This document shows, in pieces, positions 1 to 64,000 of a stretch of DNA of 64,000 nucleotides. The DNA is from Candidatus Levyibacteriota bacterium. Its GTDB lineage: Bacteria > Patescibacteriota > Microgenomatia > Levybacterales > UBA12049. The stretch spans positions 35,448 through 99,447 of the forward strand of contig PJMG01000012.1 in the NCBI GenBank assembly GCA_003173895.1. Reading direction: 5' to 3'. The notes under the pieces were generated by a model. It was given only the letters and a program-made list of their open reading frames with translations. It did not search any database and was not told the origin of the DNA. The first letter of the stretch is position 1. The number at the start of each line of letters is the position of its first letter. A program made the translations under genes and the position numbers.

Positions 1-503
1 ATGAATTACTTACTGATGGAACTATAAGAATAGATGATGATGATTTTAGAATTTATTCCAGTAGTAATTTTATCTCAGAAGTACAAGCAGCACGAATAAA
101 AGGTGAATCTTTATCTCTTCCTCCTATAGTTATAATTAACGGAGACGCCGGAGATCCAAGTCTGGTAGAAAGTATTATAAATGAATGCTCCAAAGATTCC
201 TCTCTTCTTACTATAGCTAGAAATATAGGAGCATTCCCGTATGAACAAATTGCAGAAATGTGGAGTAAACAAATTACAAAAAAAAATGCTAACCAAAATC
301 CCAGTTTTTTGGCTTTTACAACTCATGTACCTGCTTATAGAGATATGCTTACTGCGCAATTAGACTCAATATTAAAACCTAATCAAATAAATATATTGAT
401 AAATGGGGAGTTATTATCTCATCCTCCTAATTTAATAAAAAGCGGTGGAGGCTGGACAGATCAGTATATTCATCTTATAGGAGATGCACGAACTTTTAAA
501 TAG
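1..503 (+). CDS. Hypothetical protein, 5'-truncated by window edge (frame 3, open from position 3 to TAG at 501-503)
   Basis: Frame 3 is open from the first base: ELLTDGTIRIDDDDFRIYSS...GDARTFK*. The ORF-track entry 258..503 is only the first internal Met. Balanced amino acid composition; no recognised domain. Confidence 0.5.
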   Translation, partial: ELLTDGTIRIDDDDFRIYSSSNFISEVQAARIKGESLSLPPIVIINGDAGDPSLVESIINECSKDSSLLTIARNIGAFPYEQIAEMWSKQITKKNANQNPSFLAFTTHVPAYRDMLTAQLDSILKPNQINILINGELLSHPPNLIKSGGGWTDQYIHLIGDARTFK

Positions 504-552
504 TATTCCAAATTTGAATTTGGTTTAAAAATAGAAATAAATTTTATTTAAC

Positions 553-1080
553 TCATTCCAGTCTTTTTCTATACCAAATAACTTCAAATGAATTACCTCC
601 ACCTTCAGTGTAAAATTCTTTTTTAGTTTTCATTTTTTTGAATCCATGTTTTTCATAAAAATTTTGCGCCATTTTTTGTTGGGTCGAAGTTCGTAGTCTT
701 AGTTCTTTCAAGTCATTATTCTTAGCCACTTTTTCTAATTCATTCAATATTTGACTAGCATAACCTATTCTTCTGTAATCTGGATGTACGCGCATTCGCC
801 TTATATGACCCATCGTATCTGTTATTTTTCTATAACCTCCCATGGCAACAATTTTTTCACCAACGAACCCCACTAGAAATTCACCACCATTAAAATATGT
901 TTCTTCAATATCTTCAAAATCCTTTTCCCACGGTCCGCTTCTATATCCTATTTCAGAATAAATAGATGATAGCTCATAAAGTTTTTTAACTTCTTCTTTA
1001 TCCTCAATGATATATTTTCTTATGATAAGGTCATTCATGAGTGAAGTATAGCAAAATGAAGAGAGTAAATTGTTTTTCAT
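553..1080 (-). CDS. GNAT family N-acetyltransferase
   Basis: Acetyl-CoA binding motif HIRRMRVHPDYRRIGYASQIL (R-x-x-G-x-A/G pattern) and a length of 175 aa, typical of GNAT. Confidence 0.7.
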   Translation of the reverse strand: MKNNLLSSFCYTSLMNDLIIRKYIIEDKEEVKKLYELSSIYSEIGYRSGPWEKDFEDIEETYFNGGEFLVGFVGEKIVAMGGYRKITDTMGHIRRMRVHPDYRRIGYASQILNELEKVAKNNDLKELRLRTSTQQKMAQNFYEKHGFKKMKTKKEFYTEGGGNSFEVIWYRKRLE

Positions 1081-1118
1081 TGTTTAGGATCTAAAAATAA
1101 GCTAAAATATGCATACAT

Positions 1119-1189
1119 TGCCGGATCGTCTAATGGTAGGACGACAGAATCTGGATCTGTCTATCTTGGTTCAAATCCAGGTCCGGCAG
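1119..1189 (+). tRNA. tRNA-Gln (anticodon CUG)
   Basis: Hand-folded cloverleaf. Perfect 7-bp acceptor stem 1119-1125/1182-1188 with U1:A72 (typical of bacterial tRNA-Gln). D stem GTCT/GGAC, D loop AATGGTA containing GG. Anticodon stem ACAGA/TCTGT, loop ATCTGGA, so anticodon CTG at 1151-1153. T stem CTTGG/CCAGG with T loop TTCAAAT. Discriminator G. CCA not encoded. Confidence 0.8.
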
Positions 1190-1309
1190 CTTTGACTTTT
1201 TTCCATAAATTAGCCTCAAATATTATACGGTCCTTACAAACACTAGCTTTGATTTAAACTATTTTCAATAGCTTGCTATGATTAAAATACTATATATAAT
1301 AAATTTAAT

Positions 1310-1642
1310 ATGAGTTTACCGGAAGTAAATTTGGCTATTGAGAGCTGGCAGTTAAATGATGAATTAGCACAATCTCCTGGCTTCTGCAGAAGAACTGCTA
1401 TAGAAATTTTAAAGGTTGGTCAGGAAGCTGATGTCTCAGAGCCGCATGTTAAATTTGAGATTCTGGTTTGGCCGGATGCTAAAGAAGGAGAAGATGTACA
1501 TTATGCAGTAAAGGCAGTAAGTGATAAAGAAACTTTTATTTTTAATCCTTCACCCACGGCACAATTTCCACAGTATAATGGAACTCTTAAAGACGCACCT
1601 TCTAGTTTTAAATCCATGATTCCTACTCCTGAAGTTAAATAA
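1310..1642 (+). CDS. Hypothetical protein (110 aa)
   Basis: ORF with balanced composition; no recognisable motif. Confidence 0.4.
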   Translation: MSLPEVNLAIESWQLNDELAQSPGFCRRTAIEILKVGQEADVSEPHVKFEILVWPDAKEGEDVHYAVKAVSDKETFIFNPSPTAQFPQYNGTLKDAPSSFKSMIPTPEVK

Positions 1643-1646
1643 GAAT

Positions 1647-2015
1647 TTATTTTATAAACTTAAAAATATAGGGGACGAAGATAAGAATGCCAACGATGAT
1701 GGATCCCATTGAGGTAAGTAAAACCATCCCGGCTGCGACGTCTTTAGCTACTTTAGCCTCTTCTCTATGCTCCTTAGTTATTAGATCCACCATTTGTTCT
1801 ATAGATGTATTTATCATTTCAGCTGACATAACGAGTAGAATCATTACACCTAAAATTCCCATTTCGAAATGACTAACATCAAAAATTATACTTAAAATTA
1901 CTACTATTAATGCTATTATGAGGTGAATTCGCAGATTTTGATTATTGGCAAATGCGTATTTAATGCCTTCCCAAGCGTAGCCAAATGACTGAATTAATTT
2001 TCTATGATGAATCAT
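1647..2015 (-). CDS. dgkA: Diacylglycerol/undecaprenol kinase (DgkA family) small membrane protein
   Basis: 122 aa with 3 TM segments. N-terminal W-x-G-x-K-x-A-x-x-N pattern (AWEGIKYAFANNQN) and conserved E/N residues typical of the prokaryotic DAGK family. Confidence 0.7.
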   Translation of the reverse strand: MIHHRKLIQSFGYAWEGIKYAFANNQNLRIHLIIALIVVILSIIFDVSHFEMGILGVMILLVMSAEMINTSIEQMVDLITKEHREEAKVAKDVAAGMVLLTSMGSIIVGILIFVPYIFKFIK

Positions 2016-2030
2016 ATATATATTTTAATC

Positions 2031-2621
2031 TTATATAAAAAAACCGGCAATAACAAAAGTTATTACACAAACCATGGTTCCTAAAACTGCCCCAATTAAA
2101 ACTTCACTTAAAGTATGTTTTTTTAAATAAAGTCTGGAAAAACTCACACCAATAGGAGCGATTATAAAAATAAAAGATGGGATTATTCCATAAAGTAGAC
2201 TAACTGTTATCCAAAAAGCAAAAGCTACTGCTACATGTACGCTAGCTTTTATAAAATAATTTAAAATTTCAAAAACCACAATGCCTATAATTATTCCCAG
2301 TGCCACAAAACTAAGTGGTGAATAAAATCCACGACGAAGTGTAGCAATTAAGAAATAAATAAATGCGAAAATAAGGCTGGTGGTGTAAAAAAATGGTCTG
2401 AGTCTACGATCTGAAATATCTATATCATTTAAAATTTCCCGAGGTTTGGCAAAGAAAAAAACTAATAATGCTATGAGCACGAAAAAAGTAGCAAGTAAAA
2501 ACCACTCAAATCCTTCACCCAAATCGTGAGTGTTATGGTACATAACTATAAAAGGAATAAGAATAGCAAAAATAATAGGATGAAAAACTATAGATAAAAC
2601 TTGGGCCAGTCTTCTAGTCAT
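2031..2621 (-). CDS. PAP2 superfamily membrane phosphatase (undecaprenyl-diphosphate/lipid phosphatase-like)
   Basis: Multi-TM protein. C-terminal PAP2 motifs: S-x-S-R...H (GVSFSRLYLKKHTLSEV). 1-nt spacing from the dgkA stop suggests an operon with gltX. Confidence 0.6.
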   Translation of the reverse strand: MTRRLAQVLSIVFHPIIFAILIPFIVMYHNTHDLGEGFEWFLLATFFVLIALLVFFFAKPREILNDIDISDRRLRPFFYTTSLIFAFIYFLIATLRRGFYSPLSFVALGIIIGIVVFEILNYFIKASVHVAVAFAFWITVSLLYGIIPSFIFIIAPIGVSFSRLYLKKHTLSEVLIGAVLGTMVCVITFVIAGFFI

Positions 2622-2624
2622 TAT

Positions 2625-4013
2625 TTAATGTAAGTTTTTTAATGTTTCTTCTTTACCTAAAATTTCTAACATATCTGGAAGAGGTAAACCTTTATCTTTT
2701 CCTGTAAGAACTTTATACAATAAATTTCCTTTAGCACCTGTAGTTTTAAGAATTTCTCGCATAGCATTTAAAATATTATCTTTATTCCAAATCTTTATAT
2801 TTTCAAATTCTGATTTTAATTTTTTAGCAAAATCTTTCTCTTGAAGAGATAATTCAGTTGGGTTATAAACTACTAAATCTTTAAATTCTTTTAAAGTTTT
2901 CATACGAGATTGCGCAAGTAAAATAATTTGATCCATCTTTGATGCATTTTCTTTAAAGAAACTTTTTATCTCATCATCATCTTTAAAAAATTCTTTTAAT
3001 TTATCACTTAGTATTTCTACTTTAGTGTTTCGTATATATTCTCCATTCATCCATTTTAATTTTTCTAAATCAAAAACCGGACCTACAGGTTTAATATCTT
3101 TAAAATCAAAAACTTCTATAAATTCTTCAAGTGAAAAAATTTCTTTTCCTTCAGGATGACTCCATGAAAGAAGTGCTAAATAATTTCGAATAGCCTCAGG
3201 TAAAAATCCTTCATTTATATACCAATCTACTCCTGTATGACCGTATCTTTTAGAAAATTTAGATTTATCAGGATTTCTGATAGTGGGTGTATGAATAAAA
3301 ATAGGTTTTTCCCAACCGAAATATTCATACATTAACCAATGTTTTGGAAGAGAAGGCAACCATTCTTCACCTCTAACTACATGAGTGGTTTGCATCAAAT
3401 GATCATCTACTACACTACTGGCTAAATGATAAGTAGGGAATCCATCTGCTTTTAGTAAGACAGCATCTTCAATTAAATTAGAATCAAAACTGATTTTTCC
3501 TCTTATTAGATCTTCTACTTCAATAGTTTTATTCTCTGGTACCTTTAAACGGATAATATAAGATTCACCTAATGAGAGTTTTTTTTCTATTTCTTCTTTA
3601 GATAAATTTCTGCAGTGTTTATCATACATGGTGGGTTGATGATTGGTTTCCTGACTTTTACGTAACTGTTCAAGTCTTTCTTTGGTACAAAAACAATAAT
3701 ATGCTCCACCTTTTTCAATTAATTCTAAAGCATATTTCTTATAAATTCCCATTGCTTGTCTTTCTGACTGTCTATAAGGACCAAACTCTCCACCTTTTCT
3801 GGGACTTTCGTCTTCTGTAAGTCCTACCCAATCAAGTCCCGCATAAATTTTATCTTCTGCTCCTTCTACAAATCTAGCTCGATCTGTATCTTCAATTCTT
3901 ATAAAGAATTTCCCATTATTTTTTTTCGCAAAAGCATAATCAAATAGAGCTTGATAAATTAACCCTAAATGCGGAAACCCTGTTGGACTGGGTGCTATCC
4001 TAACTCTTACCAT
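2625..4013 (-). CDS. gltX: Glutamyl-tRNA synthetase
   Basis: Class I HIGH motif (PSPTGFPHLG) and KMSKS-like motif (KFSKR). Full-length similarity pattern to GluRS (462 aa). Confidence 0.9.
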   Translation of the reverse strand: MVRVRIAPSPTGFPHLGLIYQALFDYAFAKKNNGKFFIRIEDTDRARFVEGAEDKIYAGLDWVGLTEDESPRKGGEFGPYRQSERQAMGIYKKYALELIEKGGAYYCFCTKERLEQLRKSQETNHQPTMYDKHCRNLSKEEIEKKLSLGESYIIRLKVPENKTIEVEDLIRGKISFDSNLIEDAVLLKADGFPTYHLASSVVDDHLMQTTHVVRGEEWLPSLPKHWLMYEYFGWEKPIFIHTPTIRNPDKSKFSKRYGHTGVDWYINEGFLPEAIRNYLALLSWSHPEGKEIFSLEEFIEVFDFKDIKPVGPVFDLEKLKWMNGEYIRNTKVEILSDKLKEFFKDDDEIKSFFKENASKMDQIILLAQSRMKTLKEFKDLVVYNPTELSLQEKDFAKKLKSEFENIKIWNKDNILNAMREILKTTGAKGNLLYKVLTGKDKGLPLPDMLEILGKEETLKNLH

Positions 4014-4023
4014 AATTACAATA

Positions 4024-4091
4024 TGTCATCCTGAACTTGTTTCAGGATCTTAAAATTATTAAGAAGATTCTGAAATAAATTCAGCATGACA
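4024..4091. repeat. Palindromic dispersed repeat (TGTCAT...ATGACA family) in divergent intergenic region
   Basis: TGTCATCCTGAAC-ttgtt-TCAGGATC ... GAAGATTCTGAA-ataaa-TTCAGCATGACA. Two hairpins bounded by TGTCAT/ATGACA inverted termini. Related copies at 25784-25849, 45384-45451, 51312-51379 and fragments elsewhere. Confidence 0.6.
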
Positions 4092-4129
4092 CTGTTGATT
4101 GTATCTTAATCAAGAATTATACTCAAGTT

Positions 4130-5173
4130 ATGACCTCTCTGGAAAGAACTGTCGAAATTACTAAAAAAGTTTTAATAGGATTTTTAATTGGGTTAGGTTG
4201 TATTATTTTTATAGTTATTTTAGTTAATATTATTAGCAGTATTAGAAAAGCTTTTTTCCCTCCTACTCCTGCTGGTCCAAGTGTAGCTTTTGGAAAACTG
4301 GATCAAATACCTTTTGATGACAATGGTGAAAAAGGAAATTTCACTTATTCGCTTCAAACGGTAAGTGGAACTTTACCTACTCTATCTGATAGAGAAGAAG
4401 TTTTTAAAATTAATAATGCGGCACCAAGTTTATTAAATTTATCAAATGCTAAATCTATAGTCGCTGCGGGAAATTTTACTAGCGATCCTACTGCTATTTC
4501 TGATACTAATTATGAATGGACTAATTCTACACCAAGTTCCACTTTAGTCATGAATATAATAAATAATAATTTTACTTACTCTTATGATTATAATTCTGAT
4601 CCAAATGTACTACAGGGAATTAATCTAACAGACACTATTGGTGCTATAAATACAGCCACTACGTTTTTTAATACTTATATTTCTACTTTACCCAGTGATA
4701 TCAATGTAGATAATCCCAACACTTCTTTTTTTAGTATTAATAATGGTAATTTTACCTCTGTTCCTAGTCTTTCTCAGGCACAGGCTATCCGAGTAGATTT
4801 TTTCCCAAACAATGTAAATAAATTATCTATTTATTATCCCACTTTCCCTAATTCGCTTATGTATGCTTATGTGGGTGGAGGAGCAGATAATTCTCAAGTT
4901 ATAAAAGCCAGTTATTTCCACGTTAATATTAGTAATCAAAATTCTACTTATCCCATTATTAGCTCTCAAGATGCTTTTAATGATTTAAAAAATGGAAATG
5001 CATATATTTTACCTAGTTATACTGGCAGTAAAAATGTAAATATTAGAAATGTTTCCGTGGTTTATTTCATAGCTAATGATAATCAGAATTACCTCATGCC
5101 AGTTATAGTTTTCCAAGGAGACAATAATTTTTACGCAGTAGTCAGCGCAGTTAAGGGTGAATGGATAAAATAA
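4130..5173 (+). CDS. Membrane-anchored extracytoplasmic protein of unknown function (N/S/T-rich)
   Basis: N-terminal TM anchor (LIGFLIGLGCIIFIVILVNII) followed by a 300-aa Asn/Thr/Ser-rich ectodomain; no catalytic motif recognised. Confidence 0.5.
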   Translation: MTSLERTVEITKKVLIGFLIGLGCIIFIVILVNIISSIRKAFFPPTPAGPSVAFGKLDQIPFDDNGEKGNFTYSLQTVSGTLPTLSDREEVFKINNAAPSLLNLSNAKSIVAAGNFTSDPTAISDTNYEWTNSTPSSTLVMNIINNNFTYSYDYNSDPNVLQGINLTDTIGAINTATTFFNTYISTLPSDINVDNPNTSFFSINNGNFTSVPSLSQAQAIRVDFFPNNVNKLSIYYPTFPNSLMYAYVGGGADNSQVIKASYFHVNISNQNSTYPIISSQDAFNDLKNGNAYILPSYTGSKNVNIRNVSVVYFIANDNQNYLMPVIVFQGDNNFYAVVSAVKGEWIK

Positions 5174-5182
5174 ATACCTTTA

Positions 5183-5677
5183 TTATTTTCTATTTCCCAT
5201 AGGTGTAGGAGATTCATGTTCACGTAAAAGTCTTTGCTGCTCTCTACAAAAATCAACATGAGATTGATATTGACTATTATTGCTGGGGGAATATGCTTCT
5301 CTCATAGCTAATTGATCATAGATATTAGCTACTTCTCCTAAAGTCTTATCTAAAAGATAACGTTTTTCTTCTTCTTTCCAATTAGCAAGATATGGATGAA
5401 ATTCACTTATCATTTTAGAAACAATTACTAAAGCCTCAACTCTAGTCATAGGAGTCGTATAAAGACCTGTTGTAGGAAGATTATCTAAAAAATTATAAAC
5501 CCGTTCTTGAGATGTAGAGGAAGTTAGTCTAGATACGCCTATCATAGCTCTTGCAACACGTGATTCATATTCTTCTTGATCAATTTTAAAAAAATTTGAA
5601 TATTGAGTTTCACAGGCCTGTGCAATGGGAAGGAAATCATGTCCAAATCTTTTTTCTATTTCTGAAGCGTCTGGCAT
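5183..5677 (-). CDS. Hypothetical protein (164 aa)
   Basis: ORF with balanced composition; no known motif. Confidence 0.4.
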   Translation of the reverse strand: MPDASEIEKRFGHDFLPIAQACETQYSNFFKIDQEEYESRVARAMIGVSRLTSSTSQERVYNFLDNLPTTGLYTTPMTRVEALVIVSKMISEFHPYLANWKEEEKRYLLDKTLGEVANIYDQLAMREAYSPSNNSQYQSHVDFCREQQRLLREHESPTPMGNRK

Positions 5678-5726
5678 ATTTTAAAAATTAGCAAATATTT
5701 ATTTTAAAAGCAATAGCTTATTAATT

Positions 5727-6665
5727 TTATAAATTTACTGGTACGTAGTTTACATCTTCCACTACATTATCTATTAATAATTTCGTATCTGCGAAGCGAT
5801 CCTGACTTCCCATAACTATAATAATTATAGTATGCCCATCTTTATTAATAGCTGTTACTAAAACTTGGCCTGCATCTTCTGTGTAACCTGTTTTTATTCC
5901 AAAAACTCCTTTATATCCTAACAGTTCATTTAAACTGATTAGATCAAAACTAGCACTCTGATCGACAGTAGAAATAATTTTTTCTTTAGTTGAAACAATT
6001 TGTCTTAAAACTGGATTCTTAATAGCAAAACTAGAAAGTCTGAATAAATCAATCGGCGTAGTATAATCTCCATCATCTAAAAGTCCGACTGGATCAGAAT
6101 AATGTGTATTATAAAGATGAAGTGCTGAGGCTTTCATATTCATAGCGTTTATAAAAGCCTTTTGGCCTCCAGGATAATTATCAGCGATAGCTATAGCCGC
6201 GTCATTATCTGAAGGTAACATCATAGAATATAAAAGACTTTCAAAAGTTAACTGCTGATTAGGTAAAAATCCAGCGACTACAGGTGGAATATCAGATGAT
6301 TTAATAGTTAAAATTTGATTTAATTTAAAATAATTTAGACCAATAAGTGCGGTCATAATTTTAGTAGTAGATGCTGGTGAAAAATGAAGATTAACATTTT
6401 TACTAGCGATTATTTTTTTAGAATCAGCATCTGCGATGATAAAACTTTGCGCTGAAATATCAGGAATTTGTGAATTTTCAAGTTTGGGATAATAAACTAT
6501 TGTAGGTAAATTCACATTTAATTTTTGGGTCGAAGATTCTTTATAGATTATAAATAGTGTAATGTTAACGGCAACTAGAATAAAAAAAACTACCACTGAA
6601 ATAATAGCTAGTGGGAAATAAAAATTATTTTTCTGCTTTTGGATTAAGTTGAGAAAGTCTTTCAT
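5727..6665 (-). CDS. dacA: Serine-type D-Ala-D-Ala carboxypeptidase (peptidase S11, PBP5-like)
   Basis: N-terminal TM/signal segment. SxxK active site (PASTTKIMTAL), SxN motif (LPSDNDAA) and KTG motif (GIKTGYT) in canonical order. The ORF-track start overlaps the upstream gene by 41 nt; the true start may be downstream. Confidence 0.75.
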   Translation of the reverse strand: MKDFLNLIQKQKNNFYFPLAIISVVVFFILVAVNITLFIIYKESSTQKLNVNLPTIVYYPKLENSQIPDISAQSFIIADADSKKIIASKNVNLHFSPASTTKIMTALIGLNYFKLNQILTIKSSDIPPVVAGFLPNQQLTFESLLYSMMLPSDNDAAIAIADNYPGGQKAFINAMNMKASALHLYNTHYSDPVGLLDDGDYTTPIDLFRLSSFAIKNPVLRQIVSTKEKIISTVDQSASFDLISLNELLGYKGVFGIKTGYTEDAGQVLVTAINKDGHTIIIIVMGSQDRFADTKLLIDNVVEDVNYVPVNL

Positions 6666-8013
6666 CGATTCGTTCCATATCTCGAGGGAAAAGTACTGCT
6701 TTACGAATATTATCTAATTCTAAAATTTTCATGGTTAAACGTTCTAGTCCAAATGAGAATCCTCCTTCAGGTGGCATACCATATTTAAAAGCCATTAAAT
6801 ACATACCAAAGTTTTTAGGATTAACATTTCTTTGTTTCATAACTTCTAAAAGTTTTTCGTAATCATTAATTCTTTTACTCCCACTTAAAATTTCAGCACC
6901 TCTAAAGAGTAAGTCATAACTTAAACTGTACTCTGGATTTTCTGGATCCGGATAAGTATAAAAAGCTCTTTTTTTAGTAGGATAGTGAGTAATAGTTACG
7001 AAATCAGATTTATGTTCTTCGCGAGCCCAAGCACAAATTTCTTTTTCATCTTCAGGATTTAAATCCATTTCTTTACTTAAATCACGCCCAGTCCTTTTAG
7101 TTATTATTTCCTGAGCTTCTCTAAGTTTAAGTCGAGGAATAGAGTTTGGAATAAGTGGCATTTCTATATTTAATTTTTCAAAAATATTTTTATGTTTTTC
7201 TGTAACATTTTTTACGATAGATGATCCTACAAATTCAACTGCATCTAAAAGTTCTTCAAATTTTTCTACGAATGCTATTTCTACATCCATCATAGTCACT
7301 TCTGATAAGTGACGAGTGGTCACTGAAGGCTCTGCACGATAAGCTTTACTAATAGTAAAAACCCGCTCTAAAATTCCCACCATCATCTGCTTATATAGCT
7401 GTGGACTTTGAATCATATAGGCATGATGCCCATAATAATTAACCGAGAATACATCTGCGCCTCCTTCACTAGCTCCAGCTGCTATAGTCGGGACAAAAAT
7501 TTCTGTGGCATCTAATTTTTCAGCAGCATTTCTAAACTCTTCAGCTATAGATGCCTGTATTTTAAAAATATCTCTTTGGGTTTCGTGTTTTAATGTTAAA
7601 GACCTAAAATCAAGTAGAGTAGGCAATTCTAATTTTAAATCAATTCCTCCCATATCAAATGGAAGTGTTTCAGATTTACCAATAACTTCTATATCTTCTA
7701 TTTCTAATTCTACTTTTCCAGTAATAAGTTTAGGATTAACTGCATTTTCTGGTCGAGCATGTACGATCCCTTTTATATAAACCGCTTCTTCAGGTTTTAT
7801 ATTTTTAGCTTTTTCGAAGTTGTCATTTTTAGAGAAAATTACAGTTTGTATTAAAGCACTTCTATCTTCTATATCAAAAAATACTATTTTTCCGTGTTCT
7901 CTTTTAAGTCTTACCCACCCTTTTATCTCTACTTCCTGATCAATTTTTTCAACAGTATCTTTAATTAAAGTTCGCATAAATATAATTTTACCTTTAAAAT
8001 CTCTTCTTGACAA
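6625..8013 (-). CDS. Class IIb aspartyl/asparaginyl-tRNA synthetase (archaeal/compact type; AspRS vs AsnRS not resolved)
   Basis: N-terminal OB-fold anticodon-binding region. Class II motif 2 (FRAEPSVTTRHLSEV) and motif 3 (GGFSFGLERL). QSPQLYKQ signature common to AsnRS/AspRS2. Confidence 0.85.
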   Translation of the reverse strand: MSRRDFKGKIIFMRTLIKDTVEKIDQEVEIKGWVRLKREHGKIVFFDIEDRSALIQTVIFSKNDNFEKAKNIKPEEAVYIKGIVHARPENAVNPKLITGKVELEIEDIEVIGKSETLPFDMGGIDLKLELPTLLDFRSLTLKHETQRDIFKIQASIAEEFRNAAEKLDATEIFVPTIAAGASEGGADVFSVNYYGHHAYMIQSPQLYKQMMVGILERVFTISKAYRAEPSVTTRHLSEVTMMDVEIAFVEKFEELLDAVEFVGSSIVKNVTEKHKNIFEKLNIEMPLIPNSIPRLKLREAQEIITKRTGRDLSKEMDLNPEDEKEICAWAREEHKSDFVTITHYPTKKRAFYTYPDPENPEYSLSYDLLFRGAEILSGSKRINDYEKLLEVMKQRNVNPKNFGMYLMAFKYGMPPEGGFSFGLERLTMKILELDNIRKAVLFPRDMERIDERLSQLNPKAEK

Positions 8014-8096
8014 TAACTTATATGCTTGGTTAAAATAAATATAAATTTATGAGATTCTTTTCTATTGTAAATAAGCAGATTTACTTCCTTAATTAA

Positions 8097-8152
8097 GGGA
8101 GATTTGTATTATTTACATTTTCAATCTCCCCAGATAAAAGGGAGATTTTTTG
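8097..8152 (+). promoter_or_regulatory. Putative attenuator: alternative hairpins (antiterminator A:B vs terminator B:C + U-tract) directly upstream of ORF 8157
   Basis: GGGAGAT (8097-8103) ... ATCTCCC (8124-8130) ... GGGAGAT (8140-8146) followed by TTTTTTGT. The middle segment can pair with either flank. The B:C hairpin plus T-run has intrinsic-terminator geometry on the + strand, yet no + strand gene lies upstream. Confidence 0.4.
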
Positions 8153-8156
8153 TATT

Positions 8157-8402
8157 ATGAGCATAGAGCATTTATCCGATGAAGTATTGAAAGAAAAAGG
8201 AAGTCAATTGTTTAGACTTGAAAGAAGAATTGATAGTTCTCTAGAACAATTAAGGGATGAAAGTTATGAAGGATCTTTACGACATGCTTTAGACGTTGTG
8301 GATGGTATGAGATTAGCTCAAACAGGGCTTTATATAGAATTATACGACGATGGTCATAGTAATGAAGCAAACACTCTTATAAGAAGAGCAAGAGAAAGTT
8401 AA
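8157..8402 (+). CDS. Hypothetical small protein (81 aa)
   Basis: ORF immediately after the structured leader; charged/helical composition; no known motif. Confidence 0.4.
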   Translation: MSIEHLSDEVLKEKGSQLFRLERRIDSSLEQLRDESYEGSLRHALDVVDGMRLAQTGLYIELYDDGHSNEANTLIRRARES

Positions 8403-8481
8403 ATAAAAATGATTATAATTTATAATAAAACTTTAAATTCAGTCAAGCAGAATTATATTCTCTCTCTTTTTATTAGATAGA

Positions 8482-8540
8482 GAGACTGGTTTTTATTTTA
8501 AAATTCCAGTCTCCCAAATAAAAAGGGAGATTTTTTGTAT
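8482..8540 (+). promoter_or_regulatory. Second copy of terminator/antiterminator-like leader element
   Basis: GAGACTGG-(16 nt)-CCAGTCTCCC-aaataaaaa-GGGAGA-TTTTTTGTAT, then ACCCCAGATAAAAAT, which repeats the CCCCAGATAAAAG segment of the first element. Overlapping alternative stems. Upstream of ORF 8663. Confidence 0.35.
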
Positions 8541-8662
8541 ACCCCAGATAAAAATATTTGTAGTATACAATCCACCTATTATTGCTCTGTGAGCCGTGAA
8601 CGAATAGTTCCAAAAGGCGAACAGTAAAATCTGGTGGATAATTCAGAATTATTTTAAAGGAG

Positions 8663-8890
8663 GTGAAAATTATGGCAGAAATAAAACATCCGTGGAGAGA
8701 AGTATTACCAAAATGTGAAGGCTGTGCATTATTTAATTATTGTAAAGAACAAACAGGTATTGTAACTACTAAAAATGGTGAAATTCAAACTGGAAGACGA
8801 GGAAATCCAGAATGTACTCAATGGTTTAGTGCTGAAGGAAGTTTAAAATTAGATTATACTCAACCGGTAAAATTAGCTAATAATAAATAA
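8663..8890 (+). CDS. Small Cys-rich protein of unknown function (likely starts at ATG 8672; 72 aa)
   Basis: Strong RBS AAAGGAGG 8654-8661. Four Cys in C-x2-C ... C-x(n)-C arrangement (CEGCALFNYC ... PEC); possible metal-binding mini-protein. Confidence 0.45.
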   Translation: MKIMAEIKHPWREVLPKCEGCALFNYCKEQTGIVTTKNGEIQTGRRGNPECTQWFSAEGSLKLDYTQPVKLANNK

Positions 8891-8928
8891 CTACCTTTAA
8901 AGTAGCAACTTTATTTATTCATTATTAT

Positions 8929-10581
8929 TTATCGTTTTTTTACATCCTTTATCTTAAGTTGTATGCTTTCTCTTCCATTCCACTCATTTCTATCTATTAC
9001 AAAAACTATATCAATTAAATCCCCTAGTTTAATATTCTGAAACTTATCAACCATATTAAATGCAATCCCATCAATTCTGAATTCTGAATTCTGAATTCTG
9101 AATTTCAATTTCACATGCTTTCTATCTTTTCCAATTAAATTTATTGACTCAATCTTTACATTTTTACTTAAAAATACTGGTTCTGGGTTACTCATTCCAA
9201 AAGGAGAAAGTTTTTGAATTTCATCATAAAAATTTAGATCAACTATAGATAATGGAATTTCCAAATCAATATTTAAAATTCTTTCTAAATGTTCCTCTAA
9301 AATTTCTATTAACGCTAACTCTTCCATTTTTTTCTTTAATACCCCAATTTTTACTGTTTCTATAGTAAAACCAGCAGCCATGGGATGTCCTCCAGCATTT
9401 ACTAAAAACTCAGAATGTTTTCTAATAAATTCAATAATATTAATACCACTTATTGAACGAGCAGAAGCTTTACTAACTCCATCTTTTTTAGAAATTACTA
9501 TTGAGGGTCGATAAAAAGTCTCCACTAATCGTCCTGCTACTAAACCAATAATCCCTTCTTCAAAATCATCTTCGATAATTAAAATATTTTTAATTTTTCC
9601 TCGACTTTTTACTACTTCAATGGCGCGAAGTGTCGAAGCTTGCGTTAATAATTGACGCTCTCTATTAGTTTGACCTAAAGTAAGTGCTAAATTCTGTGCT
9701 CTTTTAATATTTTTAGTACAAAGTAAACGTAAACTATCCATTGCAGATTCCAATCGTCCCATGGCATTAAGACGAGGAGCTATCATATGTCCTACCTCAT
9801 AAATTCCTATTTTTTTAGGGTCAATTCCTGCTTCCTTATATAACATTTGTAAACCTACTCTTTTAGTATCTCTTAAATATTCCAAACCAATTTTTACAAT
9901 CGCTCTATTTGCATCTTTCAGTGGCACTAAGTCAGCGATAGTTCCTAAAGTTACTAAATCTAAAAATTTAGAAGGATCTTCACTTTTTTCTTTACCCTTT
10001 ACGCTTAATACTTTTGTAATTTCTTGCGCAAGCAAATAAGCCACTCCTGCACCACATAGTTTAGTCGTATGAACAGTACTAAAACTTGGAGGCAATTTTT
10101 CACCTCCGCCAGCTGGCGGAGTATGATGATCTGTAATTATTACATCTATTCCATTTTTATTACTAAATTCCACAGCTTCATGTGCCACAATTCCATTATC
10201 AACTGTAATAATTAAACCAATTTTTTCTTTTTCATTTTTATTTATTAAATTTTCTATACCCTTAATCGATAGACCATAACCTTCCTCTACTCTATGAGGA
10301 ATATATGGTTCCACATTCGCACCTAATCCAAATAAAGTTTCCCATAAGATAGCAGTTCCTGTAATTCCATCTACATCATAATCGCCATAAATTATAATTT
10401 TTTCTTTACTTTCAATTGCTTTTTTTATACGTTTTAAACTTTTTTGCAGCTTTTTTTTATCAATCTCAACTGAATCAATTGTTATATCCTCTATTTTGGG
10501 ATTTAAATAATTTTCAATTTCCTTTTTTGTTTTCATTCCTCTATTTTCTAAAAGAATATTTAAAATTTTTCCCATTGTCAT
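8929..10581 (-). CDS. recJ: Single-stranded-DNA-specific exonuclease RecJ
   Basis: DHH motifs (IIIYGDYDVDGITGTAIL; ITDHH) and DHHA1 region (GGHPMAAG). C-terminal OB-like extension. Start chosen at MTMGKIL (10581) rather than ORF-track 10737, to match typical RecJ N-termini and avoid overlap with the divergent NUDIX gene. Confidence 0.85.
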   Translation of the reverse strand: MTMGKILNILLENRGMKTKKEIENYLNPKIEDITIDSVEIDKKKLQKSLKRIKKAIESKEKIIIYGDYDVDGITGTAILWETLFGLGANVEPYIPHRVEEGYGLSIKGIENLINKNEKEKIGLIITVDNGIVAHEAVEFSNKNGIDVIITDHHTPPAGGGEKLPPSFSTVHTTKLCGAGVAYLLAQEITKVLSVKGKEKSEDPSKFLDLVTLGTIADLVPLKDANRAIVKIGLEYLRDTKRVGLQMLYKEAGIDPKKIGIYEVGHMIAPRLNAMGRLESAMDSLRLLCTKNIKRAQNLALTLGQTNRERQLLTQASTLRAIEVVKSRGKIKNILIIEDDFEEGIIGLVAGRLVETFYRPSIVISKKDGVSKASARSISGINIIEFIRKHSEFLVNAGGHPMAAGFTIETVKIGVLKKKMEELALIEILEEHLERILNIDLEIPLSIVDLNFYDEIQKLSPFGMSNPEPVFLSKNVKIESINLIGKDRKHVKLKFRIQNSEFRIDGIAFNMVDKFQNIKLGDLIDIVFVIDRNEWNGRESIQLKIKDVKKR

Positions 10582-10671
10582 CTCAAGCGAAGTCGAGAGA
10601 TCTCGTTCTTTAATCTTTAAATTATTAACTATTTTCCATTTCATATTTGATATAATTTTACCAGAAAATTT

Positions 10672-11145
10672 ATGAAAAGAGGGATTGATTACATAGGCGT
10701 AGGAGTAGGTGCTGCTATTTTTAATAATAAAGGACAATTATTAATTATGCTCCGTGGTAAAAAAGCTAAGAACGAAAGAGGCACATGGGAAATTCCTGGT
10801 GGCTCTGTAGAGTTTAATGAAACATTTGAACAAGCTCTAAAAAGAGAAGTAAAAGAAGAAATAGGAGTAGAAATAGAAATAATAGAACTTTTAGGAATTT
10901 GTGATCATATTATTCCTTCAGAAAAACAACACTGGGTAGCCCCTACATTTATTTGTAAAATTATAAAAGGTAAACCAAAAATAAAAGAAAAAGATAAATG
11001 CGAAAAGCTAGATTGGTTCACCTTAGAAGAAGCAGAAAAATTACCACTATCAATAATCACTAAATGGGATATAGAACAACTTAAAAAGAAATATATTTCC
11101 TTTTTCTCATCAATAAGTAAATCGAAAATACACCAAAAGGAATAA
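10672..11145 (+). CDS. NUDIX hydrolase
   Basis: Nudix box GGSVEFNETFEQALKREVKEEIGVEIE (G-x5-E-x7-REuxEExGu). Confidence 0.75.
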   Translation: MKRGIDYIGVGVGAAIFNNKGQLLIMLRGKKAKNERGTWEIPGGSVEFNETFEQALKREVKEEIGVEIEIIELLGICDHIIPSEKQHWVAPTFICKIIKGKPKIKEKDKCEKLDWFTLEEAEKLPLSIITKWDIEQLKKKYISFFSSISKSKIHQKE

Positions 11146-13099
11146 ATAGAACTGTTACTAATTGTGCTTCTGGATTAGAAAAAGCATCTTCTATTTTATA
11201 GAAAATAAAATTTATAAAAGCTTTTGGCTGATGAATCAATTCTGATTTATTAACAATATAATCACCTTTTATATAATAAGGATTTGTATCCATTAAAATA
11301 TAATCTGCATCAGAAGGATTAGATAAAGTTAAGTCTACTAAATACATTTTATCTTTAGAATTAACTATTGGTGGGAATGCTAATAGATGATTTTTACTAT
11401 CTTTAATTTCTCCTACCGCATAAGAATTAATGGCATACCAATTTTTATCATTTAACTGTTTAATTTTAAAAATTAATTTTTGATTTGTATGGATATTAAT
11501 TTGTCCAGTGGATTTATGGATTATATGTAATATTAAAATCGCAAAATTATTTTCTGTAGATGTAATTTCAAACTTTATAGTGTTATGTTTTTTCATAGAA
11601 ATATATCCACTACTATTTTGCATTTTAGGATTTAAAAAAGTTAAATTTTTAAACTCATTCTGAAGTGAGAAAAGGTTAAAATTAGACTGATATGCTAAGA
11701 AAATAGATAAAATATAAAAACCAATAAAAAATGAAAATATAAATTGAGGAGTTCTAATAATTTTACCTATTTTACTCTCCTTATAATCATCCACATTTTT
11801 ATTTTCATTTTTATCTCTCTTAAAGTAAGGTCTTTCTAGAAAATAATAAGTAATACTGGAAATAATAATAACTAAAATAAAAATAATTATAATTTGAATA
11901 ATATTTATAAATAAATTAGTGGGTAAATTATGATCAATTACCATATGTAAAATAGTTGTATGAGTTAAATAGATGGAATAACTAATGGTCCCTAAAAAAA
12001 CTAAAAAATTAGAACTTAAAAACTTTGATAAAAAAGTTTTATGGTTTAAAGCAAAAGCCATTACAAAAGTTAGCGGAAATGCCCAAAGAATATGAATTAA
12101 AGGACTAAAAGATTGGGGGAAAACCCCTAAGAAAATAGTTTTATAAAATATTAAAAATAAAAATATAAATAAAGTTAAAATTGATAATTTATTAGGAAGT
12201 AATTTATCTAATTTTTCTATTAAATAAGATTTATTTTTATAAATATAACCTAAAATAATTCCTGCTATAAAATAAAAACAAATATAAACTTGTATCATAC
12301 TAAGAACAAATAGTTTTGAAGTTAGGAGAGTTAAACTACAAAATAATGGGATAAGTAAAATTAAAAATGTAATTTTTTCCCATCTTTTTCTTAACTTTAA
12401 AAAATTAATTAATGGTACGCAAATAATAGGATATAAAACGTAAAATAGTACTTCAGCTACTAAACTCCAATAAACTCCATCCAGCATAGGTACATAATTT
12501 CCTAGAGGTAAAGTTAAAGTGGCATTAACTAAAGCTATAGTCGTTTCTCTAAAAATATAGGGAAAATTATAGAAGAAAAATATTGGAGGCTGTCGCATGA
12601 TATAAAATGCATAAAATAATCCCATGAATATTTGAAGAATTAAAAATGAAAAAAACATTAATTTTCTCACACTGGTAGATGCAAACTTCTTAACTAAATA
12701 AACCCAGATAACATAAGTAAAAAGTGAATAAAGTAGAATGATTCCTATTTGAATAAGTGCATTTAAATGTGGCATTAACCATAGATTAAAACGAACGGCA
12801 ACCAAAGTAAGGAATAAAGGAAAAATACGAGTATATCTTTTTTGAAGAAAATGAAGGGAATTAGCAGGATTTGGATAAATACTTGCCATAAAAAATCCCG
12901 ACAGAATAAATAAAAGGGTAACTCCAGTTACTCCGCTCGTGAAAAGTATTTGACTTAGAAATGAACCAATTAAAGGATTTATAAAGAGAGTATTTATATG
13001 ATTTAAAACCACTAGTATTATGGCAAAACCACGGATTCCATCTAAAGCATGAAGACGAAAACTTCTGGAATTTTGTTCCATATTTATTAAATTATACAA
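11081..13099 (-). CDS. Acyltransferase family 3 (O-acyltransferase) membrane protein with C-terminal extracytoplasmic domain
   Basis: About 10 TM helices in the first ~400 aa with the conserved N-terminal R/H region (LDGIRGFAIILVVLNH). ~230-aa non-TM C-terminal domain and a terminal TM helix. Confidence 0.65.
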   Translation of the reverse strand: MYNLINMEQNSRSFRLHALDGIRGFAIILVVLNHINTLFINPLIGSFLSQILFTSGVTGVTLLFILSGFFMASIYPNPANSLHFLQKRYTRIFPLFLTLVAVRFNLWLMPHLNALIQIGIILLYSLFTYVIWVYLVKKFASTSVRKLMFFSFLILQIFMGLFYAFYIMRQPPIFFFYNFPYIFRETTIALVNATLTLPLGNYVPMLDGVYWSLVAEVLFYVLYPIICVPLINFLKLRKRWEKITFLILLIPLFCSLTLLTSKLFVLSMIQVYICFYFIAGIILGYIYKNKSYLIEKLDKLLPNKLSILTLFIFLFLIFYKTIFLGVFPQSFSPLIHILWAFPLTFVMAFALNHKTFLSKFLSSNFLVFLGTISYSIYLTHTTILHMVIDHNLPTNLFINIIQIIIIFILVIIISSITYYFLERPYFKRDKNENKNVDDYKESKIGKIIRTPQFIFSFFIGFYILSIFLAYQSNFNLFSLQNEFKNLTFLNPKMQNSSGYISMKKHNTIKFEITSTENNFAILILHIIHKSTGQINIHTNQKLIFKIKQLNDKNWYAINSYAVGEIKDSKNHLLAFPPIVNSKDKMYLVDLTLSNPSDADYILMDTNPYYIKGDYIVNKSELIHQPKAFINFIFYKIEDAFSNPEAQLVTVLFIPFGVFSIYLLMRKRKYISF

Positions 13100-13210
13100 A
13101 CAAGTAATTTAGTCAATCAATAAGCAAGCCAAAAACTTTAAGTGCAAATAATAAGCTTTACCTAAAATAAATGTTAACCTAAATTTGCTTCGTGTTATAA
13201 TTAATATGTT

Positions 13211-14557
13211 ATGCAAATAAAAATTCCTTCAGAAATCAAAGAAAAAGTTTATGAGAAATTAGAAAAAGCAGGATTTGAAGTTTATTTAGTTGGAGGTTGT
13301 ATAAGAAATATACTATTAGAAAAAGAACCTAAAGACTGGGACCTCACTACTAATGCTACTCCAGAAGAAATTTTAAAAATTTTCCCAAATGGATTCTATG
13401 ATAATAATTTTGGCACAGTGGGAATTCCTGTAAAAAGTCAAATTGTCGAAATTACTACTTTTCGTACAGAACGGGATTATTTAGACTCTCGTCACCCATC
13501 CTCAGTTCAGTGGGGTAAAACTATAGAAGAAGATTTACAAAGACGAGATTTTACTATCAATGCTATGGCTTTAGATTCTAAATTCCAACTAGTTGATCCT
13601 TTTCATGGTCAAGAAGATTTAAAAAATAAACTTATCCACGCTGTCGGAGATTCTTCCAAGCGTTTTAAAGAAGACGCTCTTCGTCTAATGCGAGCTATTA
13701 GATTCGCTACTCAATTAGGTTTTACGATCGAAGAAAAAACTTGGAATTCAATAGTAGAAGACAGTGTTTTACTGGAGAGAATTTCAGGTGAAAGAATACG
13801 TGATGAATTTTTAAAGATTTTAGAAAGTCCAAATGCATATGAAGGAATTATGATGTTAAAAAATGCAGGACTTTTAAAATATATTATTCCCGAACTTTTA
13901 GACGGGATAGGATTATCTCAAGTGAGACCTGGACGTCATCATATTTATGACGTTTTTACACATAATATAATGTCTATGAAACTTTGTCCTTCCATAGATC
14001 CAATAGTTAAATTTGCCGCTCTTATTCATGATATTGGTAAACCATTTTGTCAATCAAAAGATGAAAATGGATTAATAATTTTTTATAACCATGAAATAGT
14101 TGGAGCAAAAATAGCTTATCAAATTTGTGAGCGATTAAAATTTTCTAAAAAAGAGCGAGAAAAAATAACTAAACTTATTCGCTGGCATATGTTTTCTGTA
14201 GATGAAGAACAAACTGATGCAGCTGTTAGAAGATTTATTAGGAAAGTTGGAATTGACAATATTAAAGATATGATTGATCTTAGAATTGGTGATCGTTTAG
14301 GTAGTGGTATACCAGAAGAAAGAGCAGAAAGTTGGAGACTTAAAAAATTTAAAGAAAGAGTTGAGAAAGAACTGGCTCCAGCTGCGTTTTCTATAAATAA
14401 TTTAGCAGTAGATGGAAATGATATTATGAGAATTTTAAATATTAAACCAAGTAGAAAAATTGGTGAAATTTTACAAAAATTATTTGGTGAAGTAGATGGC
14501 CATTTAGAATTAAATACTAAAGAATATTTAGAAAAAAAGATTAAAGAATTAGAATAA
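13211..14557 (+). CDS. cca: CCA-adding tRNA nucleotidyltransferase / poly(A) polymerase family with HD domain
   Basis: Pol-beta NTase head motif (GGCIRNILL...DWDL) and downstream HD domain (HHIYDVFTH ... IHDIGK). Confidence 0.8.
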   Translation: MQIKIPSEIKEKVYEKLEKAGFEVYLVGGCIRNILLEKEPKDWDLTTNATPEEILKIFPNGFYDNNFGTVGIPVKSQIVEITTFRTERDYLDSRHPSSVQWGKTIEEDLQRRDFTINAMALDSKFQLVDPFHGQEDLKNKLIHAVGDSSKRFKEDALRLMRAIRFATQLGFTIEEKTWNSIVEDSVLLERISGERIRDEFLKILESPNAYEGIMMLKNAGLLKYIIPELLDGIGLSQVRPGRHHIYDVFTHNIMSMKLCPSIDPIVKFAALIHDIGKPFCQSKDENGLIIFYNHEIVGAKIAYQICERLKFSKKEREKITKLIRWHMFSVDEEQTDAAVRRFIRKVGIDNIKDMIDLRIGDRLGSGIPEERAESWRLKKFKERVEKELAPAAFSINNLAVDGNDIMRILNIKPSRKIGEILQKLFGEVDGHLELNTKEYLEKKIKELE

Positions 14558-14706
14558 TAGTTTGCTTATTTCGTTTTTAGTATGTATAATAATTTTGTGA
14601 GAAATAATATTTCTCGCATTTGATTAAGGATCTCATAGTTAAAGTTTGCTGATTTAATATATAGTCTCCTCTTTTAAACCGCGGGAAATTTACTCATAAT
14701 TAGTTT

Positions 14707-15609
14707 ATGGATGTTATTCAAGTTAATAATTTAACTAAAAAATTTAAAGATTTTACAGCAGTTAATAATATTTCTTTTTCTATAAAGGAGGGTGAAATAG
14801 TGGGATTACTAGGACCTAATGGTGCGGGAAAAACTACTACTATTCAAATGCTACTAGGAGTTTTAACACCAAGCAGTGGAGAGATAAAATATTTTGGTAA
14901 AAATTTAAAAACTCACAGAGAGATTTTAGAAAACGTAAATTTCTCTACCACTTATACTAATTTACCATGGGATTTATCTGTTTTGGAAAATTTAACATTT
15001 GTATCTTATCTTTATGAAATAAAAAATAGAAAAGAAAGAATTAATGAAATAATTAAAATTTTTCAGCTAGAGGATTTAAAAAATAAAACGATGGGCCAAT
15101 TATCTGCAGGACAATTAACTCGTGTTAATTTAGCTAAAGCATTTATTAATAATCCTAAAGTTTTACTTTTAGATGAACCTACAGCATCCATGGATCCTGA
15201 TATAGCAACCTATTTACGTAATTTTATATTAGAAAGAAAAGAGGAAAATAATATGTCTATTATTTGGACTTCTCATGATATGTTCGAAGTAGAAAAAGTG
15301 TGTGATAGAGTTATTTTTATAAACAGCGGCCAGATTATCGCAGATGATAAACCAGAAAATTTAGCCAAAACTATTCAAAATTCACATATAGAATTATTGA
15401 TTAAAGATGGATTGAAACGACTTATAAACTATTGTGATAAAAATAAACTTAAATACATATCAGAAAAAAGAATTATTACCATTGATGTTAAGGAAAGTGA
15501 AATATCTAAATTTTTGAGAGATATCGCTGATACAAAAATTATTTTTGAGGAAATTAGTATAGAAAAACCAAATTTAGAGGATTATTTTTTGGAGGTGGCA
15601 AAAAAATGA
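14707..15609 (+). CDS. ABC transporter ATP-binding protein
   Basis: Walker A GPNGAGKTT, ABC signature LSAGQLTR, Walker B LLLDEPTASMD. Confidence 0.85.
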   Translation: MDVIQVNNLTKKFKDFTAVNNISFSIKEGEIVGLLGPNGAGKTTTIQMLLGVLTPSSGEIKYFGKNLKTHREILENVNFSTTYTNLPWDLSVLENLTFVSYLYEIKNRKERINEIIKIFQLEDLKNKTMGQLSAGQLTRVNLAKAFINNPKVLLLDEPTASMDPDIATYLRNFILERKEENNMSIIWTSHDMFEVEKVCDRVIFINSGQIIADDKPENLAKTIQNSHIELLIKDGLKRLINYCDKNKLKYISEKRIITIDVKESEISKFLRDIADTKIIFEEISIEKPNLEDYFLEVAKK

Positions 15610-16397
15610 AAGTTAATTTAAGACGAGTTTACGCTATTATTTTGAGATATATGTTTTTATTTAGAAGAAGCTATGATCGCTTAACTGATGCTTTTTATTG
15701 GCCTGTTATTGATTTATTTGTGTGGGGTTTAACCAGTAGTTATCTTAAAAGTTTTGCGCCAAAAGCCTCACCTATTATTCTAATGGTCGTTTCAGGAATT
15801 TTACTTTGGCTTATTGTTTGGCGAGCCCAGTATGAAATTAGTGGAGGAATTTTAGAAGATTTATGGAATAAAAATTTAATCAATATTTTCGTATCTCCAC
15901 TTACATTCTTAGAATGGAATTTAGCATTTATAACAGTTGGTTTAATTAAAATTATCGTAAGCGTACCCTTTGCTATGTTAGTAGCTTATCTTTTGTATCA
16001 TGTTCAAATTTTTCTTTACGGTTTTTATTTAATTCCTTTTGCCATTTCATTAACCATATCTGGTTGGTGGATAGGATTTTTAGTAGCGGGAATTATTTTA
16101 AGATATGGAACTAAAGTTCAAACTATCGCATGGGCGAGTGTAGGTCTTATTTCTCCATTCGCAGCTATTTATTATCCAGTATCTATATTACCCATGTGGG
16201 CTCAAAAAATTGCTTATCTTATTCCTATGACATATATTTTCGAAGGTTCTAGACAAATAATTTTTCAGCATAAATTAGATCCTGAAAAATTAATAATGAG
16301 TTTTGTATTAAATGCAGTATATTTAATAGCTACTATTATTTTTGTAAGATCTTCATTTAAAAAGATCTTAAATAAAGGACTTATAAGGCTAGCATAA
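15606..16397 (+). CDS. ABC-2 type transporter permease
   Basis: 6-TM polytopic protein translationally coupled (4-nt overlap) to the ABC ATPase. Confidence 0.7.
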   Translation: MKVNLRRVYAIILRYMFLFRRSYDRLTDAFYWPVIDLFVWGLTSSYLKSFAPKASPIILMVVSGILLWLIVWRAQYEISGGILEDLWNKNLINIFVSPLTFLEWNLAFITVGLIKIIVSVPFAMLVAYLLYHVQIFLYGFYLIPFAISLTISGWWIGFLVAGIILRYGTKVQTIAWASVGLISPFAAIYYPVSILPMWAQKIAYLIPMTYIFEGSRQIIFQHKLDPEKLIMSFVLNAVYLIATIIFVRSSFKKILNKGLIRLA

Positions 16398-16416
16398 AAA
16401 CTGATATAATTTTTTT

Positions 16417-16872
16417 ATGGAAAACTGTATTTTTTGTCAAATCGTAAATGGTAAAGCTCCATCGCATAAAGTTTGGGAAGATGAAAATTATTTAGCATTT
16501 CTTTCTATATTCCCTAATACTGAAGGAGTAACAGTAGTAATTCCAAAGAAACATTATTCCAGTTACGTTTTTGATTTATCAGATGAAGTATTATCAGAAT
16601 TTATTTTAAAAGTTAAAAAAGTGGCTAAAATACTAGATGCTAAATTAGAAGATGTGGGAAGAACTGGTTTAATTTTTGAAGGATTTGGAGTAGATCATTT
16701 ACATGCTAAATTATATCCTATGCATCGGACAGCTAACATGAAAGAATGGGCTAAGATTGAATCTCAAATAGATAAATATTTTGAAAAATATGAGGGTTAT
16801 TTATCTTCACACGATGCTAAAAGAGCAGATGATCAAATACTTGCAAAATTAGCAGAAAAATTGAGAAAATAA
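16417..16872 (+). CDS. HIT family hydrolase
   Basis: N-terminal CIFCQI and histidine triad-like HLHAKLYP. Confidence 0.65.
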   Translation: MENCIFCQIVNGKAPSHKVWEDENYLAFLSIFPNTEGVTVVIPKKHYSSYVFDLSDEVLSEFILKVKKVAKILDAKLEDVGRTGLIFEGFGVDHLHAKLYPMHRTANMKEWAKIESQIDKYFEKYEGYLSSHDAKRADDQILAKLAEKLRK

Positions 16873-16876
16873 AGAT

Positions 16877-17329
16877 ATGTCAAAACAAGAATTACGTGAT
16901 CAACTAAAAACTTCTATGTTCGCGAAAGACGAATTAAAAACGTCTGTTCTTCGTATGCTACTTTCTGCTATTACCTATTATGAAATAAATAAAGGTGGGG
17001 CTGGATATGAAGCTACAGATGAAGATGTTTTATCAGTTATTCAAACTCAAATTAAACAAAGGAGAGATAGTATAGAACAGTTTGAAAAAGGTGGACGACC
17101 AGAATTAGCTGAAAAGGAAAAGAAAGAATTAGAATTATTACAAGTTTACATGCCTGCTCAAATGAGTGAAGATGAGATAAAAGCTTTAGTTAAAGAAGCA
17201 ATTAGTCAAACAGGAGCAGCAACCATGCAAGATATGGGAAAAGTTATGGGTGCTCTTATGCCCAAAACTAAAGGCAAAGCAGATGGAAGTTTAGTAAGTA
17301 AAATCGTTAAGGAAGAATTAAATAAATAA
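16877..17329 (+). CDS. GatB/YqeY domain protein
   Basis: Typical YqeY N-terminus (LRDQLKTSMFAKDELKTSVLRMLLSAI) and a length of 150 aa. Confidence 0.75.
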   Translation: MSKQELRDQLKTSMFAKDELKTSVLRMLLSAITYYEINKGGAGYEATDEDVLSVIQTQIKQRRDSIEQFEKGGRPELAEKEKKELELLQVYMPAQMSEDEIKALVKEAISQTGAATMQDMGKVMGALMPKTKGKADGSLVSKIVKEELNK

Positions 17330-17330
17330 T

Positions 17331-17738
17331 TTATCTATCTTCAAGTCTATAAACGAATTTTAACCCTGACCAAGTTTCATCAATAGCGCATACTTTTACA
17401 TCCACTACTCCATGAGATAAACCAATTTCTCGAATTATATTTTCATTTAAATCAGTTAATATTTTTGATGTTTTCTTGGACCAAGAAATCCAGAGCATTC
17501 CTGATCTTTTTAAAGATTTAATTAAAAATGGAAACATTTTTTCTAGTTGTTTTTTATCTGTAGCGAAAAAATGAATTATATCCCACATACTCCCATCGAT
17601 TTTTAATTTTACATTTTTAGGCAGTGGTCCTAAAAGTTTAAAGTAGTTTTCTGGTTCGTTCAAAACAAGTAGAGAATTTCCATCTTTTATTCCAAGTTTT
17701 TCTATAAGAGTTTTTTTTGAATAACCTGAAGTAATCAT
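17331..17738 (-). CDS. Hypothetical protein (DUF3052-like)
   Basis: N-terminus GYSKKTLIEKLGIKDG resembles DUF3052 family starts; assignment from memory only. Confidence 0.35.
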   Translation of the reverse strand: MITSGYSKKTLIEKLGIKDGNSLLVLNEPENYFKLLGPLPKNVKLKIDGSMWDIIHFFATDKKQLEKMFPFLIKSLKRSGMLWISWSKKTSKILTDLNENIIREIGLSHGVVDVKVCAIDETWSGLKFVYRLEDR

Positions 17739-18622
17739 TTTTTCTTTTTACCTAAATCGTTCCAAACTATTAAAAGTTGTGAGGCATTAAAAATAGATGA
17801 GTAGGTTCCACTTATAGTACCTATAAGTAAAGCAATTATAAACCATCTTACACTACCTGCTCCAAATAAAAGAAGTGATGTTAAAACTAAAATAACAGTA
17901 AGTGAAGTTTTTAAAGATCGTCCTAATGTTTGAAGTAAAGAATCATTAACTACTTGATCAAAATCATTAATTAAATTCTTTTTTAAATTTTCTCGAATTC
18001 TATCAAAAACTACGATCGTATCATGAACTGAAAATCCTACTACTGTTAAAATCGCAGTAACAAATAAACTATCTATCTCAATGCCAAAGAAATGTCCCAA
18101 AATAGAGAATATCCCAACGACCACTAATACATCATGAAGTAAAGCGATTATGGCACAAATTCCGAATTTTAAACTACTGGCGGGTTTGGGCACTTCGCGA
18201 AAAGCAAACCAGATATAAAGTACAATTAATAACGAAGCTAATAATACTGAATAGAATGCGTTTTTAGTAGTTTCAGCTCCAATTACTGGTCCTACTGTTT
18301 GGAAACTATCTTCACTAATATTTTCTTTTTTAAGAGTAGAAACAATTATTCTATTTTTAGTATCTATTATAACTTTAGACTTTACTAAGATTTCATTATT
18401 GGATTGAACTATGGAACCAATTTCAATATTTTCATTTTTTAAATTTTTTTGAATTTTATTTTTGGCATCATTATATGATCCTTTATATGAAAAACTGGAT
18501 TGTGATCCCCCACTAAAATCAATGGCTGGATTTAGTCCCCATATTAAAAGAGAAATTAAACCTGGAATTATAATTATTAACGAAATTGCAAAATATATTT
18601 TTTTAAATTTAATTAAGTTCAT
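17735..18622 (-). CDS. secF: Protein translocase subunit SecF
   Basis: N-terminal TM, periplasmic domain, C-terminal 5-TM RND-like bundle. Immediately downstream of secD with a 1-nt gap. Confidence 0.85.
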   Translation of the reverse strand: MNLIKFKKIYFAISLIIIIPGLISLLIWGLNPAIDFSGGSQSSFSYKGSYNDAKNKIQKNLKNENIEIGSIVQSNNEILVKSKVIIDTKNRIIVSTLKKENISEDSFQTVGPVIGAETTKNAFYSVLLASLLIVLYIWFAFREVPKPASSLKFGICAIIALLHDVLVVVGIFSILGHFFGIEIDSLFVTAILTVVGFSVHDTIVVFDRIRENLKKNLINDFDQVVNDSLLQTLGRSLKTSLTVILVLTSLLLFGAGSVRWFIIALLIGTISGTYSSIFNASQLLIVWNDLGKKKK

Positions 18623-18623
18623 A

Positions 18624-19979
18624 TTATTTATTAAATAAATTCAATAATGTTCTAGTTACAAATATGGCTGAGAACATAGAGACTCCTACTCCAATAGCGA
18701 GGGTTAGTGCGAATCCTTTTACTATCCCCTCTCCAAATCTAAATAAAATTAGACATGTAATAAGAGTTGAAATATTTGAGTCTCTTATGGATGACCAAGC
18801 TCTACTAAAACCTAGACTTTGAGCTTGTTCATGATTTCTACCTCTACGTAATTCTTCTTTAGTTCTTTCGAAAATCAAGATATTCGCATCTACAGCCATA
18901 CCTACTGATAAAATAAAACCAGCAATACCTGATAATGTTAAAGTTATAGGAATCATTTTAAAAATAGCTAAAGCCATTATGGTATAAATAATTAGAGCTA
19001 CTGTAGCTATTACACCAGATTTTTTATAAAGTGCGATCATAAATATAGCTACGATTATAAATCCTACTAAACCTGCGAAAATGCTTTCATTTAAAGAATT
19101 TTGCCCCAGTGTAGCACCTATAGTTTGTTCTGATAAAACATGCAGAGGAACTGGTAAGGTTCCTGCTTGTAACTCAATAGCTAAATTATTCGCAGTGTCT
19201 TGAGTAAAATTACCAGTTATAACTGCATTTCCAGTTAAAATAGGTTGTTGCACTACAGGCGCTTCTATAACTTGATTATCTAAAACTATAGCTATAGGTT
19301 TTTTAATATTTTTAGTAGTTAAATTTGCGAATTTTTGTGTTCCTGAATTATTAAAAATTAAATTCACTTGTGGCTGTCCAGTATTAGAATCATAAGTAAC
19401 CGAAGCACTTTTCAGATCCTTACCCGTTAGATTAGTTAGTTCAGCTGTGTTTCCCAAAACTTGTATCATGCCAACAGGTAAAATTCCAGAATTTGAGGCT
19501 ATACCACTCTCCCAAAATGATAACTCAGCCGTAGAACCAATAACTGATAAAGCTTCTTGATTACCCACTCCAGGTAAATCTACTATAAGTCGATAATCTG
19601 AACCATCTTTAGCAGTTTGAATGGTAGGTTCTGAAACTCCAAGTAAATTTATTCTATTACTAATAACTGTTTTAGCAGCATTTAATGCATTATCACGATC
19701 TGTGATTGCGATATTTTTCATATCAGCACTCAAAGTTATGCTAGTTCCACCTGCTAGATCAAGTCCTTCTCTAAACTGAAAAATTTTAATAAATTTAAAC
19801 TTACTGTAATTAAGAAAAATTACTGAACCTCCAAATGGAAGCGTTAGATTAAAACTTCTATTAATACCAGGTAGTTTTGGAATAGAAATAGAAAACAAAT
19901 TTGTCAGAGGCATATCAATAATGACTCCAACAAATATTATTAAAGCTATTAAAAAAAGAGAAAATTTATGATGTCTCAT
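18624..19979 (-). CDS. secD: Protein translocase subunit SecD
   Basis: 451 aa with N-terminal TM, large periplasmic domain and C-terminal 6-TM bundle containing conserved SecD/SecF motifs (AGIAGFILSVGMAVDANILIFER). Confidence 0.85.
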   Translation of the reverse strand: MRHHKFSLFLIALIIFVGVIIDMPLTNLFSISIPKLPGINRSFNLTLPFGGSVIFLNYSKFKFIKIFQFREGLDLAGGTSITLSADMKNIAITDRDNALNAAKTVISNRINLLGVSEPTIQTAKDGSDYRLIVDLPGVGNQEALSVIGSTAELSFWESGIASNSGILPVGMIQVLGNTAELTNLTGKDLKSASVTYDSNTGQPQVNLIFNNSGTQKFANLTTKNIKKPIAIVLDNQVIEAPVVQQPILTGNAVITGNFTQDTANNLAIELQAGTLPVPLHVLSEQTIGATLGQNSLNESIFAGLVGFIIVAIFMIALYKKSGVIATVALIIYTIMALAIFKMIPITLTLSGIAGFILSVGMAVDANILIFERTKEELRRGRNHEQAQSLGFSRAWSSIRDSNISTLITCLILFRFGEGIVKGFALTLAIGVGVSMFSAIFVTRTLLNLFNK

Positions 19980-20569
19980 GAGAGCATATCTTCTTCGTCT
20001 CCGATCAACATGACGCGAGAACCTGAAAGCACTTGATTTATAAATGGATCATTTCTGGTTTTTCTAAAGTGAAATTCTTCTTCAGTCATAACAGTATAAT
20101 TTATTTCTGTGTCTAGTCTTGCTTCTTCATTTTTTACCAGCAGTGCAATTTCAGGCAAAACTACTTTTCCTACTATAAGAAAATCTACTTCTTCAGGGTT
20201 TTTATTCATTCTCCTAATAAATTTGCCAGAAAGCATGGCATAATTTATCTTGCCTAATTTTATTTTATTTTTTAATATTTCATAACCTAAACCTATAGAT
20301 TTAGCACCTATCTTTAGTAAATCAAAATAAAAAGTATAATTTTTATTTAAATAATAATAAACACGATTAGCACGAGGTTCTCGAATTAAAATCCCTTTTT
20401 TTTCTAATATTTCTAATTCTCGTCTTACGGCATTTATTTCCTCATTTGTCTTACGAGATAAGTCTCGTACATGATACATCTCAGAAGGATAAGACAAAAA
20501 TATTTTTAAAAGCTTTATTCTAGTCTTAGATGTAATTAAATCTTCTAGCATGAAGTTATTATAGTACAA
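19976..20569 (-). CDS. Putative winged-helix DNA-binding protein
   Basis: N-terminal wHTH-like segment (RIKLLKIFLSYPSEMYHVRDLSRKTNEEINAVRRELEILEKKGIL). 4-nt overlap with secD suggests co-transcription. Confidence 0.35.
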   Translation of the reverse strand: MYYNNFMLEDLITSKTRIKLLKIFLSYPSEMYHVRDLSRKTNEEINAVRRELEILEKKGILIREPRANRVYYYLNKNYTFYFDLLKIGAKSIGLGYEILKNKIKLGKINYAMLSGKFIRRMNKNPEEVDFLIVGKVVLPEIALLVKNEEARLDTEINYTVMTEEEFHFRKTRNDPFINQVLSGSRVMLIGDEEDMLS

Positions 20570-20612
20570 TTAAACAAGTTTTGTGAACAATTAATAATAT
20601 ATAATATAAAAA

Positions 20613-21719
20613 ATGTCTGAAAATGATTCTTATGCTGCTACAGGAGTTGATTATTCTATATTAGATACTGCTAAAAGATTAGCTCAAGAACAAGCTAGCT
20701 CCACAGGAAACAATGCTAGAAGAACTGGAATCGTAGAATTATCAACTAGTCGTGGAGAATCTGCTTTTGTTTGGGAAGATGGGAATGTATACAGAGCTAT
20801 GGTTATGGAAGGATTAGGAACTAAAAGTCTAATTGCAGATAGTATGAGGACTATTACTGGAAAAACTTATTATGATCAAATTGCTCAAGATACTGTTGCA
20901 GCTATTATTAATGATTTAATTGTCGTAGGAGCAGATCCACAAATTATTACTGCTTATTGGGGAGTAGGTAATTCGGATCGGTTTTCAGATTTACAAAGGG
21001 TTGAAGATTTAGTTCGCGGATGGAAACAGGCATGTGATTTAGCTGGTGTTACATGGGGTGGTGGAGAAACACCAACTCTTACAGGAATTATTAATCAAGA
21101 CACTATAGATTTAGGAGGATCTGCGGTGGGAGTTATAAACCCTAAAGAAAATTTAGTATTAGGTGATAAATTAACCGAAGGTGATGAAATTCTTTTAGTA
21201 GAAAGTAGTGGAATACAAGCAAATGGTTTGACATTGGTTAGATCAATTGCAGATAAATTACCCCAAAGTTACGCGACATCTATGGCAGATGGGAATTTAT
21301 TTGGAGAGGCATTATTAACTCCTACAAATATTTATGCTTCATTAATTAGGGATTTACAAGTTAACGCTGTTGATATTCATTATATGGTTAATATTACTGG
21401 TCATGGCTGGAGAAAATTAATGAGAGCCACTAAAGATTTCAGTTATGTTATAGACCAAACTCCAAAACCTCAAGAACTTTTTAATTTTATACAAAAAAAG
21501 GGAAACTTAAGCGATATTGATATGTATGGTACCTTTAATATGGGAGCAGGTTTTGCCATTTACGTTCCACCTGAATATTCTGAACAAGTAATTAAGTTAG
21601 GTCAAGAAAATCATAATCTTAAAATTATTAAAGCAGGAAAAGTCCAAAAAGGACCAAAACAGGTAATTATAAATCCTTTAAATATTACTTTTGAAGAAAA
21701 AACTCTTCAAGTTCGCTAA
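20613..21719 (+). CDS. AIR synthase-related (PurM-like superfamily) protein
   Basis: PurM-like N-terminal domain (GVDYSILDTAK...AMVMEGLGTKSLIA) and C-terminal domain. Exact family (PurM/ThiL/HypE/SelD-like) not resolved. Confidence 0.6.
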   Translation: MSENDSYAATGVDYSILDTAKRLAQEQASSTGNNARRTGIVELSTSRGESAFVWEDGNVYRAMVMEGLGTKSLIADSMRTITGKTYYDQIAQDTVAAIINDLIVVGADPQIITAYWGVGNSDRFSDLQRVEDLVRGWKQACDLAGVTWGGGETPTLTGIINQDTIDLGGSAVGVINPKENLVLGDKLTEGDEILLVESSGIQANGLTLVRSIADKLPQSYATSMADGNLFGEALLTPTNIYASLIRDLQVNAVDIHYMVNITGHGWRKLMRATKDFSYVIDQTPKPQELFNFIQKKGNLSDIDMYGTFNMGAGFAIYVPPEYSEQVIKLGQENHNLKIIKAGKVQKGPKQVIINPLNITFEEKTLQVR

Positions 21720-22865
21720 TTATTTTGTAGTTACTTGATTATATGTTGGTTGAATTTCAAACCAAATTTTACCTCTGTTAAATGAAATTTCATTTCCATT
21801 GGTATCGTAAAGTAATGTTCTAGCTGTTTGACTGGCTTTTTTCCATGTAGCTGTTATTTTCTTTCCGTCTATAAAGACTAGCGCATCTCCAGATCCGATA
21901 TTTTGATAAAGTAAATGTTCGTTATTAGCATATCCATCATTAGCATGTGATTCTTTCATATATAAAACAACTACATTTTTAGCATAAACAGGTTTTTTAG
22001 TATCTACATCTATAAAGTCTTCGCCACCATTTTTTCTAAGATAACTATCTGTTTTAGGATCAAAAACCCATTCTACTACATATCCAGGATCATTCCAGAA
22101 CGGAATTGTAATATCTGTAACATTACCAAATGAGGTAGCATCATCTTTAAATGTATAAGGAGTAAAATTAGCATCCCATGGAGCACCTTTTACTAAATTA
22201 GTTATACTTCGTGTTTTAGCAATAGCCCAGAGTTTAGAAGTAGTGGAATACATAGTGTGTTCTGTAGCTACAGTGTGACCCTGTCTAGAATAATCTCTCC
22301 AATATGTAGGAAAACCTAGAGAAAATTGATTTAAATCATTATATCCATCCCAACCTAGATTACTAATTTCTCCCAGTGCATCTGCATCTCCATCTGCATT
22401 TGCTCCTCCCACATGTGCATAGAGTGGATAAGGACCGTATTCCATGAGCCATCCTATAAAATAAACTCTAGCTGATCTGATAGGACCTATTTCGGGCGCA
22501 TCCTGACAATAGAAAATATTTAGTGTTCTAGTTATTCCACCTTCTGCCACTGCTTCATAAACTATATCTGCATAAGAAATACCAGATTGAGGTCTGGCAT
22601 CTGTACTATTTTCTATCATTACACCTAGTGGTTCATGAGTTTTCCACCAATTTTCTTGCTGTACTGAATATTTAACGCCATTAATAGGACAAGCTTGAGT
22701 TTTAGGAAGATTCTGATCAAAAGCCATAGTACCATTAGCACCTGGCTTGGCAACTGGAATATTTGTACTAATGACTGTAGGATTTTTTAATTTGAAAATT
22801 AAATATGATACCAATGCTGAAATTATAAAAAGAAAAATTCCAATAATTAATATTTTTTTATTCAT
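21720..22865 (-). CDS. DUF3048 domain lipoprotein (YerB-like)
   Basis: Signal/TM N-terminus and overall resemblance to DUF3048 proteins; recalled from memory. Confidence 0.5.
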   Translation of the reverse strand: MNKKILIIGIFLFIISALVSYLIFKLKNPTVISTNIPVAKPGANGTMAFDQNLPKTQACPINGVKYSVQQENWWKTHEPLGVMIENSTDARPQSGISYADIVYEAVAEGGITRTLNIFYCQDAPEIGPIRSARVYFIGWLMEYGPYPLYAHVGGANADGDADALGEISNLGWDGYNDLNQFSLGFPTYWRDYSRQGHTVATEHTMYSTTSKLWAIAKTRSITNLVKGAPWDANFTPYTFKDDATSFGNVTDITIPFWNDPGYVVEWVFDPKTDSYLRKNGGEDFIDVDTKKPVYAKNVVVLYMKESHANDGYANNEHLLYQNIGSGDALVFIDGKKITATWKKASQTARTLLYDTNGNEISFNRGKIWFEIQPTYNQVTTK

Positions 22866-22871
22866 ATAATA

Positions 22872-23324
22872 TCAACTTTCTAATGCTCTTTTTTCTTCTT
22901 CTGATAGATCATGATCTGTACCTTTACCGTTTTTTATTTTTTTGGCATACCAACGAGTTCCTGCTCTGGAATAAAGGCCAGAAATAATTACTCCATTTTC
23001 TTCACTGTCTGTAAGGGATAAAATAAAACTTTGATCGCCTCCTGTATCCTTAAATGGATTAAATCGAAGCAGTCCTAGCTTTTGGATATGTTTTTTCCCC
23101 TCTTCTTCTATCTTATCATATCTTTCTTTTAAAATATCAATATCCTTTTTTGTATTATCATGAGAACTAAGAATCATTTCTAAAAGAGATTGTAAAGTAT
23201 GTCTAGAGGTAGCTTTTAAAAGTTTATTATAATGAGAAGAAAGTTTAAAAAAAATAAAACTTAAAAAGATAAGCCAGATAGTTATGATTCCAAGTAGTAT
23301 TAAAATAATTTGATTAATATTCAT
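22872..23324 (-). CDS. DUF4446-like membrane-anchored protein
   Basis: N-terminal TM helix then coiled/charged region. Co-oriented with DUF3048, a common pairing. Confidence 0.45.
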   Translation of the reverse strand: MNINQIILILLGIITIWLIFLSFIFFKLSSHYNKLLKATSRHTLQSLLEMILSSHDNTKKDIDILKERYDKIEEEGKKHIQKLGLLRFNPFKDTGGDQSFILSLTDSEENGVIISGLYSRAGTRWYAKKIKNGKGTDHDLSEEEKRALES

Positions 23325-23388
23325 ACCGTTGTTTTTTTATGGTATCCTCTTGACAGACACGCTGTCAATAGTGTAGCCTGAGGCAAAT

Positions 23389-23640
23389 ATGGCTAAAGTT
23401 AAAAAATCAGAAAATAATAATAGTCAAAATATAATAAATAATATTACCTATTCTTTTTCTAGTTCTAATAATTCCCCTATTATTAAAAACAACGTAAATA
23501 AAAATTCATCAACTCAAAGTTATACTTATGTTATAAAAGATCTATGGCAGACTTTTTTTATTTCTATTTTTCTATTTGTACTAGAAGTAGTAATTTTTAT
23601 ATTATTAAAAAATAACGTTTTTAAAATACCATCAATTTAA
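23389..23640 (+). CDS. Small Asn-rich protein with C-terminal TM helix
   Basis: ORF of 83 aa. Upstream perfect palindrome TTGACAGacacgCTGTCAA (23351-23369) overlapping a -35-like TTGACA. Confidence 0.3.
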   Translation: MAKVKKSENNNSQNIINNITYSFSSSNNSPIIKNNVNKNSSTQSYTYVIKDLWQTFFISIFLFVLEVVIFILLKNNVFKIPSI

Positions 23641-23697
23641 AATTCTTAACTATAAATTTTGAATTTTAAATTGTTTTTGAAAGGGGGTGATTAAAGA

Positions 23698-23835
23698 ATG
23701 CAAATGTATTGTGTAAAATGCCGACAAAAAAGAGAGGCAAAAGATCCTAAAAAAATTACCATGAAAAATGGTAAGCCAGCAACTGAAGCAATTTGTTCAG
23801 TATGTGGTACAAAAATGTTTAGAATTGGAGGCTAA
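23698..23835 (+). CDS. Zinc-ribbon mini-protein (DUF5679-like, 45 aa)
   Basis: Not in ORF track (short). RBS AGGGGGTGA 8 nt upstream. Sequence MQMYCVKCRQKREAKDPKKITMKNGKPATEAICSVCGTKMFRIGG, with two C-x2-C pairs. Confidence 0.5.
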   Translation: MQMYCVKCRQKREAKDPKKITMKNGKPATEAICSVCGTKMFRIGG

Positions 23836-23853
23836 TTAGCTTTTCCAAGTCTC

Positions 23854-23901
23854 AAAAACCCCCAACTAATACGACCAATTGGCGAATTAATTGGGGGTTT
23901 A
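23854..23901. terminator. Bidirectional intrinsic terminator hairpin between convergent mini-genes
   Basis: AAAACCCCCAA-(25 nt)-TTGGGGGTTT, flanked by an A-run on the left and a T-run on the right. Confidence 0.45.
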
Positions 23902-23907
23902 ATTTAA

Positions 23908-24045
23908 TTACTCACAACAAGGGTCTTTGAAACCACAATTCTGACAATATGCATCGCGACTTCCAGGCATATCGCCCATAAGGGTATAACAAATAGGACA
24001 GAGTTGTGTACGTAAATCCGGATTTAATTTAATATTTAAGTCCAT
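23908..24045 (-). CDS. Cys-rich mini-protein (45 aa), zinc-ribbon-like
   Basis: Not in ORF track. Reverse strand ATG at 24045 gives MDLNIKLNPDLRTQLCPICYTLMGDMPGSRDAYCQNCGFKDPCCE*, with C-x2-C ... C-x2-C plus a terminal CC. Confidence 0.45.
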   Translation of the reverse strand: MDLNIKLNPDLRTQLCPICYTLMGDMPGSRDAYCQNCGFKDPCCE

Positions 24046-24077
24046 AACTTAAAATATAAAAAATGAGATTTAAATTA

Positions 24078-25787
24078 TTATTTTTTACCTTGATAGTGTT
24101 CTAATTTATAGATTTCTATAAAGCTAACATTCTTTTTATCTACTATTTCTGCTTGACCAAAACCTGCTATTTCAAAAAGTGGATTACCTAAAGGATAGCA
24201 TGGAATACTCTCACAAATGACTATTAATTGATTAGTAACTGAAGTTCTTTGAGGATCTAAATAGGGAGGTTGTATAGTTACCGGAGGATGTCCCCAAATA
24301 GTTAAGAAATAACGATAGGCAAAATCAGAATTTCCACCTGTAATTAGAGCTAAATTAAAGGGTTTATTATCTACTTCATTTAAAACTACTTTAGATATTA
24401 ATCTCGCTTGATTAACTTGTTCATTAGGAAGAATTCTTATAGGACTATAATAAATACTAGTAAATATTATCGCTCCTAAAATTAAAATTCCACCAATTTT
24501 ACTTGATATATTTATTACTTGATAGAGCTTGTTATTCTGAGCGTTAGCGAAGAATCTCGTCCTTTTCCAATTATTTTTCCATAAAAATCCTATAAAATTA
24601 CTAATTACTAAAATTACTACAGGATATAAAAATTCAAAATAATAATCATAAATATTTTTTTTATAAAATCCAAAAATTAAGAGTGGTGGAATTAACCAGG
24701 CAAAGATTAAAAAATATTTTAGAAACTTATTTTTATTTGTCATTCTGAGCGTTAGCGAAGAATCTCGTCCCTTTTGTTTTAATAAGCTAACAAATTCAAT
24801 TAAAAAGTAGATTAAACTTCCTAAGGACACGATGGAAATTAAAATAGCAAAAATATCTAGCTTACCAAATGTTGAAACTGCTGTATTGGAAGGTGGGTAA
24901 TAGAATAAAGTTTTCCCAAAAACAGTTATAAATACATCCCAAGTTTTCATCAGGATATTCCCACTTCCTCCTACGTCAGGAGAATGAAAAATAAAATTAA
25001 TAATATTTAATGTGTTTACGAATTTATGTCTTACTTCAAATGCTAAATAAGGAGAAAACCCTATTAAAAATCCTAAAATGAAAAAGAAAAAAATCTTAAT
25101 GTCATCCTGAACTTGTTTCAGGATTTTCTTCATCATCCTAGCTGGTCCAGAATTAATGCTAAAAATAAACTCTGCTCCAATAACATATAAAATTATCGAC
25201 ACTCCTAAAAATGTTTCTATGTAGTGAAGTTGAAGTAAAATTCCATAGCAGATACCGGATAAAATAACCCATTTATTTTTCCCCTCAAACAAACTTCTAT
25301 ATAAAAACCATAAACATAATATGGTAAAAAATGGCATAGGATTTGGATTCCATGAAGATTTAGAATAAATTACTACGAGTGGTGAAATAGCATAAATAAA
25401 TGCTGCTATAAATCCTGTAGTTTTATTAAAAATATTTTTACCAAGATAATAAACTAGATAAACAGTTATTATTCCAAGTAATGCAATCATTACAGCTGGC
25501 CCCACAGGATTATAATTAAATAACCATAAAAATGGTGCCATGAAGTAGTAATAAATAGGACCTAAGAAAAAACCGCCAACAGAACTGGTTGGTCCCAGTA
25601 AAGTTAGATGTCCATGTAAAATATTATAAACAGTTAAGACATCTCTTCCTTCATCTCCTAAAAAAGTCATGTAATCACCAATCCTATAAAATCTTAGGAA
25701 TGCAGCTAACAGTAAAATTAAAAATAAAAGAAAATTTGTTTTAGTAAGATATTTTTTTAAAGCACTTATCATAATATCTAATGCCAT
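24078..25787 (-). CDS. GT-C fold glycosyltransferase, PMT_2 / ArnT-like (GT39/GT83 family)
   Basis: About 12 TM helices. DE motif in first extracytoplasmic loop (TFLGDEGRD). 569 aa. Contains three in-frame copies of dispersed-repeat fragments (24531-24568, 24739-24781, 25101-25124). Confidence 0.75.
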   Translation of the reverse strand: MALDIMISALKKYLTKTNFLLFLILLLAAFLRFYRIGDYMTFLGDEGRDVLTVYNILHGHLTLLGPTSSVGGFFLGPIYYYFMAPFLWLFNYNPVGPAVMIALLGIITVYLVYYLGKNIFNKTTGFIAAFIYAISPLVVIYSKSSWNPNPMPFFTILCLWFLYRSLFEGKNKWVILSGICYGILLQLHYIETFLGVSIILYVIGAEFIFSINSGPARMMKKILKQVQDDIKIFFFFILGFLIGFSPYLAFEVRHKFVNTLNIINFIFHSPDVGGSGNILMKTWDVFITVFGKTLFYYPPSNTAVSTFGKLDIFAILISIVSLGSLIYFLIEFVSLLKQKGRDSSLTLRMTNKNKFLKYFLIFAWLIPPLLIFGFYKKNIYDYYFEFLYPVVILVISNFIGFLWKNNWKRTRFFANAQNNKLYQVINISSKIGGILILGAIIFTSIYYSPIRILPNEQVNQARLISKVVLNEVDNKPFNLALITGGNSDFAYRYFLTIWGHPPVTIQPPYLDPQRTSVTNQLIVICESIPCYPLGNPLFEIAGFGQAEIVDKKNVSFIEIYKLEHYQGKK

Positions 25788-25849
25788 CCTGAACTTATTT
25801 CAGGATCTTCTTAATTCAGAGAGGATGCTGAAATAAATTCAGCATGACA
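25784..25849. repeat. Palindromic dispersed repeat (TGTCAT...ATGACA family)
   Basis: CATCCTGAAC-ttatt-TCAGGATC ... GGATGCTGAA-ataaa-TTCAGCATGACA. Near-identical architecture to 4024-4091. Confidence 0.6.
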
Positions 25850-25853
25850 AGAG

Positions 25854-27005
25854 TTATTTTTTCTTCCAAATAAATTTAGAATAAATAAAGAAGTTCCAGA
25901 TTAAAAGTAGTGCCGTTCCAATTACAAAATAAAGATAATAATATTTAATATTAATTAAAAAATGGAAATTGCCATTATTACTTATAAAAGTATCACCTAA
26001 AAATATAGTTCCTGTTTGAATAAAAATAACTCCGAAAATCGATGTAACATAAAATTGCAGCATTTTCCAGAAGTAGATTCCTATTCCTGTTATTTTTTGA
26101 TGACTAAAAGTCCAGATATTATTTAAATTATAGTTAGAGAAAATGGCTACAGCTGCGCCGACTAGATTAGCTAATGAATGATCCCAGTGAAAAGAATCTG
26201 ATAAAACTTTTAGAATTATAAAATTAATTACGAAACCTGTTCCTCCAACTACTAAAAATTTAAAGAAACTGGATAATTCTATTAACCTCTGAGTAATGAC
26301 AAATTTTAAAGTATTTACAATGGTAGAACCTGATGGAATTTTAGATTCACCCGCTACTCTTTCACCAAAAGCAAATGGTACTTCCGCTACTTTAAATCCA
26401 TCTTCTACAGATTTTAGTAAAAATCCTACCTGAAAATAATAACCAGTTAATTTTTTAATTCTTTCTTTTTCTTTTATAAATACTTCTTTTTTAATAGCTC
26501 TATAGCCGCCTGTCCAATCATGAATATAAAAACGCCCCAAAACAAATCTTATAAATTGATTTCCTACTACGGATAAAAATTTACGATCTATACCCCAATT
26601 TTGAGGAATTGATCCACCATCACTATATCTGGTACCAATTACGAAATCATATCCGGCGTCAATTTTTTTAAGAAATTGAGGAATTTTATCAGGATCATGT
26701 TGGAAATCCGCATCCATTTCAAAAACCACATCTACTTTTAATGCATCAATCGAAAAACTCATAGCTCTTATATATGCTGCACCTAAACCTTTTTTTGGTC
26801 CACTATCTACTCTAATATTTTTATATTTTTTATTTAAACTTTCTGCTATTTTAGCTGTACCATCAGGTGAATTATCATCAGCTACTACAATTAACATTTC
26901 ATAGTCTTTAATACGTGGAAAAACTTTTTCTTCGAGGTAGGTAATAATTTTTTCTATATTTTCTTTTTCGTTATATGTAGGAAGAATAATAGCTGCTTTT
27001 TTCAT
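25854..27005 (-). CDS. GT2 glycosyltransferase fused to GtrA-like membrane domain (polyprenyl-phosphate sugar synthase, DPM1/ArnC-like)
   Basis: N-terminal GT-A domain (ILPTYNE ... VVADDNSPDGT ... EMDADFQHDP = DxD). C-terminal 4-TM GtrA-like domain. Confidence 0.8.
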   Translation of the reverse strand: MKKAAIILPTYNEKENIEKIITYLEEKVFPRIKDYEMLIVVADDNSPDGTAKIAESLNKKYKNIRVDSGPKKGLGAAYIRAMSFSIDALKVDVVFEMDADFQHDPDKIPQFLKKIDAGYDFVIGTRYSDGGSIPQNWGIDRKFLSVVGNQFIRFVLGRFYIHDWTGGYRAIKKEVFIKEKERIKKLTGYYFQVGFLLKSVEDGFKVAEVPFAFGERVAGESKIPSGSTIVNTLKFVITQRLIELSSFFKFLVVGGTGFVINFIILKVLSDSFHWDHSLANLVGAAVAIFSNYNLNNIWTFSHQKITGIGIYFWKMLQFYVTSIFGVIFIQTGTIFLGDTFISNNGNFHFLINIKYYYLYFVIGTALLLIWNFFIYSKFIWKKK

Positions 27006-27955
27006 ATGCTCTTAAAATATTCTATCGTTTTATTAAGTCCTTCTTCAAGTGATACTTTCGGTTCCCAATTTAAAAGTTGTTTAGCTTTAGAGATATCTGC
27101 TTTACGTTTTAGTGGATCATCTAAAGGGAGCTCTTCACTAAAAATTATCTCACTTTTAGAATCAGTTAATTTTTTAACTATTTGAGCATATTCCAGAACT
27201 GTATGTTCAGATGGACTCCCTAAATTTATAACTTCACCTTTTACATTATCATTAAACATAAATTTCATCAGTCCATCGACTAAATCATCTATAAAACAAA
27301 GAGAACGCGTTTGACTTCCATCACCAAAAACTGTAATTGATTCTCCACTTAATGATTGATTAATAAAACTTATTATCATTCTCCCATCTTCCTTTAACAT
27401 ATTTGGTCCATAGGTATTAAAAATGCGAACTATTCGTCCATCTAAATTTTTATCACGAACATAATAAGCAGTTAAAGTTTCACCAAATCTTTTCGATTCA
27501 TCATAAATAGAACGAGGTCCAGTGGTAGAAACATTTCCTCGATAAGTTTCTTTCTGTGGATGTTCTAATGGATCACCATAAATTTCTGATGTCGAAGCAA
27601 ATAAAAATCGCGCATTATTTTTTAAAGCTAAATCAAGTAATAAATGTGTTCCGGTAGTATTAGCCATCATAGTTTGTATTGGAAGAGCCAAATAGCTAAT
27701 AGAACTATGATGATTAGGAGATGCAGGGGATGCTAGATGAAAAAGAAAATCAAATTTTAAATCTCCTTCAACTGGCTTTGTAATATCTGCTTCTATAAAA
27801 GTAAACTGCGGATTATTTAATAAATTTTGTATGTTTGATTTTTTACTAGTTATGAAATTATCTATACAGATTACGCTGTAGTTTTGCTCTAAAAGTCTTT
27901 TACATAAATTAGAACCAATAAATCCTGCTCCCCCAGCAACCAGAACTGTCTTCAT
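27002..27955 (-). CDS. UDP-glucuronate decarboxylase (UDP-xylose synthase) / ArnA C-terminal-like SDR
   Basis: Rossmann GGAGFIGSNL. Catalytic S-x(n)-Y-x3-K region (STSEIYGDP ... YDESKRFGE). 317 aa, typical of UXS. 4-nt overlap with the GT2-GtrA gene. Confidence 0.75.
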   Translation of the reverse strand: MKTVLVAGGAGFIGSNLCKRLLEQNYSVICIDNFITSKKSNIQNLLNNPQFTFIEADITKPVEGDLKFDFLFHLASPASPNHHSSISYLALPIQTMMANTTGTHLLLDLALKNNARFLFASTSEIYGDPLEHPQKETYRGNVSTTGPRSIYDESKRFGETLTAYYVRDKNLDGRIVRIFNTYGPNMLKEDGRMIISFINQSLSGESITVFGDGSQTRSLCFIDDLVDGLMKFMFNDNVKGEVINLGSPSEHTVLEYAQIVKKLTDSKSEIIFSEELPLDDPLKRKADISKAKQLLNWEPKVSLEEGLNKTIEYFKSI

Positions 27956-28002
27956 TAAAATAATTCTAGCAGAAAAAATAATTTCAAGAAAGCAATGAAG
28001 TT

Positions 28003-28755
28003 TTAAAAGTTTTTTGCTCTGTATTTATCTTCAGTTATTTTAGTTAAACTTTGAGTATCTGAGTCAAATTCAAATAAATCTGAGAATGGTGCAACTTTTG
28101 TAGAAGTCATCATACCCTTTATATAATTAATTATTATACCTGGTTCCTGGGTTGTTACTTCTTGTCTACCAACATTACATGCTGCAATAATAATTCTATC
28201 TATAGGTTTACCTTGCTGCTTAGATGTAGAAATAATATGATTAATTAACTCTTGTATTGGTGCACCATGAGGAGTATCTGCGTTTTTAAAAACTTTCCAA
28301 GGTTTACCTCCTCCTTCACCAACAATAACTACTATGTGTTCTTTTCTTCCCAATTCTTCCTCTCTCGTTTTTACTCTCTCTTCTACCATGGTTAGTCTAT
28401 ATTTAGAATCACTAAGCACCCAACTAATAGCATCCTCTCTATTCTTTTCATTTGCACGCTTACCAAATCTTCTTGTTGCAGTTATTGCTAACCTACCTAC
28501 TAACTCCCTTACACCGCTAGGCACATAATATGTAATATCACCTAAGCCTGAAGTATTATTCAAGGAAGATAATGCTGAAATTCCCTCAAAGTTATTATCC
28601 AAATTATATGACACAATATCAAATTGCACATTGTTAATCGCAAAAGCTCCTCTTTTTAGAGTAAATGCTCTTTCTTCCTCATTTATTGAGAACATTCTTT
28701 CAGCAAATTCATTTGGCATATAGGTAATGTTAGCACCCATTCTCATAAATGTCAA
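28003..28755 (-). CDS. Hypothetical protein with caspase-like H-G ... A-C-x-x-G dyad signature (candidate clan CD cysteine peptidase)
   Basis: Beta-strand HIVVIVGEGGG then ADTPHG, and ~35 aa later IIIAACNVGRQ. This arrangement resembles the His-Gly / Ala-Cys catalytic dyad of caspase/CHAT/gingipain-like folds. Composition differs from neighbouring K/N-rich genes. Confidence 0.35.
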   Translation of the reverse strand: MTFMRMGANITYMPNEFAERMFSINEEERAFTLKRGAFAINNVQFDIVSYNLDNNFEGISALSSLNNTSGLGDITYYVPSGVRELVGRLAITATRRFGKRANEKNREDAISWVLSDSKYRLTMVEERVKTREEELGRKEHIVVIVGEGGGKPWKVFKNADTPHGAPIQELINHIISTSKQQGKPIDRIIIAACNVGRQEVTTQEPGIIINYIKGMMTSTKVAPFSDLFEFDSDTQSLTKITEDKYRAKNF

Positions 28756-28910
28756 TATTATAGGCTATCTAGTTTCATTCAAAGAAATAATAAGAGTTTA
28801 TTTTATTTTGCAAAATTTTTTTTAGATATTTCTTAAAGATATAGATTTTCTTTCTTACAATTCTCTAACTTGTAATCATTATTACATTTATGTTAAATTG
28901 TAATAATTAT

Positions 28911-29915
28911 ATGGCCAAGAAAGCTTTAATAATTGGAATAACTTCCCAAGATGGATCATATTTAGCGGATCTTCTTTTAGAAAAAGGTTATGAAGTAATT
29001 GGAACATTAAGACGCAGCACTAATTATGTACATGAAAATATTAAACATCTTTATGGAAAAGTAAATTTAGAATTTGCCGATTTACTTGATTTTGAGAGTA
29101 TTGCCAGACTTATTAGAATTTATAAGCCAGACGAAATATATAATATCGCTTCTCAATCAGTCCCTGCTGATAGTTGGAATTTACCTTATTACACTGCTGA
29201 AATTACAGGAATTGGTCCACTTCGGGTTTTAGAAGCAGTAAGACAATTTCATCCGGAAGCTAAACTTTATCAAGCTACCACTCGCGAAATTTTTGGAAAT
29301 ATTACAGCAGATTCTGCTAATGAAGATACACTTTTTGATGCAAATAATCCTTATGGAATTGCGAAAACATATGCACATCTTATGGTTAAATGTTATCGAG
29401 AATCATATGGTATGTTCGCAACTGGTGGAATCTTATTTAATCATGAAAGTCCTCGTCGTGGACTTTGGTTCGTAACCCGAAAAGTGACAGCAGCCGTAGC
29501 TTGTATTAAAAATGGAGTTAAAAATCCACCCATGAATGAAATGGGTGAACCGTTAATCACACCTGACTTTAAGTTACACTTAGGAGATTTAACTTCTCAA
29601 AGAGACTGGGGTTATGCTAAAGAATATGTAGAAGCTATGTGGCTTATCTTACAGCACGATAAACCTATGGATTATATTATAGGCACTAATACCACTCATA
29701 ATGTGGAAGAATTATGTAAAGTCGCATTTGCACATGCAGGATTAAATTATAAAGATCATGTAGTTTCTAATAAAAAGTTTTTCAGACCGACTGAAATTAA
29801 ACCTCTAAAAGGTGATTATTCCAGGGCTAAAAAAGAATTAGGTTGGGAACCAAAAACTTCTTTTGAAGATTTGATAAAACTTATGGTCGATTCCGATCTC
29901 CAAACCTTCAAGTAA
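28911..29915 (+). CDS. gmd: GDP-mannose 4,6-dehydratase
   Basis: MAKKALIIGITSQDGSYLADLLLEKGYEV start; NHESPRRG motif; RDWGYAKEYVEAMWLILQ. The ORF-track start at 28890 adds 7 unlikely residues. Confidence 0.85.
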   Translation: MAKKALIIGITSQDGSYLADLLLEKGYEVIGTLRRSTNYVHENIKHLYGKVNLEFADLLDFESIARLIRIYKPDEIYNIASQSVPADSWNLPYYTAEITGIGPLRVLEAVRQFHPEAKLYQATTREIFGNITADSANEDTLFDANNPYGIAKTYAHLMVKCYRESYGMFATGGILFNHESPRRGLWFVTRKVTAAVACIKNGVKNPPMNEMGEPLITPDFKLHLGDLTSQRDWGYAKEYVEAMWLILQHDKPMDYIIGTNTTHNVEELCKVAFAHAGLNYKDHVVSNKKFFRPTEIKPLKGDYSRAKKELGWEPKTSFEDLIKLMVDSDLQTFK

Positions 29916-29916
29916 T

Positions 29917-30489
29917 ATGGCAGAAGTATTATTAATAAATCCCTTTAATTTTATTCAAAGTATCCCAAGACGTGTTGAAAGAGCCAACAATTATGATCTT
30001 TCTCATACTTCATATGAAATAGCTTTAGAAGTAACTAGAGAATATTTAGATTATGTAGAAAATGAAGGAAAAGAACCCCAGCGCTTAAGTGAATTTCAAA
30101 TTCATCAATCAGCCAATGGAGAAATTTTTTTACAAACAATGACAGGTTTAGTAAAAGAAATCACAGAAAATCCATCTAATGAATATAATAGGAGACGAAT
30201 AGAAATTGCTAAGGAATTAAATGCTAATACTTCTGATGAAGAAAGATATAATCTAGCAAAAAGATTTTTAGATGAGTCAAATAATTATTATGCTTCTCTT
30301 AGTGGTTTAGCAGCAACGGGAGCGGTTGAAAGAAGAGCCAAACTTTTAAAATTGCAAGATACAGATATGAATTTATTTCAAGTAAATGTAATTATTGGCT
30401 CTATGTTAGTTCTACAGAGTGAAATAGCTGATATTAGTGAACATCCTCAAGATACAAGACATAAAAGAATACAGCAAATAGGAGAATAA
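29917..30489 (+). CDS. Hypothetical protein (190 aa)
   Basis: ORF 1 nt after the gmd stop; helical/charged; no motif recognised. Confidence 0.4.
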   Translation: MAEVLLINPFNFIQSIPRRVERANNYDLSHTSYEIALEVTREYLDYVENEGKEPQRLSEFQIHQSANGEIFLQTMTGLVKEITENPSNEYNRRRIEIAKELNANTSDEERYNLAKRFLDESNNYYASLSGLAATGAVERRAKLLKLQDTDMNLFQVNVIIGSMLVLQSEIADISEHPQDTRHKRIQQIGE

Positions 30490-30490
30490 G

Positions 30491-31447
30491 TTAATTCTGA
30501 TTTCTCCACCACTCTAATATCTCTCCCAAACTTTTTTCAAAAGGAATTTCGGGGGACCAACCGGTTAGATTTTTTAGTTTAGAAGCGTCACAAATAAGAT
30601 CAGGAATATCACTAGGACGAATTCTGGTTGGATCGGTTTCGACTTTAATAGTCATTTTAGCATGAGAAATGAAAAAATCTAAAATTTCTTTTATTTGATG
30701 AGAAACTCCTGAACCGATATTATAAACTTCCCCGATTTCTCCTTTTTCCATGAGAAGTACGTAGGCTTTCACTACATCTCGTACATCTATAAAATCGCGT
30801 TTAGGATCCAAATTGCCTACTTTAATAATTGGCTCCTGTAAACCTTTTTCTATTTCTGCTATCTGTTTAGCAAAATCTGATGTCACAAAACCGGTTTTTT
30901 GACCAGGTCCTATATGAGTAAAAGGACGAACGCGAATAATAGGCATTTTATAGCTTTTACCGTATTGATAAGCTAAAGCATCACACGCTACTTTAGAGAC
31001 TGCATATGGATTACCGGGTCTAAATGGAGTTTCTTCATCGATAGGTAAATCTTCAGGTTTTACATACCCATAGACATCAGCTGATAAAACGATTAATGTT
31101 TTAGTTTCTGTCAAACCTAATTCTTTTAAACTTTCAAAAAGAAATAACTCTGAATCAATATTATTATGTAACGTCTCTAGTGGATTTTTAATACTTTCCC
31201 CTATAGCTGCCTGAGCTGCCAAATGATAAATTTGATCAGGTTTAATATCTTCTAAAACTTGTTTTAAGTTTTCTCTATTGGTTAGATCTAACTGTACAAA
31301 TTTTATTTTATCTTTAACTGGAGAATTATTTTTAGAATCTTCTGAGTGGTAAGTTCCATAAATTTCGCAGTCACCCAAAGTTAACAAGTGTTGAGCTAAA
31401 TAAGTTCCTACAAATCCTGAAGCACCTGTGATTAAAACTTTCTTCAT
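30491..31447 (-). CDS. NAD-dependent epimerase/dehydratase, GDP-4-keto-6-deoxy-D-mannose reductase (Rmd)-like
   Basis: Rossmann GASGFVGTYL; Y-x3-K (YAVSKVACD). ~318 aa. Genomic linkage to gmd. Confidence 0.6.
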   Translation of the reverse strand: MKKVLITGASGFVGTYLAQHLLTLGDCEIYGTYHSEDSKNNSPVKDKIKFVQLDLTNRENLKQVLEDIKPDQIYHLAAQAAIGESIKNPLETLHNNIDSELFLFESLKELGLTETKTLIVLSADVYGYVKPEDLPIDEETPFRPGNPYAVSKVACDALAYQYGKSYKMPIIRVRPFTHIGPGQKTGFVTSDFAKQIAEIEKGLQEPIIKVGNLDPKRDFIDVRDVVKAYVLLMEKGEIGEVYNIGSGVSHQIKEILDFFISHAKMTIKVETDPTRIRPSDIPDLICDASKLKNLTGWSPEIPFEKSLGEILEWWRNQN

Positions 31448-32736
31448 CTACCTACTCCAACATAATTAAATCCTAATTCTTTTGCTTTTTCGGGTTCATA
31501 AATATTTCTTCCATCGACTAAATTAGGCTCTTTCATAACTGACTTCAATTCTCTTAAGTCTAATTGTTTAAATTCATTCCAATCAGTCACTATTATTAAA
31601 ACATCTACATCTGTAGCTGCTTCGATAGCATTATTAGTATAAACAATATTTGGCAAGATTTTTCGAGCCTTTTCCATCGCAATAGGATCAAAAGCTTTAA
31701 CCGAAGCACCATGATTTAAAAGTTCATTAATTATTATAATCGAGGGCGCATCTCGCATATCGTCAGTATCAGGTTTAAATGAAAGGCCTAAAATACCTAC
31801 TGTTTTTCCTTCTAATTCACCTACTAATGATTTAGTTTTCTTTACAATATTTAAAATAGTTTGTTTATTTACTTCCTCAGCAGATTTCAATAAGGTAAAA
31901 TCATAATCTTCTCCTTTAGCTATATGAATTAAAGCTTTAACATCTTTAGGAAAACAGGAACCACCATAACCAGCTCCAGGACTTAAAAAATATCCACCAA
32001 TACGTTTATCTAAACTTATACCTTCCAGAACTTGCAATCCATCTGCTCCTAATTTTTCAGCTAAATGAGCTATTGCATTAGCGTAGGAAATTTTAGTCGC
32101 TAAGAAAGAATTAGCCGCATATTTTATAAGCTCAGCTGTAGGAATATTAGTTAAAACTCTTTTACCACCAATAGGTTTATGTAATTCTACTAAAATATTT
32201 CTGGCTTTATCTGAATATGTACCGATAACTACACGATCTGGATTTAATGTATCTGAAATAGCTTGACCTTCTCTTAAGAATTCTGGAGTGGAAGCCATAT
32301 CAAACTCAGCTTTTTCAGGTTTTACTTTATTGATTACTGCTTCTAGTTCTTTATGCGTTCCTACTGGAACTGTACTTTTAGTTACTACTACTGTATATCC
32401 ATCTAAATTTTTACCAATCTCCTCGGCTACCTGCTTTACTACAGTAAGATCTGCTTCTCCTGTAACAGGTTTAGGTGGAGTACCAACTGCTATAAATACT
32501 ACTTCTGACTGTGGAATGGCTTCTTTAAAATCTAATGTAAAATGAAGACGATTAGCTGCTAAATTTCTTTTTACTATTTCTTCCAGTCCTGGTTCATAAA
32601 TAGGTAGAAATCCTTTTTTTAAACCTTCTACTTTATCTGGAGTATGTCCAACTACAAAAACATCATTACCTAAGTCCGCGAAAATAGAAGCTGTAACTAA
32701 ACCTACGTATCCATGTCCTATAAATGCTATTTTCAT
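31444..32736 (-). CDS. ugd: UDP-glucose 6-dehydrogenase
   Basis: N-terminal NAD-binding GHGYVGLVTA. Catalytic Cys region (GGSCFPKDV). 430 aa. Confidence 0.85.
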   Translation of the reverse strand: MKIAFIGHGYVGLVTASIFADLGNDVFVVGHTPDKVEGLKKGFLPIYEPGLEEIVKRNLAANRLHFTLDFKEAIPQSEVVFIAVGTPPKPVTGEADLTVVKQVAEEIGKNLDGYTVVVTKSTVPVGTHKELEAVINKVKPEKAEFDMASTPEFLREGQAISDTLNPDRVVIGTYSDKARNILVELHKPIGGKRVLTNIPTAELIKYAANSFLATKISYANAIAHLAEKLGADGLQVLEGISLDKRIGGYFLSPGAGYGGSCFPKDVKALIHIAKGEDYDFTLLKSAEEVNKQTILNIVKKTKSLVGELEGKTVGILGLSFKPDTDDMRDAPSIIIINELLNHGASVKAFDPIAMEKARKILPNIVYTNNAIEAATDVDVLIIVTDWNEFKQLDLRELKSVMKEPNLVDGRNIYEPEKAKELGFNYVGVGR

Positions 32737-32804
32737 AAATTGATATTAATATTTTAACATTACTTTAAAATATATGAAACTATTATTTTGAAAACTAAGT
32801 ACTG

Positions 32805-33257
32805 TTAGTTTAATTGTTTAATTATTTTAAATCCACTACCTTCTGCTTCTAATTGAAACCCATTTTGTGTATAAAAATTTGGTAGCCAAGGCTGTGTCTG
32901 AATATCGCTTGCTGAAATCTGTCCGTCAATTCTTTTAGCACCAAATCGGCGGGCTCGCCTTTCTAATTCTGCTAAAATTGCTGTACCTACTCCTCTTCTT
33001 CTGTTAACTTTAGTTCCTTGATTGGAATCAACATCAATCCTAGCTAAATAAACATATCTATCTCTTTCTTCATATTGATTTGAAGATATATTAAATTCTT
33101 TTTTTATACTAAATGTGGCTGTTGCTAAACCCACTTTAGTTCCATCTAATAACCCTTCTATCTGAATTGTTTCAAAGAGATTATTTCTTAGCTCATTTTC
33201 CCATGAACGATCGTCAAAAATGTATGCAGTGTTATCTGTAATTTGTGCTTCTACCAT
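32805..33257 (-). CDS. GNAT family N-acetyltransferase
   Basis: Acetyl-CoA motif RRRGVGTAILAELERRA. 150 aa. Confidence 0.6.
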   Translation of the reverse strand: MVEAQITDNTAYIFDDRSWENELRNNLFETIQIEGLLDGTKVGLATATFSIKKEFNISSNQYEERDRYVYLARIDVDSNQGTKVNRRRGVGTAILAELERRARRFGAKRIDGQISASDIQTQPWLPNFYTQNGFQLEAEGSGFKIIKQLN

Positions 33258-33340
33258 AGAGGAGATTTTATCTATTTTTCTTTAAAAAAGCAATTTGTTA
33301 AGTGTTTGTATTTTTTATTTTATTCACAGAATTTTAGTAA

Positions 33341-35401
33341 TTAAGATCTAGGAATACAAAAAATAAATTCATTAAAAAAAAAGCGTCTGTCATAAGGTGT
33401 ACCACGATAGGAACTTAATTTCAATTTATCTTCTCTACGACGAATATCAAATATTAAACCCAATATTGGTTTCATTGCTATATTAACAGTCTCATCATTT
33501 TGTAATTCATCCCCATAATGAAGTGCTAGATATGGCCCTATTTCTGGAGGACAAAGATCTAATCCTAAATCTGTTGCCGCCTGATAAATATCTCCAATTG
33601 CTACATAAGGAGGAGAAAAATAAGAAGGTAAATCATTTGCTCTTAATCTTATTAAATCTAAATCTATCGGAGATTGTAATGTCGTAAAATCTGTATTTAA
33701 CATCATAGCCTTTGCCTCTTCACCTATACTAATACCTTTTAACTCTAACTCACGTAGTAATTGTGCAGGAGTTTTAATTGGATCAATTTTAAGCTTTTCT
33801 ATTTTTATTTTTCTACCTGGGAATGATAAATATATTTCATTAACATTATATAATTGTAATTTTTGGAAAATTCCAGCTTCTAAAGAACCTATACTTCCTG
33901 TGTGTATATATACCTTTGTAAATGCATTAATGCTTTCTAAGTTAAGAGCAATTTGCTCTGGTTTATATTCTAAAATAATTGCTGCATCAACGTTAAGATC
34001 TCTGGTCTTTCTTAATTCATAAACTCTTGGATCATTACCTTGTCCAAATCCTTCAATAGGACCATCAAGTTCATATAAAAATCGTACTTCTTCTCGCGTT
34101 AAATCTTTATCAGCTTTTGATTTATTATAAATTTCTGTTAATCGTTTCATATTTTCGGTTCGTTTTTGATAAGCTTTACCATCAGGGAATTCTTGAAGTT
34201 TTTTCTCAACAACCGAATAGATATAGGGGTCTAAATTTTGATTTTCTGTAACTCCTCGTACTTCACCAATCTTATCTCCTTCCATTCTAATTGCTACTCT
34301 AGGAATAGTTGGATTTCCAGCTCTATCCAACGAATAATAAACATAGAAATCTCCTCCTTTCAATTGCTGTCTAGCAGTTGATTCACCTGCGGTACACCAA
34401 CCTGTACTATATCCTATCCTAGATGCTTTTTGTAATGAAGGAACTAATGGTTCAGCTTCAATTGCTTTAGAATCCATTTCTATATGTGGTCTATAAGTCA
34501 TAGGATCAGAATTTCTTGGAAATTTAATCCATACACCTTCTGTTTTATTTAAGAGTTCTCTTGAACCATGTATAATTTTTTCAATTGCCCATGCATATAG
34601 CTTTGCAAAATTTTCTCCTGCTAAAAGTTGTTCAAATCTTTGGCGATCATTTATATCTAAATTAGACAGATCTGTTTGTTTAACTATGTATTTTTTTTCA
34701 ATTGCATCAAGTACATAACTAAGTGCCTCTGGATTAAGCTCAGGAAATGTTTTAGTAGTATCATAAGAACGATTACCAAATGCTTTTTTATCCTTATCAT
34801 ATGTACTCATTTGTAAGATACTACGAAAAGTCCAATATTTTAACCAATCTGGGTAAGGTGCATAACTAGAAGAAAGATAGTCAATCCAACTATCAAGAGA
34901 GTTTTTTTGATCAGTAATAGTTGCCTCCGCAAATTGCCTTGGAAGATCGCTTAAGTCTGTAGCTACTAAATCACCACCTTGTCCACGTTCATACATTTGT
35001 AGTATTTGTTTATCAATTGCACTTAATTTATATAGCTTACCTTCTGTATCTATTGGTTTCCCAGCATTATCTCTTTTTGCCACCATAATATCTCTAATTT
35101 CAGGATTGATAGAGAAAGCAGGATTATCAGGTTTTATAATAAATTTTTCATATAAAACTCTTTTTAAAATATCTAGATTTCTTTTCTTCCGATCAAAATC
35201 AGGATAATCTTCTAGTGAAGGAGGATTAATAAGAGAATTTAAACGATCCAGAAAATTTTGGATTCTGGCAGAAGGATTATTTTGAGCGAGATTTTCTCCT
35301 ATATGTAAATAATTATGTTTAGCTGCTGATTGCACTTCAGAACTCGTACGCAAAGAGGAATATTTTTTATCTAAAAATTTAGGACCTGCACTTTCTGGCA
35401 T
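33341..35401 (-). CDS. Large uncharacterised soluble protein (686 aa) embedded in dTDP-rhamnose operon
   Basis: Starts 3 nt after the rfbD stop. No TM, no recognisable catalytic motif (no Walker A, HExxH, DxD). Non-K/N-rich composition unlike the genome background. Confidence 0.5.
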   Translation of the reverse strand: MPESAGPKFLDKKYSSLRTSSEVQSAAKHNYLHIGENLAQNNPSARIQNFLDRLNSLINPPSLEDYPDFDRKKRNLDILKRVLYEKFIIKPDNPAFSINPEIRDIMVAKRDNAGKPIDTEGKLYKLSAIDKQILQMYERGQGGDLVATDLSDLPRQFAEATITDQKNSLDSWIDYLSSSYAPYPDWLKYWTFRSILQMSTYDKDKKAFGNRSYDTTKTFPELNPEALSYVLDAIEKKYIVKQTDLSNLDINDRQRFEQLLAGENFAKLYAWAIEKIIHGSRELLNKTEGVWIKFPRNSDPMTYRPHIEMDSKAIEAEPLVPSLQKASRIGYSTGWCTAGESTARQQLKGGDFYVYYSLDRAGNPTIPRVAIRMEGDKIGEVRGVTENQNLDPYIYSVVEKKLQEFPDGKAYQKRTENMKRLTEIYNKSKADKDLTREEVRFLYELDGPIEGFGQGNDPRVYELRKTRDLNVDAAIILEYKPEQIALNLESINAFTKVYIHTGSIGSLEAGIFQKLQLYNVNEIYLSFPGRKIKIEKLKIDPIKTPAQLLRELELKGISIGEEAKAMMLNTDFTTLQSPIDLDLIRLRANDLPSYFSPPYVAIGDIYQAATDLGLDLCPPEIGPYLALHYGDELQNDETVNIAMKPILGLIFDIRRREDKLKLSSYRGTPYDRRFFFNEFIFCIPRS

Positions 35402-35404
35402 ATA

Positions 35405-36286
35405 TTATATATTATAATTTAATTGCCTTTTTATTTCTTCCAATCCTTCTCTAAATGTCTTTAAATTTACGCCCAATTTTTTTATTTTATTGTTATTAAG
35501 CGATGAGTTATATGGTTCTTTTGGCTTATCAATTAAAAATTCTGCTCGTGTTGTAGAAGCTATTAAACTTTTATCCAATCCGGAAACGTTGGCTATTTCT
35601 AAAGCCGCATCATAAATACTTAGTGAAGTATCACCCACTACATGATAAATACCGTTAGCGCTATTTTCGATCAAGATATCAACTGCTGTTGCTATGTCAT
35701 CTATAAAAGTAGGAGTAATAATTCTATCTTTTAAAACTGTTAATTGTTCTTTATTTTTAAGTTTTTGTATAAATAGCCTGACAAAATCATTTTTCTCATA
35801 ATTAGCTCTGTATGGATAAGCTACGCGAGTAATAGTCCATAGAGTTTTTATATTTTTTACTCTTAATTCTCCTTCATATTTAGTCTGAGCATACCAGTTA
35901 AGTGGATTTTCGCGATCTCTCTCTGTATAACCTCCCTCGGGCGTATTTTCTCCATCGAAAACTAAATCTGTAGAAAAATAAATAAGCGGAATATTATTCT
36001 CTTCACAAACTTGAGCCACATTTTCTGTCCCTAAAACATTTATTTTCCACGCTTCACTTTTTTCACCCAAGTTTCTATCCAATTCTGCCTGTTTTACATT
36101 AGTATATGCTGCTAAATGTAAAACAAAATCTGGTCTTAAATCCTGAAGAGATTTTTGAACACTTTCTTTACTCGTTATATCTACGCCTGTACTTCTACTA
36201 ATATTTTCAAAAGTATATTTATCTTTAAGAAGTTCTAAAATTCTGGAACCAATTAATCCATTTAAACCAGTAGCTAAAATTTTCAT
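35405..36286 (-). CDS. rfbD: dTDP-4-dehydrorhamnose reductase
   Basis: N-terminal Rossmann GLNGLIGS; Y-x3-K (YAQTKYEGE). 293 aa. 4-nt overlap with rfbB. Confidence 0.8.
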   Translation of the reverse strand: MKILATGLNGLIGSRILELLKDKYTFENISRSTGVDITSKESVQKSLQDLRPDFVLHLAAYTNVKQAELDRNLGEKSEAWKINVLGTENVAQVCEENNIPLIYFSTDLVFDGENTPEGGYTERDRENPLNWYAQTKYEGELRVKNIKTLWTITRVAYPYRANYEKNDFVRLFIQKLKNKEQLTVLKDRIITPTFIDDIATAVDILIENSANGIYHVVGDTSLSIYDAALEIANVSGLDKSLIASTTRAEFLIDKPKEPYNSSLNNNKIKKLGVNLKTFREGLEEIKRQLNYNI

Positions 36287-37308
36287 AATTGGTCAATATT
36301 TCCGCCTAAGTTATTACGCATTATTTCTTCATAATCCTCTTTTTTTATTTGCTCCCACCAGCTTCTATTTTCTATATACCAATCAACAGTTTTTTTAAGC
36401 CATGTATCAAAATCATGTAAAGGTTTCCATCCAAGTTCTTTATTAATTTTAGTCCAGTCCACATTATATTTTCTATCATTACCTTGTCTATCTTTAACAA
36501 ATTTAATATGCTCTTCACCCATATCTAAAACTTTTAAAATCCTCTTAACTACTTCTAAATTAGAAATTCCTTTATGCATTCCACCGATTAAATAAGTTTC
36601 ACCTATTTTACCTTTATTTAAAATTAGCTCAATAGCACGTACATGATCTTCTACATATAACCAATCTCGAACATTTTTACCATCACCATGAACAGGAACT
36701 TTTTTACCCTCTAATAAATTGGTAATCGCGATAGGAATTAATTTTTCCGGATACATCGCAGGTCCAAAATTATTAGAACAGTTACTAATAGTAATCGGCA
36801 AATTATATGTATGATGATAAGCTCTAACTAGATGATCAGCTCCTGCTTTAGTGGCTGAATAAGGACTAGAAGGATTATATGGAGTTTTTTCACTAAACTG
36901 TGAAGTTGTCTCTAAGTTTAAACTACCAAAAACTTCATCAGTAGAAATGTGATGAAATCTTTTTATTTTATGTTTCTTAGCTGCCTCAAGAAGTACATAA
37001 GTTCCGACAATATTAGAATTTATAAAAGGAAGTGGATCCATTATGGAACGATCTACATGTGTTTCTGCTGCAAAGTGAACTACTATATCTACACCACGCA
37101 TAATTTCATCTACTACTTCTGCATTACAAATATCAGCACAAACAAATGAATAATGTGGATTTTCCTGTACGCCTAGGAGATTAGCTAAATTACCTGCGTA
37201 AGTTAATTTATCAATATTAATGATTTTATCTTCTGGATGATTTTTCATCCAATAAAGAATAAAATGCGAACCTATGAATCCTGCCCCTCCAGTTACCAAA
37301 AGCTTCAT
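36283..37308 (-). CDS. rfbB: dTDP-glucose 4,6-dehydratase
   Basis: GGAGFIGSHF; Y-x3-K (YSATKAGAD); classic RfbB length and motifs. Confidence 0.9.
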   Translation of the reverse strand: MKLLVTGGAGFIGSHFILYWMKNHPEDKIINIDKLTYAGNLANLLGVQENPHYSFVCADICNAEVVDEIMRGVDIVVHFAAETHVDRSIMDPLPFINSNIVGTYVLLEAAKKHKIKRFHHISTDEVFGSLNLETTSQFSEKTPYNPSSPYSATKAGADHLVRAYHHTYNLPITISNCSNNFGPAMYPEKLIPIAITNLLEGKKVPVHGDGKNVRDWLYVEDHVRAIELILNKGKIGETYLIGGMHKGISNLEVVKRILKVLDMGEEHIKFVKDRQGNDRKYNVDWTKINKELGWKPLHDFDTWLKKTVDWYIENRSWWEQIKKEDYEEIMRNNLGGNIDQL

Positions 37309-37375
37309 ATTGATTAATTTATCTTAACATTTCTGCTATACCAAATACAATATTAAATGTGTTAATATTATTTCT

Positions 37376-38011
37376 ATGGATCAAACAAATAATTACGAAT
37401 TAGTTATTAAACCCACAGACCCAGATTTTCCCAAAATGATCGAAACTACAGATATTCCAGGATTACTAATTTACCAACGTGAAACTTTCGAAGATAACCG
37501 GGGATTTTTTAGAGAAGCCGTAGAACTACGTGATCTGGAAAAAGTTTTAGGTAAAAAAATAACTGTAACTCAGTGGAATCATTCTTTATCACATTCTAAA
37601 GTTATACGAGGATTTCATGCAGAACCATGGGAAAAAATTATTTATGTGTTAAGAGGTGAAGTAATGGCTGCTATAGTGGATTTAAGATTGGATTCTCCTA
37701 CTTTTGGAAAAGTAGTTACAGTGACTTTAGGAGAAAATAATAGAAAAACTCTTTATTTACCTAAAGGTATGGGAAATTCTTTTTGCGTAACCAGCTCTAC
37801 AGATGCTGAATATATGTATATGATCACTGATTATTTTGAGGGCAAACCCACACCTGCAGTTGCATGGAATGATCCTGTTTTAACCAAACAGTTTGGTGGT
37901 TGGCCTGTAGAAAATCCTATCGTTAGTGAAAAAGATATGAATTATCCTACACTTAAGGAAAAATTTGGTGATCAAGTAGACTTCTCTAAATTTCCCTGGC
38001 TAAATAGTTAA
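37376..38011 (+). CDS. rfbC: dTDP-4-dehydrorhamnose 3,5-epimerase
   Basis: Cupin fold motifs (QRETFEDNRGFFRE ... SKVIRGFHAE ... MYMITDYF). Confidence 0.85.
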   Translation: MDQTNNYELVIKPTDPDFPKMIETTDIPGLLIYQRETFEDNRGFFREAVELRDLEKVLGKKITVTQWNHSLSHSKVIRGFHAEPWEKIIYVLRGEVMAAIVDLRLDSPTFGKVVTVTLGENNRKTLYLPKGMGNSFCVTSSTDAEYMYMITDYFEGKPTPAVAWNDPVLTKQFGGWPVENPIVSEKDMNYPTLKEKFGDQVDFSKFPWLNS

Positions 38012-38019
38012 ATTTCAAT

Positions 38020-38044
38020 GTCATCCTGAACTCGATTCAGAATC
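38020..38044. terminator. Hairpin (TGTCAT repeat-family fragment) between convergent rfbC and kinase genes
   Basis: GTCATCCTGAActcgaTTCAGAATC followed by TTTTAATATT; possible bidirectional terminator. Confidence 0.4.
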
Positions 38045-38052
38045 TTTTAATA

Positions 38053-38562
38053 TTAACTTTTATTTAAAATATTTACTATTTGCTTCACAGTTTTTTCAGG
38101 CGTTTTATCAGTGTTGTCTATTTTATATTCGTTTGTAAAATGTAAATCATCTCTTAATTTTTTATTAAATTTAATAGATTCTTCAAAATCTCTGAATCCA
38201 CTATCTCTAGTTTCTGTCAAAACTCTTTTTTTAAGTTTATCGTCGTCAGTAAGATAAAAAGTAAAAACTATATTTCTATAATCTTTTAACTCTTCTAGAA
38301 TTCTCTCAATATTCTTTTCTGTAAACCCACCAACAATTACATTTTTATAATTATGTTTTGCATAATTTCTTAATAAGAATACAAGGTTTTCAATAGACAT
38401 TTTTTCTTCTATATCATTAGTATTTGTCCAAGTGTTATTTAAGTGAAACCCTCTAATCCAATCAAAATCAATATGAACAGAATTAAGTTTTTCTTTAAGA
38501 AGTCGAGCAAGTGTAGTTTTTCCTGCTCCTTGTGCACCTAAAATGAAAATAAAATTATACAT
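38053..38562 (-). CDS. P-loop NTPase / small nucleotide-or-sugar kinase-like protein
   Basis: Walker A GAQGAGKTT at residues 9-17. 169 aa. No lid/signature allowing specific assignment. Confidence 0.5.
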   Translation of the reverse strand: MYNFIFILGAQGAGKTTLARLLKEKLNSVHIDFDWIRGFHLNNTWTNTNDIEEKMSIENLVFLLRNYAKHNYKNVIVGGFTEKNIERILEELKDYRNIVFTFYLTDDDKLKKRVLTETRDSGFRDFEESIKFNKKLRDDLHFTNEYKIDNTDKTPEKTVKQIVNILNKS

Positions 38563-38571
38563 ATAAGAATT

Positions 38572-39513
38572 CTAATTATTTACTCTCAAACTTTTAATGG
38601 TTTTATTTTTTAAATAATCTATACCTTTTTCCACTAACCAGAATAACCATTTTGGATATTTATTTTTATAATTTTTTTCATAAAAAATTTTCATCGCATT
38701 AAAACGTTCTGTTTGAAGCATTATTTTTGCATCAATGTTTGCAGTAGTTATATTGGCCGTTTTTTTCTTAATTCCACTTGATGCACCACCTATGTGCATA
38801 ATACTAACTTCGCCTACATAATAAATTTTATAACCTAATTTTTTTATGTTATAACAAAATTGTAAATCCTCACCATAAAAAAAATAATCTTCATCCCACC
38901 AATCCACCTTTTTACCTACTTCATAAGGAACTAACATAAATGCACCTTCTATAGCATCTACTTCATGTGTAGTATTTAAATTTTCCCAACCCTGTGTATA
39001 ACCTGCAAAAAATTTACTGCGTGGAAAAATTCTTTGAAGATGGGAGAAATAACAAAATGAATTCCAAGGAGTAGGAAATCCACGATGACAATTAAAATCT
39101 ATTTCTCCATCTTTATTAATTAATTTACAAGAAGCTGCACCTGCATCTGGATGTGCTTCCATAAATTCCAACATATAATTTAGACTGTCTTTATAAACTA
39201 TAGTGTCATTATTTAAAAATAAAACATATTTTCCATGCGCATAAGGAATTCCTTTATTATTACCTTTAGAGAACCCAATATTCCCACCGTTATCAATGAT
39301 ATCAAAATTTTTAATTTTGGTTTTCTTTTTATAATTTTTAAAAAATTCTAAAGTCCCATCTGTGGAAGCATTATCAGTAACTATTATTTCAAATTTCCCA
39401 TTTTCCACTTCTTTTAAATAATTTTTTTCGATAGAAGATACAGCATCTAAAGTAATTTCTTTAGCATTGTAAGTCAAAATAATTATAGAAAGTAAAACAT
39501 CGTTTTTATTCAT
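38572..39513 (-). CDS. GT2 glycosyltransferase
   Basis: ILTYNAKE ... VTDNASTDGT ... DxD-like LNNDT; GT-A fold signature. Confidence 0.8.
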   Translation of the reverse strand: MNKNDVLLSIIILTYNAKEITLDAVSSIEKNYLKEVENGKFEIIVTDNASTDGTLEFFKNYKKKTKIKNFDIIDNGGNIGFSKGNNKGIPYAHGKYVLFLNNDTIVYKDSLNYMLEFMEAHPDAGAASCKLINKDGEIDFNCHRGFPTPWNSFCYFSHLQRIFPRSKFFAGYTQGWENLNTTHEVDAIEGAFMLVPYEVGKKVDWWDEDYFFYGEDLQFCYNIKKLGYKIYYVGEVSIMHIGGASSGIKKKTANITTANIDAKIMLQTERFNAMKIFYEKNYKNKYPKWLFWLVEKGIDYLKNKTIKSLRVNN

Positions 39514-39533
39514 TTGCTTATTAGTTTATTGGA

Positions 39534-40421
39534 TTATTTATTAATTACCTCTAAAGCTTCTTTATAAGTGTTTTTTAAATAATTATTATTAGTTATTGTT
39601 CCTAAAATAATTAATAATACTGCTTTTGAACTCATTAAAAATTTAGCTATTAAATATTCGATAAATGATTTATGTTTTTTATAGAAATATAAAAGATTTT
39701 CATAAATATGAACTATCGCAAAAGTTCTATTAGTACTACCATGATCTTGATGTAAAATATTAATGTTAGGATAAAAATAGGTATTAAAACCGTTTAATTT
39801 AGCTCTATAACATAACTCCATATCTTCTGTATACATAAAAATCTTTTCATCAAATCCTTTTAATTTTTCAAAAACATTTTTTCTAATCATTAATAATCCT
39901 CCTTTAACCCAATCTACTTTAGAAATATTTTCAGGACTTTTATCTAAAATTCCATATTTTTGAAAACCTAAAAGTAAAAGTAAAACTTTATCCAAATTAT
40001 AAAAATCACCAGTGGAAGCTTGTAGAGTATCATCCATATTTTTCAGCTGTCCTCCTAAAATAGAAACTTCATTATGATCTTGCATATACTCTGCCATTTT
40101 TAAGATCCCCTTATCTTTAATAACTGTATCGTTATTTAAAAATAAAATAAAATCTCCTTTAGAAAATTTCGCTCCTAAATTACATCCTTTACTAAAACCT
40201 GCGTTTTCTGAATTTTCAATTATTTTAATATTTTGATATTTATTTTTTTTAATTATTGATTCCAGTTTTCTTACTGAGTCATCTCCAGAAGCATTATCTA
40301 CGATAATTAATTCAAAAATATTATTTTCAAATTCTGGTTTAAATTCTTTATAAAGCGATTCCATACACGTAATGGTTAAATTAGCTTTTTTATAATTTAA
40401 AGTAACGATTGAAACAAACAT
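39534..40421 (-). CDS. GT2 glycosyltransferase
   Basis: IVTLNYKK ... IVDNASGDDS ... LNNDT; GT-A fold signature. Confidence 0.8.
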   Translation of the reverse strand: MFVSIVTLNYKKANLTITCMESLYKEFKPEFENNIFELIIVDNASGDDSVRKLESIIKKNKYQNIKIIENSENAGFSKGCNLGAKFSKGDFILFLNNDTVIKDKGILKMAEYMQDHNEVSILGGQLKNMDDTLQASTGDFYNLDKVLLLLLGFQKYGILDKSPENISKVDWVKGGLLMIRKNVFEKLKGFDEKIFMYTEDMELCYRAKLNGFNTYFYPNINILHQDHGSTNRTFAIVHIYENLLYFYKKHKSFIEYLIAKFLMSSKAVLLIILGTITNNNYLKNTYKEALEVINK

Positions 40422-40425
40422 ATAT

Positions 40426-40680
40426 TTATAAACCTACACTAATGATGAAGTATAAAAGAGAGATACCTAAAATTCCAACGGCAAAATACTCTATCATTAC
40501 TTTAAATGAAAATGTGTGATGAAGTGCTTGATGTAAAATTCCCCATAAAACATAAAAGAGTGCCGTTAATGAAAGTATTTCTAATTGATAATTAATATTA
40601 CCTTTTAGACTACTAGCAAAACCAAATCCTAAAACTAGAATTAAGATAAGTATTGTATAGTGAAAAATATGTTTTTTCAT
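40426..40680 (-). CDS. Small 2-3 TM membrane protein
   Basis: 84-aa hydrophobic ORF with 4-nt overlap to the upstream CAP-domain gene. Confidence 0.35.
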   Translation of the reverse strand: MKKHIFHYTILILILVLGFGFASSLKGNINYQLEILSLTALFYVLWGILHQALHHTFSFKVMIEYFAVGILGISLLYFIISVGL

Positions 40681-41585
40681 GGCGTTATACTACCTGCTGT
40701 TAAAAATATTATAAATACTAAAATACCAGCAAAAAATAAAATGTGATCTAAATTGTGTCCAGATAATCTATAAATTTTTTTTCGCTGGACTATAAATAGA
40801 TCTAGTGAAAAAACTATAATAAATAGAATTATAAGAATTTGTGCTAAATTTTTAGCGAAATTAAATCTATTAATAAGTGATGCTTCACTTACCATTTCAT
40901 TTACAGGATTATTACTAGCATAAGCATTATTAATCAAATTTTTAGAATTATTATTATTGGACAATGGTGCATTTCCTTTACCCCCAAACATTTCGACTAT
41001 TAAAACAGTGTTTTTTTCACCTGTTAAAGTTCCTTCTTTAACGGAAAATCCTATATCTTGATAGTCAGGAGATAAAATATTTTCTCTATGAGATGGGCTA
41101 TTCATCCAAGCATCCATCACATCACCAGGTGTAGTAAATCCGCGAGCTAAATTTTCACCAGCATATGTATAGTTATAATTTTCTTTTTGTATAAAATACC
41201 ATGGAGTTTTACCACTGGGAGATATATGTGCCCAATAATTTTCTGCGAACATATTATCTGCTTTTAAATCAGCAGCTTGAGCTAATTCAGCATTATAATT
41301 TAGAGGTTTTAATCCATTTTCTTCTCTCTGCTGATTAGTTAAAACTAAAAGTTGTTGGGTAGAAATATTTACAGACAAACCTAAAACTTTAGGATAATTA
41401 TTTTTAACATAGGATAATGAAATAGAAGCAATTAAAAATATTCCAGCAATTAAAAGTAAAATATCGTTGTGGAGAATTTTAGGTTTATGATTATTACTTT
41501 TATGAGGAATAAAAAAGTGTCTAAAAATATTACGATAACTTCTATTCATAGAAACAGTATAACGTTTATGAATAAATGGGTGCAA
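40677..41585 (-). CDS. Membrane-anchored CAP/SCP/PR-1 domain protein
   Basis: TM anchor then CAP motifs (HISPSGKTPWYF ... GENLARGF ... VMDAWMNSPSHRENIL). C-terminal TM. The real start is probably the internal Met (MNRSYR) near 41549. Confidence 0.65.
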   Translation of the reverse strand: MHPFIHKRYTVSMNRSYRNIFRHFFIPHKSNNHKPKILHNDILLLIAGIFLIASISLSYVKNNYPKVLGLSVNISTQQLLVLTNQQREENGLKPLNYNAELAQAADLKADNMFAENYWAHISPSGKTPWYFIQKENYNYTYAGENLARGFTTPGDVMDAWMNSPSHRENILSPDYQDIGFSVKEGTLTGEKNTVLIVEMFGGKGNAPLSNNNNSKNLINNAYASNNPVNEMVSEASLINRFNFAKNLAQILIILFIIVFSLDLFIVQRKKIYRLSGHNLDHILFFAGILVFIIFLTAGSITP

Positions 41586-41889
41586 TAGATTTTTTTATAT
41601 TAAACTTTTTACTATTTAATTTAATCCCTAATGCATAAGAAATGGCCTGAGCGACAGAAATCCCTACTCTAAGTCCAGTAAAAGATCCAGGTCCTGTAAA
41701 AACCTCTATATCATCTAAATCTTTAAATTTTAATTTATTTTCTTTTAAGATTTCAACAATTAGTGGTAATAAAGTCTGACTTTTACGATTAGCAACTTTA
41801 GTTTTTTTTATTTTTTTAATACCAATACTTAATTTTACTTTAGCCAAATCCTTATCAGATGTGTCAATGAATAATTTTATATTTTTCAT
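41566..41889 (-). CDS. tsaB: TsaB (YeaZ) N-terminal fragment, 107 aa; possibly truncated
   Basis: LFIDTSDKDLAKVKL ... LPLIVEILKE ... DIEVFTGPGSFTGLRVGISVAQAISYALGI matches the TsaB N-terminal half. Full-length TsaB is ~220 aa. The ORF ends inside the CAP-domain gene. Confidence 0.55.
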   Translation of the reverse strand: MKNIKLFIDTSDKDLAKVKLSIGIKKIKKTKVANRKSQTLLPLIVEILKENKLKFKDLDDIEVFTGPGSFTGLRVGISVAQAISYALGIKLNSKKFNIKKSIAPIYS

Positions 41890-41930
41890 ATTTATTAATC
41901 AAATCCTATAGATATTTATCTTTTTAATAA

Positions 41931-42095
41931 AAAGTGAGCAAATATATATTTTAAAATGCATTGAAAGTTTGCTCTATGATAATTTTTAAATTTAATTTAA
42001 GTTTGGTAGCAAACTTTCACGAGCAAGAATGATATTTAATATTAATTTACAAAGCAATGTTTTCGAGCGTCTTTTAAAATATATTTTGCGAACTC
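41931..42095. repeat. Long (~165 bp) imperfect-palindrome dispersed repeat, copy 1 (upstream of tsaB)
   Basis: agtgagcaaatatatattttaaaatGCATTGAAAGTTTGCTctatgataattt...aagtttggtAGCAAACTTTCacgagcaagaatgatatt...gcgtcttttaaaatatattttgcgaactc. Internal GAAAGTTTGCT/AGCAAACTTTC and terminal tatattttaaaa/ttttaaaatata inverted segments. Confidence 0.6.
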
Positions 42096-42131
42096 AAAAC
42101 AAAATCAATCTTATTACAAACCTCTGCTAAC

Positions 42132-42713
42132 TTATAAATTAATTTTAATTACTCCTTCTCTTATAATTTTCCACTCTTTCCTTGTCACGTCAATTATAGT
42201 CGAAGACAACGAACCTTTACAAACTCCAGGTAATACAAAATCCACTTTCTCTAAAAGTTTTTGATCTAAATCTTCCAATTTAGAACTGGAAGGTTTACCA
42301 TGAAAATTAGCAGAAGTACCTATAATAGGAACACTGATTTTTTCAATTATCTCAAGCAGATTTTTATCATCAGGCATGCGAACTGCTACAGTATCTTTAT
42401 TAGAACGAACAATTTCCAGAACTTTATCTTTCTTAACTTTAGTTACAATTGTTAATCCTCCTGGCCAATATTTATTAATTAATTCTTCAATAACATTTTT
42501 ATTAAATGGCTCTACATACTTTTGAGCCATTTCTACTGAAGAAATTAAAATCGGTAAAGGTACCTTTTCCTTTCTTTTTTTAATTTCAAAAATTCTTTTT
42601 ATAGCTTTTTTATTATCAATCCTACACCCAATTCCAAAAACAGTATCTGTAGGAAAAATCACTACTCCACCATTTTTAAAAACCTCGATGGCTTTTTCTA
42701 AACTAGGATTCAT
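42132..42713 (-). CDS. tsaC: L-threonylcarbamoyladenylate synthase TsaC/YrdC
   Basis: YrdC fold signature (GGVVIFPTDTVFGIGC ... PLPILI ... VAVRMP ... GTSANFHGKP). Confidence 0.8.
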   Translation of the reverse strand: MNPSLEKAIEVFKNGGVVIFPTDTVFGIGCRIDNKKAIKRIFEIKKRKEKVPLPILISSVEMAQKYVEPFNKNVIEELINKYWPGGLTIVTKVKKDKVLEIVRSNKDTVAVRMPDDKNLLEIIEKISVPIIGTSANFHGKPSSSKLEDLDQKLLEKVDFVLPGVCKGSLSSTIIDVTRKEWKIIREGVIKINL

Positions 42714-42740
42714 AATTCAAACTATATTATAGTATAAAAA

Positions 42741-42800
42741 GTTTAATCAAAAGCGAGCAGAAGTATATTTTAAAACGCATTGAAAGTTTGCTCTATGATA
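42741..42800. repeat. Partial copy (left half) of the ~165 bp repeat, upstream of tsaC / overlapping tsaE 3' end
   Basis: aaagcgagcagaagtatattttaaaacGCATTGAAAGTTTGCTctatgataatttc, near-identical to the left arm of the copies at 41931 and 50763. Confidence 0.45.
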
Positions 42801-43300
42801 ATTTCTCTTTTATTCTCATCTAAAATCTCAAATTTTATTTCCCATCTTTTCTCAGGTAAAAATTTACCTAACTTTTCCGGCCATTCAATGGCTACAATAT
42901 TATTCTTTTCTTTTAAAATATCTAATAATCCTGTAGATTCTAAATCATTTTCATTTTCTAAACGATATAAATCCGCATGATAAAAATTACTAAATTCTTC
43001 AATCTTAACCTTATTTACATTTTTCACTTTTAACTTTTCACTTTTAACTTTATAGCTTCTTACTATTATAAATGTTGGGGAGATAATTCTGTGCTTTATA
43101 CCTAAACCTTTAGCTAACCCTTTAACAAATTGCGTTTTACCTGCTCCTAAATTACCATATAAACAAATGACATCTCCTATTTCTAATTTTTTTGCAAAGT
43201 CAAATCCTAACTTCTCAGTTTCTTCACTACTATTAGTTACCAAAATTTTTTTAAATTTATTTTCCCTTTTTTCCATAACTGAAATCCTAATATACCACAT
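42770..43300 (-). CDS. tsaE: tRNA t6A biosynthesis ATPase TsaE
   Basis: Walker A GNLGAGKTQFVKG; SPTFIIV; YHADLYRL motif. Contains a K/V-rich ~20-aa insertion encoded by a 14-nt tandem duplication. The annotated start overlaps the upstream gene by 64 nt; the true start may be a downstream non-ATG codon. Confidence 0.7.
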   Translation of the reverse strand: MWYIRISVMEKRENKFKKILVTNSSEETEKLGFDFAKKLEIGDVICLYGNLGAGKTQFVKGLAKGLGIKHRIISPTFIIVRSYKVKSEKLKVKNVNKVKIEEFSNFYHADLYRLENENDLESTGLLDILKEKNNIVAIEWPEKLGKFLPEKRWEIKFEILDENKREIIIEQTFNAF

Positions 43301-44118
43301 GATAATAGCAAAATAAAAACTCCAATAAAAATATAGATCACATTTGCGCTATTATTCACATTCTTAGTACTGTTTTTATTAGTTTTTTTAACACTTGTAC
43401 CTAGTACTTCACCTTTCCATAAATTATTATCAATGGTCACTGAAGGAGAATCTGTAGCTGTAGAGGACTTTGTAGCAGCCGTATTCGGTTTTAAATCAAC
43501 TTTCGTAGGATTTCTAGTCGGAATTTTCGTCGCTGTAGGAATAGGAGTATTGGTAGGAGACTTAGAAGTAGGCAAAGGCGTAGGCGTATTCGTAGGGTTT
43601 GGTGTTGGTGTGGGAGTATCAGTCGGGGTAGGCGTAGGAGGAACTGTAATATTTACAGTCACAATATTAGACCAAGTAGCAGTACTTCCCGTTTCAGTAT
43701 AACGCCCAATTTTCAGGTCGTAAGATCCACTTCCTGTTGTAAAGTTTGGATCGTCAGAGTCTATTCTTCCTTGAATATCACCATTCCAAACTCCATTATT
43801 ATCAGTAGTAATACTTAAAAAACTGGAATAATTTATAGGAGGTGGTGTCCCGTTATACCAACCAGTACCATTATAAGTGGATCCAAAATAATTAGAAGTT
43901 CCAGTTGGGGCTAAAGCCAGACGTAAACGATAGATCGCATTTTTAGAAAGTCCACTCATAGTAGCAGTTACATTAAAAGAAGTATCCAGAGTTAGAGTAT
44001 CCGTTGGGTAAGAAATAATAGTTGGTGCGGAAGCAAGAATTTTATTGGGGAAAAATAGAAAGATTAAAAGTAAAAAAAGAATTTCAAAAAATTTTCCAAG
44101 CTTCAGGGCAGCTCTCAT
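43237..44118 (-). CDS. Secreted/membrane-anchored protein with Pro/Thr-rich linker
   Basis: Signal peptide, beta-rich N-domain, (PTxT)n linker PTPTPTDTPTPTPNPTNTPTPLPT, C-terminal TM + basic tail. Confidence 0.5.
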   Translation of the reverse strand: MRAALKLGKFFEILFLLLIFLFFPNKILASAPTIISYPTDTLTLDTSFNVTATMSGLSKNAIYRLRLALAPTGTSNYFGSTYNGTGWYNGTPPPINYSSFLSITTDNNGVWNGDIQGRIDSDDPNFTTGSGSYDLKIGRYTETGSTATWSNIVTVNITVPPTPTPTDTPTPTPNPTNTPTPLPTSKSPTNTPIPTATKIPTRNPTKVDLKPNTAATKSSTATDSPSVTIDNNLWKGEVLGTSVKKTNKNSTKNVNNSANVIYIFIGVFILLLSCGILGFQLWKKGKINLKKFW

Positions 44119-44156
44119 AAATTAATTATGTTTCAATTTTTATATATTTGCAAATT

Positions 44157-45365
44157 TTATAATATTTGCACTCGATCTACTTCTACGATAGGCTCTGTGG
44201 GATATGTACCTCTGAAAGAAATATCATGTCCATTTGGAGTAAAAGGATCATTCATTTGATAGTTACCATTAGATCCACTTATTAAAACTACGAAATGATC
44301 TGCTATTGGTCCACCATCATAACTAATACCTACGATTACTGGATCACCACCTGATAAAACACTATCTATAGAAGCATTAGCTCGTTGAGCACTTACGCCC
44401 CCTGCAGAAATGGTAAATAAAAGATAAGCTGTAGAAGAGAAAAAGTTTGAGGAGTTAGAATTTATATCCAAAGGTGTAACTTTATGTCCATAATGGGTTA
44501 TTACCATAGCCATACTAGTCATCAAGCACCCATAACTAGCTATAGACGAATCTGTTCCATTAATTCCTATACCTCCCCACTGTGAATCTCTTTGATTATA
44601 ATAACAGCCCCACCCATCACAAACTGTTTGATTAGACAGAAGACTAGCTCCTCCCTGAGCAGCTACGAAATTTCCAAAACCAGCCAATTGTGCTTTAGCT
44701 TGGTTCAGTAAATGTTGATAATTTTCTTCACTATTTTGAGTTTCTGTAAGTAAAGTCTGTTTTTGAGTTTTTTGTGTATTTAATTGATCAGTATATTGTT
44801 GAAGCTGAGCTTGTAAAGATACCACTTGCTGTTTTTTAGTTTCTAGAATTTGTTTTTGGTTAGTGTAATCATCTTTAGCCTGCACTGTAGCGAATGCTAC
44901 TTGTCTATCATTAGCTTCTACTATTTGTAAATAATTCTCGCGATTCACAAAATCGCTTATATTATTAGATGCTAAAATAGATTGAATAGGCGGTTGTGTA
45001 CCTACTTCATAACTTTTTCTAATTCTATTATAGAAAATCTTACTTAAAGTCTGAAAAGCATTATTCAAACTTCCTATTTTTTGAGTTGTACTATCTATAT
45101 CTTCTTCAAGAGAAATAATTTGTGCTTGAGTCGCATCTATTCTAGCTTGGGTTAATTCAATTTGCCCATTCATTACGGCTATTTGATTAGAAAGTGTATT
45201 AGCTTGCCCTTTCAAATCCGTAAGTTTACTTTGGAGAGAATTTATAAGATTTTGACAGTCAGCTTGAGAAGAACACGAAACATCGTCAGCTAAAGTTTTA
45301 TTGGCTGATAAATTAAATACGATAAATAAAGCTAAAACAATGGTAAAAATCTTCAGAAATTTCAT
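44157..45365 (-). CDS. Secreted coiled-coil protein with C-terminal papain-like (peptidase C39_2/CHAP-like) domain; PcsB/EnvC-like FtsEX partner candidate
   Basis: Signal peptide and ~230-aa coiled-coil rich in Q/L heptads. C-terminal domain has a Cys motif (SYGCLMTSMAMVITHYG) and His motif (ADHFVVLISG). Located directly downstream of ftsE-ftsX. Confidence 0.55.
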   Translation of the reverse strand: MKFLKIFTIVLALFIVFNLSANKTLADDVSCSSQADCQNLINSLQSKLTDLKGQANTLSNQIAVMNGQIELTQARIDATQAQIISLEEDIDSTTQKIGSLNNAFQTLSKIFYNRIRKSYEVGTQPPIQSILASNNISDFVNRENYLQIVEANDRQVAFATVQAKDDYTNQKQILETKKQQVVSLQAQLQQYTDQLNTQKTQKQTLLTETQNSEENYQHLLNQAKAQLAGFGNFVAAQGGASLLSNQTVCDGWGCYYNQRDSQWGGIGINGTDSSIASYGCLMTSMAMVITHYGHKVTPLDINSNSSNFFSSTAYLLFTISAGGVSAQRANASIDSVLSGGDPVIVGISYDGGPIADHFVVLISGSNGNYQMNDPFTPNGHDISFRGTYPTEPIVEVDRVQIL

Positions 45366-45383
45366 ACTTCTAAATTTTTAACT

Positions 45384-45451
45384 TGTCATCCTGAGCAACG
45401 CGAAGGATCTCATTCTATAGATAGAGATTCTTCACTTCGTTCAGAATGACA
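45384..45451. repeat. Palindromic dispersed repeat (TGTCATCCTGAGC...GTTCAGAATGACA)
   Basis: 68-bp element with perfect 13-bp terminal inverted repeats and central cgaaggatctcattctatagatagagattcttcac palindrome. Inverted-orientation twin at 51312-51379. Confidence 0.6.
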
Positions 45452-45479
45452 AATGAGTTTTAACGAAGCAAATTTAAAT

Positions 45480-46349
45480 TTATTTTAAATATCTATAAAC
45501 CGCAATCAAGCTAGAATAAAGACCTAGTAGTACTGCTAAGATAATTTCAAAACCTAAAAGAGCCAGTAAAAAGTAAGGATTTGCAGGAAGCACTGGAATA
45601 CCTTTTAGAAATGACATTAAATAGGGAGTAGCATATAAAAGAGTACCTGTAGTAATCACCCAACCTAAAACTGCTCCTACTAAAGCATAAAAAATTCCTT
45701 CATACACAAAAGGCCAAGCTATGTATAAATTAGTCGCGCCAATTAAACGCATTATTTCTATATCTTCTCTTTTTTGTGAAACTTTAATGCCAATTATGGT
45801 AGCCATTATAAAAAGTGAAACTAGGATTAATGTACCTATTAGCACTAATCCTATTTTTCGAACGGCACCAGTCCAAGAAACTAAAGTAGAAACTATATCT
45901 TGTTGATAAACTACTTGATCTACGATAGTAGAACTTTTTACTTGCGAGGCCAGGCTAGCTAAATCATCTATATTATTAGCGGAAATTTCTAAAGACGCGG
46001 GAAGTATATCTGCTGTTACTAGTTGCAATAACAAGGGATCATTTTTATTTTGTGCTTTATATAATTGTAATGCTTGTTCTTTAGAAACAAATTTTAAACT
46101 GGAAACTTTACCAGTAGCTTTAAGTTGATTTTCTAAAGTAGTTATTTGAGCTGGAGTAGCTGCATCTTGGAAAAATGCAGTGACTTGAGGTTTGGATTCA
46201 AAATAATTAATTACTATTTGTGATCCAACAGTTATAAAACCAAATGCTGAAATTACCATAAAAGTAAGAAGCATTATAAAAATAGCAGCTAGTGCCTGAT
46301 ATGGCGAACGTCTGATATGATGATATGCTGTTTTTATATGTTTTTTCAT
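45480..46349 (-). CDS. ftsX: Cell division permease FtsX
   Basis: N-terminal TM, periplasmic domain, C-terminal 3-TM FtsX-like bundle. 2-nt gap to ftsE. Confidence 0.8.
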   Translation of the reverse strand: MKKHIKTAYHHIRRSPYQALAAIFIMLLTFMVISAFGFITVGSQIVINYFESKPQVTAFFQDAATPAQITTLENQLKATGKVSSLKFVSKEQALQLYKAQNKNDPLLLQLVTADILPASLEISANNIDDLASLASQVKSSTIVDQVVYQQDIVSTLVSWTGAVRKIGLVLIGTLILVSLFIMATIIGIKVSQKREDIEIMRLIGATNLYIAWPFVYEGIFYALVGAVLGWVITTGTLLYATPYLMSFLKGIPVLPANPYFLLALLGFEIILAVLLGLYSSLIAVYRYLK

Positions 46350-46351
46350 AT

Positions 46352-47365
46352 CTATTTTTTAAACTTAAATCTCTCAGCTAATTTTCCACCAAAAAGTCCT
46401 TTTTTAATCTGAGGTTTTTCTTCATCTATTCTATCTTTTTCAATTGTTTCGTCCTCTAAATTTTTTTCTTTTTTATGATCTTCTTTATGTTTGGATTTAT
46501 CTACTGGTATTTTTTCATCAACTTTTTCATGTTCTACTCTATCTTCAACTTCTTCTTTTTTATCTTTATTTTTTTCATCCAAAGGATGATCAGCCTTTGG
46601 ATGAATTTTCTCATGTTTATCTTTTACTTTTTCTTTAGCTTCTTTTACATTTTCCATTTTCTCTTCATCCAATTTTTCCTTCTCATTCTTACCATTTTTC
46701 TTAGAATCTGAGATCATTTTTCCACTATCTAATTTTATAACTCTATTTTTAGGATATTTTTTTAAAATTTCTAAATTATGTGTAGCCATAATTATTGTTG
46801 TGCCTGCTGCCTTATTAATAGTATCTAAAAGCTCTACTATTCCAAATGCTGTATCAGAATCTAAATTACCAGTTGGTTCATCAGCTAAGATCATCAAAGG
46901 ATCTAAAGTTAAAGCACGAGCTATAGCTGCTCTCTGAAGTTCTCCTCCTGAAAGTTGAATAGGAAATTTATCTTTATGTTCCATAATCCCTACTTTTTCT
47001 AGAAGTTCTAAGGCTTTATTCAAAGCCTCTTTTGGATGAGATCCTCTGATCTCAAAAGGTAGTAGAACATTTTCTAGAATGGTCTTATCATTTAAAAGTT
47101 TTAAATCTTGGAAAACCACTCCGATTTTAGACCTTAAAGCAGGAATTTTATTTTTAGGGAGTTTAGAAATATCTACTTCTTCTATAGTTATAACTCCGCT
47201 ACTAGGAAGATATTCGCGAATTAAAAGTCTAAGAAGTGTAGTTTTACCCGAACCAGTGTGTCCTACGAGAAAAACAAATTCCCCTTTATCTATTTCTAGA
47301 TTTAGAGTATCTAGTCCAATAGTACCTGTGGAAAAAGTCTTTGAAACATCAGTTAAAACAATCAT
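46352..47365 (-). CDS. ftsE: Cell division ATP-binding protein FtsE with ~120-aa K/E/D-rich C-terminal tail
   Basis: Walker A GHTGSGKTT, signature LSGGELQR, Walker B ILADEPTGNLD, H-loop ATHN. Residues ~215-337 are a low-complexity charged extension (KEKVKDKHEKIHPKADHPLDEKNKDKKEE...). Confidence 0.85.
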   Translation of the reverse strand: MIVLTDVSKTFSTGTIGLDTLNLEIDKGEFVFLVGHTGSGKTTLLRLLIREYLPSSGVITIEEVDISKLPKNKIPALRSKIGVVFQDLKLLNDKTILENVLLPFEIRGSHPKEALNKALELLEKVGIMEHKDKFPIQLSGGELQRAAIARALTLDPLMILADEPTGNLDSDTAFGIVELLDTINKAAGTTIIMATHNLEILKKYPKNRVIKLDSGKMISDSKKNGKNEKEKLDEEKMENVKEAKEKVKDKHEKIHPKADHPLDEKNKDKKEEVEDRVEHEKVDEKIPVDKSKHKEDHKKEKNLEDETIEKDRIDEEKPQIKKGLFGGKLAERFKFKK

Positions 47366-47833
47366 CTAGTTTTCCACCTCCACACGTCCTACATCCATGA
47401 GCCAACCTGCTGTTTGAGCTTTTTGTGTGGCTCCATTGACTTTAACTTTATGATTTATAAACATAGATAAATCAACTGAAGATGAGGTTAAATAAACATA
47501 TTGAGATGGGCCTCCACTCCGGACTAAATGATATTGTCCTTCGTTATTAATGCCTCCTTTTTGTAATACACCTTCAGCACTATCAGGGAAGGAAGATAAG
47601 TTACTAGCTCCAAAAACCATTCCTTTTGAGACAGCTGTTTTACTACCTGTAGTCGATGACATTACCTGACTCGCTGAACCAGTAGTCATTTTAAATACCA
47701 AATAACCCACAGAAGCTCCAACTACTATAGTAAATATTAAAAATAAAATGGCGCCCATTGGAGGATTTTTCTTATTTTTCTCCTCAAATTTATGAAACGC
47801 CTGATTATTACTTTGTGCACTTTGTTCTTCCAT
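47366..47833 (-). CDS. Membrane-anchored hypothetical protein upstream of ftsE
   Basis: Single N-terminal TM (AILFLIFTIVVGASVGYLVF), ~100-aa extracytoplasmic domain; stop abuts the ftsE start. Confidence 0.4.
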   Translation of the reverse strand: MEEQSAQSNNQAFHKFEEKNKKNPPMGAILFLIFTIVVGASVGYLVFKMTTGSASQVMSSTTGSKTAVSKGMVFGASNLSSFPDSAEGVLQKGGINNEGQYHLVRSGGPSQYVYLTSSSVDLSMFINHKVKVNGATQKAQTAGWLMDVGRVEVEN

Positions 47834-47929
47834 AATTCACCTACCTTTAAATTCTCTACTGGGATATATATTTAGTAAAACATATTTACTGTTCTTTCGC
47901 AACAGATTAGTAGATATTTTTGATATAAT

Positions 47930-48238
47930 ATGTTTGTGATAAAAGATGTTTTAATCACTTTGATCTCTGTATTAGGTGGTTATAAATTTAGCGACTATAT
48001 TATCGGTAAAAAAGCTAAAAAATTACATTTTTTGGGTTATAAGATTTCTAAAAAACATCATGTTCATCACAGTATGTATGGATTAGTTCCCTTCTTTATC
48101 GCTCCTTTTACTCTGGCTAATATTACACTCACTATTACTATAGTAGGATTTGGTATAGGAATTATAATAGAACACACAGTACATGAAGGATTTGTTTTTA
48201 TAAATAAAGTAGAAAAGGAATTAAGTAATATTGATTAA
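47930..48238 (+). CDS. Small membrane protein (102 aa)
   Basis: Three hydrophobic segments; no motif. Confidence 0.3.
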   Translation: MFVIKDVLITLISVLGGYKFSDYIIGKKAKKLHFLGYKISKKHHVHHSMYGLVPFFIAPFTLANITLTITIVGFGIGIIIEHTVHEGFVFINKVEKELSNID

Positions 48239-48924
48239 TTTAGTATTTCAATAATCTCAGGATCCCATGTAAGTGAAGCATTAGTTAGTTGATCACATTC
48301 AATATCATATTCTCCGTGTCTATTCTCAATATTAGTTGGAAATGGATCTAAAACATGAAACATATTATCTTTGTATCCTGTTACTAAAACAAAGTGTCCT
48401 TCAAGTCCTCCTTTAATATCATCTACTATTCTTTCTTTTCCTACCATTTTTAGTCTATGACCCCATGCCCAATCTTCATCAATGCAAAGAATTACTAAAG
48501 ATTTTTTATCTAACATGTCTTTAATAGTTTGGGATGAATATGATTTCTGTTCTAGATCTCCACCGTCTTCAAGATAATCTAAAATATATGTAACTTCCTT
48601 ACGCCAGAGATTCTTTGGATGAAAATTAAGCCATTCCTTAATATTTTCAATTAATTTATCTTTTGGTAAATCTCGCCAAGCGTAGGATAATACCTTGCTA
48701 GTTGAAGTAACTAGTTTTGTTTTTATTCCGTTCTTATGTACATGTGAAACAAGTTGAGCTGCATAGGTTGGTTTACCTCTTTTAGGATGCCCAAAGTCTT
48801 TTAGAACATCTCCTAACTTTATATCTTTACCTTTCATGGAATATACCATAGCTACACAACATGGGCCACACGTATATGAGTTTGATGCTTGAAATATATG
48901 AATATTTTTATATTTACTATCCAT
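48235..48924 (-). CDS. Cytoplasmic papain-like cysteine peptidase, C39-like (peptidase_C39_2-type)
   Basis: Q-x9-C nucleophile context (IFQASNSYTCGPCCVAMV), His motif (EGHFVLVTGY), downstream Asp (VLDPF). No signal peptide. Confidence 0.5.
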   Translation of the reverse strand: MDSKYKNIHIFQASNSYTCGPCCVAMVYSMKGKDIKLGDVLKDFGHPKRGKPTYAAQLVSHVHKNGIKTKLVTSTSKVLSYAWRDLPKDKLIENIKEWLNFHPKNLWRKEVTYILDYLEDGGDLEQKSYSSQTIKDMLDKKSLVILCIDEDWAWGHRLKMVGKERIVDDIKGGLEGHFVLVTGYKDNMFHVLDPFPTNIENRHGEYDIECDQLTNASLTWDPEIIEILN

Positions 48925-48928
48925 AAAC

Positions 48929-49687
48929 TTATTTTAACATTTTCCTTATTTCTTTTAAATTATTTTCAAGTATTTTAAATTTTTCATTTTTATCAATAGT
49001 TTCAAACTTGAAAATTTCAAATGCTATTGTTCCATTCCAATTTAACTTTTTAATTAGTTTCAATAATTTTTTGATTGGTAAATTCCCTGTAAATAAAGGT
49101 AGATGTTGATTTCCATTTTTATAGTCACTTAAGTGAATTAATTTTATTCTCTTATGATACTGATTAAAAAAATCAATAATATTTATATCAAACGTTCCTA
49201 AATGTGATGTATCCATGGTCATATTTAAATCATTCTTAATACAAAAATTAGCAAAGGCTTCAGGATTAGTCCCTTCTTTATTTACTAAAGAGGCCATGTT
49301 AGTAGTTCCACTTTCAAATGAAATAATTACATTATTTTTTTCACCCCATTTATTAATTTTTTCAATCAAATTTAATCCATTTAAAAATATAGGTTTTCTA
49401 AAATTAAATAAATGAAAATTTAGGACTGGATTTTTAGTATTTGTTAGCTCTAATGCTTTTTTAAGAGTTTTTCTGAGAAAAAAATCACTTTCAAAAAAAA
49501 ACATTAAACGGGGTTCATGTAAACAAACTACAAATTTTTTTTGTTCTTCGGTTAATTTAGTATTTTTATAAAAATCTGAAAGACCCATGTCATAGTCTAA
49601 TCCATCAAAACTAGCTTTTTTCGCGAAATTATAAATTTCATTAAACGAAGAATCTTTAAGAGTGGTAGATAGAGTAATTTTTAGCAT
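48929..49687 (-). CDS. Xylose isomerase-like TIM-barrel (sugar phosphate isomerase/epimerase) family protein
   Basis: Weak: IKLIHLSDYKNGNQHLPLFTGNLP ... GTIAFEIF resembles the H-L-x-D ... E metal-site segments of AP endonuclease 2/xylose isomerase-like folds. Confidence 0.4.
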   Translation of the reverse strand: MLKITLSTTLKDSSFNEIYNFAKKASFDGLDYDMGLSDFYKNTKLTEEQKKFVVCLHEPRLMFFFESDFFLRKTLKKALELTNTKNPVLNFHLFNFRKPIFLNGLNLIEKINKWGEKNNVIISFESGTTNMASLVNKEGTNPEAFANFCIKNDLNMTMDTSHLGTFDINIIDFFNQYHKRIKLIHLSDYKNGNQHLPLFTGNLPIKKLLKLIKKLNWNGTIAFEIFKFETIDKNEKFKILENNLKEIRKMLK

Positions 49688-49688
49688 C

Positions 49689-50696
49689 TTAAGTCAATAA
49701 GCGTAGTTCTTCTTCTATAAATTTATCCAAATTTCCATTTAAAACACCTGCAGTATCAGAAGTTTCATACTGCGTCCTTAAATCTTTAACCATGTGATAT
49801 GGGTGTAAAACATACGAGCGAATTTGATTTCCCCATCCAGGCGTTTTATATCCACCTTTTAGTGCTGCTTCAGCTTTTTTACGTTCTTCTTCCTGAATTA
49901 ACCAAAGTTTAGCTTTAAGCATACGTAGAGCATATTCACGATTCTGAAGCTGAGATCTTTCTGTTTGGCAAGTTATGACAATTCCTGTAGGTTTATGTTT
50001 TAAACGAACTGCAGAAGAAACTTTATTTACATTTTGTCCTCCGTGTCCACCTGCTCTAAAAAATTCCCATTCTAAATCTTCATCTTTTACTTCTACATCA
50101 CTATCATTTTCTATTTCTGGAAGGACTTCTACTAAAGCAAATGAAGTCTGACGTAAATTATCCGCGTTAAACGGAGATTGGCGAACCAGTCTATGAGTTC
50201 CTGCTTCAAACTTTAAAAATCCATAAGCATAAGATCCTGTTATTTCTATAGTTATACTTTTAAATCCTGCTTCATCACCTGGTGTTTGATCTATAATTTC
50301 ATATTTCCAACCTTTTTTTTCTATAAATCTGGTATACATACGAAATAAAATTTCACACCAATCCATAGCTTCAGTTCCACCCTGGCCCGAATGAATAGAT
50401 AAAATAGCATTACTCTGATCATGAGCTCCAGAGAAATACAAAAACATTTCCAGTTTTTCTACTATTTTTTCAGCTTCTTCTAAATTATTTTCTTCAAGAT
50501 ACAGCTGAAGCATTTCTATTTCCTCTACTTCTTTTTGCAAATCAGAAAGTTGCTTCATCTTTTCAGATGCGCTTTTATGATCTTGCCAGAAAACAGGATT
50601 TTCACTCTCTTTTTGAAGAGATGTAATTTTTTCTTTTTTAGAATTTATATCCAGTTTTTCTATTATTTTTTCAGCTCGGGCTTTTAATTCATCCAT
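49689..50696 (-). CDS. prfB: Peptide chain release factor 2
   Basis: GGQ motif ([17 protein letters not shown]) and SPF tripeptide (RQSPFNADN), which is RF2-specific. ORF is continuous with no programmed +1 frameshift site. Confidence 0.85.
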
Positions 50697-50762
50697 GTAC
50701 CTATTTTCTCACAGAAAAACTTAAATTCCAAATTCTACAGAATAAATTGATTATTAATTACT

Positions 50763-50928
50763 AAAAGAGAGCAGATGTGTATTTTAAACAGCATTGAAAG
50801 TTTGCTTTATAATAATTTGAAATCTAATTTAACTTTGGTAGCGAACTTTCAAGAGCGAGAATGATATTGAATATTAATTCACAAAGCAATGTTTTCTAGC
50901 GTCTTTTAAAATATACTCTGCGAGCTAT
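50763..50928. repeat. Long imperfect-palindrome dispersed repeat, copy 3 (upstream of prfB)
   Basis: aaagagagcagatgtgtattttaaacaGCATTGAAAGTTTGCTttataataattt...AGCGAACTTTCaagagcgagaatgatatt...gcgtcttttaaaatatactctgcgagctat; ~90% identical to copy 1. Confidence 0.6.
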
Positions 50929-50965
50929 AGTAAAAGAGGTTATAAAAGTCCATTTGTTTCAAAAT

Positions 50966-51310
50966 TTATAATTTATCGCAGATTTGAAGGCAGGCGTTTT
51001 TAGCATTATTTAAAGGTGTTTGCGGTAACTGTTGAAGCTCCTGAATAATCTGTCTTACTTGAGGTGAACTGCTAGCTAATTGATTTAAATTAATATTTTT
51101 TGCCTGATCTTGAATAGAGTTAATAGTTCCAGCTACCGCAGAATTTGTAGATGAATTATTAGTAGAAATTTCTATTCCCTTTACCTCTTTTTGTAAAACT
51201 AATGGAACAACAGTCTGCTTTTTATTAAAATAACCATTTTTGTATAAATAAAATCCTCCAACTCCTATTCCAATTAAAAATAAAAAAAGAAAAAATTTCA
51301 TATTATCCAT
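50966..51310 (-). CDS. Small secreted/membrane-anchored protein (114 aa)
   Basis: N-terminal hydrophobic segment; Q/N/S-rich; no motif. Confidence 0.3.
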   Translation of the reverse strand: MDNMKFFLFLFLIGIGVGGFYLYKNGYFNKKQTVVPLVLQKEVKGIEISTNNSSTNSAVAGTINSIQDQAKNINLNQLASSSPQVRQIIQELQQLPQTPLNNAKNACLQICDKL

Positions 51311-51311
51311 C

Positions 51312-51379
51312 TGTCATTCTGAACATAGTGAAGAATCTCTATCTATAGAATTAGATCCTTCACGTTGCTCAGTATGACA
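51312..51379. repeat. Palindromic dispersed repeat (inverse-orientation twin of 45384-45451)
   Basis: TGTCATTCTGAACatagtgaagaatctctatctatagaattagatccttcacGTTGCTCAGTATGACA is approximately the reverse complement of the 45384 copy. Confidence 0.6.
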
Positions 51380-51382
51380 ACT

Positions 51383-52243
51383 TTATCTTAGAAGAAATAT
51401 TACCAAACTTATCCCTCCTGCGATAATACAATAAATTCCAAAGGGAGTAAGTTTATTGGTCTTAAAATATTTCACTAAAAATTTATTTGATAGATATGCA
51501 AATATTCCGGCCATCGCTGCACCAATTAAAATCTGATGCAAATTCCCTCTTTCTGCCTTTCCTAAAATGTGAGGTAATTTTAAAAGTGCTGCGCCACCTA
51601 TGATCGGAGTTGCAAGTAAAAATGAGAATTTAACAGCATCCTCGTGGGATAAACCTGATAATAATCCACCCGATAGTGTCGCTCCAGTTCTAGAAAATCC
51701 CGGTAGAAGAGCTAATAGCTGAGATAATCCTACTTTAAATGATTGCATAAATGAAATTTTAGAAATTCTGGAATCACTTTTAACTAAACTCTCCTCTATC
51801 ATTTTTTTCTTTCTAAGTCCTTCAGCAAAAAGTAGCATAATTCCATTTAGAATTAAAAATATCGCCGCCTCAGATGAAGATGCAAATAATCCCTGAATTT
51901 TTTTTTCAAATATTACTCCAACTAATCCTGCAGGAACTGTGGCAATAATTAAAAGCCACCCTAGTTTTTCATTAATATCATTTTCATTTATTTTTCTATT
52001 TTTAATAGTACGAATAATTCCACTAATTATCGCCATCCAATCTTTTCGATAAATCATAAATAGAACTAAAGCAGTAGCAAAATGTGTAGCGACTAAAAAA
52101 TCTAAAAATGATGAGGAATTCTGGTTAATATGCCAATTAAGCAAGCTAGGTAAAATTACACTGTGGCCCAGACTGGATATAGGAAAAAGTTCTGTAATTC
52201 CTTGAAAAATTCCTAGAATGATTGCTTGAGTAACTGTTAGCAT
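51383..52243 (-). CDS. uppP: Undecaprenyl-diphosphatase
   Basis: GFSRSGATLSGGLL-type motif (GFSRTGATLSGGLLSGLSHEDA) and N-terminal TELFPISSLGH; 8 TM. Confidence 0.85.
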   Translation of the reverse strand: MLTVTQAIILGIFQGITELFPISSLGHSVILPSLLNWHINQNSSSFLDFLVATHFATALVLFMIYRKDWMAIISGIIRTIKNRKINENDINEKLGWLLIIATVPAGLVGVIFEKKIQGLFASSSEAAIFLILNGIMLLFAEGLRKKKMIEESLVKSDSRISKISFMQSFKVGLSQLLALLPGFSRTGATLSGGLLSGLSHEDAVKFSFLLATPIIGGAALLKLPHILGKAERGNLHQILIGAAMAGIFAYLSNKFLVKYFKTNKLTPFGIYCIIAGGISLVIFLLR

Positions 52244-52275
52244 GTATTAATATTAACTATTTATATAAAACAAAA

Positions 52276-52423
52276 CAAGATTTAATTGAAAATTTGCTGT
52301 TTAGTAATTTCGTAATTTAATTAAAGTTTGGTATCAAACTTTCAAGAGCGAGAATGATATTCTATATTAATTTATAAAACAATTTTTACGAACGTCTTTT
52401 AAAATATACTCTGCGAGCTATAG
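52276..52423. repeat. Long imperfect-palindrome dispersed repeat, copy 4 (upstream of uppP, left terminus shortened)
   Basis: attgaaaatttgctgtttagtaattt...aagtttggtATCAAACTTTCaagagcgagaatgatatt...gaacgtcttttaaaatatactctgcgagctatag. Confidence 0.55.
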
Positions 52424-52455
52424 ACAAGCCATAAAAACATACTTATACTAAGTTT

Positions 52456-52788
52456 ATGAATTTAAAAGATTTACAAAAAAGATTAGATACTACACTTTCA
52501 CAAATTAAACCAAAATATAAATTATATACTCCCATGGAAAAAGAATTATTGACACAAACTGTAAAGTTAAACGAAGAAGTAGGAGAATTATGTAATGATA
52601 TTTTATCTGTTTTAAAACTTCAGAGAAAATCAAAATTGGAAAAATTTGAAAAGAAAAATTTTTATGAAGAATTCGCTGATGTAATAATTTCTACTATACA
52701 ACTCGCAAATACTGCACATGTAGATATTCAAAGAGCAGTAAATGATAAAGTTAAAAAAATTGAAAAAAGATATATAAAAGACCACTAA
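52456..52788 (+). CDS. MazG-like nucleotide pyrophosphohydrolase domain protein (small, 110 aa)
   Basis: All-alpha. E-E-x-x-E-x(n)-E-x-x-D pattern (LNEEVGELCNDI ... EEFADVIIS) typical of MazG/HisE-like NTP pyrophosphatases. Confidence 0.45.
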   Translation: MNLKDLQKRLDTTLSQIKPKYKLYTPMEKELLTQTVKLNEEVGELCNDILSVLKLQRKSKLEKFEKKNFYEEFADVIISTIQLANTAHVDIQRAVNDKVKKIEKRYIKDH

Positions 52789-52835
52789 GTCTTATTGCAG
52801 AAAAATTTACTTAGAAGTATTATGTTCCTACTCCC

Positions 52836-53987
52836 ATGAATGACATTACTTGTCCAAACTGTGGTAAACCAATTGAAATATCTCAAGCACTTCAACATCA
52901 AATTGAAGAACAAATTACTATTAAATTAAAAAATCAATATACTGAAGAATTTGAAAAACAAAAAGAGAAAATAAAAAAACAAACAGAGGATAAAATTAAA
53001 GAAGATTTAAATCTTCAAATAAAAAATTCTGCTAATGAAGTAGAAGAATCTAAAAAGAAAAATGAACAGTTACAAACACAACTTCTAGAACTTACTAAAA
53101 ACCTTCGTGAATTAAAAGATAAAGATCAAACCAGAGAATTAGAAATGCAAAAAAAACTTTTAGATGAAAGAGAAAAAATGAAAGATGAAATTTCTAAAAA
53201 TATCCAAGAAAAATCAAATTTAGAAATTCTCGAAATGAAAAAGCAACTAGATGATACTAAAAAAGCTCTAGAAGAAGCACAGAGAAAAGCAGCTCAGAAG
53301 TCTCAACAACTACAGGGAGAAGTTTTAGAATTGGAATTAGAGGAACTTTTAAGAAACGCTTTCCCGCTGGACCAAATAGAACCTGTAGCTAAGGGTGTAA
53401 ATGGAGCTGACATCAAACATTTGGTTAAAACCCCTATGGGAAATATTTGCGGCATTATTCTATGGGAGTTTAAAAGAACCAAACATTTTGATGACAAATG
53501 GACTCAAAAACTTAAAGATGATTTAAGAAATGCTAAGGCCAATATCCCAGTTATCGTAAGTATGGAATTACCTCTAGAAGCCAAAAGTGGTATGGGAATT
53601 AAAGATGGAGTTTGGATTTGTAATATGCAATTAGTTATTCCTTTAGCAGAATTATTACGTAAAAATTTATATGATATAGCCCGTCAAAAAGCTATTAATG
53701 ATAAAGCATCAGAGAAAGCAGATTTAATTTATCAGTATATTACTAGTCATGAATTTCAACAACAAGTTGAATCAATTATAGAAACATATACTAGCATGCA
53801 ACAACAATTAATGAAAGAAAAAACTGCATTTGAAAGAATCTGGAAAGTGAGAGAAGGACAAATAGATAAATTACTTCGGGGTACTGCTAATATTATTGGT
53901 AGTATCCAAGGAAAAGGTGCTACTTTACCATCAATTAAAGGATTAAATTTAATTGAAGATGTAGATCAACAAAATTTATTAGAATAA
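52836..53987 (+). CDS. Zinc-ribbon + long coiled-coil + C-terminal PD-(D/E)xK-like domain protein (DUF2130-like)
   Basis: N-terminal CPNCG zinc ribbon. ~150 aa K/E-rich coiled coil. C-terminal GADIKHLV ... ILWEFKRTK fits D ... E-x-K restriction-endonuclease-fold spacing. Confidence 0.45.
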   Translation: MNDITCPNCGKPIEISQALQHQIEEQITIKLKNQYTEEFEKQKEKIKKQTEDKIKEDLNLQIKNSANEVEESKKKNEQLQTQLLELTKNLRELKDKDQTRELEMQKKLLDEREKMKDEISKNIQEKSNLEILEMKKQLDDTKKALEEAQRKAAQKSQQLQGEVLELELEELLRNAFPLDQIEPVAKGVNGADIKHLVKTPMGNICGIILWEFKRTKHFDDKWTQKLKDDLRNAKANIPVIVSMELPLEAKSGMGIKDGVWICNMQLVIPLAELLRKNLYDIARQKAINDKASEKADLIYQYITSHEFQQQVESIIETYTSMQQQLMKEKTAFERIWKVREGQIDKLLRGTANIIGSIQGKGATLPSIKGLNLIEDVDQQNLLE

Positions 53988-53988
53988 T

Positions 53989-55494
53989 CTATTGATTTAG
54001 CATAGTAGTATTTTCTAGCATCATTTTAGCCTGTTCATAATTTATAACCCACCCTGTATGTAACATACTTTTATAAAATGGTGTTTTAAAAATATTTCCG
54101 TTTTTATCGTATAGTTCAGGATATCCCCCATATTTAAGAATATTATTTTTATACGCATCTAAACCACTCTCAGCATCTGATAAAAATTTAGGATCATAAT
54201 TACCTAAGAGTATTAGAGTCTCTATATATTCCTGGCCTAAATGGCTCCAAATAGATTGTCCCATGTAAGAAGTAGCAAAATAATGAACAAAAAAGTAAAG
54301 ATTATTTACTTCATCTTTTTGAGCATAAAAAAGTGGAAAAGGTTTATCTAAGTTATTTTTCTGAACATAATTTACCATTTTAATTAATTTAGCTCTATCA
54401 TCAGAATTCCTAAAATCTAAAAAATTTAATGAAGTCACTATAAATTCTTCACCAGTATATTCATGATTTTTTATAGATTCTGATGATAAATCATTTATAA
54501 ATAATCCATCCCTATCATCCCAGAAATTTTTTATAATATTTTCTTTCCATTTATTAAAATCACAAGAATTACTATTTAAATAAAAATTCGGACAATTTAT
54601 TTTCAGTCCTAGTGATATAGCATCTTTAGCAGTTCCCCACGCAATTACATTATCATAAAAACTACTTTGTCTTTTTATACTATCTCTAGCACTGGAAAGG
54701 GTAATATCTTTTTTAATTAAGCCTGTATTGGAATCAATAACATAAATTAAATAATTATTTATTGCTTTTGTTAAGGTAAGTTTATAAGTGGAAACTAAAT
54801 TTTTAGCTGCATTTGTAGTTTGTAAGGAATAATTAAAATCATTAATTTTAGCGGGTAAAGAAATAGAAATAAAATTAGGATTTATAGCTGCGTTTAAAGT
54901 ATAAACAATAGCAAAAAGTGAATCCGAAGGATAAGTATTAAAATTAGTTCCTACGAAAGTATTACTGTTTATAGGCGTAAAAGTGGTGTATTCCTGACCA
55001 TTAGTTTGTTTAAGTAACTCTAAATCTATGGCAATTGTTTGTAAAGTGACCCTTTGGCGAGTTTCCCAATCAGATTTAGAACTAGGGATTCGAGAATCAA
55101 GCATAGCACTATAAAAAACACCAAAATTTCTTACATATAGATCAGGAAAATGACCTCCACTTATCGTATATGGGGTATTCACATTAAAACGTTCATTATG
55201 AATTTGATCTATTATCTGTTGCTCATTTCCTTTAAAGGGTCTCTCGGAAAAATAGACATCAGTTTCTACTCTAAATATGGATTGGAAATACATTAATAAT
55301 TTAGAAAATGGACTATTAAAGACATAAAGATTTCTAGTTTTTTTAAGAATTATTTGTCCATTTTTATCAAAAGAAGTAGTAAAAAATGGTTTTACCCAAG
55401 TATTTTTACTATATGGATTATTTTTATCTACCCACCAAAAACCAAGTGAGAAAATTATTATTAAAAAAACAATCAAGCTGAATAACTTCTTCAT
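53989..55494 (-). CDS. Secreted hypothetical protein (501 aa)
   Basis: Signal/TM N-terminus; N/S/T-rich. Possibly a glycoside hydrolase-like fold, but no motif secured. Confidence 0.35.
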   Translation of the reverse strand: MKKLFSLIVFLIIIFSLGFWWVDKNNPYSKNTWVKPFFTTSFDKNGQIILKKTRNLYVFNSPFSKLLMYFQSIFRVETDVYFSERPFKGNEQQIIDQIHNERFNVNTPYTISGGHFPDLYVRNFGVFYSAMLDSRIPSSKSDWETRQRVTLQTIAIDLELLKQTNGQEYTTFTPINSNTFVGTNFNTYPSDSLFAIVYTLNAAINPNFISISLPAKINDFNYSLQTTNAAKNLVSTYKLTLTKAINNYLIYVIDSNTGLIKKDITLSSARDSIKRQSSFYDNVIAWGTAKDAISLGLKINCPNFYLNSNSCDFNKWKENIIKNFWDDRDGLFINDLSSESIKNHEYTGEEFIVTSLNFLDFRNSDDRAKLIKMVNYVQKNNLDKPFPLFYAQKDEVNNLYFFVHYFATSYMGQSIWSHLGQEYIETLILLGNYDPKFLSDAESGLDAYKNNILKYGGYPELYDKNGNIFKTPFYKSMLHTGWVINYEQAKMMLENTTMLNQ

Positions 55495-55745
55495 ATATTA
55501 ATTATACTAAAAATTAATTTGATATACTTTAGAAAGAAGAAATTTTATTAAAAAAGATTAGAGATGTTGTCTTTTCAATTTTTGGTGAATTGGAATTGTC
55601 TCTTAAATAACTATTATATTATCAATAAGTTTGGCGAGAAAATTCCACTAGCGAAGTCCGACACTTTATTTTAAATCTTAATAAACTTTCCCTGAGCACC
55701 GCCAAAAATTGTGAAAGCAAACATCTCAATAAAATTTAATGTTTA

Positions 55746-56552
55746 ATGTTAAATTCATTTGAAAAAACCATTTTAGAAATAGAAAATTATTGTAATAAAA
55801 ATAATCTTGACCATAGATTTGTTGGTGGTTCTTCTTTTGGAGGTTTATTAAATAAAAAAACCACATGGAAAATAAATATTAAAAATAGAGAAGTAATTTT
55901 AACAAATAATAATAAATTAACTTCACTTAGAAAAGATAAAACCTTAAAGGATATAGATTTAATTATTTTTGAAAAAAATAAAAATAAATTAAAAAGCTTA
56001 AAAAAAATTTATAATAAAAAGTCAAATAAAAAATCACGTTTAAGTTTAGAGAATGCAGTTTATTTTCCGAATAAAATTAATTCTCTCTTACAATTTGTAA
56101 CTACTATTTATATAGATAAAGATAATGAGTATTATCTGCAATTTGGAAATATAAAAGAAAAAATTTTGAAAAAATCACTAGAGGCTTGGACTGTAATTCT
56201 AAATGATAAGTTAAAATATTCTGTCCGGAATCCTATAGCTGATTATTTCGCATATCAATTTCGAAGTCCTGGCGGAATAAAAGAAAAAGATAAAAATAAA
56301 TTAATTTTGCTTAAGAAATTAAGTGATGATGTAATTAAAAACGGGAGGAAAAATAATATCGATTTCTTATTAGATCAGTATTATAATTCCTGGTTTAATT
56401 TTATTCAAAAATTACAAACGTCAAATGATTATAATATTAGAATAAAAAGAACTCTTATGAAAATTTATTGGAAAACTATTGGTGAATATTTAGCACATGG
56501 TAAAGGAATTACAAAATATTTCCAATTTTTATCAGATAAGTTCACAGGATAA
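55746..56552 (+). CDS. K/N-rich hypothetical protein with Pol-beta-type nucleotidyltransferase-like G-S ... D-I-D-L motif
   Basis: FVGGSSFGGLL ... (low-complexity insert) ... KDIDLIIF resembles the GS-x(n)-DxD head of minimal/ANT-type nucleotidyltransferases. Spacing is atypically long. Confidence 0.3.
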   Translation: MLNSFEKTILEIENYCNKNNLDHRFVGGSSFGGLLNKKTTWKINIKNREVILTNNNKLTSLRKDKTLKDIDLIIFEKNKNKLKSLKKIYNKKSNKKSRLSLENAVYFPNKINSLLQFVTTIYIDKDNEYYLQFGNIKEKILKKSLEAWTVILNDKLKYSVRNPIADYFAYQFRSPGGIKEKDKNKLILLKKLSDDVIKNGRKNNIDFLLDQYYNSWFNFIQKLQTSNDYNIRIKRTLMKIYWKTIGEYLAHGKGITKYFQFLSDKFTG

Positions 56553-56557
56553 ATATT

Positions 56558-57418
56558 TTACAATACTTTTTTAATTAATTTTTCTGTGTTAGTTAACGTT
56601 TGAGTTAATGCAAAATGCATTAAAGTTTGAGTTATTGGTAGAGCCTTTTGCATGTTTACAAATCCACTATCTAGAAGCATTAAATGATATTCATCATTAT
56701 TCCTAATTATTTCTAGATTCCCTTCTCCTAAAAGATCTGGCTCTAATTCATAATCTTTTAAGAGTGTATTACACAATTTTTTAAAAGCATTAAATTCTTT
56801 AATTAAAATTTTTCTTTGATCATCATTTAATTTTTTCTTTACTCTTGATGGTTTTACTACATGTAAAAATGGTTGTAACACTAATGTTCTTTCAGTTGTA
56901 ATTCCTTCCTCTTGTAATTTAGCCCAGATAATTTCTTCGGGTTTTGGCAGTAAATTATTTAATTCTTTGTATTTCTTTAATTCTTTCTTTAAAATATCTA
57001 AGTGTTTTTTCCTTTCTTTATAATAATCCTCTGTAGATGGATCGCCAAAATCTACTACCAATGATAATTTATATCCTATTTTTAAAACCCACTTTTTTAT
57101 ATCCTCACCAACAAATGTTTTAAAAGTTATTAATTTACTATTAAACCCTTTTTTAAAATGTTTTACTTCAAAAAACTCTCCACTTTCTCCAAATATTTCT
57201 TTAAAAACTAGATTTGAAGCTTTATTATTTTTTAGATAATTTCTAAAGTAAATCAGAAAACCAATTGCTTCTTCCATTTCTGTATGAGTCCAGATAAATT
57301 TATCTTTTATTTTTCCGCCTATTCTATATAGAAATGATGTGGATTCTCTATATAGAGCTTTAACAATATTTTTAGTTTTCATTGTCTTAATTTTACCTGT
57401 ATTTGATAAAATATGCAC
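56558..57418 (-). CDS. K/N-rich hypothetical protein (286 aa)
   Basis: ORF only; convergent with 55746 and divergent/overlapping with 57403. Confidence 0.3.
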   Translation of the reverse strand: MHILSNTGKIKTMKTKNIVKALYRESTSFLYRIGGKIKDKFIWTHTEMEEAIGFLIYFRNYLKNNKASNLVFKEIFGESGEFFEVKHFKKGFNSKLITFKTFVGEDIKKWVLKIGYKLSLVVDFGDPSTEDYYKERKKHLDILKKELKKYKELNNLLPKPEEIIWAKLQEEGITTERTLVLQPFLHVVKPSRVKKKLNDDQRKILIKEFNAFKKLCNTLLKDYELEPDLLGEGNLEIIRNNDEYHLMLLDSGFVNMQKALPITQTLMHFALTQTLTNTEKLIKKVL

Positions 57419-58329
57419 ATATGAATCTTTCTAAAGCTCAAAATAACTCTATGCGAAAAATTCTTCAAATTTTTGAGCCAATACTTAATAGAATTATTGA
57501 TTCTAAACTTTCTCCCAATGAAATTTCACTTTTAGGACTTAATAAATCAATTCATGGTTTAAATAAAATTTTTAATTCTAAAAATATATCGGTTAAATTT
57601 TATGGTTTTTATTTATTCTCTTTTGGTGAATTCCTAGATCTCTTAGATGGCATCCGCGCCCGATCTCAGGGTAAAGCAAGAAGCGTAAAGGGTAAAGAAA
57701 AAACACATCAAAAACTTTACATTTCACCCTTAACTCTTAACACTTTAAACGGTCAGCTTCTCGATGGTTTCTGTGACCGTGTTAAAGAATTTTATTATTT
57801 TTATAAAAAAACAAATTTTAATAAGCAATTTGGAATTTCTTGTATTTTACCTAGCATTGCCCGTGCTGCTAATGAACTTTTAAATCAAACAGTTTCTGAA
57901 AAAGATGAAAAAGGTGGAAGTATGTTAGATAGAACCAGATTAATTTTTATTTCATTATTTTTTTACATTTTAGGTTTTACCAAAAAATCTCTACAAATAG
58001 ATCAAATAATTTATGAAAGAAATTTAGCCACTTTTAGTAATAGAATTAATAAAATAAATTTTGAAAAATTAGAAAAATATCCACCAGCTGGCGGAGAAAA
58101 GGATTTAAATGAATTTCAAAAAAAAGCACTAATTCGTTTGAAATTTTATTTAAAACTATATAAAGAAGAACAGTTAGTTTGTCATTCTGAACAAGGCGAA
58201 GAATTTCAATTTATAAAAAAATTAGATCAATTAAAAATTTTAAAATCCGTAAATTTAAAAAATGAAGAAAAATTATTTAGCTTATTTAATAATTTTTTTC
58301 CGATAAATAAATGCTATCATTCCCAATGA
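57403..58329 (+). CDS. K/N-rich hypothetical protein (308 aa) with CDP-alcohol phosphatidyltransferase-like D-G-x2-A-R ... G-x3-D-x3-D segment
   Basis: DLLDGIRARSQG ... GQLLDGFCD fits the D-G-x2-A-R-x(n)-G-x3-D-x3-D motif order, but with a 29-aa rather than 8-aa spacer and weak TM content. Contains an in-frame repeat fragment at 58181-58207. Confidence 0.3.
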   Translation: MIKYAHMNLSKAQNNSMRKILQIFEPILNRIIDSKLSPNEISLLGLNKSIHGLNKIFNSKNISVKFYGFYLFSFGEFLDLLDGIRARSQGKARSVKGKEKTHQKLYISPLTLNTLNGQLLDGFCDRVKEFYYFYKKTNFNKQFGISCILPSIARAANELLNQTVSEKDEKGGSMLDRTRLIFISLFFYILGFTKKSLQIDQIIYERNLATFSNRINKINFEKLEKYPPAGGEKDLNEFQKKALIRLKFYLKLYKEEQLVCHSEQGEEFQFIKKLDQLKILKSVNLKNEEKLFSLFNNFFPINKCYHSQ

Positions 58330-58845
58330 ACAAATCATAATATAAATTTGGAATATTGACGCAGATTCCAGTTTATATGCTATTAAACTTAAAAATGCCG
58401 CAACAGCTGCTAATAAATAAAATAAAGGAGCTTCAGTATGAGGATGTTTCCATGTTTTTATAAATGCTGGAATATAAGCTGCAAAATCAGCAAGTATGGA
58501 AAACCAGACTCCAACCAGTGGATTTCCTGTTAGCTTCCACCCGATTATACCAATAGTAGCAATTGCTAAACATAGATAATCTAATTTACTTGATCCTCCC
58601 ATACCTCGCCATAGACTCATTAAAAAAATAATAAGACCTTGAAGAAAAGTTACTCCCGCAAAAATTTCAGCGCCTAGATTTCCTTTCGCTGCTAGTATGC
58701 TAAAAAAATTGAGAGTTAAAACAAAAGCTAAAATAAATCTAGTCATTCTATGAGGTTTTGTTTTACCATGAGCAATACTAATAATGTAGGTAATGGGAGA
58801 AATTATAACTAAGATCGTACTTAAAGCTAATAAAATTGCTTGCAT
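58282..58845 (-). CDS. Polytopic membrane protein (187 aa)
   Basis: Five to six hydrophobic helices; no motif. Confidence 0.4.
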   Translation of the reverse strand: MQAILLALSTILVIISPITYIISIAHGKTKPHRMTRFILAFVLTLNFFSILAAKGNLGAEIFAGVTFLQGLIIFLMSLWRGMGGSSKLDYLCLAIATIGIIGWKLTGNPLVGVWFSILADFAAYIPAFIKTWKHPHTEAPLFYLLAAVAAFLSLIAYKLESASIFQIYIMICSLGMIAFIYRKKIIK

Positions 58846-58865
58846 CGATAAATATTATAACAAAT

Positions 58866-61049
58866 TTAAATAACTATTTTTCCATTTTCAATCTTAGGAC
58901 TAATTGTATCTCCAGATTTAATTCTATTTTCTAATATTCTCATTGCAATTTCATCGACTAATTTTTCTTCTATTAATCTTTTCAATGGACGAGCACCAAA
59001 ATCCACATCATATCCATTTTCTGCAAAGTAAAAAACTAAATCATCAGAAATTTTAAAAGTTATATTATTTTCTTCTAATCTTTCTCCTACTTCTTTTAAT
59101 TGAAGTCTGGAAATTTCTATCATATCGCGAGCAGTTAAGCTATTATAAATTACTACTCCATCTAGTCTATTTAAAAATTCTGGCTTAAAGGAGCGTCTCA
59201 AGATTTGCCAAATATCCCTGTCCACCGAAGCTTTAGCGGAGGTGGATTTTTCATTATTTTTCCCCAAAATTATATCTGATCCTAAATTAGAAGTCATAAT
59301 AATAATGGCATTCCTAAAATCCACAGTTACTCCTTTAGCATCAGTTAATCTTCCTTCATCAAAAATTTGGAGAAACAAATTAAAGATTTGTGGATGAGCT
59401 TTTTCTATCTCATCAATTAAAATAACAGAATATGGTTTTCGACGAACTGCTTCTGTTAACTGTCCACCTTCTTCATAACCCACATATCCAGGAGGAGCAC
59501 CTATAAGACGCGCTACTGTATGAGCTTCTTGATATTCACTCATATCAATCCTAGTCATAGCATGCTCATCACTAAATAATATAGAAGCTAGTGCTTTAGC
59601 TGTTTCTGTCTTACCTACACCTGTAGGACCTAAGAAAAGAAATGAACCAACTGGTTTATTATGAGAAGCGAGTCCTGATCTAGCACGACGAATAGCACGA
59701 GCTAATAGAACTAAAGCTTTTTCCTGACCAATAACTTTGGACTTTAGTTCTTCTTCTAAATGCGAAAGTCTTTCTGCTTCTGTAGAAAGCATACGATTGA
59801 CTGGGACTCCCGTCCAACGGGATACTACGCGAGCTATATCTTCAGAATCAACTTCTTCTCTTAAAACTTTTTCTTCAGTCGGAATTTTATCCCACTCTCC
59901 ACGTAAAGTAGAAAGTTGTTTTTCTAATTCTGGAATTTTACCAAATTTTAACTCTGCCGCTTTTTCTAACATTACATCCCTCTCTGCCTGTTCTAATTCG
60001 ATTTTTAATGAGTCAATTTTAGCTCTAACATCCTGAATTTTTTGAATAATTCCTTTTTGTTCTTGCCATTTTTTTTCTAAAGTTTCAGCAGATTTTTTTA
60101 AGGTTTCCAGTTCTTTCTTTTCATTTTCTACTTTTGCCTTTGAGCTTTCTCCTTTATCTTTTTTAAGAGCAGTTATAGTTATTTCATGCTGAGTAATTTT
60201 TCGCTTTAATGTATCCAGTTCTGCCGGCATACTTTCTGCTTCTATTTTGATAGCCGCTGCTGCTTCATCTACTAAATCTATCGCTTTATCGGGTAAAAAT
60301 CTTTGAGGAATATATTGAGCTGAAAGTTTACTAGCGGCAATTAATGCATCATCCGTAATTCTTATTCCATGATGAAGTTCATATTTTTCTTTAATTCCAC
60401 GCAGTATAGAAATAGTATCTTCTACTGTAGGTTCATTAACCATTACTTGTTGGAAACGTCTCTCAAAAGCAGGATCTTTTTCTATATACTTTCTATATTC
60501 ACTAAAAGTAGTAGCACCGATCATACGGAGTAAACCTCTAGCCAGTGATGGTTTTAAAATATTAGCAGCATCAATACTTCCTTCACTCGCTCCACCACCA
60601 ATTATCGTATGAAGTTCGTCTATGAAAATGATGTACTTACCATTTGCGTCTTCAATAGCTTTAATAACTCCCTTTAATCTTTCTTCAAACTCTCCTCTAA
60701 ATTTAGCTCCGGCCAAAAGTGCTGCAAAATCTAACACTACTAATTCTTTTTCGCGAAGAGTAGTAGGAACCGTACCTTCAATAATCTTTATAGCTAGACC
60801 TTCCACGATAGCAGTTTTCCCAACTCCTGGATCACCTATAAGTACAGGATTATTTTTAGTCCTGCGAGATAAAATTTCCATTACTCTACGAATTTCTTCC
60901 TCACGACCTATAACTGGATCCAGTTTTCCTGCCCTAGCAGAATCGGTTAAATTAATAGTATATTTTTTTAGGGCTTCTTCGGGATTTACTGGTTTTAAGA
61001 AGTCCGGAATATTAGAATTATCGTTATCCACATTTTTATAATACCACAA
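58866..61049 (-). CDS. clpB: AAA+ chaperone ClpB (lacking N-terminal domain)
   Basis: Two AAA modules. D1 Walker A GDPGVGKTA, D2 Walker A GPTGVGKTE. Long coiled-coil M-domain between them (ClpB-specific). Protein starts directly at D1 (727 aa). Confidence 0.85.
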   Translation of the reverse strand: MWYYKNVDNDNSNIPDFLKPVNPEEALKKYTINLTDSARAGKLDPVIGREEEIRRVMEILSRRTKNNPVLIGDPGVGKTAIVEGLAIKIIEGTVPTTLREKELVVLDFAALLAGAKFRGEFEERLKGVIKAIEDANGKYIIFIDELHTIIGGGASEGSIDAANILKPSLARGLLRMIGATTFSEYRKYIEKDPAFERRFQQVMVNEPTVEDTISILRGIKEKYELHHGIRITDDALIAASKLSAQYIPQRFLPDKAIDLVDEAAAAIKIEAESMPAELDTLKRKITQHEITITALKKDKGESSKAKVENEKKELETLKKSAETLEKKWQEQKGIIQKIQDVRAKIDSLKIELEQAERDVMLEKAAELKFGKIPELEKQLSTLRGEWDKIPTEEKVLREEVDSEDIARVVSRWTGVPVNRMLSTEAERLSHLEEELKSKVIGQEKALVLLARAIRRARSGLASHNKPVGSFLFLGPTGVGKTETAKALASILFSDEHAMTRIDMSEYQEAHTVARLIGAPPGYVGYEEGGQLTEAVRRKPYSVILIDEIEKAHPQIFNLFLQIFDEGRLTDAKGVTVDFRNAIIIMTSNLGSDIILGKNNEKSTSAKASVDRDIWQILRRSFKPEFLNRLDGVVIYNSLTARDMIEISRLQLKEVGERLEENNITFKISDDLVFYFAENGYDVDFGARPLKRLIEEKLVDEIAMRILENRIKSGDTISPKIENGKIVI

Positions 61050-61114
61050 TTAGCAATCTTGTCAAGCGAGTGATAAAATAGCAGACAATAACCTCATTTT
61101 GATATAATTTAGCT

Positions 61115-62095
61115 ATGAGCAATCTTACAAATATCCTCCCTGAAAAATTTTTAGAAAAATTGCCTGATATTGTCGGAAAAGAAAATCTAGATCAAATTTT
61201 AGAATCTTTTTCTACCAACAAACCATCTACTTTCCGAACAAACACTCTTAAAATAACTGCTGATCAATTAGAAAGTGAATTAAATAAATTAAATATTAAA
61301 ACTGAACGTGTTTCCTGGTATAGAGATGCATTCATTCTAAAAAATGTACCCCAAAAAGTTCTATCAGAAACTAAATTTTATCAAGAAGGCTATTTATATA
61401 TTCAAAGTTTATCTAGTATGCTTCCACCTCTTATTTTAGAACCTAAAGCTGGTGAAAAAATTCTAGATCTTTGTGCTGCTCCTGGAAGTAAAACTACGCA
61501 AATAGCCTCGCTGATGGAAAATAGTGGTGAAATCATCGCTAATGATTTAAGTCGAATTAGAAATTTTAGACTTATCGCTAATTTAAAATTACAAGGAGTA
61601 AATAATACAAAAGTAACAAGCTCTATGGGCGAAATAATTTGGAAAACATATCCAGAATATTTTGATCGCGTATTAGTAGATGTTCCTTGTTCTATGGAAG
61701 GAAGATTTAATACAAATGATGAAAAAACTTATAAAGATTGGACTCCAGGAAAAGTTCGTCAATTATCACAAAAGCAAAAATTTTTACTCCGCTCTGCTAT
61801 ATCTAGCACGAAAGTTGGTGGAATTATAGTTTATTCAACCTGCACACTTTCACCTGAAGAAAATGAAGAAGTTATTAATTGGATTTTAGAAAAAGAAAAA
61901 GGAAATATAGAATTAGAAGATATTCAAAAATCATTACTCTTAAATCATAAATCAATTTTCACAAAGGGTTTAACAAAATTTAAAAACAAAGTTTATAATA
62001 CAGACTTAGAGAAAACTATTAGAATTAATCCATCTAAAATGATGGAAGGATTTTATGTAGCAAAATTGCGAAAAATTAAATCTAATATTATTTAA
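61115..62095 (+). CDS. RsmB/RsmF (NOL1/NOP2/Sun) family RNA cytosine-C5 methyltransferase
   Basis: SAM motif I (LDLCAAPGSKT). Catalytic Cys motifs (DVPCSMEG; YSTCTLSPEENE). No N-terminal NusB domain. Extended -10 TGATATAAT at 61090-61098. Confidence 0.8.
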   Translation: MSNLTNILPEKFLEKLPDIVGKENLDQILESFSTNKPSTFRTNTLKITADQLESELNKLNIKTERVSWYRDAFILKNVPQKVLSETKFYQEGYLYIQSLSSMLPPLILEPKAGEKILDLCAAPGSKTTQIASLMENSGEIIANDLSRIRNFRLIANLKLQGVNNTKVTSSMGEIIWKTYPEYFDRVLVDVPCSMEGRFNTNDEKTYKDWTPGKVRQLSQKQKFLLRSAISSTKVGGIIVYSTCTLSPEENEEVINWILEKEKGNIELEDIQKSLLLNHKSIFTKGLTKFKNKVYNTDLEKTIRINPSKMMEGFYVAKLRKIKSNII

Positions 62096-62414
62096 GAAGT
62101 TTTTCCATATCTTTTTCAAATTCTGCTATAGTTTTTTCAATATTTTTAGATATTTTTTCTTTAGGATTATCTATTTTATGATAAAGAAAACTCCAGATTA
62201 TTTCATGTTTATCAACATATACATGTGAAAGAAAAATTTTCTTATCCTCTTTATCTAATTCTGATAAAATAGTATCCATAACTACTGTATGAACACTAGA
62301 ATGTAAAACATTTAGCAGATGTTTCCTTTCATTTTCTGAAAGTTTTAGTTTTCCTAATTTCATTTCTAAATTTTCTATTTGTATTAAATTTGAATAAAAA
62401 GTTTTTTGTTTCAT
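62088..62414 (-). CDS. Hypothetical protein (108 aa)
   Basis: ORF, helical/charged. Confidence 0.3.
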   Translation of the reverse strand: MKQKTFYSNLIQIENLEMKLGKLKLSENERKHLLNVLHSSVHTVVMDTILSELDKEDKKIFLSHVYVDKHEIIWSFLYHKIDNPKEKISKNIEKTIAEFEKDMEKLLK

Positions 62415-62416
62415 AT

Positions 62417-63316
62417 TTATTTCATACTAATAGGCCCAAGCGAAACTGTGTTATTTGGATCATCAATAAAAAAGTATAGCACTGGACCCTTTTGTGCACC
62501 ATCCACTCTTTCTAAATAATCCATTACTTCGGGAGAACCTCCTAAATTTTTACCAGTAAAAGGCGCAGGTCCGCTATCTGCTATATCAGCTATTATAGCT
62601 TTTCCATTATCTGGATTAACTACTAACATTTTTCTATACTTAAAAAATGCACTATATGTTGCTACATTTTCATTAAAATTAGGTGCTAAAAATGTAGGAA
62701 CTGCAATATAATATTTTTCTCTTAAATCATCTTCTGAGGTTAATTCTGACTGGGAAGAAGCAAAATATCCCCAAGCTCCTAACCCAGGTGCCATGCCTGT
62801 GTCTGCATATTTATCTGATTCTCCACTGGAGTCAAAATGAATAGATATTTGATCTCCTGGAAAACGAGCTAGATGTTGTTCTTTACCAATAAGGCCATAA
62901 TTTCGATCCAGACGTATTCCATTCAATTCAGCCTTTACCGACAAATTAAAATCTTTAGAGAGCATATCAGTTATTTTATTTTCCTGGTCAGAAGTCAAAG
63001 GTTGAACCTGAGATGGTAATACGTTTGCTAGATCAGACATCATAAATGTATTGGGATCAATTTCACGAAAAGTACTTTGCTGAACCTGGCTGGCTGAGTT
63101 AGAAGAAACCATAGCGTTTGCAGGAGTTGTAGTTAATAGAACCATCCCTGCCAATGTACTCATCGCTAAATTTTGAGGTTTAGATAAAAATGAATGAATA
63201 GTGTCTCCGTGTTTAGTCCAGAGATTTTCTTGGAGTTCTTTATGACGTTGACTCCATTTGCTATGTAAATATTCAAAGTGTGACTTTTTTTTATTAAAAA
63301 AGGACAGGCGGAGCAT
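62417..63316 (-). CDS. Secreted RlpA-like double-psi beta-barrel (DPBB) domain protein
   Basis: TM/signal segment. C-terminal KMLVVNPDNGKAIIADIADSGPAPFTGKNLGGSPEVMDYL matches the RlpA/3D-domain DPBB signature (V-x-N-x-x-NG ... DRGP ... DLS). Confidence 0.5.
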   Translation of the reverse strand: MLRLSFFNKKKSHFEYLHSKWSQRHKELQENLWTKHGDTIHSFLSKPQNLAMSTLAGMVLLTTTPANAMVSSNSASQVQQSTFREIDPNTFMMSDLANVLPSQVQPLTSDQENKITDMLSKDFNLSVKAELNGIRLDRNYGLIGKEQHLARFPGDQISIHFDSSGESDKYADTGMAPGLGAWGYFASSQSELTSEDDLREKYYIAVPTFLAPNFNENVATYSAFFKYRKMLVVNPDNGKAIIADIADSGPAPFTGKNLGGSPEVMDYLERVDGAQKGPVLYFFIDDPNNTVSLGPISMK

Positions 63317-63337
63317 ATATCTATAATAACATAGAAA

Positions 63338-63796
63338 TTATATTTTTCCGTATAATCTTTCTGAAAGTAATTTTTTACCCGCTGGTCCTTCTAGAATATT
63401 TATTTCCATCGATTGCAAATGCAATTTTTCTTCATTAGATAATAATTGAGATTTATCAAATATCTCTAATATTTTAGAAGGAGAATCATCCGCTGCTACT
63501 CTATTTACCACATATTTATTACATCCTAGACATCTATGTACTAACATAACATCTCCTAGCTTTTGATTACCTGTGTATTTATCTTGTCCTTCTATTTTTA
63601 GAGTTACAGCAATAGGTTCCATTCCAGCTCCACATTTTGAAGCACGATCTCCAGGATTATTATCTACGTGTTTAGACCATAAACAATTATTACAATGATT
63701 TCTATGAATAGTTCCCATTTCTGGATTTATAGGAACAAAAGATTTACAATTCATACAGATAAATCCTTTTATATTTTCGTCCTTTATAGTTTTCAT
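63338..63796 (-). CDS. RNHCP domain protein (multi-CxxC zinc-binding)
   Basis: Contains the eponymous R-N-H-C motif (IHRNHCNNC) plus further C-x2-C pairs (CMNC, CLGC). Confidence 0.5.
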   Translation of the reverse strand: MKTIKDENIKGFICMNCKSFVPINPEMGTIHRNHCNNCLWSKHVDNNPGDRASKCGAGMEPIAVTLKIEGQDKYTGNQKLGDVMLVHRCLGCNKYVVNRVAADDSPSKILEIFDKSQLLSNEEKLHLQSMEINILEGPAGKKLLSERLYGKI

Positions 63797-64000
63797 ACTA
63801 TTTCTACTACTTCAGAGTTTACTAATTTTTTATAATCCGAAGCAAGCATACCAATAGAAAAACTTCTATCCCCTGCATTAAATCCAATTTTTTCATTATT
63901 AAAAAGTGTTTTATCTGCATATACTTTAAGATTAAATAAATTCCCAAATGGCGGAACTCCTCCTCGTTCTACTCCATTAGTTATTTTTAATAATTCTTCA
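63793..64000 (-). CDS. YbaK/ProX-like aminoacyl-tRNA deacylase, 5'-truncated by window edge
   Basis: Reverse-strand frame open to the window end. C-terminus ...GVERGGVPPFGNLFNLKVYADKTLF...SEVVEIV*. TGA stop overlaps the ATG of the downstream gene (ATGA). Confidence 0.4.
   Translation of the reverse strand, partial: EELLKITNGVERGGVPPFGNLFNLKVYADKTLFNNEKIGFNAGDRSFSIGMLASDYKKLVNSEVVEIV

Follow-up and report, generated by a model that had tools for sequence, protein, structure and literature searches.

The MazG-like gene and the DUF2130 gene that follows it, found in the genome of an uncultured, ultra-small member of the Patescibacteria (CPR-type; Microgenomates/Levybacteria-like), are probably neighbouring chromosomal housekeeping genes that share a transcript, and not a dedicated two-gene system. 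Because they are paired only in the closest relatives and lie among ordinary chromosomal neighbours, they are best read as DNA-maintenance genes and not as a new anti-phage module. Both open reading frames were present in the window (the whole 64-kb stretch of DNA analysed here) exactly at the coordinates originally predicted, with start positions that agree with those of their homologues (Table 1). The gap between them is 47 nt and contains no terminator-like site, making co-transcription likely. Sites of the promoter-like class found ahead of the pair are no more numerous in the sequence than in shuffles of it. The genes around the pair (prfB, uppP/bacA, ftsEX, Sua5, and ClpB) are housekeeping genes, and the two genes are among the best conserved of the locus: in the comparison with L001, the locus of a 74%-identical relative, identity was 84% for RF2, 75% for MazG, 74% for DUF2130, and 48-71% for the remaining neighbours.

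Table 1. Features of the MazG-like/DUF2130 locus, with positions in the window.
Feature	Position	Strand	Description
Dispersed intergenic repeat, copy of ~140 nt	52285..52423	+	In the uppP/mazG-like divergent intergenic region
Promoter-like site TAGACA-17-TATACT	52421..52449	+	Directly 5' of the MazG-like gene; consensus match only
MazG-like gene	52456..52788	+	110-aa single-domain MazG-superfamily NTP pyrophosphohydrolase (all-alpha), predicted
Metal-ligand motif E41-x-x-E44	52576..52587	+	MazG-like protein; invariant in 24 homologues
Metal-ligand motif E72-x-x-D75	52669..52680	+	MazG-like protein; invariant in 24 homologues
DUF2130 gene	52836..53987	+	383 aa, PF09903/COG4487; Pfam E 3.4e-58
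CPxC zinc knuckle (C6, C9), residues 1-17	52836..52886	+	DUF2130; C6, P7, and C9 invariant across phyla
Long helix, residues 18-175	52887..53360	+	DUF2130; presumed coiled-coil dimerisation arm (AlphaFold)
PD-(D/E)xK nuclease core, residues 158-262	53307..53621	+	DUF2130; catalytic candidates E162, D192, E211, K213
C-terminal long-helix pair, residues 264-357	53625..53906	+	Within the DUF2130 profile

The original prediction had proposed the two genes as a candidate defence or stress module, and their occurrence in other genomes does not bear this out. In 80 DUF2130 loci from different species, each covered to 6 kb on either side, the window's MazG family was not encountered (0/80), and DUF2130 was absent near the MazG-like family in all 80 loci sampled for the latter, 42 of which had at least 1300 nt downstream; the DUF2130 loci are those of relatives, the window's own DUF2130 protein not itself being in the contig index. 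A single DUF2130 locus of the 80 (L008, of the same species as L002) carries a MazG-superfamily gene, and this gene belongs to a second family. Adjacency of the same two families was confined to the window and L001, and any MazG-superfamily gene beside DUF2130 was seen only there and in the L002 species, L001 and the L002 species being the nearest relatives of the window. L001 has MazG, DUF2130, and the alkyltransferase in that order, 45 and 4 nt apart. In the L002 species, DUF2130 is followed by a different MazG-superfamily pyrophosphatase and then by the alkyltransferase, with 4-nt overlaps, the MazG-superfamily gene being on the opposite side of DUF2130 compared with the window. This 121-aa protein was assigned to the superfamily solely via its own homologues and motifs, and it showed no significant similarity to the window's MazG family by hhalign and BLASTP. 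The surroundings of the pair contained no defence genes: PADLOC models gave no match to the MazG-like protein and only coiled-coil noise for the DUF2130 protein, the PADLOC matches traced in the window were generic ATPase ones that came from FtsE and a ClpB-like protein, and Pfam revealed neither a PUA or HAD partner nor any other sensor at the locus.

The assignment of the first protein to the MazG/HisE-type pyrophosphatases, predicted from its EExxE...ExxD pattern, was upheld. The protein scored 28.0 bits against Pfam MazG (PF03819; cut-off, 22) and 27 bits against MazG-like (PF12643; cut-off, 27), and the residues E40, E41, E44, D48, E72, and D75 were unchanged in the alignment of the 24 homologues, the metal-binding residues among them. 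In profile alignments with MazG-like proteins of solved structure, these carboxylates fall on the ligands of the EExGE...EExxD motif, for instance EEVGE...EELAD in 1vmg (E 2.9e-6), and further profile matches were obtained with 4qgp, 5ie9, YpjD (2gta), and DCTPP1. The AlphaFold model of the monomer consists of four helices (pLDDT 73.5, pTM 0.35), and a Foldseek comparison of this low-confidence model with the PDB gave no match at E <= 0.001, for which the modelling of a presumably intertwined oligomer as a monomer may account; the fold assignment is thus one from sequence profiles. With a mean column identity of 66% across Patescibacteria homologues, the family is, to judge by its sequences, a distinct and tightly conserved Patescibacteria subfamily, and it had no match among 50,697 phage records. 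The genes that it usually accompanies encode a small O6-alkylguanine transferase, which retains the IPCHRV active site, and an HhH-GPD glycosylase, together with prfB. A DNA_binding_1 protein of ~100 aa is the immediate same-strand downstream neighbour in 28 of 60 loci (a count that, like those given below for DUF2130, does not represent independent events, as related genomes share synteny), and those upstream comprise a 127-aa protein next to prfB, uppP, and HhH-GPD.

The second protein matched the DUF2130 profile with 197.4 bits (cut-off, 26.7) over profile positions 3-252 of 255 (residues 129-372), and at least 3865 homologues were found at E <= 1e-5 from 8000 candidates scored, the mean column identity across Patescibacteria homologues being 57%. 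The family has been catalogued as PD-(D/E)xK family 109 (Steczkiewicz et al, 2012; PMC3424549), and no functional study of DUF2130/COG4487/PF09903 was found in the literature. In the AlphaFold model (pLDDT 78.5), the long helix is followed by a core of alpha-beta-beta-beta-alpha-beta order and two long C-terminal helices. The predicted coiled coil of ~150 aa corresponds to this single helix, which is continuous, with a pLDDT of 80-92 over residues 40-140, and carries a QxQGExxExxxE motif (Q158-E169) at its C-terminal end; dimerisation through it is most likely. The predicted D...E-F-K spacing of a restriction-type fold was likewise recovered as D192...E211-F-K213, and the modelled core has the PD-(D/E)xK layout, with an E in helix 1, a D at the start of strand 2, and ExK in strand 3. 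The four catalytic candidates do not vary, even among distant homologues from plasmids, prophages, and Planctomycetes. Within the C-terminal helices, R275, K294, Y301, F307, E328, W336, and R339 are invariant. The structural neighbours of the model include Can2/Card1, McrC, and restriction enzymes, and a search of PDB sequences with the DUF2130 profile gave only coiled-coil noise. Of the N-terminal CPNCG zinc ribbon that had been predicted, the CPxC knuckle stands, a beta-hairpin in a low-confidence part of the model, with weak, sub-threshold Pfam matches to zf_UBZ and Zn_ribbon_3; a ribbon with four ligands was rejected, since conservation is limited to C6 and C9, H21 varies, and a second CxxC is absent. 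An inter-subunit zinc site shared at the CPxC is possible. As far as its sequence goes, the window's protein is a full-length, high-scoring, typical member with all the invariant residues, and nothing sets it apart from the family.

The genes on the same strand around DUF2130 in relatives (81 proteins) included PDDEXK_1 (9), RNase HII (6), UvrD_C (4), and RecO (4), and AddAB, RecO, RNase HII, and Cas4-like nucleases were recurrent. Four loci (L075, L078, L079, and L082) have AddB or AddA as the next gene downstream, and L005-L007 have UvrC, UvrA, Pol X, and RNase HII close by. In the Brocadia loci, the neighbour proved to be AddB and not a Cas12a-domain protein. Judging by gene neighbourhood only, DUF2130 most likely acts on DNA in repair or recombination. 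It would be a Mg2+-dependent PD-(D/E)xK phosphodiesterase using E162, D192, E211, and K213, with the nuclease head at the end of a helix of ~155 residues and the CPxC knuckle as a cap. The MazG-like protein would be a "house-cleaning" NTP pyrophosphohydrolase. By analogy with YpjD, DCTPP1, and SSO3215-type enzymes, it should assemble into a helical-bundle oligomer, and it would hold Mg2+ through E41, E44, E72, and D75. Its predicted reaction is the hydrolysis of non-canonical (d)NTPs at the alpha-beta bond, giving NMP and PPi, and this activity would keep damaged precursors out of DNA; its conserved partners, the PCHR alkyltransferase and the HhH-GPD glycosylase, point to alkylated or otherwise damaged nucleotides as its probable substrates. 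In the small clade of the window, DUF2130 has probably landed inside or beside the ancestral operon of NTP pyrophosphatase and alkyltransferase next to prfB. The adjacency of MazG and DUF2130 therefore probably reflects synteny particular to this lineage and amounts to no more than a loose "DNA-maintenance" grouping.

An unlikely alternative is that the pyrophosphatase, DUF2130, and the O6-alkylguanine transferase form a clade-specific DNA-damage operon, co-expressed against one problem such as alkylation damage. The pyrophosphatase would then clear the precursor pool of damaged nucleotides, reversal of the base lesion would fall to the transferase, and the nuclease would act on lesions or stalled intermediates. 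The closely spaced trios of L001 and the L002 species, the latter of which looks like a non-orthologous replacement that kept the trio together, and the terminator-free gap in the window argue for such an operon. However, they come from three closely related species only and represent effectively one evolutionary event and one rearrangement, the alkyltransferase gene is absent from the locus of the pair and from the entire window, and elsewhere the pair of MazG and alkyltransferase occurs without DUF2130 and DUF2130 without either.

Another unlikely reading is that DUF2130 is an unrecognised, widely conserved enzyme for the processing of DNA breaks or branched DNA. Its architecture of a nuclease head, a helical arm of ~23 nm, and an invariant terminal CPxC could allow two protomers to share a zinc ion via the CPxC, as in the Rad50-type zinc hook; such an enzyme might replace missing recombination machinery in the reduced genomes of Patescibacteria, cooperate with AddAB or RecO, and be wired into the NTP-pyrophosphatase/alkyltransferase damage operon in the window's clade.

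We regard as improbable the possibility that DUF2130 on its own is a nuclease of defence or mobile-element conflict, for example an abortive-infection or anti-plasmid effector, with the MazG-like gene incidental to it. Consistent with this possibility, DUF2130 genes were found in 45 records of plasmids and 7 of Helicobacter prophages; a plasmid copy adjoins an OLD-like ATP-dependent endonuclease, a UvrD helicase, and a methyltransferase, which we judged to be Gabija-like, and a plasmid copy adjoins a type I R-M system. Two Patescibacteria loci, L020 and the CRISPR-array-bearing L080, place the gene immediately upstream of Cas12a, and the structural neighbours noted above likewise fit a conflict nuclease. 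The neighbourhoods of DUF2130 are mostly of recombination and repair genes and occasionally of defence or plasmid ones.

A two-gene anti-phage or stress module acting by nucleotide depletion and a nuclease is very improbable and, as a reading of the pair, unsupported and disfavoured: the same-strand adjacency with probable co-transcription, and the prediction, made without validation, of MazG domains as defence domains (PMC13092281) and as rare effectors in PUA-HAD systems (bioRxiv 10.64898/2026.01.15.699771) count for it, but the pairing is absent from the 80 + 80 loci, the one exception being the L002 species, whose pyrophosphatase is of another family, PADLOC matches, a defence island, and a PUA, HAD, or sensor partner are all lacking, the MazG family is without phage matches, and its very high conservation goes with partners from housekeeping and repair.

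Some observations run counter to the housekeeping reading of the genes. Some lineages place DUF2130 in mobile or defence contexts, and a MazG-superfamily gene beside DUF2130 has been kept in three related species; this retained neighbourhood could reflect a real, if local, functional link.

The pair need no longer be considered a candidate two-gene defence module; it brings together, in one lineage, members of two families already catalogued. Two modest leads emerge from the analysis. One is an operon, tightly conserved in Patescibacteria, that joins a MazG-like pyrophosphatase to a minimal O6-alkylguanine transferase and suggests a joint protection of the nucleotide pool and of DNA against alkylation in very small genomes. 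The other is DUF2130 itself, a broadly distributed coiled-coil putative nuclease with intact catalytic residues that is catalogued without an assigned function and is a reasonable target for biochemical characterisation.

With regard to known proteins, the window's MazG-like protein resembles YpjD of B. subtilis (2gta), SSO3215 of S. solfataricus (1vmg), and mammalian DCTPP1/RS21-C6 in its size class of ~100-120 aa, its predicted all-helical composition, and its EExxE...ExxD motif; unlike them, its family has partners of its own in the PCHR alkyltransferase, HhH-GPD, and prfB. The nuclease domains of Hjc (the archaeal Holliday-junction resolvase), NucS, Bax1, McrC, and Can2/Card1 are minimal PD-(D/E)xK nucleases, to which DUF2130 has no sequence-level relationship and compared with which it has in addition the CPxC knuckle, the ~155-residue helix, and the C-terminal helical pair. 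RmuC (E. coli YigN) is a coiled-coil, PD-(D/E)xK "recombination-limiting" protein in which a long N-terminal helical region precedes a restriction-fold nuclease. DUF2130 resembles it in overall architecture, by analogy only; membership of the RmuC family was not supported, the hhalign probability against E. coli RmuC being 0.04% in what is, with a single target sequence, a weak test, and a Pfam RmuC match being absent. Nucleotide-depletion defence, as by dCTP deaminase or dGTPase or by the predicted PUA-MazG-HAD systems, likewise contains, or could contain, an NTP-hydrolysing enzyme; unlike those systems, the pair lacks a PUA, HAD, or sensor component, a defence island, and a PADLOC match, and its conservation is housekeeping-like.

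The original prediction also had the pair flanked by repeat elements. A dispersed repeat is indeed present upstream, and it does not bracket the two genes, as no copy was found downstream of them within the window. A pattern search with <= 3 mismatches recovered the upstream segment only; the other copies came to light when the intergenic region was compared by blastn with the entire window, and they lie in the same orientation at 50793-50930 (85.6% over 139 nt) and 41960-42102 (82.5% over 143 nt), with a partial copy at 42750-42806. Rfam gave no match for the repeat or the surrounding region. Consensus folding of the three copies, on either strand, yielded a 13-bp stem with essentially no covariation among only three sequences, and the element of ~140 nt contains a 13-nt inverted repeat, TTGAAA(A/G)TTTGCT ... 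A(G/T)CAAACTTTCAA.

Both open reading frames of the original prediction, which took adjacent MazG-like and DUF2130 genes for a two-gene defence or stress module, were found as described, on the same strand and 47 nt apart, in a window with a G+C content of 29.8%. The nearest matches to the window's proteins come from metagenome-assembled Patescibacteria/CPR genomes of Levybacteria/Microgenomates type. Because a promoter-like site lies upstream of the MazG-like ORF and no terminator-like site was found in the 47-nt gap, co-transcription of the two genes is plausible.

Coordinates of features in the window and in comparison loci (L-numbers)
Feature	Sequence	Position	Strand	Remarks
MazG-like ORF	window	52456-52788	+	110 aa
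DUF2130 ORF	window	52836-53987	+	383 aa
Promoter-like site	window	52421-52449		
~140-nt repeat, full copies	window	41960-42102, 50793-50930, 52285-52423		same orientation; 83-86% identity
~140-nt repeat, partial copy	window	42750-42806		
prfB	window	49689-50696		
114-aa ORF	window	50966-51310	-	upstream of prfB; homologues in L001 and L002
501-aa gene	window	53989-55494	-	no Pfam, NCBIfam or PADLOC match
268-aa gene	window	55746-56552	+	no Pfam, NCBIfam or PADLOC match
286-aa gene	window	56558-57418	-	no Pfam, NCBIfam or PADLOC match
Alkyltransferase	L001	3663-3980		after DUF2130
121-aa MazG-superfamily pyrophosphatase	L002	7137-7502		same in L003, L004, L008; 4-nt overlaps with DUF2130 and alkyltransferase
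Alkyltransferase	L002	7499-7807		after 121-aa pyrophosphatase
AddB after DUF2130	L075, L078, L079	about 7300-10900	same as DUF2130	
AddA-like protein after DUF2130	L082	3503-6508		
Cas12a (Cpf1) after DUF2130	L080	7263-11048		
Cas12a (Cpf1) after DUF2130	L020	7223-11224		
CRISPR array	L080	12992-13152		
DUF2130 plasmid locus, Aliarcobacter butzleri	L169	4518-9724		NZ_CP104379.1
DUF2130 plasmid locus, Chryseobacterium oryzae	L171	1013-8478		NZ_CP094531.1

The 110-aa protein was confirmed to be a new member of the MazG superfamily, with a Pfam MazG score of 28.0 against a curated threshold of 22 bits and a MazG-like score of 27, equal to its threshold of 27. It has at least 879 homologues (the best 120 at 66-100% identity). 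When 24 of these were aligned, E40, E41, E44, D48, E72 and D75 proved invariant, and the MazG metal-binding residues are among them. The profile of this alignment matched SSO3215 (1vmg, E 2.9e-6) and further solved single-domain MazG-like proteins (4qgp, 5ie9, YpjD 2gta and DCTPP1/RS21-C6), whose EExGE and EExxD motifs are aligned in these matches. Because the four-helix AlphaFold model is of moderate confidence (pLDDT 73.5) and a Foldseek search with it against the PDB gave nothing significant, fold membership rests on sequence profiles. The protein is probably a house-cleaning pyrophosphatase that would act on damaged, possibly alkylated, nucleotides.

The 383-aa protein, also a new member of a known family, matched DUF2130 (PF09903) in Pfam with an E value of 3.4e-58, which, together with a modelled endonuclease core, bears out the proposed PD-(D/E)xK/DUF2130 assignment. 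Steczkiewicz et al (2012, PMC3424549) already list the family (COG4487) among those of unknown function, as PD-(D/E)xK family 109, and our literature searches found no functional study of it; the interest of the pair attaches mainly to this still uncharacterised family. Across 29 homologues of Patescibacteria type, the invariant residues are, among others, C6, C9, Q158, Q160, G161, E162, E165, E169, D179, K186, G187, G190, A191, D192, E211, K213 and T215. C6/P7/C9 and E162/D192/E211/K213 stayed invariant once distant homologues were added, both mobile (Campylobacterota, Bacteroidota and Mesorhizobium plasmids and a Helicobacter prophage record) and others (Ca. Brocadia, Dormibacteria, Cytophaga and Chlorobiaceae). 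The AlphaFold model (pLDDT 78.5) consists of a small N-terminal hairpin, one helix (residues 18-175), a core of strands 180-183, 193-198 and 204-213, helix 221-233 and strand 237-242, and two long C-terminal helices (264-303 and 305-357). As modelled, the core has the alpha-beta-beta-beta-alpha-beta restriction-endonuclease fold; D192 lies at strand 2, and strand 3 contains E211-x-K213. The predicted catalytic residues are intact in both proteins. The N-terminal zinc ribbon originally proposed was reduced to a CPxC knuckle (C6 and C9), as a second conserved ligand pair is absent from the alignments.

Conserved co-localisation of the two families, which the module claim implied, was absent beyond the closest relatives in 80 DUF2130 and 80 MazG loci. 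The 80 DUF2130 loci each represent a different species and were taken with ±6 kb around the gene; an HMM built from the window's MazG family, run at E <= 10 on all their six-frame ORFs, hit nothing but the window and its nearest relative (L001). In the opposite direction, no DUF2130 (E <= 1e-3) turned up in 80 metagenomic MazG-family loci, of which 42 had at least 1300 nt downstream. L001 is syntenic with the window, in the order RF2, small ORF, MazG, DUF2130, alkyltransferase and the window's same three unknown genes. Identities between the two were 84% for RF2, 75% for MazG, 74% for DUF2130, 71% for the 286-aa unknown and 48% to 63% for the remaining neighbours, so the MazG and DUF2130 genes appear to be under constraint typical of core genes. 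In the next relative species (L002-L004 and L008; 67% identity), the order was uppP, DUF2130, a 121-aa protein and alkyltransferase. The 121-aa protein carries KLVRD...EExxE...ExxD motifs and belongs to a family labelled 'house-cleaning noncanonical NTP pyrophosphatase (MazG superfamily)', some members of which match PF01503/PF03819. No similarity was found between it and the window's MazG protein, whose family was absent from the fetched locus of this species, and it is an apparent non-orthologous replacement. Because the window's family was limited to the window and L001, and an HMM of the second family matched no DUF2130 locus beyond the L002 species, the occurrence of a MazG-superfamily gene beside DUF2130 is confined to three closely related species, the others among the 80 sampled lacking it.

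The usual partner of the window's MazG family was a different gene: of 60 loci with sufficient sequence, 28 had directly downstream, on the same strand, a gene for a ~100-aa DNA_binding_1 protein. This protein consists of a C-terminal domain only and retains the O6-alkylguanine alkyltransferase active site, IPCHRV. Upstream lay a 127-aa protein followed by prfB, uppP or an HhH-GPD glycosylase, with ftsE and ftsX further on. The MazG-like and alkyltransferase genes (L088-L167, e.g. L110 6001-6327 and the next gene) resemble a conserved pair in Patescibacteria, 'pool sanitation + direct reversal', often with a glycosylase gene of the HhH-GPD type beside it. Relatives of the second pyrophosphatase family adjoin HIT, thymidylate-kinase-like, NDK and NUDIX genes. 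The most likely reason for the adjacency of the MazG-like and DUF2130 genes is that, in one small clade, DUF2130 came to lie within or next to an ancestral pyrophosphatase-alkyltransferase operon. The main rival, a clade-specific damage operon, seems rather improbable; the alkyltransferase gene stands at the locus in L001 and L002, and tblastn found no copy anywhere in the 64-kb window.

The neighbourhood of DUF2130 differed by lineage, the commonest neighbour family occurring in at most 14 of 80 loci. The top immediate same-strand neighbours (n = 81), in counts that are not phylogenetically independent, were PDDEXK_1 (9), RNase HII (6), UvrD_C (4) and RecO (4). AddB (AddB_N + UvrD_C + PDDEXK_1) was directly 3' on the same strand in three Planctomycetota genomes, two of them Ca. 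Brocadia, and an AddA-like UvrD-helicase/PDDEXK_1 protein took this place in a Berkelbacteria genome. In L005-L007, genes for UvrA, UvrC, Pol X, RNase HII and a protein of the AP-endonuclease-2 type were nearby. We infer that the DUF2130 protein dimerises and serves as a DNA nuclease in repair or recombination.

A stand-alone role of DUF2130 in conflict is a minor alternative, to which its occurrence in 45 plasmid records and in Helicobacter prophage records of other lineages points. On the A. butzleri plasmid it immediately precedes an 'ATP-dependent endonuclease' (OLD-like) and UvrD-helicase pair and a DNA methyltransferase, a set judged Gabija-like, and on the C. oryzae plasmid it has a WYL protein gene on one side and a type I R-M system on the other. 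Cas12a is directly 3' in two Patescibacteria loci, one of which also has a CRISPR array; the array's repeat terminates in TCTACTTTTGTAGAT, the stem usual for Cas12a repeats. Around the window's pair, defence context was absent. PADLOC models did not match the MazG protein and gave only low-scoring coiled-coil matches (ZorA, LmuB and JetC) to the DUF2130 protein; 23 PADLOC families matched among all 70 window ORFs (E <= 1e-5), those traced being FtsE (mad3, mad8 and AriA) and a ClpB-like ATPase (PDC-M37B and DolB), with no further match among the genes scanned, prfB left out, between 46.3 and 61.0 kb. The neighbours are housekeeping genes and conserved unknowns (Sua5, C39-like peptidases, ftsEX, prfB, uppP and ClpB), and a search of 50,697 phage records yielded nothing that matched the MazG family. 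The two-gene defence module is thus very improbable.

The repeat said to flank the pair is real upstream; no copy lies downstream, and therefore it does not delimit a cassette. Its three full copies and partial fourth fall within about 11 kb and are all intergenic, each full copy lying just 5' of a minus-strand gene (107-aa ORF, prfB and uppP) and containing a 13-nt inverted repeat, TTGAAAGTTTGCT / AGCAAACTTTCAA, with arms about 34 nt apart. It had no Rfam match and, outside the window, a single weak match (L123, E 0.0098) across every locus fetched, L001 and L002 among them. It may represent a small RNA, a MITE-like element or a promoter/operator cassette.

Of 69 MazG loci that extend far enough upstream, 21 have an ORF of ~127 aa in the position that the 114-aa ORF has in the window, next to prfB on the side of the MazG gene; the representative of this ~127-aa ORF had only a weak, sub-threshold Csa3_N match. 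The 3' end of DUF2130 abuts the convergent 501-aa gene (53987-53989), which forms a clade-specific block with the 268- and 286-aa genes, their order and orientation being kept in L001 and L002 (48-71% identity).
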